DNA from: an uncultured Deferribacteres bacterium
Lineage (GTDB): Bacteria > Zhuqueibacterota > Zhuqueibacteria > Zhuqueibacterales > Geothermadaptataceae
Length of the DNA stretch: 17,683 nt
Assembly (NCBI GenBank): GCA_964014485.1
Contig: CAXHAT010000163.1
Location: forward strand, 1 to 17,683
Reading direction: 5' to 3'
Below the pieces are notes generated by a model, which had not been told where the DNA came from, did not search any database, and worked only from the letters and a program-made list of their open reading frames with translations. Within the stretch, counting starts at the first letter, position 1, and each line of letters opens with the position of its first letter. The translations under genes were made by a program, and so were the position numbers. Positions 1 to 17,683 of the stretch are shown one piece after another.

Positions 1-69
1 CCCAAAATAATCAAGTACAACAAAATCAAAAGCTTAACTGAACATAAGGTCTAATTCTTGTGTGCGGAA

Positions 70-197
70 TGTCGGGTTTATATACGAAGCTTCTTGTTTG
101 ATTAAAAAATCAAAACTTTCAATTCATCACTGTAGTCGATATATTTCGTGAAAGCCATCTTTCTTTTTAAAACTCCACTCAAAAAATAGACCCGACA
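70..197. mobile_element. Putative 128-bp MITE-like element upstream of metH
   Basis: TGTCGGGTTTAT (70-81) and ATAGACCCGACA (186-197) form an 11/12 inverted repeat with TG...CA ends. Both sides are flanked by GAA (67-69, 198-200). Single copy in the window. Confidence 0.3.
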
Positions 198-230
198 GAA
201 TCATCGAACGCTTTTAAAGGACAACGACGC

Positions 231-3200
231 ATGACAAAGGCAGGCCAAAGACTTCAACAAGAATTGCAAAAACGTATCCTCGTATTCGACGGTGCAATGG
301 GGACGATGATTCAACGTTACAATCTTGGAGAAAACGATTTTCGCGGCGAACGTTTTAGGGATTTCCCGCATGATTTAAAAGGCGCGAATGACCTGCTTTC
401 CATCACACAACCCAAAGTTATCGAAGAAATCCACCGCGATTTTTTACAAGCGGGCGCGGATATTGTCGAAACAAACACTTTTAACGCGACTTCGATTGCG
501 CTGGCGGATTACCGTCTCGAGAAACATGTTTATGAAATCAACGTTGCGGCCGCTCGAGTAGCGCGCAATGCAGCAAAGGCTGTTAGTTCAGAAACGCCAG
601 ACAAACCGCGCTTTGTTGCAGGTTCCATTGGACCTCTCAATCGCTCGCTTTCGATTTCGCCGGACGTGAATGATCCCGGCTTTCGCGCCGTCACCTTCGA
701 TGAAGTGAAAAACGCCTACGCCGAACAGGTCGCCGGGCTGATCGACGGCGGCGTGGATATTTTATTGGTCGAAACGATTTTTGATACGCTCAACAGCAAG
801 GCGGCGCTGTTTGCGATTCAGGAATACTTTGAAAAGCACAAAACCGCATTGCCGATCATGGTCTCAGGCACGGTCGTTGATCTTAGCGGACGGACGCTCT
901 CCGGCCAAACGCCGCACGCCTTTTGGCTTTCTACCAAACACGTTAAAAACCTTTTTAGCATTGGTTTGAATTGCGCCCTGGGTTCGGCGCAAATGCGTCC
1001 GTTCATTGAAGAAATCGCGCGCGTAGCTGAAGTGCCGGTGAGTTTGTATCCAAACGCCGGGCTCCCGAATGAATTCGGCGGCTATGATGAAACGCCGGAA
1101 TTCATGGCCGCGCAAATGGAAGATTATTGCCAGAGCGGATTTCTCAATATGCTCGGCGGCTGCTGCGGTACAACGCCGGAGCACATCGCCGCCTTTGCCG
1201 AAATCGCCGCCAAGTATCCGCCGCGACAATTGCCGGAGAAAAAGCCTTTTCTGATGTTGAGCGGTCTGGAGCCGGTCGTGATTACGCCAGAAACCAATTT
1301 CGTCAACATCGGCGAGCGCACAAATGTGGCGGGGTCGCGTAAATTCGCCCGTCTGATTCTCAACGGCGAGTACGAAGAAGCGCTTTCCATAGCTGCGCAA
1401 CAGGTTGAAAACGGCGCCCAGATCATTGATGTCAACATGGACGAAGGCATGCTCGATTCCGAAGCCGCCATGGTGAAATTTCTCAATCTCATCGGCGCAG
1501 AGCCGGACATCGCGCGCGTGCCGATTATGCTCGATTCGTCGAAATGGTCGGTGCTCGAAGCGGGACTCAAGTGCATTCAGGGCAAAGGCGTCGTCAATTC
1601 GATCAGCCTGAAAGACGGCGAACAAGCATTTGTCGAGCGTGCGAAAACGATTCTCAGATACGGGGCCGCCGTCATCGTGATGGCATTCGACGAGAGAGGG
1701 CAGGCGGACACGTACGAACGCCGCATTGAAATCTGCGAACGCGCCTATCAAATCCTGACTCAGCAAGTCGGTTTTCCGCCGCAAGACATTATTTTTGATC
1801 CGAATATTTTGACTGTTGCAACGGGCATTGAAGAGCACAATAATTACGCCGTTGATTTTATCGAAACGACGTGCTGGATCAAGGAAAACCTGCCGTTGGC
1901 GAGCGTGAGCGGCGGCGTCAGCAACATTTCGTTTTCATTTCGCGGCAATAACAAAGTGCGCGAGGCGATGCACTCGGCGTTTCTCTATCACGCGATCAAG
2001 GCCGGGCTGGATATGGGGATTGTCAACGCCGGGCAGCTTGAAGTTTATGCGGAAATTCCGGAAGATTTGCTGGAGCGCGTCGAAGACGTTTTACTCAATC
2101 GTCGAGAGGACGCCACGGAACGCTTGGTAGATTTTGCCGAGCAGGTCAAAAATGATGGCGGGCGATCTCAAAAGGTGCAAAACGAGTGGCGCAATACTTC
2201 GGTCGAAGAGCGTTTAAAGCACGCTTTGGTGAAAGGCATTGTTGAATTTATTGACGAAGACACTGAAGAAGCACGACAAAAATATGACCGCCCGATTTCC
2301 GTGATCGAGGGGCCGCTGATGGACGGTATGAACGTGGTCGGCGACCTCTTTGGCTCCGGTAAAATGTTCCTGCCGCAGGTCGTGAAAAGCGCACGGGTGA
2401 TGAAAAAATCCGTCGCTTATCTCACGCCATTTATTGAAGCGGAAAAAGCCAATTCACCGCAAAAAGGCGCTCGCGCCAAAATACTCATGGCGACGGTCAA
2501 AGGCGACGTTCACGATATTGGCAAAAACATCGTCGGCGTGGTGTTGGCATGCAATAATTATGAAGTGATTGATCTTGGCGTGATGGTTCCGGCGAACAAA
2601 ATTATGCAAGCGGCGCGCGACCACAACGTCGACGTCATCGGATTGAGCGGTTTAATTACGCCCTCGCTCGATGAAATGGTGCATGTCGCGAAAGAGTTAC
2701 AGCACGACGGTTTCAATCTGCCGCTGCTCATCGGCGGCGCAACGACGTCGCGCATCCACACCGCCGTCAAAATCGCACCCAATTATGCTCAACCGACGGT
2801 TCACGTTCTGGACGCTTCGCGCAGTGTGACGGTGGTGAATCGCTTGATTACGCCGGAGCAAAAAGACGCGTTTGTGGAAGAAGTGCGGCAGGAATACGCT
2901 GACTTGCGCGACGGGCACGCGCGGAAACAACAGAAAAAAGTTTACCTGTCCATTTCTGAAGCGCGCAAAAATCGCATGCAAATTGATTGGAAAAACACGC
3001 CGATCAGCAAGCCGAAAAAGCTCGGCTTAACCGAATTCAAAAACTTCCCGCTCGCCGAAATTCGCGAATATATTGACTGGACGCCGTTTTTTATCACTTG
3101 GGAAATGAAGGGCAAATTCCCGGAAATTCTCGAATCGCCGGAAGCGGGCGAAGAAGCGCGGAAACTTTACGACGACGCAAACGCGCTGCTTGATCAAATC

Positions 3201-3980
3201 ATTGCTGAAAATTGGCTGACCGCCAATGGCGTCGCCGGTTTGTTTCCGGCAAATGCTGTCGGCGATGACATTGAAATTTACACGGACGACTCACGACAGG
3301 AAGTTTTGACCGTTTTGCATACGCTGCGCCAGCAGGCAGAGAAGCGCAAGGGCGAACCTAATCGCGCGCTGGCGGATTTTGTCGCACCTAAAGAATCAGG
3401 GTTTGCGGATTACATTGGCGGCTTTGCCGTCACCGCCGGGTTGAACATTGAAGAGCACGTCAAACACTTTGAAGCGGCGCACGACGATTACAACAGCATC
3501 ATACTGAAAGCGCTGGCGGATCGTCTTGCCGAAGCTTTCGCCGAATTGCTGCACGAAAAAGTGCGCAAGGAACTTTGGGGCTACGCCGCGGACGAAAATC
3601 TTTCCAATGAAGCGCTCGTTCGTGAAAAATATCGCGGCATACGCCCGGCGCCGGGGTATCCTGCGCAACCCGATCATACCGAAAAACCGATTTTGTTCGA
3701 ACTGCTCGGCGCAAAATCTGTGACCGGCATTCAATTAACCCAAAACCTCGCCATGTGGCCAGCCGCTTCCGTCTGTGGAATCTATTTCGCGCATCCGGAA
3801 GCAAAATATTTTGGCTTAGGAAAAATAGAGCGTGATCAGTTGCAGGATTATGCAGCGCGCAAAAATGTTTCTGTAGAAGAAATGGCAAAATGGTTGTCTT
3901 CGAATTTGATTGAAACTAACCTAAATTCGAAGACGGGGCCTGCAGGCAACAGAAAGCAAAAAGAACTTGAAGCTATATGA
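231..3980 (+). CDS. metH: Cobalamin-dependent methionine synthase
   Basis: 1249 aa. DGAMGTMIQ start, Zn ligands NCALG and GGCCGT, pterin domain [14 protein letters not shown]12 motif [18 protein letters not shown], activation domain [16 protein letters not shown] upstream. Confidence 0.99.
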
Positions 3981-4030
3981 AAAACGGGGATTTAGGACTT
4001 TTGATTTTAAGTTGATCTTGTAGCTTTATC

Positions 4031-4065
4031 TTGACATTTTGAGAATATGCAAGGAAAAATTCTCA
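4031..4065 (+). promoter_or_regulatory. Putative TA promoter with operator-like inverted repeat
   Basis: Perfect TTGACA at 4031-4036 (the -10 match is weak). TGAGAAT (4040-4046)-N12-ATTCTCA (4059-4065) inverted repeat lies over the promoter and start region. Confidence 0.4.
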
Positions 4066-4334
4066 TGAAAACATTAAAGCTTCAACAGACCGTGAAAAAA
4101 GACGGTGAAGTTGAGGTCTCAGGCTTGCCATATAAAAAGGGACAGCTTCTAGAAATCATTTTATCACCCCACGCAGCACAAGAGAAGCGTTCAGTACTTA
4201 CGGTAGGACAGTTTCGAAAATCAGGGTTGATCGGTGCGTGGAAGGATCGCACGGATATTCCAGACAGTTCAGCCTATTCCCGGGAGCTGAGAGAAACGGT
4301 GCAGCGCCGGAGGCGGCATGATTTTTCTGGATAG
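4065..4334 (+). CDS. Putative antitoxin of a VapBC-type module
   Basis: Small ORF overlapping a PIN gene by 17 nt. Beta-rich N-terminus (TVKKDGEVEVSGLPYKKGQLLEIIL) and C-terminal 'LIGAWKDRTDI.DS..Y.RELR' typical of PIN-associated antitoxins. ATG 4065 follows AAGGA; 4047 is an alternative start. Confidence 0.75.
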   Translation: MKTLKLQQTVKKDGEVEVSGLPYKKGQLLEIILSPHAAQEKRSVLTVGQFRKSGLIGAWKDRTDIPDSSAYSRELRETVQRRRRHDFSG

Positions 4335-4704
4335 TGACGTCATGATAGACCTTTTTCGTGAATATCCGACAGCCATGGAGTGGTTTGATACAATTGAAGC
4401 TGAAGAAACCATGGCCCTGTCGGGATTTGTCGTCATGGAATTAATTCAGGGGTGTAAAAACAAAACTCAACTTCAGAAATTACAGCGCAATCTGGCTGTC
4501 TTCGAAACTGTCTGGCTGGAATCAGGTGATAGTGAACGAGCATTGGAATTATTTGCCCGGCACTATCTCAGTCATAACGCCGGTTTGATTGACGTCCTGA
4601 TAGGAATGACGGCGGTATCACTTGGAGTCCCGCTTTACACCTTCAATGAAAAACACTATCAATTTATCCCAGGTCTGAAAACTATCCAGCCGTATGAGCG
4701 GTAG
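4318..4704 (+). CDS. vapC: PIN-domain ribonuclease toxin (VapC family)
   Basis: 128 aa with PIN signature residues: IFLDSDVMID, VVMELIQG, IDVLIGMTA, LYTFNEKHY. Confidence 0.92.
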   Translation: MIFLDSDVMIDLFREYPTAMEWFDTIEAEETMALSGFVVMELIQGCKNKTQLQKLQRNLAVFETVWLESGDSERALELFARHYLSHNAGLIDVLIGMTAVSLGVPLYTFNEKHYQFIPGLKTIQPYER

Positions 4705-4727
4705 ACTGTTTTACCTTCTGGCTTGGG

Positions 4728-5234
4728 TTAAACGTCATCCAACACAAGCTGCATGAGGACAATATCCTGCCACTTGCCGTTTTTGAAGCCAATCTCCTTT
4801 TGCCTGCCGACGATCTCATAACCAAATTTTTTATTGTATTGAATGCTGATTTCGTTGTCCGCGAAGATTTTGGCGTTGAGATGATGGTAGCCAAACTTCT
4901 TGCAACGCTCAATGAGTGCGGTTTTAATTTGCGTGCCCAGTCCCCGCGTCACCAGGTTGCGGCGCAGATAAACTGACGTTTCACAAGCGAAACGATAACC
5001 CAAGCGGTCGCTGTATTTTTTGATAATCCCCCATCCCAAAACCTGCTCGTCGTCTTCCAGAATCAGAATTGTTTCCCGATCTGAAAAATTTCCGACTTGG
5101 CGACGTACGTCTTCTTCTGTTTTCAATTCGTCGTCCATCGTGCAATCGCCAATGGCGATGGACTCGTTATAAATTTCGGCGATGACGGCGGCGTCATCTA
5201 ACGTGCAATCGCGAATTTGGGGCTGTGATTTCAT
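4728..5234 (-). CDS. GNAT N-acyltransferase, phosphinothricin/methionine-sulfoximine acetyltransferase (Pat/MnaT/YncA)-like
   Basis: IAEIYNESI, YRFACETSVYL, acyl-CoA loop TRGLGT, N..SI..KKFGY..VG...EIGFKNGKWQD..LMQL. AAGGAG RBS. Confidence 0.88.
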   Translation of the reverse strand: MKSQPQIRDCTLDDAAVIAEIYNESIAIGDCTMDDELKTEEDVRRQVGNFSDRETILILEDDEQVLGWGIIKKYSDRLGYRFACETSVYLRRNLVTRGLGTQIKTALIERCKKFGYHHLNAKIFADNEISIQYNKKFGYEIVGRQKEIGFKNGKWQDIVLMQLVLDDV

Positions 5235-5263
5235 TTTATTGCTCCTTTAAATTCAAAAAATCG

Positions 5264-5330
5264 GTTCAGAATAGACTCGTCTGAATTTGGACAGAAAAGA
5301 GCTTGACTGCCTTGTGTTCAAAATAGACTC
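5264..5330. repeat. Two 15-bp direct repeats, GTTCA(G/A)AATAGACTC, 52 bp apart
   Basis: 5264-5278 and 5316-5330, 14/15 identical. Confidence 0.6.
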
Positions 5331-5367
5331 CCCCAGAATGACATGCTGGCGGTTTTGTTTCAGAGGT

Positions 5368-6924
5368 TTACTTTCTTCTTAACAAATGTCCCGGTTTATG
5401 AGTATACAAATCGCCCTTTTCCAGCATTAGCGTTCCGTTGACCCAAACGTACTCCGTACCTTCGCTAAATTGTCGCGGGTTGGCGATGGTCGCTTTTTCT
5501 TGTACGTTTTCAGGATCGAGCAAGACAAGATCGGCGTAATGGCCTTCCTGAATTTTTCCGCGCCCGGTCAGGCGCAAAAAGTTGGCGGGGATTGAAGTGA
5601 TTTTGCGAACGGCGTGACCGAACGGAATCTTTTCTTCACGCAAAGCCCAACGTTCCAGAAATCGACTGAACGCGCCAAACGTGCGCGGGTGCGGATGCCC
5701 GATCGTGGTCTCGGCGTTGACCGGGTAGCTCCAGGAGTCGCTGCAAATATTCGAATTTTCCCACATCACCGCCGCGTCGACGTCGTCGTCGGACATGCAT
5801 TTGTAGACAATCCACGCCATCGGGTCGGCGATGAGAATATCGACTGCCAAGTCCGCCGGTTCGCGGTTTTGTTCTCGCGCAAGTTCAAGAATCGTCTTTC
5901 CCTGCGCGCCCGGAATACTGTCCGTCACCATCCACATTGTCTCAAAGCCCGTCTGTCGATTTAAAAACCAGTCGACGCACTTTTTTCGCCATTCGTCCTG
6001 GCGCAACAAATCCGGCAGAGCGTCAAAGCCGTGCTGAATCGCGTCTTTGGGCACAAACGTGCTCAATTTTGTCGAAGCGGCGGCGTAGGGATAAACTTCA
6101 AACGTCACTTGTTGTCCGCGCTCTCGCGCTTCTTCAATCAAACGAATCGCTTTTGGCACATCGCCCCAGTACGGTTTTTCCCCGGCTTTTAGATGACTCA
6201 CCAGAACCGGCAAGTTCGCCGCCCGGCCAATTTCAATCGCTTCCGCGACGGCTTCCAAAAGCGCCTCGCGTTCGTTGCGAATATGGCTGGCGTACATCCC
6301 GCCGTGTTTGGCAACAATTTTCGCCAGACGAATCACCTCCGCCGTATCGGCAAAGCTGCCTGGCGCGTAGACAAGCCCGGTGGTCATGCCGAGCACGCCG
6401 TCGCGCATCGCGGTTTCCACCATCGCGCCGAGCTGATCCAATTCTTCCGGTTGAATGTCGCTGTAATTTTTGCAGGCCCCGGCGCGCATCGTATTATGCC
6501 CGGCGTAAGTACCAAAATTAAACGGCAGACCATAAGCTTCAACTTGCGCGAACCATTCGCCCATCGTACGCCATGAAAAATCGAAACCAATCTGCTCGCC
6601 AAGCTTCTCCATTTCCGAAACAAACAAATCGCCGATTGGGGCCGATGAAACGCCGCAATTGCCGATGATTTCCGTAGTCACGCCCTGGAAAAGCTTATGA
6701 TCGGCGGCGTGCGGTCGCATGTAGCCAAAGCCGGTGGAAGCGTGCGTATCGATAAACCCCGGACAAAGAAAAAGCCCCGTCCCGTCAATGACGCGCTTTG
6801 CTGCTGAGTTGGTTAATTCGTCGCCGACATGCACGATGCGCTCGCCTTCAACACCGACGGTCAAGCGCTGCGGTTCAATGGAAACGCCGTCAAAGACGGT
6901 CGCATTTTTTATGATAAAATCCAC
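5368..6924 (-). CDS. N-acyl-D-amino-acid deacylase (D-aminoacylase), amidohydrolase superfamily
   Basis: CPGFIDTH, QGVTTEIIGNCG, GLVYAPG, YASHIRNE, VSHLK, YPYAAAST, CSDS, HPHPRTFGAF, GRGKIQEGHYADLV, YVWVNG. GTG at 6924 has an AGGA RBS; the ORF can extend to ATG 6966. Confidence 0.92.
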   Translation of the reverse strand: MDFIIKNATVFDGVSIEPQRLTVGVEGERIVHVGDELTNSAAKRVIDGTGLFLCPGFIDTHASTGFGYMRPHAADHKLFQGVTTEIIGNCGVSSAPIGDLFVSEMEKLGEQIGFDFSWRTMGEWFAQVEAYGLPFNFGTYAGHNTMRAGACKNYSDIQPEELDQLGAMVETAMRDGVLGMTTGLVYAPGSFADTAEVIRLAKIVAKHGGMYASHIRNEREALLEAVAEAIEIGRAANLPVLVSHLKAGEKPYWGDVPKAIRLIEEARERGQQVTFEVYPYAAASTKLSTFVPKDAIQHGFDALPDLLRQDEWRKKCVDWFLNRQTGFETMWMVTDSIPGAQGKTILELAREQNREPADLAVDILIADPMAWIVYKCMSDDDVDAAVMWENSNICSDSWSYPVNAETTIGHPHPRTFGAFSRFLERWALREEKIPFGHAVRKITSIPANFLRLTGRGKIQEGHYADLVLLDPENVQEKATIANPRQFSEGTEYVWVNGTLMLEKGDLYTHKPGHLLRRK

Positions 6925-7035
6925 TTGAATCCTATTCTTTAAAATTGCAGTGTCCTCAAATGTCATTCAGGAGGAATCTATTTTCCGGACCCTTGAAGCA
7001 GGCTCATAACTCTCACTGAGCGACACACCCGAGGC

Positions 7036-8178
7036 TTATTTTTTCATCATTTCTATTTTGTTCTCGGCAAAATCTCTAAGCGCTTCTTCGTCAATTTCCA
7101 CAGGTTTGGAATCGTCAAGACGGACAAAACCATCCGAATCCATTCTAATAGGTTCAGCGATGACGTCTCTGGCAAAATAGCGGCTGGAAGGGCTTAGATC
7201 ATGCGCTTGAGCATTCGGCAAGCACGAAGCGACGCGCAAATTTGCGGTGCGTCCAATCCCGGTTTCAAACATGCCGCCCACCCAGGCGGGAATCTTGTGT
7301 TCCCGGCAATAATCCAGGATTTTTAAAGTTTCCAACTGCCCGCCGACGCGTCCCGGTTTAATGTTCACCTCATCCAATGCATCGAGACGGTGCGCGACAA
7401 TGAGGTCGCCGAAGGAAGCGACGCTTTCATCCAGGCAGATTGTTAGATTCCGCGCTTGTGATTTCAGCAGATTGTTCAAGTGAAAATCTCGCGGCGCAAA
7501 AGGCTGCTCCAGCATGACGGGCGCAAGCTCGGCCAGTTTTGCAAAGAAAGCGACGTCGTTTTCGACGCCGGAACCGTTTGCGTCAAAGCCAAGCGCGATT
7601 TGGGGGAATTCATGGCGTACGGCGATGAGCGTTTCGACGTTCATCTTTGGAAAAACTTTGAATTTGAATCGCCGATAACCGTCGCGCACCGCATTTTCTA
7701 CACGCTTGACGGCCTCGGCGGGCGTTTCAAACAAACCCAGAGAAATCCCGACGGGGATCTTTTTTATTCGCTTGCCTTGCCACAATTCAAGCGCGTCGGG
7801 TTCCGACTTTCTTCGCAAAAGATCGAAAGCCGCGTCCAAAAGTGCGGCGGTCGTGAACGGCCAGTTGCGAGTTTTTTGGATTGCTTTTTCGAACTCCTGA
7901 ATCGTTCCTTCTACAGGCAGAAGCGGAAAGACGTGATTTTTTAGAACTTCGACGGCTCCGGCAAGAAATTCGCCGTTGAAGTAAGGATCGGGGCGGCAGG
8001 AACATTCGCCGATCCCCCAATTTCCTTCATCATCGACCCAGCGAATATACAGCGCGCGGCGTTCGTTGCGCACGCCGATGGCGGACTTGAAAGCCTCAAC
8101 TTGCGGGATCGCCGCTTCGATGAGTTCGATTTTTTTTACCGAAACGCGTTTAGTTAAAATCGTTTCAAGGGTCTTCAT
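7036..8178 (-). CDS. Enolase-superfamily N-succinyl/N-acylamino acid racemase / o-succinylbenzoate synthase (NSAR/OSBS, MenC-like)
   Basis: Catalytic KxK (FKFKV), metal ligands DAN, EQP and LDES, second Lys in NIKPGRVGG, WVGGMFETGIGR, DLSPSSRY. Start set at ATG 8178, which overlaps the upstream stop (ATGA). Confidence 0.88.
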   Translation of the reverse strand: MKTLETILTKRVSVKKIELIEAAIPQVEAFKSAIGVRNERRALYIRWVDDEGNWGIGECSCRPDPYFNGEFLAGAVEVLKNHVFPLLPVEGTIQEFEKAIQKTRNWPFTTAALLDAAFDLLRRKSEPDALELWQGKRIKKIPVGISLGLFETPAEAVKRVENAVRDGYRRFKFKVFPKMNVETLIAVRHEFPQIALGFDANGSGVENDVAFFAKLAELAPVMLEQPFAPRDFHLNNLLKSQARNLTICLDESVASFGDLIVAHRLDALDEVNIKPGRVGGQLETLKILDYCREHKIPAWVGGMFETGIGRTANLRVASCLPNAQAHDLSPSSRYFARDVIAEPIRMDSDGFVRLDDSKPVEIDEEALRDFAENKIEMMKK

Positions 8179-9215
8179 CGCAGAATAAATCCATTTTTCA
8201 ACGGATCGTCGGGATCGATCCAAAACTCACATTTTCCCGTAATAAACGCACGGCCTTCAACTTCGGGAACGACGGCTTTGTGCGGGCCAAACTCGATTTC
8301 TTTCATGACTTTGCCGGTAAAACTGCTGCCGATGATGCTCTCAATTTCGATTTTTTCGTTGAGGCCGATTTCGCCGCGAGCATGGTGAATCGCCGTGCGT
8401 GCACTCACGCCAGTACCGGTCGGACTGCGGTCAACTTCTCCCTCGGCAAAAATGCAAACATTGCGGCTGTGCGCTTGCGGCGATTCCGCCGGGCCGATGA
8501 AAATTGTGCCGTAGAGAAAGCCCAGGTCTGCTTCAAAAGGGTGCTCGATTTTTCGCGTCGCCATAATCGCGCGCTTTATTTTCATACCTCGCTCGATCAA
8601 CCGCTGGAAACCTTCCGGCGCGCACTTCACGTCCGCATCTTCAGCTCTTACAAATGCATAGAAGGCGCCGCCGTACGCTAAATCATAGCGCACATTTCCC
8701 AAACCAGGAACTTCGACAACTTCGTCTAAAGCATCGACATAGGACGGGACATTTTGAAAAGCCACGCTTGCAACACGACCGTTCTTGATCTTCGCAAACG
8801 CCGTGACGAGACCCGCGGGGCTGTCAATCCGCACTTTAACGACAGGGGCGTCGGTCTGGATTATGCCAGTTTCGAGCACGACGGTCGTCACGGCGATAAT
8901 GCCGTGCCCGCACATCGAGCTGTAGCCTTCGTTGTGGGTAAAAAGTACGCCGAAATGCGCATTTTTCGAAACAGGCGGCGTGACGATGCAGCCGTACATG
9001 TCGGCGTGACCGCGCGGCTCCCACATGAGCGCGGTTCGCAAGTGATCGTAATGGGTAATGGCCTCGCGTCGCTTCTCCAGAATGGTTTTACCGTTGAACT
9101 TCGGGTAACCGCCGAGAATAACGCGCAAAGGTTCGCCGCCAGTGTGCGCGTCGATCACAGTAATTTTATCCCAGTTTTCCGGAGGTCGCCAGTTCAGACC
9201 GGTTTGAATGTTCAT
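8175..9215 (-). CDS. Proline racemase family protein with Cys/Thr catalytic pair, probable trans-3-hydroxy-L-proline dehydratase
   Basis: DAHTGGEPLR, EPRGHADMYG, HNEGYSSMCGH, GGAFYA, and DRSPTGTG (Thr instead of the Cys in DRSPCGTG). ATG 9215 preferred over TTG 9248. Confidence 0.85.
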   Translation of the reverse strand: MNIQTGLNWRPPENWDKITVIDAHTGGEPLRVILGGYPKFNGKTILEKRREAITHYDHLRTALMWEPRGHADMYGCIVTPPVSKNAHFGVLFTHNEGYSSMCGHGIIAVTTVVLETGIIQTDAPVVKVRIDSPAGLVTAFAKIKNGRVASVAFQNVPSYVDALDEVVEVPGLGNVRYDLAYGGAFYAFVRAEDADVKCAPEGFQRLIERGMKIKRAIMATRKIEHPFEADLGFLYGTIFIGPAESPQAHSRNVCIFAEGEVDRSPTGTGVSARTAIHHARGEIGLNEKIEIESIIGSSFTGKVMKEIEFGPHKAVVPEVEGRAFITGKCEFWIDPDDPLKNGFILR

Positions 9216-9280
9216 TTTTTTAGCTGATTTGTACAGGGCATGTTCCAAAACATGGGATCTGAATGACAGGCATACCGCAT

Positions 9281-9308
9281 GTAGGGGTTCAAAATCTTGA
9301 ACCCCTAC
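9281..9308. repeat. GTAG-type REP-like palindrome, copy 1
   Basis: GTAGGGGTTCAA-AATC-TTGAACCCCTAC; exact reverse complement of 15115-15142. Confidence 0.85.
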
Positions 9309-9346
9309 AACACGCTTTGCAATTTTTGTGTTTTAGACATCTCTAC

Positions 9347-10078
9347 CTAAACATGTGAATCCAAAAAATACGGCAGCATCTGTCGCCAGGTCGGCCAATC
9401 GTGGGCCATGTCATGCCCCCAAAGGTCGAGGGTGTGGGAAATGTTTTTGCTGTTAAGAATTTCGGAAAAATGTTGTGACGCTTCCGGCTTTTCATAATTG
9501 CCCTGACCGCTGGCGATGATGATGGTCTTGTCGGTGCGCAATTGGTTCAACAGATCTTCATCGTCAAGCCCGGGCATGTAGTCCGCCGGTGAATTGAAGT
9601 AGCAATTATCGTCGTAGTAACCGTTGGTGTAATCTTTCAGATTGTAACTGCCGCTCATACCGATGACGCCCTTAAAAATATCCGGGCGCTTGAAAAACAT
9701 GTTCACGGAATGCAGCGCGCCCAGAGACGCACCGGTGATCACAATCGGGGTCAAGCCTTGGCAATGATTGTGGATAAACGGCACGACTTCTTCAAAAACG
9801 TAGTCATTAAATTGCATGTGCCGAACCGCTTTGTCCGCCGGATTCATCTGGTCATTCAGCCAGCTCTCGCTGTTGATGCTGTTGATGGAGAACGCTTTGC
9901 ATTTGCCGCTGTTGATCGCTCCGGAAATCGCGTCGATGAGGTGAAAACGCTCGTACTCAAGGAAATCCGCCGCTGCGGTCGGCAGCATGAGGAGAGCGAA
10001 ACCGTAATGCCCGTAAACCGCCACTTCCATATCTTTGTTCAGCCTCGGACTCCACCATTTGTGAATTTCTCTATGCAC
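9347..10078 (-). CDS. Alpha/beta-hydrolase-fold esterase
   Basis: 243 aa. Nucleophile elbow GASLG, C-terminal HDWPTW His, N-terminal WWSPRL..DM..VYGHYG typical of the putative esterase family. GTG start with GGAG RBS. Confidence 0.85.
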   Translation of the reverse strand: MHREIHKWWSPRLNKDMEVAVYGHYGFALLMLPTAAADFLEYERFHLIDAISGAINSGKCKAFSINSINSESWLNDQMNPADKAVRHMQFNDYVFEEVVPFIHNHCQGLTPIVITGASLGALHSVNMFFKRPDIFKGVIGMSGSYNLKDYTNGYYDDNCYFNSPADYMPGLDDEDLLNQLRTDKTIIIASGQGNYEKPEASQHFSEILNSKNISHTLDLWGHDMAHDWPTWRQMLPYFLDSHV

Positions 10079-10097
10079 AGATTTCTCCAGAATAAGA

Positions 10098-12593
10098 TTA
10101 CTCGACTAAAATCATTTTTCGGCTTTCTACGAATCGTTGCCCTGTACTCGAAGTGAGAACGAGCCGATACAAATATGCGCCTGAAGCAAGCAAACGCCCC
10201 TTTGAATCGCGACTGTCCCAATCGACTTCATAAGCGCCGGCGCGCTCGTAATTGTTTTCAAACGTGCGGACAAGCTTGCCGAGAATGTCGAAAATTTCAA
10301 GCGTTGCGCGACCAGCCGCAGGAAGGTCAAAAGCAATGGTTGTGTTTGGGTTGAACGGGTTGGGAAAATTTTGGTGAAGCGCAAAAACCGTCGGCAGACT
10401 TGGAGTTTTATCATCAACTCCAGTCGTCGCGTCTTCAAAGAAATCCAATACGCGCGCCATCACATCGTTTCGCGCCGATTCAGGATAAATGGTCTCGAAA
10501 GGAACAGAGAGATGCACCAGTTTTCCCGGCGCTTTGCCGTTTGGAAAAATGCCATTGAAGGACACGCCCGCCCCGCCGGAAGCAATGCCGACGTCCAGGT
10601 ATTTTAGACAGACAACCCCGCCTTGCGCGCCCTGGATTGCGTCCGGCCAGTCCACGTCGAACGTACCCTGCGAGCCGTCGTCAAAATCGAAGTCTTCCAA
10701 GCCATCGAAGAGTTCGTCGGCGACGGGTTCGGCAGTGTAATAAAGTCCGCGATTATTGTTGGGCGCGTCCGCGATGTAATTCGCTTTTAAAAAGTTGTGA
10801 TAGAACGCTGCATCGGAGGCGGAACCGCGCGCTTGCAAATCCCAGCCAATTTCAGCGCCGGAAACAAAGAGCTTGCCGCCGTTTTGTAAAAAAGCTTCGA
10901 CGCTGTCTTGCTCAATCGGATTGAATGTTTCGTCCGCTGTGCTTTCGTCGCCCAAAATCCAGTCGATCATCGTAAAATCAGTCAAAGCCAAACGCCCTCG
11001 AGAAACGGCCTCATTGCTTGCGGAAGAAAAAGCGAAACCCCTGTTTTGAATCGCATGGGCATGCTGCCTGATATAATCGAAGCGGTTGTTTGTCCCAGTC
11101 GTCCGGTCAAAACCGTGAACGATGAGAAGCCGGTGGGAATTGGCGCTTGGTACGCCGGCGAGGGTTTCGGTTTGCTGCGAAAGCCCCGTTGAATTGACGG
11201 CTCGCAAGCGCAGGAAATAGAGTTTTTCCGGTTCAAGGTTATGCAGCACGGCATTGTTTGAAGCGACAAAAACCGAGTCTTCAAATTCGAGCCCATTGTC
11301 GCTCAAGTAGACAAAATAGCCTGAAGCGCGTCGCGCCGGTTCAAACTGGATGCGCAAGGCGTTCTCGTTTTCATTCAAAACGCGAAACGAGAGCGGCGTG
11401 TCCGGGACCGGTATTTCGCCGCTGCCGAATTCCTGGTCGAGCAAACTCCAAAGCTCCTGACGATTGCCGTCATAGCCGAGCGCCCACATGCCGACGCCCT
11501 TGTAGCCCTTGATTTTTGCCAGGTTGTACTTCATCGCCAGACTCGAATCGTTGTCAAACCAAACCTGGTTCCAGTGCGAACCGTCGTCCCAGCGATACCA
11601 GGGCGTTTGGGAAGCGGTTTCCCATTGCTGGCCGTAGGTGAGTGCGCCGGACATGGCCGAATCAAAAAAACGCGCGCCAATAAAATCCGTGACGGAAGAC
11701 CGCGCGCCCGATGACGTCGTTTTCCAGTGATGTCCGTAGTAAGGAACGCCAAGAATCAGCTTTTCGGGCATGTTCTGAGTGACTTGCGAAAACTGCACGT
11801 TGACTGTGTTTGAGATATTTACCGCGCCGCCGATCAGCGGTGCGTTCGGCCCTGAAGTTGAGCTCCAACTGCCGTGAAAAGCGTAGCCCATGATGAACAA
11901 ATAATCGCAGCTTTGCGCCAAGCCGAGATAGTCCCAAGTGTCGCCCCAATTCACGGCGGGAGCGTCAAAACTGACTTCCGAGCCGGGGACTTCACGGTGC
12001 ATGTACTCGGTCAACTCCGCCATAAACCCGTTGATCCGCCAATGCCATCCCGAAGAATTGCTTCCCTCAAAATCAATGTTGATTCCGTCCGCCGTCCCTT
12101 CCAACATTTTGTTTTTAATGTTCTCAAAAAAGCGCTGTTTGTTCTGCTCGCTAGTGATGAGCGTGTTGATATCGGTCGGATCAAAAAGCGTGGCGGTGAG
12201 AATAACTTTGACGCCCTTGGCGTGCGCTTCGTTGATCAAATTGTTCCAGGGCCAGCCGTGATCATTGCCGAGCGTGCCGTTTGCGTTGACCTCGACGGCA
12301 AAGGCGGCGACATGCGTCAAAAGGTCGAAATTCAAAAACTCGCTGGTGCTCCAGTAAGGTAAAAATCCAAAAACGGTTGCATCCAGGCGCGCCGCTTTTG
12401 CAAGGCGGGGTTGCAGAGGCAGGATCCGCGCGTCTCTATCACCGACGAGGTCAGGTGAAACTGGCGTATTTTTGTGCCTTTCCATCTCAAAGGCGTGCAT
12501 GCTGCTATAAAATTCTTGCGATAACGCGAAAGGCAGGCTGGTTAGGAGAAGAAAGCAAAATGCGGCAACGCGCCGGACGATCTGAGCGGTCAT
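10098..12593 (-). CDS. Secreted GH18 glycoside hydrolase (chitinase/chitobiase-like) with FnIII, an uncharacterised alpha/beta domain and a C-terminal FlgD-Ig/T9SS-type sorting domain
   Basis: Signal peptide ending ALS|Q. GH18 motifs DGINIDFEG, FIMGYAF, KLILGVPYYG, GVGMWALGYD. FnIII-like ASGYFVY..LEPEKLYFLRLRAVN. Tail FALHQNFPNPFNPNTTI...IFDILGKLV...WD.RD..G..LASGAYLYRL...RKMILVE. Confidence 0.9.
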   Translation of the reverse strand: MTAQIVRRVAAFCFLLLTSLPFALSQEFYSSMHAFEMERHKNTPVSPDLVGDRDARILPLQPRLAKAARLDATVFGFLPYWSTSEFLNFDLLTHVAAFAVEVNANGTLGNDHGWPWNNLINEAHAKGVKVILTATLFDPTDINTLITSEQNKQRFFENIKNKMLEGTADGINIDFEGSNSSGWHWRINGFMAELTEYMHREVPGSEVSFDAPAVNWGDTWDYLGLAQSCDYLFIMGYAFHGSWSSTSGPNAPLIGGAVNISNTVNVQFSQVTQNMPEKLILGVPYYGHHWKTTSSGARSSVTDFIGARFFDSAMSGALTYGQQWETASQTPWYRWDDGSHWNQVWFDNDSSLAMKYNLAKIKGYKGVGMWALGYDGNRQELWSLLDQEFGSGEIPVPDTPLSFRVLNENENALRIQFEPARRASGYFVYLSDNGLEFEDSVFVASNNAVLHNLEPEKLYFLRLRAVNSTGLSQQTETLAGVPSANSHRLLIVHGFDRTTGTNNRFDYIRQHAHAIQNRGFAFSSASNEAVSRGRLALTDFTMIDWILGDESTADETFNPIEQDSVEAFLQNGGKLFVSGAEIGWDLQARGSASDAAFYHNFLKANYIADAPNNNRGLYYTAEPVADELFDGLEDFDFDDGSQGTFDVDWPDAIQGAQGGVVCLKYLDVGIASGGAGVSFNGIFPNGKAPGKLVHLSVPFETIYPESARNDVMARVLDFFEDATTGVDDKTPSLPTVFALHQNFPNPFNPNTTIAFDLPAAGRATLEIFDILGKLVRTFENNYERAGAYEVDWDSRDSKGRLLASGAYLYRLVLTSSTGQRFVESRKMILVE

Positions 12594-12808
12594 TTGATAT
12601 TCGATTTTTTCTTTTTGTGTTGCTCCATGTGTTCCTGATGCGGGGATTTCCAGCCTTCAGGGCGGTCTGGAGTTTTCAGACTGTCAGCATTCGTCGAATC
12701 CTGTTTCGCAAGCTCATGTGCTTGTTTTTCGGTATTTTCGCGTTCGCTCTTTTTGTTCCCACAGCTAATGGCGAGAGAAATAATGAAGAGCAATGCTGGT
12801 AATTTCAT
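12590..12808 (-). CDS. Small predicted lipoprotein
   Basis: 72 aa. MK, a hydrophobic stretch and lipobox LAISC(16), then a charged hydrophilic tail. Its stop overlaps the GH18 ATG (ATGA). Confidence 0.75.
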   Translation of the reverse strand: MKLPALLFIISLAISCGNKKSERENTEKQAHELAKQDSTNADSLKTPDRPEGWKSPHQEHMEQHKKKKSNIK

Positions 12809-12908
12809 AAAATGGCTCGTGAGTCATTTGAATGAATCAAAACGTAACCACCCAAGTCATTCGGCGGCGACGCCCTACCGCCAACCTAATTTCGAGACGC
12901 CCAAAATT

Positions 12909-13032
12909 CTCGTTCCCAATCTCAGGATTGGGAACGCAATTGCACTCGAAACTCCAGTTTCGACTGAGTTCTTTGGTTCGAAACTGGAGTTTCGCGCCCA
13001 TTTTCATTCCCAAACCGGAGTTTGGGAACGAG
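12909..13032. repeat. Composite four-hairpin palindromic element (REPIN/MITE-like)
   Basis: Terminal IR CTCGTTCCCAA (12909-12919) / TTGGGAACGAG (13022-13032). Hairpins at 12911-12936, 12946-12963, 12979-12994 and 13007-13028. 12947-12963 is the exact reverse complement of 12978-12994. Confidence 0.85.
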
Positions 13033-13113
13033 CCGTAATGAGGCACTGTTTTCGGCTGAGTCTCGGAAATGCTTAACCGCGCGTAACATCAGTTAATTTA
13101 CAAATATCCAACT

Positions 13114-13148
13114 TAACTCTGACAGGGTTCAGAACCCTGTCAGAGTTA
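13114..13148. repeat. Perfect 17-bp-arm palindrome (REP-like)
   Basis: TAACTCTGACAGGGTTC-A-GAACCCTGTCAGAGTTA. Confidence 0.8.
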
Positions 13149-13311
13149 GAAATTATTCAAAAGCTCCGTCTCCAGAGCGTCGCCGAATCATACTTAAAAT
13201 GAAGTATAATTTTTCAAGCACCCACATGTGACGGTTTTCTGACAAAGCCGCCTTCGGCGGGATGTTCCCTAGCTCAGCGGTCTTTTGTTCGTCCGCTTAA
13301 AATTCAGCCTT

Positions 13312-13330
13312 TTGTCTCACGGCGAGACAA
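13312..13330. promoter_or_regulatory. Candidate enhancer (UAS) palindrome for a sigma54 activator
   Basis: TTGTCTC-N5-GAGACAA, about 120-140 bp upstream of the -24 element. Confidence 0.35.
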
Positions 13331-13450
13331 TTTCAATTTTGTACTTCCGCAAACAATTACGAAATTGGATATAACTTTTGCGAAAGACGAGCATCCCGGA
13401 TGCGCAGCTTTGTAATTGAATTGCGCCAATGGCTTCGGACGATCAGCAAT

Positions 13451-13467
13451 TTGGCCTTGTTGTTGCT
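13451..13467 (+). promoter_or_regulatory. Putative sigma54 (-24/-12) promoter of the STAS gene
   Basis: TTGGCCTTGTTGTTGCT: GG (13453-54)-N10-GC (13465-66), matching TGGC-N7-TTGC, about 120 nt before the ATG. Confidence 0.55.
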
Positions 13468-13589
13468 CTATTTCGTAATCTAACGCCTGATTTTTACGAA
13501 AAGCAGACACAGGCGTGACGCCCGCACATCGGTTTTGTCGTATATTCATTCCATCAAACATGTTTTAACGGAGAAACAGGCGAGTAAAA

Positions 13590-14015
13590 ATGACTAGAAT
13601 CTTAAAGAAAATCAGAGATGATGACGGAACTGCAATTGCTGAATTGGCCGCTATGATTGATTTTCGGAATGAGCCGAAACAAATACTCATTTCTCTCTCC
13701 GGCGTCATTCTTGGCGAGCAGACTTTTGAGCTGAAAGATTATTTGCAAAACCTGTCTTTCTTTCCGGCGGATCGTTGGGTGCTTGACTTGGGAGATCTGG
13801 ACGTTATCAGTCAACGCGGGTTGTTTTCACTGGTGAAAATGTCTTCTGTTTTGAAAGGGCGCGGGCAGATTTTGGAGATCAGCAATATCAATCTGGGGTT
13901 GCGCGCCACTTTGCAGCAGCTCAATCTGGAAAAATTCTTCATCTTTACCAAAGAGCCGACGCGCATCGATGACGTCGAAATCCCTTTTGACATGGAAGCC
14001 ATCAGTTTGAACTAA
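13590..14015 (+). CDS. STAS-domain (anti-sigma-factor antagonist-like) protein
   Basis: ILISLSGVI, WVLDLGDLDVISQRGL..LV, ..RGQILEISNI, LQQLNLEKFF follow the SpoIIAA/RsbV pattern. Confidence 0.85.
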   Translation: MTRILKKIRDDDGTAIAELAAMIDFRNEPKQILISLSGVILGEQTFELKDYLQNLSFFPADRWVLDLGDLDVISQRGLFSLVKMSSVLKGRGQILEISNINLGLRATLQQLNLEKFFIFTKEPTRIDDVEIPFDMEAISLN

Positions 14016-14077
14016 AGTGCCCCCTTCATTGACGCGTCAATATTTAACCGTTTTTTTTTCGCATCTCGGGTTCGGAT

Positions 14078-14878
14078 TTATTCGGCGACGTCCGTCGTCA
14101 CGGCATTTACGTTTGTCCAGGCAAACCAATTTTCAAAGCCGAGAAAATTCGCCCATAGTTGAATCATTTCCACGTCCGTTTCATAATCATCTTTCTTGCG
14201 ATCCAACGTTAAACTAGCAAGCTTGCGTCCTTCTTCCGCTTCCTGAACGTTTTGGAACGCGCCGAGAAGGTCAATTTCCAAGTACCGCCCAAGAATGTCA
14301 AAATAGGCGTAGTGCATCGTGCATGAGGCGACATAGATTTTTTCCGGCGTCAGCGCCTTAACTTCGTCGCTCAGAACGCCCGTGGCGTCCTCCAACTTTT
14401 TCTTAAGCACATCCATTTGCACCGGTCGAATCTCTGGATAAAATTTATACAACCATTGCTCGATGGCGACGTCCAGCGGGTAATTGGTGAGCTGGCGAAC
14501 GATGCTGTTGAACCAAAAATGCGACATGCTCGCGACTTTTTCGATAGCGTATTCCGACCGTAGTTTAATGAGATCCGGCTCAATGTCTTTCAGCGCAGCA
14601 AAACGCATCTGCGATGTTGACATTGGCACGATGCGTTTCTCCGGCGGCGCTTCGTACAGGCGCAAAATGTGAACGCATTCATGCGCGATAGCGTGGTAAA
14701 GTGCGGCCGACTGCGAGCGATCAATATAAAATGTATGCACGGGGACGTTTTCATTGGCGAGCTTAACTGAAACCGGCGTCGCCAGCCCGCGTTTTTCAAC
14801 CAGCTTGACTTTTTTGCCGGAAACTGCTTCCACCTTAACCGTCAAATCCCGAACGGTCCGCATCAAATTTGTGTCCAT
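14078..14878 (-). CDS. Hypothetical protein with HExxH zinc-metallopeptidase motif
   Basis: HAIAHECVH motif and downstream PLDVAIE. ATG 14878 has an AGAGGA RBS; the ORF can extend to 14902. No signal peptide. Confidence 0.75.
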   Translation of the reverse strand: MDTNLMRTVRDLTVKVEAVSGKKVKLVEKRGLATPVSVKLANENVPVHTFYIDRSQSAALYHAIAHECVHILRLYEAPPEKRIVPMSTSQMRFAALKDIEPDLIKLRSEYAIEKVASMSHFWFNSIVRQLTNYPLDVAIEQWLYKFYPEIRPVQMDVLKKKLEDATGVLSDEVKALTPEKIYVASCTMHYAYFDILGRYLEIDLLGAFQNVQEAEEGRKLASLTLDRKKDDYETDVEMIQLWANFLGFENWFAWTNVNAVTTDVAE

Positions 14879-15114
14879 GCACTTCTTTCCTCTTCTGAGC
14901 ATTAAAATCCGAAATCAAAAATCTATAGCAAAATCCTGCGAATTCCAACGCTTTTATCTTGGCTCATCTTAAGAGTGAATCTATATTGATTCCCGACGTT
15001 GCGATTGGCTCCTGTCCGAAAACCTTGGGCGTCTTGACATTCCGGATGATCGCAGGTGTCTTTGGGAACGGGCCGTTTAAAAACATGGCCGCTGAATGAG
15101 AGGCACCCCCAAAT

Positions 15115-15142
15115 GTAGGGGTTCAAGATTTTGAACCCCTAC
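15115..15142. repeat. GTAG-type REP-like palindrome, copy 2
   Basis: GTAGGGGTTCAA-GATT-TTGAACCCCTAC; 28/28 reverse complement of 9281-9308. Confidence 0.85.
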
Positions 15143-15204
15143 GGCATCTTGTGTAAAGCCTAAAAACATTATACGTTGCAACAACCCGCTTAAGCCTTGT
15201 GCGT

Positions 15205-15224
15205 TCAAACACTGAAGTGTTTGA
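15205..15224. repeat. 9-bp-arm palindrome (operator or REP-like) upstream of the Cys/Met enzyme
   Basis: TCAAACACT-GA-AGTGTTTGA followed by CTCC. Confidence 0.55.
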
Positions 15225-15297
15225 CTCCAGAGTTTTCATGAGGCTCTAAACGCTGTTTCGTCTCAGTGTACACAAAAATCATTTGAAAGGCGCGGCA

Positions 15298-16437
15298 ATG
15301 AAAAAGCAAACATCTCAAAAAACGCTTTTAGCGCAAGCCGGTCATTTTATCGACCCGCAAACCGGCGCGGTAACGCCGCCGATCCTTCCTTCCACAACAT
15401 TTGCTCGCGACGAGCAATATGAATTGATCGGCGATTACCTTTATTCGCGTGATCAAAACCCGACTCACGACCAGGTAGAAAAAGTGGCGGCGGAATTAGA
15501 CGGCGGCGCCGAAGCAAAACTATTCGCTTCGGGCATGGCGGCCATCACGGCTGTTTTCGAGACCGTCAATATTGGTGAACATATCGTCGCGCCGAGAGTC
15601 ATGTATCACGGCGCGCAGGACTGGCTGCGGCGCATCTCTGAAAAGCGTCAAATCAGCCTGACGCTTTTCGACGCCGCCGAGCCCGGAGCGCTCAAAAAAG
15701 CCGTTCGTCCAGGCGAAACAACGTTGGTCTGGATCGAATCGCCCGTAAACCCGACCTGGGACGTGATCGACATTGCTGAAGCGGCGGAAATTGCTCACGG
15801 CGTTAGTGCGACTCTCGCCGTTGACGGCACCGTGGCCCCGCCGGTCACCCAGCGCGCTCTAGACTTGGGCGTGGATTTGGTTTTCCACTCGGCGACAAAG
15901 TATCTGAACGGGCACAGCGACGTAACCGCCGGCCTTTTGGTCACAAAGGAAAAAGACGCTCGCTGGGAAGAGATCAAAAAAATCCGCAAGTATGTTGGCG
16001 GCGTTTCCAGCGCTTTCGACGCGTGGCTGCTTTTGCGCGGCATGCGAACGCTGTCCGTCCGGTTCGAGCGCGCTTGCGAAAACGCCATGGAAATTGCGAG
16101 ACGTTTTGAAAGTCATCCGAAAATCGAGCGCGTGCTCTACCCGGGTCTGGAAAGCCATCCCGGGCACGAAATTGCTAAGCGACAAATGAAAAACGGCTTT
16201 GGCGGCATGTTGTCGCTCAAAATCAGAGGCGATGCGCAAATGGCGCGAAAAGTTGCTTCAAGGACAAAGATATTCATTCCGGCCACATCTCTCGGCGGCG
16301 TGGAAAGCCTGATCGAGCACCGCGCTTCCGTTGAAGGACCGCACAGCGTCGTTCCGCCCAACTTGCTGCGTCTCTCCGTCGGCATTGAAGACGTCGGAAT
16401 GCTGATTGACGATTTGGAGCAAGCGTTGTCAACATGA
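15298..16437 (+). CDS. Cys/Met metabolism PLP-dependent enzyme (cystathionine gamma-synthase/gamma-lyase family)
   Basis: TGAVTPPI..STTF, YSRDQNPT, FASGMAA, WIESPVNP, PLP-Lys motif HSATKYLNGHSD, LRGMRTL, YPGL, FGGMLS, SLGGVESL, LRLSVGIED. ATG 15298 follows AAAGG; TTG 15283 is an alternative. Confidence 0.93.
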   Translation: MKKQTSQKTLLAQAGHFIDPQTGAVTPPILPSTTFARDEQYELIGDYLYSRDQNPTHDQVEKVAAELDGGAEAKLFASGMAAITAVFETVNIGEHIVAPRVMYHGAQDWLRRISEKRQISLTLFDAAEPGALKKAVRPGETTLVWIESPVNPTWDVIDIAEAAEIAHGVSATLAVDGTVAPPVTQRALDLGVDLVFHSATKYLNGHSDVTAGLLVTKEKDARWEEIKKIRKYVGGVSSAFDAWLLLRGMRTLSVRFERACENAMEIARRFESHPKIERVLYPGLESHPGHEIAKRQMKNGFGGMLSLKIRGDAQMARKVASRTKIFIPATSLGGVESLIEHRASVEGPHSVVPPNLLRLSVGIEDVGMLIDDLEQALST

Positions 16438-16546
16438 TTTGTAGAGAAGCGATGTATCGCGTATCAACAGCTTCCGCGCTAGTGACCCTGGACGCGAAAA
16501 GCGCATAAAATCAAGATAAACTCTGACAAAAAGCAGGAGGCGTTCG

Positions 16547-17638
16547 ATGGCTGTCTTAACAAAAACAACCACTTGCATCATGGATTGCCCGGATACGTGC
16601 GAGTTGAGCGTCGAAGTCACGGATGACAAAATTTCAAAAATATCAGCGGCGAAAAACGGCCACCCCAACACCAATGGCTTTATCTGCAACAAGGTTTCGC
16701 GCTATGGTGAACGGGTCTATCACAAAGACCGCGTTCGTTACCCGATGCGCAGAGTCGGTGCAAAAGGCGAGGGGCGATTTGAGCGCGTGAGTTGGGATGA
16801 AGCGATTGCGCAAATCGTCGATAATTTTCAGCAAACCAAAGCGCGCTGGGGCGGCGAGGCTATTTTGCCCTACCATTACGGGGGCTCAAACGGCCTGCTG
16901 GGCGATTCGTTCATCGATCATTATTTCTTCGCAAAACTTGGCGCGTCCAAATTAGCGAAGACAATTTGCGCCGTTCCAACAACGACGGTCGCAACGGAAA
17001 TGTACGGAAAAATGCCCGGCGTCGCCTTCGAAGATTATCCCGCGGCGAAGTGCATCATCGTTTGGGGCGCCAACCCGAAAGCGTCCAACATTCATCTCAC
17101 GCCTTACTTAAAGCAAGCAAAGAAAAACGGCGCTTTTATCGCCGTCGTCGATCCGAAGAAAAACTTCTCCAACCGTGAGGCTGACCTGCATTTGCCGGTT
17201 TATCCCGGCGCGGATTTGCCGCTGGCGTTGGCCATGATCAATTTTTGGCGCGACCGCGATTTAATAGATTATTCCTTTCTGGAAAACCACGCTGAAGACT
17301 ATGAACCGCTTCTCGAAGCTTCCCGCGAATGGACGCTGGAAAAGGCCGCAAAAGTCGCGCATGTTTCCGCCGACGCAATCAAGAAACTGGCGACGGTTTA
17401 TGCCAAAACTTCACCGGCGGTGATGCGTTGCGGCTGGGGCGTTGAAAGAAATCAAAACGGCGGACGCGCGGTCGCGGCGATTATGGCAATGCCTGCGCTG
17501 CTGGGCAAATTTGGCGTGCAAGGCGGCGGCTATACCATGAGCAACAGCGGCGCGGTCGATCTCAAAACCGATAAAATCTTCGGGGATTTCGAGTGGAACA
17601 CGCGCGAATTCAACATGACGCAATTGGGTGCGCAATTG
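16547..17638 (+). CDS. Molybdopterin oxidoreductase (DMSO reductase family) catalytic subunit, 3'-truncated
   Basis: 4Fe-4S motif CIMDCPDTC...GFICNK, R..YPMRR.G.KGEG.F.RVSWDEA, TIC (putative Mo ligand), WGANP, VVDP, PGAD..LA. AGGAGG RBS. No Tat signal visible. Interrupted by adapter sequence. Confidence 0.92.
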
Positions 17639-17683
17639 CTGTCTCTTATACACATCTGACGCTGCCGACGAGCTTCTTGGTGT
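17639..17683 (+). other. Illumina Nextera adapter read-through (sequencing artifact)
   Basis: CTGTCTCTTATACACATCT (Tn5 mosaic end, 17639-17657) + GACGCTGCCGACGA (17658-17671) + 8-nt index GCTTCTTG + GTGT (start of the P5 complement). Confidence 0.98.

Follow-up and report, generated by a model that had tools for sequence, protein, structure and literature searches.

Do bacteria possess a natural, acyl-CoA-driven route from L- to D-amino acids? The question arises from three adjacent genes in a 17,683-nucleotide stretch of DNA from an uncultured Deferribacteres bacterium (the whole stretch is called the window here), for which an earlier note had proposed such a route. The features concerned are as follows:

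231-3980, plus strand: metH
4047-4704, plus strand: vapB-like ORF and PIN-domain VapC-like ORF (PIN domain score)
4728-5234, minus strand: GNAT, Pat/ArsN1/MnaT-like, predicted L-amino-acid N-acyltransferase (168 aa; Pfam, PDB relatives)
5368-6966, minus strand: D-aminoacylase-family amidohydrolase (532 aa; PDB relatives 9g5m, 1m7j)
7036-8178, minus strand: enolase-superfamily enzyme of the NSAR/OSBS subfamily, predicted N-acylamino-acid racemase (380 aa; TIGR01928)
8175-9248, minus strand: proline-racemase-superfamily gene, Cys/Thr type (Pfam Pro_racemase)

The ORF coordinates, together with profile and PDB matches, confirmed that the GNAT, amidohydrolase and enolase-superfamily genes are adjacent and co-oriented on the minus strand (4728-8178) and belong to the enzyme families first assigned to them. 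The statement that the window holds no men genes was also borne out by a profile scan (0 of 15 scanned ORFs).

Two genes were missed in the first reading: the proline-racemase-superfamily gene and a conserved fourth partner gene, which is not in the window. The former (Pfam Pro_racemase E 9e-113; NF045511 381 bits, under the cut-off of 540) meets the enolase gene in an ATGA at 8175-8178, where its TGA stop overlaps the ATG of the latter. It has 61-69% identical orthologues in 11 of 20 relatives and was found at none of the 80 related loci examined (best 80 of 164). This gene lies outside the conserved cassette, and its translational coupling to the racemase gene is confined to this genome. On the other side, the vapBC-like pair (VapC-like ORF: PIN domain 47.4 bits; NF047959 42 bits, under its cut-off) stands between metH and the GNAT gene, in the slot held by a thiol-dioxygenase gene in most other cassettes.

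Conservation of the cassette and its fourth gene

Linkage was monitored at the best 80 of 164 confirmed related loci, all from other species' genomes. The order racemase, deacylase, GNAT on one strand recurs at 62 of these 80 loci, so that the three-gene linkage is a conserved unit, far beyond chance; the neighbourhood check proposed in the earlier note thus came out in favour of co-conservation. In the same sample, two loci carry racemase, deacylase and dioxygenase without the GNAT, one carries racemase and deacylase alone, five have a lone racemase despite available flanking sequence, and ten end at a contig edge. Where a deacylase is present and the flanks are intact, the GNAT accompanies it at 62 of 65 loci, immediately following the deacylase gene, and the median intergenic gaps across the cassette are 10, 1 and 35 nt. 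The cassette occurs in Calditrichia, Acidobacteriota, Rhodothermales, Bacteroidota (including cultured Kordia), Gammaproteobacteria and UBP7. Moreover, the pairwise-identity matrices of the four cassette proteins correlate with r 0.89-0.96 over 39 loci, a correlation partly due to shared species history. Orthologues of the trio are absent from 40 relatives of this genome (best 35%). We take the trio to be this genome's version of a cassette that has spread horizontally; its distribution is patchy, and here it was acquired horizontally. No D-amino-acid-using gene, transporter or regulator is conserved beside the cassette in the neighbourhoods of the examined loci.

The usual cassette order is racemase, D-deacylase, GNAT and thiol dioxygenase. 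In 47 of the 55 trio loci whose sequence continues for 900 nt or more past the GNAT, the next gene belongs to the CDO_I family (34-38 bits, cut-off 23). The equivalents of Tyr58, Arg60, His86, His88, His140, His155 and Tyr157 are kept in all 47 linked dioxygenases, leaving the 3-His/Tyr/Arg site intact. A structure model (pLDDT 92.5) has Cys-bound B. subtilis CDO as its best fold match, and thiol dioxygenases take ranks 1-49 among the 50 fold matches listed. We therefore predict a CDO-family thiol dioxygenase, a homologue of Arg-type cysteine dioxygenase. It shares with mammalian CDO and B. subtilis YubC/CdoA the cupin fold, the 3-His iron site, the His-Tyr pair and the carboxylate-binding Arg (47/47); in contrast to them, it has a helical C-terminal domain of ~50-140 extra residues and sits inside a racemase/deacylase operon, and its identity to solved CDOs is just 16-21% (fold search). 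In this genome the dioxygenase gene is unlinked, on a separate contig (G000:C289:5777-6784). Among the eight cassettes without an adjacent dioxygenase, five genomes, like the present one, carry an orthologue elsewhere (43-52% identity), and none was found in the other three. One Bacteroidota genome has the dioxygenase and lacks the deacylase.

Sequence features of the three enzymes

The window enolase matches TIGR01928, the NSAR/OSBS-type menC model, with 223.5 bits (cut-off 200.65) and contains Pfam MR_MLE_C; its top PDB relatives are 1wue, 1wuf and the Amycolatopsis N-acylamino acid racemase 1sja (E 3e-46). Every one of 30 orthologues keeps the KxK, D, E, D and K residues and, three positions past the second Lys, an Arg equivalent to R266. 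A loop peculiar to the clade, ECSCRPDP, has an invariant Arg at the site of 1sja Met50.

The amidohydrolase matches the PDB D-aminoacylases 9g5m (E 1.7e-71) and 1m7j (E 1.7e-66), or E 3e-99 with a 30-orthologue profile. Residue roles were assigned from section 3.5 of PMC12149444, according to which residues at these sites in solved D-acylases hold the alpha-carboxylate and the acyl group. The Cys/His/His metal site and every c-site and n-site residue are invariant in the clade: all 61 orthologues have Cys104, His228, His258, Asp410, Tyr200, Tyr292-Pro-Tyr, Ser298 and Arg428. At the HxH motif all 61 read H75-A-S77 (A76 in 60), and one alpha-site histidine is missing from the clade. The abstract and other passages of PMC12149444 describe the family as one of marked D-stereospecificity. 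Side-chain specificity is set in solved D-acylases by a mobile alpha/beta domain; in the deacylase clade this domain (~residues 303-347) is unalignable to them, and the clade conserves the basic residues K300, R302 and K307 by the hinge. Of 140 near-invariant positions, the window protein deviates at 15, more than any other of the 61 sequences.

The GNAT matches Pfam Acetyltransf_4 (65.7 bits, cut-off 24.3) and, under all equivalog cut-offs, the NCBIfam models ArsN1a (117 bits, cut-off 170), ArsN1b (91) and PAT (62); its top PDB relatives are the phosphinothricin N-acetyltransferases 9igk and 4jxq and YncA (3dr6). It thus shares a subfamily with Pat, ArsN1 and MnaT (YncA), of which MnaT acts on L-methionine. 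The closest characterised relatives covered in PMC6465285 acetylate L-amino acids, L-enantiomers only, the Pat/ArsN1-type substrates carrying sulfoximine, phosphinate or arsinate side chains; an ArsN1 crystal contains the L-enantiomer and L-PPT. As judged by eye from motif spacing, the gating Arg75 of PpArsN1 is replaced by Ser in 53 of 55 GNAT orthologues, and Arg77, Tyr80 and Tyr89 are kept in 53, 55 and 51 of the 55. Family membership is a weak guide to handedness, since D-amino-acid-acylating GNATs exist, such as the succinyltransferase of the known D-to-L pathway.

Direction of the proposed conversion and its alternatives

Family-level stereochemistry favours an acyl-CoA-driven L-to-D inversion. 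Its activities, both stereospecificities, the acyl donor, the substrate and the physiological purpose are inferences; most probably the cassette converts an L-amino acid to the D form via the N-acyl derivative, the substrate being cysteine-derived (a probability of about 0.5). An L-amino acid would be N-acylated with acyl-CoA by the Pat-like GNAT; the NSAR-type enzyme, with its two lysines, would interconvert N-acyl-L and N-acyl-D forms by way of an enolate stabilised by Mg; and the D-aminoacylase-type hydrolase would deacylate the D form alone, making flux one-way at the price of a single thioester per molecule. A cysteine-derived substrate is implied by the conserved CDO-family gene. The dioxygenase may convert L-cysteine to L-cysteine sulfinate, which would then be inverted to D-cysteine sulfinate, or it may oxidise D-cysteine to D-cysteine sulfinate once the former has been made. 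Methionine, suggested earlier because metH is next door, is less likely than cysteine or cysteine sulfinate, as that adjacency is not conserved (metH within ~8 kb at 0 of 80 loci). The substrate may differ in this genome, where the dioxygenase gene lies apart from the cassette and the deacylase has diverged to an unusual degree.

Industry already combines enzymes of the racemase and deacylase families seen here: in the 'amidohydrolase process', NSAR and D-acylase yield pure D-amino acids by dynamic kinetic resolution of N-acetyl-DL-amino acids (PMC12149444, abstract and introduction). That pairing is man-made, with enzymes of unrelated organisms and chemically acylated substrates, whereas in the cassette the genes are naturally adjacent and come with an acyltransferase that would furnish the substrate. 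We found no description of a natural L-to-D pathway of this kind in the literature within reach, which did not extend to key subscription papers on NSAR genome contexts.

The same L-to-D chemistry might instead serve detoxification, which we consider unlikely. Here the substrate would be excess cysteine or cysteine sulfinate, or a toxic analogue of an L-amino acid, such as an inhibitor of glutamine synthetase resembling phosphinothricin, methionine sulfoximine or arsinothricin. N-acylation would disarm it, and racemisation with D-deacylation would free a harmless D form that cellular L-acylases do not reconvert. The named families closest to the GNAT are resistance acetyltransferases, which take L-enantiomers only (as far as PMC6465285 covers them), and the cassette is self-contained, patchy and horizontally acquired here, as is often the case for resistance modules. 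However, the ArsN1a, ArsN1b and PAT scores all stay under their cut-offs, acetylation by itself gives resistance in known systems, so that the additional enzymes need another reason, and for any toxin other than a thiol it is hard to see what the thiol dioxygenase would do.

A slightly less probable reading is salvage in the reverse direction, from D to L, by non-orthologous parts: a GNAT acting on a D-amino acid, the racemase and an amidohydrolase turned L-specific. Both described natural acylation-dependent inversions run this way. In the Geobacillus kaustophilus type, a GNAT succinyltransferase, NSAR/OSBS and an M20 L-desuccinylase perform an irreversible D-to-L conversion (Sakai et al. 2006, as cited in bioRxiv 2022.03.03.481873); the DgcN-DgcA route is glutamate-specific (PMC10845958, in the part available). 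Moreover, the metal site of the deacylase clade is altered and its mobile domain unalignable. With the Geobacillus type the cassette shares its logic, namely acylation from acyl-CoA, N-acyl racemisation by an enzyme of the NSAR/OSBS subfamily and irreversible hydrolysis of one enantiomer, and also the racemase subfamily model (TIGR01928), although the racemase itself reaches only 31-36% identity among the best tblastn matches listed. DgcN-DgcA likewise combines N-acylation with an enolase-superfamily racemase acting on an N-acetyl amino acid, as proposed for the cassette, but the window enolase scores just 63.9 bits with the DgcA model (NCBIfam NF042940 'N-acetyl-D-Glu racemase DgcA'; cut-off 400). 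By contrast, the predicted direction of the cassette is reversed relative to the Geobacillus type, the thiol dioxygenase is extra, and the 168-aa Pat-like GNAT and D-aminoacylase-family amidohydrolase belong to other families. Known-type operons of Lysinibacillus and Streptomyces plasmids (M20-GNAT-NSAR) encode an M20 hydrolase and a 274-289-aa GNAT; no homologue of either was found in the 81 sequences searched, and the window GNAT matches the Lysinibacillus one only at BLASTP E 1.1. This supports the claim that neither flanking enzyme is of the kind used in the known pathway; the substrate-holding residues of D-acylases are also kept. The lack of known D-to-L enzymes is, like gene content, conserved linkage and intact catalytic residues, a direct observation. 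The invariance (61/61) of the alpha-carboxylate and acyl-group residues argues for D geometry, the characterised members of the GNAT family use L-substrates (in the accessible part of PMC6465285), and salvage would need both handednesses reversed relative to their families.

It is improbable that racemase and deacylase scavenge external N-acyl-D-amino acids or L-Xaa-D-Xaa peptides, with the GNAT and dioxygenase unrelated. The three loci that lack the GNAT would fit this, and the accessible portions of PMC12149444 give no physiological role for D-acylases; nevertheless, the GNAT is nearly constant at deacylase-bearing loci and co-diverges with the other cassette proteins, no transporter or D-amino-acid catabolic gene is conserved close by, and an N-terminal signal peptide is not visible in the sequences of the window's three cassette proteins.

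Still less probable is a PLP-independent desulfination in which no D-amino acid is formed and all four enzymes serve cysteine sulfinate breakdown. The dioxygenase would supply cysteine sulfinate and the GNAT would acylate it; the enolase-superfamily enzyme would take the alpha-proton and expel sulfite, a step likened to OSBS dehydration, giving N-acyl-dehydroalanine, which the amidohydrolase would split into pyruvate, ammonia and acid. This gives each conserved enzyme a role, and the Arg for 1sja Met50 (50s loop) and deacylase K300, R302 and K307 would suit an anionic side chain. Also in its favour, the NSAR/OSBS subfamily started out with a beta-elimination through the same enolate intermediate (PMC12006748). 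Against it, the orthologues invariably keep the second lysine of the catalytic pair and the equivalent of R266, which are tied to racemase activity (PMC12006748). Such a route is without known precedent, and ordinary transamination already disposes of cysteine sulfinate.

Finally, the enolase might merely be the menaquinone o-succinylbenzoate synthase with chance neighbours: TIGR01928 and the public records of the orthologues bear that name, and the genome needs an OSBS (MenD and MenB above cut-off; MqnA not found in a genome 97% complete). This already disfavoured reading is very improbable, given a linkage that spans phyla and a second NSAR/OSBS gene on contig C39, which outscores the window enolase (339 bits), is 48% identical to Lysinibacillus 'menC', has 50-71% orthologues at 19 of 19 relatives' loci, is conserved and vertically inherited, and is of a type retained in all 40 relatives without an orthologue of the window gene. 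With this conserved paralogue and a men pathway in the genome, the suggested men/mqn check supports the view that the window enolase is not the menaquinone OSBS.

Overall, L-to-D inversion is the preferred reading. The cassette recurs across several phyla, in dozens of species of bacteria, and its three adjoining genes together look able to make a D- from an L-amino acid.

Gene order around the trio and its conservation

The three genes described in the earlier note, encoding an enolase-superfamily protein, an amidohydrolase and a GNAT acyltransferase, were recovered as described there, within the following layout.

Features of the window (coordinates, strand, description)
231–3980, + strand: metH
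4047–4704, + strand: vapB-like ORF and PIN-domain VapC-like ORF
4728–5234, - strand: GNAT, 168 aa
5368–6966, - strand: amidohydrolase, 532 aa
7036–8178, - strand: enolase-superfamily protein
8175–9248, - strand: proline-racemase-superfamily protein
9347–10078, - strand: putative esterase
10098–12593, - strand: GH18/FN3/T9SS-tail protein

The gaps between the enolase and amidohydrolase genes and between the amidohydrolase and GNAT genes are 69 and 133 nt, respectively, and the stop of the proline-racemase-like gene overlaps the enolase gene start in an ATGA at 8175–8178.

Using the enolase as a query against 5.8 billion proteins, many orthologues of 45–59% identity were obtained. With an alignment of 30 orthologues, one genome from each species was then scanned, yielding 178 pattern matches, 164 of which encode a relative. 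Linkage was counted in the best 80 of these 164 loci, with classes assigned by tblastn with the window proteins.

Gene content of the best 80 of 164 loci
Complete trio (enolase, amidohydrolase, GNAT; on one strand and in this order): 62 loci
Enolase, amidohydrolase and fourth gene, without GNAT: 2 loci
Enolase and amidohydrolase only: 1 locus
Enolase alone, flanking sequence present: 5 loci
Interrupted by contig end: 10 loci

The co-conservation of the trio, on which the earlier note had made its proposal depend, was thus borne out in 62 of the 80 loci, with the same order and strand. The amidohydrolase gene follows the enolase gene in 65 of the 70 informative loci among these best 80 of 164, and 62 of those 65, none of them truncated by a contig end, also carry GNAT. 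Median intergenic gaps in trio loci are 10 and 1 nt, taking the first start codon as the gene start. According to record titles, the carriers are Calditrichia, Acidobacteriota, Rhodothermales, Gammaproteobacteria (Thiohalocapsa), UBP7 and many Bacteroidota, including Kordia isolates, Saprospiraceae, Cyclobacteriaceae and Chitinophagales. In the cultured Kordia algicida OT-1 (NZ_CP142125.1; locus L040), for example, the racemase gene spans 7992–9137, the deacylase gene 9131–10702, GNAT 10704–11204 and a dioxygenase gene 11241–11981.

Clustering of all ORFs of the loci revealed a fourth recurrent gene, positioned directly after GNAT and resembling cysteine dioxygenase (CDO), and no further neighbour recurring beyond single lineages. 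Across 39 loci, pairwise identities in one of the four proteins correlate tightly with those in the others (r 0.89–0.96), as is expected from shared descent as well as from movement as a unit. A Na/H exchanger, an unknown 472-aa ORF and a histidine kinase/LytTR pair were rejected as cassette members, each occurring in at most 9 loci of one lineage. The ~472-aa ORF, without Pfam match, is present in 8 Cyclobacteriaceae/Roseivirgaceae loci (at 3262–4680 in locus L039), where its 3' end overlaps the racemase start codon. Methionine had been put forward as a plausible substrate, with metH next door; this link is not supported, as metH and cystathionine-synthase homologues are absent from all 80 loci.

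The other neighbours in the window do not belong to the cassette. The linkage of the GH18 protein and esterase genes lying upstream is not conserved elsewhere, and the similarity between a Kordia esterase and the window esterase is confined to the nucleophile-elbow region. In the large GH18 protein, an FN3 domain and a FlgD-Ig-like domain are combined with a T9SS sorting tail; the esterase gene begins 19 nt after the gene for this protein. Between GNAT and metH, the vapB-like ORF (without family match) overlaps the VapC-like ORF, and this pair fills the slot held by the thiol dioxygenase gene in most other cassettes. The proline-racemase-like protein has Cys (SSMCGHG) and Thr (DRSPTGTG) at the two catalytic positions, a pattern that we take to be the mark of trans-3-hydroxy-L-proline dehydratases, and scores 381 against an NCBIfam cut-off of 540, i.e. 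below it. Its gene is absent from the 80 loci and vertically inherited in relatives lacking the trio, with orthologues of 61–69% identity in 11 of 20 relatives. It is therefore, in contrast to the trio, native to this lineage, and its position beside the enolase gene is a local juxtaposition: in this genome, the cassette is fused to a native gene that precedes it.

The enolase-superfamily protein

The enolase scores 223.5 bits on the NSAR/OSBS subfamily model TIGR01928, a narrow margin over the cut-off of 200.65, and its top solved relatives are 1wue, 1wuf and the Amycolatopsis N-acylamino acid racemase 1sja. All 30 aligned orthologues share K171, K173, D198, E223, D249, K273 and R276 (alignment numbering); the KxK motif, the three metal-binding acids, the second catalytic lysine and the arginine three residues further on all align with 1sja (K161, K163, etc.). 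In the Amycolatopsis enzyme, this arginine, three residues after the second lysine, is R266, described as a specificity determinant (PMC12006748). The enolase is thus a member of the NSAR/OSBS subfamily and a predicted N-acylamino-acid racemase. It is not a member of the N-acetyl-D-Glu racemase family DgcA (NF042940; 63.9 bits versus a cut-off of 400). A clade-specific loop, ECSCRPDP, places an invariant arginine, Arg62, at the position of Met50 of 1sja, which presumably lines the side-chain pocket.

The search for a separate men or mqn pathway, suggested in the earlier note, gave MenD and MenB above cut-off, while MqnA was not found in the host genome at 97% completeness; the organism thus needs an OSBS. 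Among the six enolase-superfamily proteins that this genome encodes, a paralogue on contig C39 reaches 339 bits on TIGR01928 and is 48% identical to a Lysinibacillus 'menC'. It has orthologues of 50–71% in 19 of 19 relatives' loci examined, whereas the best match of the window enolase among 40 relatives is only 35% identical. (The counts of 40, 20 and 19 relatives include an unpublished genome, G016, and the 40-relative search also G023; the conclusions are the same without them.) These identities mark the trio as an acquired extra, beside a native proline-racemase-like gene. The C39 gene is probably the real MenC, and the window enolase is not simply MenC; that it should be a plain MenC after all is disfavoured and highly improbable. 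The C39 gene (C39:15905-17206; 7906-9207 in the extracted locus L103) adjoins genes for a Xaa-Pro-dipeptidase-like amidohydrolase and an M24 peptidase, and its neighbours are not conserved in the 19 relatives' loci.

The deacylase, the acyltransferase and the thiol dioxygenase

The top solved relatives of the amidohydrolase are the D-aminoacylases 9g5m and 1m7j, a GlcNAc-acid de-N-acetylase and an N-acyl-D-glutamate deacylase. Cys104, His228, His258 and Asp410, present in 61 of 61 orthologues, are equivalent to Cys91, His216, His246 and Asp362 of 9g5m, and the tight metal site of D-acylases is described as a bridging Cys and two His, with a catalytic Asp (PMC12149444). At the second metal site, where KleDacyl has the HxH motif His62/His64, the sequence reads H75-A-S77. 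The second His is replaced by Ser in 61 of 61 orthologues. Lai et al. (2004) reportedly found that the Cys/His/His site alone is needed for D-aminoacylase activity. Moreover, Tyr292, Pro293, Ser298, Arg428, Tyr200 and Asp410 are kept in 61 of 61 orthologues and Tyr294 in 60 of 61; in solved D-acylases, the carboxylate site is formed by the Tyr of YPY, Ser and Arg, and the acyl site by Tyr and Asp (PMC12149444, section 3.5). With the Cys/His/His metal site and the carboxylate and acyl sites of the solved D-acylases retained, the protein is predicted to be D-stereospecific.

The mobile alpha/beta domain, which sets side-chain preference in the solved enzymes, gave no alignment to them, even with a profile; for this reason, no counterpart of the side-chain determinants Arg295 (Bordetella enzyme) and Leu298 (Alcaligenes enzyme) could be mapped in the window deacylase. 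At the entrance (hinge) of this domain, K300, R302 and K307 are conserved among the orthologues. The window deacylase itself deviates at 15 of 140 positions at which conservation among the remaining sequences reaches 95% or more, the most among 61 sequences (median 1); the changes include T106V, S195T, A262G, N266Y, K269D, R302S, H389K and P419E. It nevertheless keeps every catalytic and ligand-anchoring residue, and its substrate may be shifted.

GNAT matches Pfam Acetyltransf_4 (65.7 bits versus a cut-off of 24.3), and its 14 PDB matches are phosphinothricin acetyltransferases, YncA and uncharacterised or generically named acetyltransferases. These matches assign it to the phosphinothricin/arsinothricin/YncA (Pat/ArsN1/MnaT) type. 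It falls below the NCBIfam equivalog cut-offs for ArsN1a (117 versus 170 bits), ArsN1b (91 versus 210) and PAT (62 versus 300), and is thus not a member of these resistance families.

The fourth gene matches Pfam CDO_I (cysteine dioxygenase type I; 34–38 bits versus a cut-off of 23) and follows GNAT in 47 of the 55 trio loci in which the sequence continues for another 900 nt or more. Five of the eight exceptions carry an orthologue elsewhere in the genome (43–52% identity), and none was found in the other three with the query used. In our host genome, the copy is likewise unlinked to the trio (C289:5777-6784, locus L102); the unlinked dioxygenase genes share no common neighbour. Equivalents of Tyr58, Arg60, His86, His88, His140, His155 and Tyr157 of mammalian CDO occur in 47 of 47 cassette dioxygenases; they comprise the 3-His site, the His-Tyr pair and Arg60. 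An AlphaFold model (pLDDT 92.5) has Cys-bound B. subtilis CDO as its top match; ranks 1–49 among the 50 listed matches are thiol dioxygenases, and for the cupin fold the target TM to 4qm9 and 3eqe is 0.75–0.79. By Pfam score, residues and modelled fold, the fourth gene belongs to the cysteine dioxygenase type I family and encodes a predicted enzyme. The family is rare: of 401 Bacteroidota genomes sampled, 3 have it, one of them without an amidohydrolase orthologue. In the cassette form, the C-terminus is extended by an additional helical domain whose length varies, and relatives in the ESM Atlas include CDO_I fusions with methyltransferase and with rhodanese.

Proposed direction of the pathway and its meaning

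The natural route described so far, comprising a GNAT succinyltransferase, NSAR/OSBS and an M20 L-desuccinylase, runs from D to L (bioRxiv 2022.03.03.481873). Two plasmid operons, taken as this characterised pathway from their annotation and the same source, were compared with the cassette: one from Lysinibacillus fusiformis (M20, GNAT of 274 aa, menC) and one from Streptomyces (amidohydrolase, M20, GNAT of 289 aa, menC). Their M20 and GNAT proteins matched none of 81 sequences (the window and 80 loci; tblastn, E 1e-5), and comparison of the window GNAT with that of Lysinibacillus revealed no similarity (E 1.1). Thus, in contrast to the Geobacillus-type succinylase pathway, the M20 L-desuccinylase and long GNAT are absent beside the cassette's NSAR gene. 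Characterised members of the deacylase family take D-substrates (PMC12149444) and those of the Pat/ArsN1 group L-substrates (PMC6465285). Since the known M20 and GNAT are lacking, both flanking enzymes are replaced by families with the opposite handedness among characterised members. On Streptomyces plasmid NZ_CP108083.1 (locus L131, 356-5107), a 525-aa amidohydrolase, 28% identical to the window deacylase, precedes M20-GNAT-menC on the same strand; NSAR genes thus lie beside D-acylase-like genes also in actinomycetes, together with an L-specific hydrolase.

The likeliest reading, to which we give a probability of about 0.5, is the one already proposed in the earlier note, that the cassette performs an acyl-CoA-driven L-to-D inversion through an N-acyl derivative. 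The Arg-type thiol dioxygenase would point to cysteine as the substrate source; it could act before or after the other three enzymes, either order ending in D-cysteine sulfinate. An anionic sulfinate side chain would be in keeping with the conserved basic residues of the racemase loop and of the deacylase hinge. We tentatively suggest that the cassette might be a natural route that converts L-cysteine, in one direction only and without PLP, into D-cysteine sulfinate or D-cysteine, with O2 and one acyl-CoA for each molecule as the driving force.

The same L-to-D chemistry might instead serve the detoxification of an L-analogue, for which the GNAT type may speak and its exclusion from the resistance families does not; we consider this unlikely. 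A D-to-L route would have the specificities of both flanking enzymes reversed relative to their characterised relatives, and is less likely again. Scavenging of N-acyl-D compounds we regard as improbable, given the regular presence of GNAT beside the deacylase. Sulfite elimination from N-acyl-cysteine sulfinate in place of racemisation, compatible with the dioxygenase and set against a racemase-type active site, seems more improbable still.

N-acylamino-acid racemases and D-aminoacylases have been paired industrially for decades. Sakai 2006, Glasner 2006, and Odokonyero 2014 and 2018 are said to analyse NSAR gene contexts. In full-text literature searches, which covered few subscription papers, we found no natural NSAR and D-acylase operon, so that a prior mention is possible, and no paper joining cysteine dioxygenase with NSAR or D-acylase. 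The passages seen of a 2025 D-acylase study and survey do not give a natural joint role with N-acylamino-acid racemases (PMC12149444).

The presence of the cassette in cultured Kordia strains makes the proposal directly testable. If true, a conserved operon joining both enzymes to an acyltransferase would mean that nature uses the industrial trick, in the direction opposite to the one described pathway; the cassette would mirror the only NSAR pathway known so far and supply a ready-made, co-evolved enzyme set for D-amino acid production. It would also give D-aminoacylase its first physiological role and add a PLP-independent racemase route to bacterial D-amino acid production. Moreover, the thiol dioxygenase would tie D-amino acids to sulfur metabolism, and the cassette would reveal a hitherto unrecognised source of D-configured sulfur amino acids among marine and sediment bacteria.
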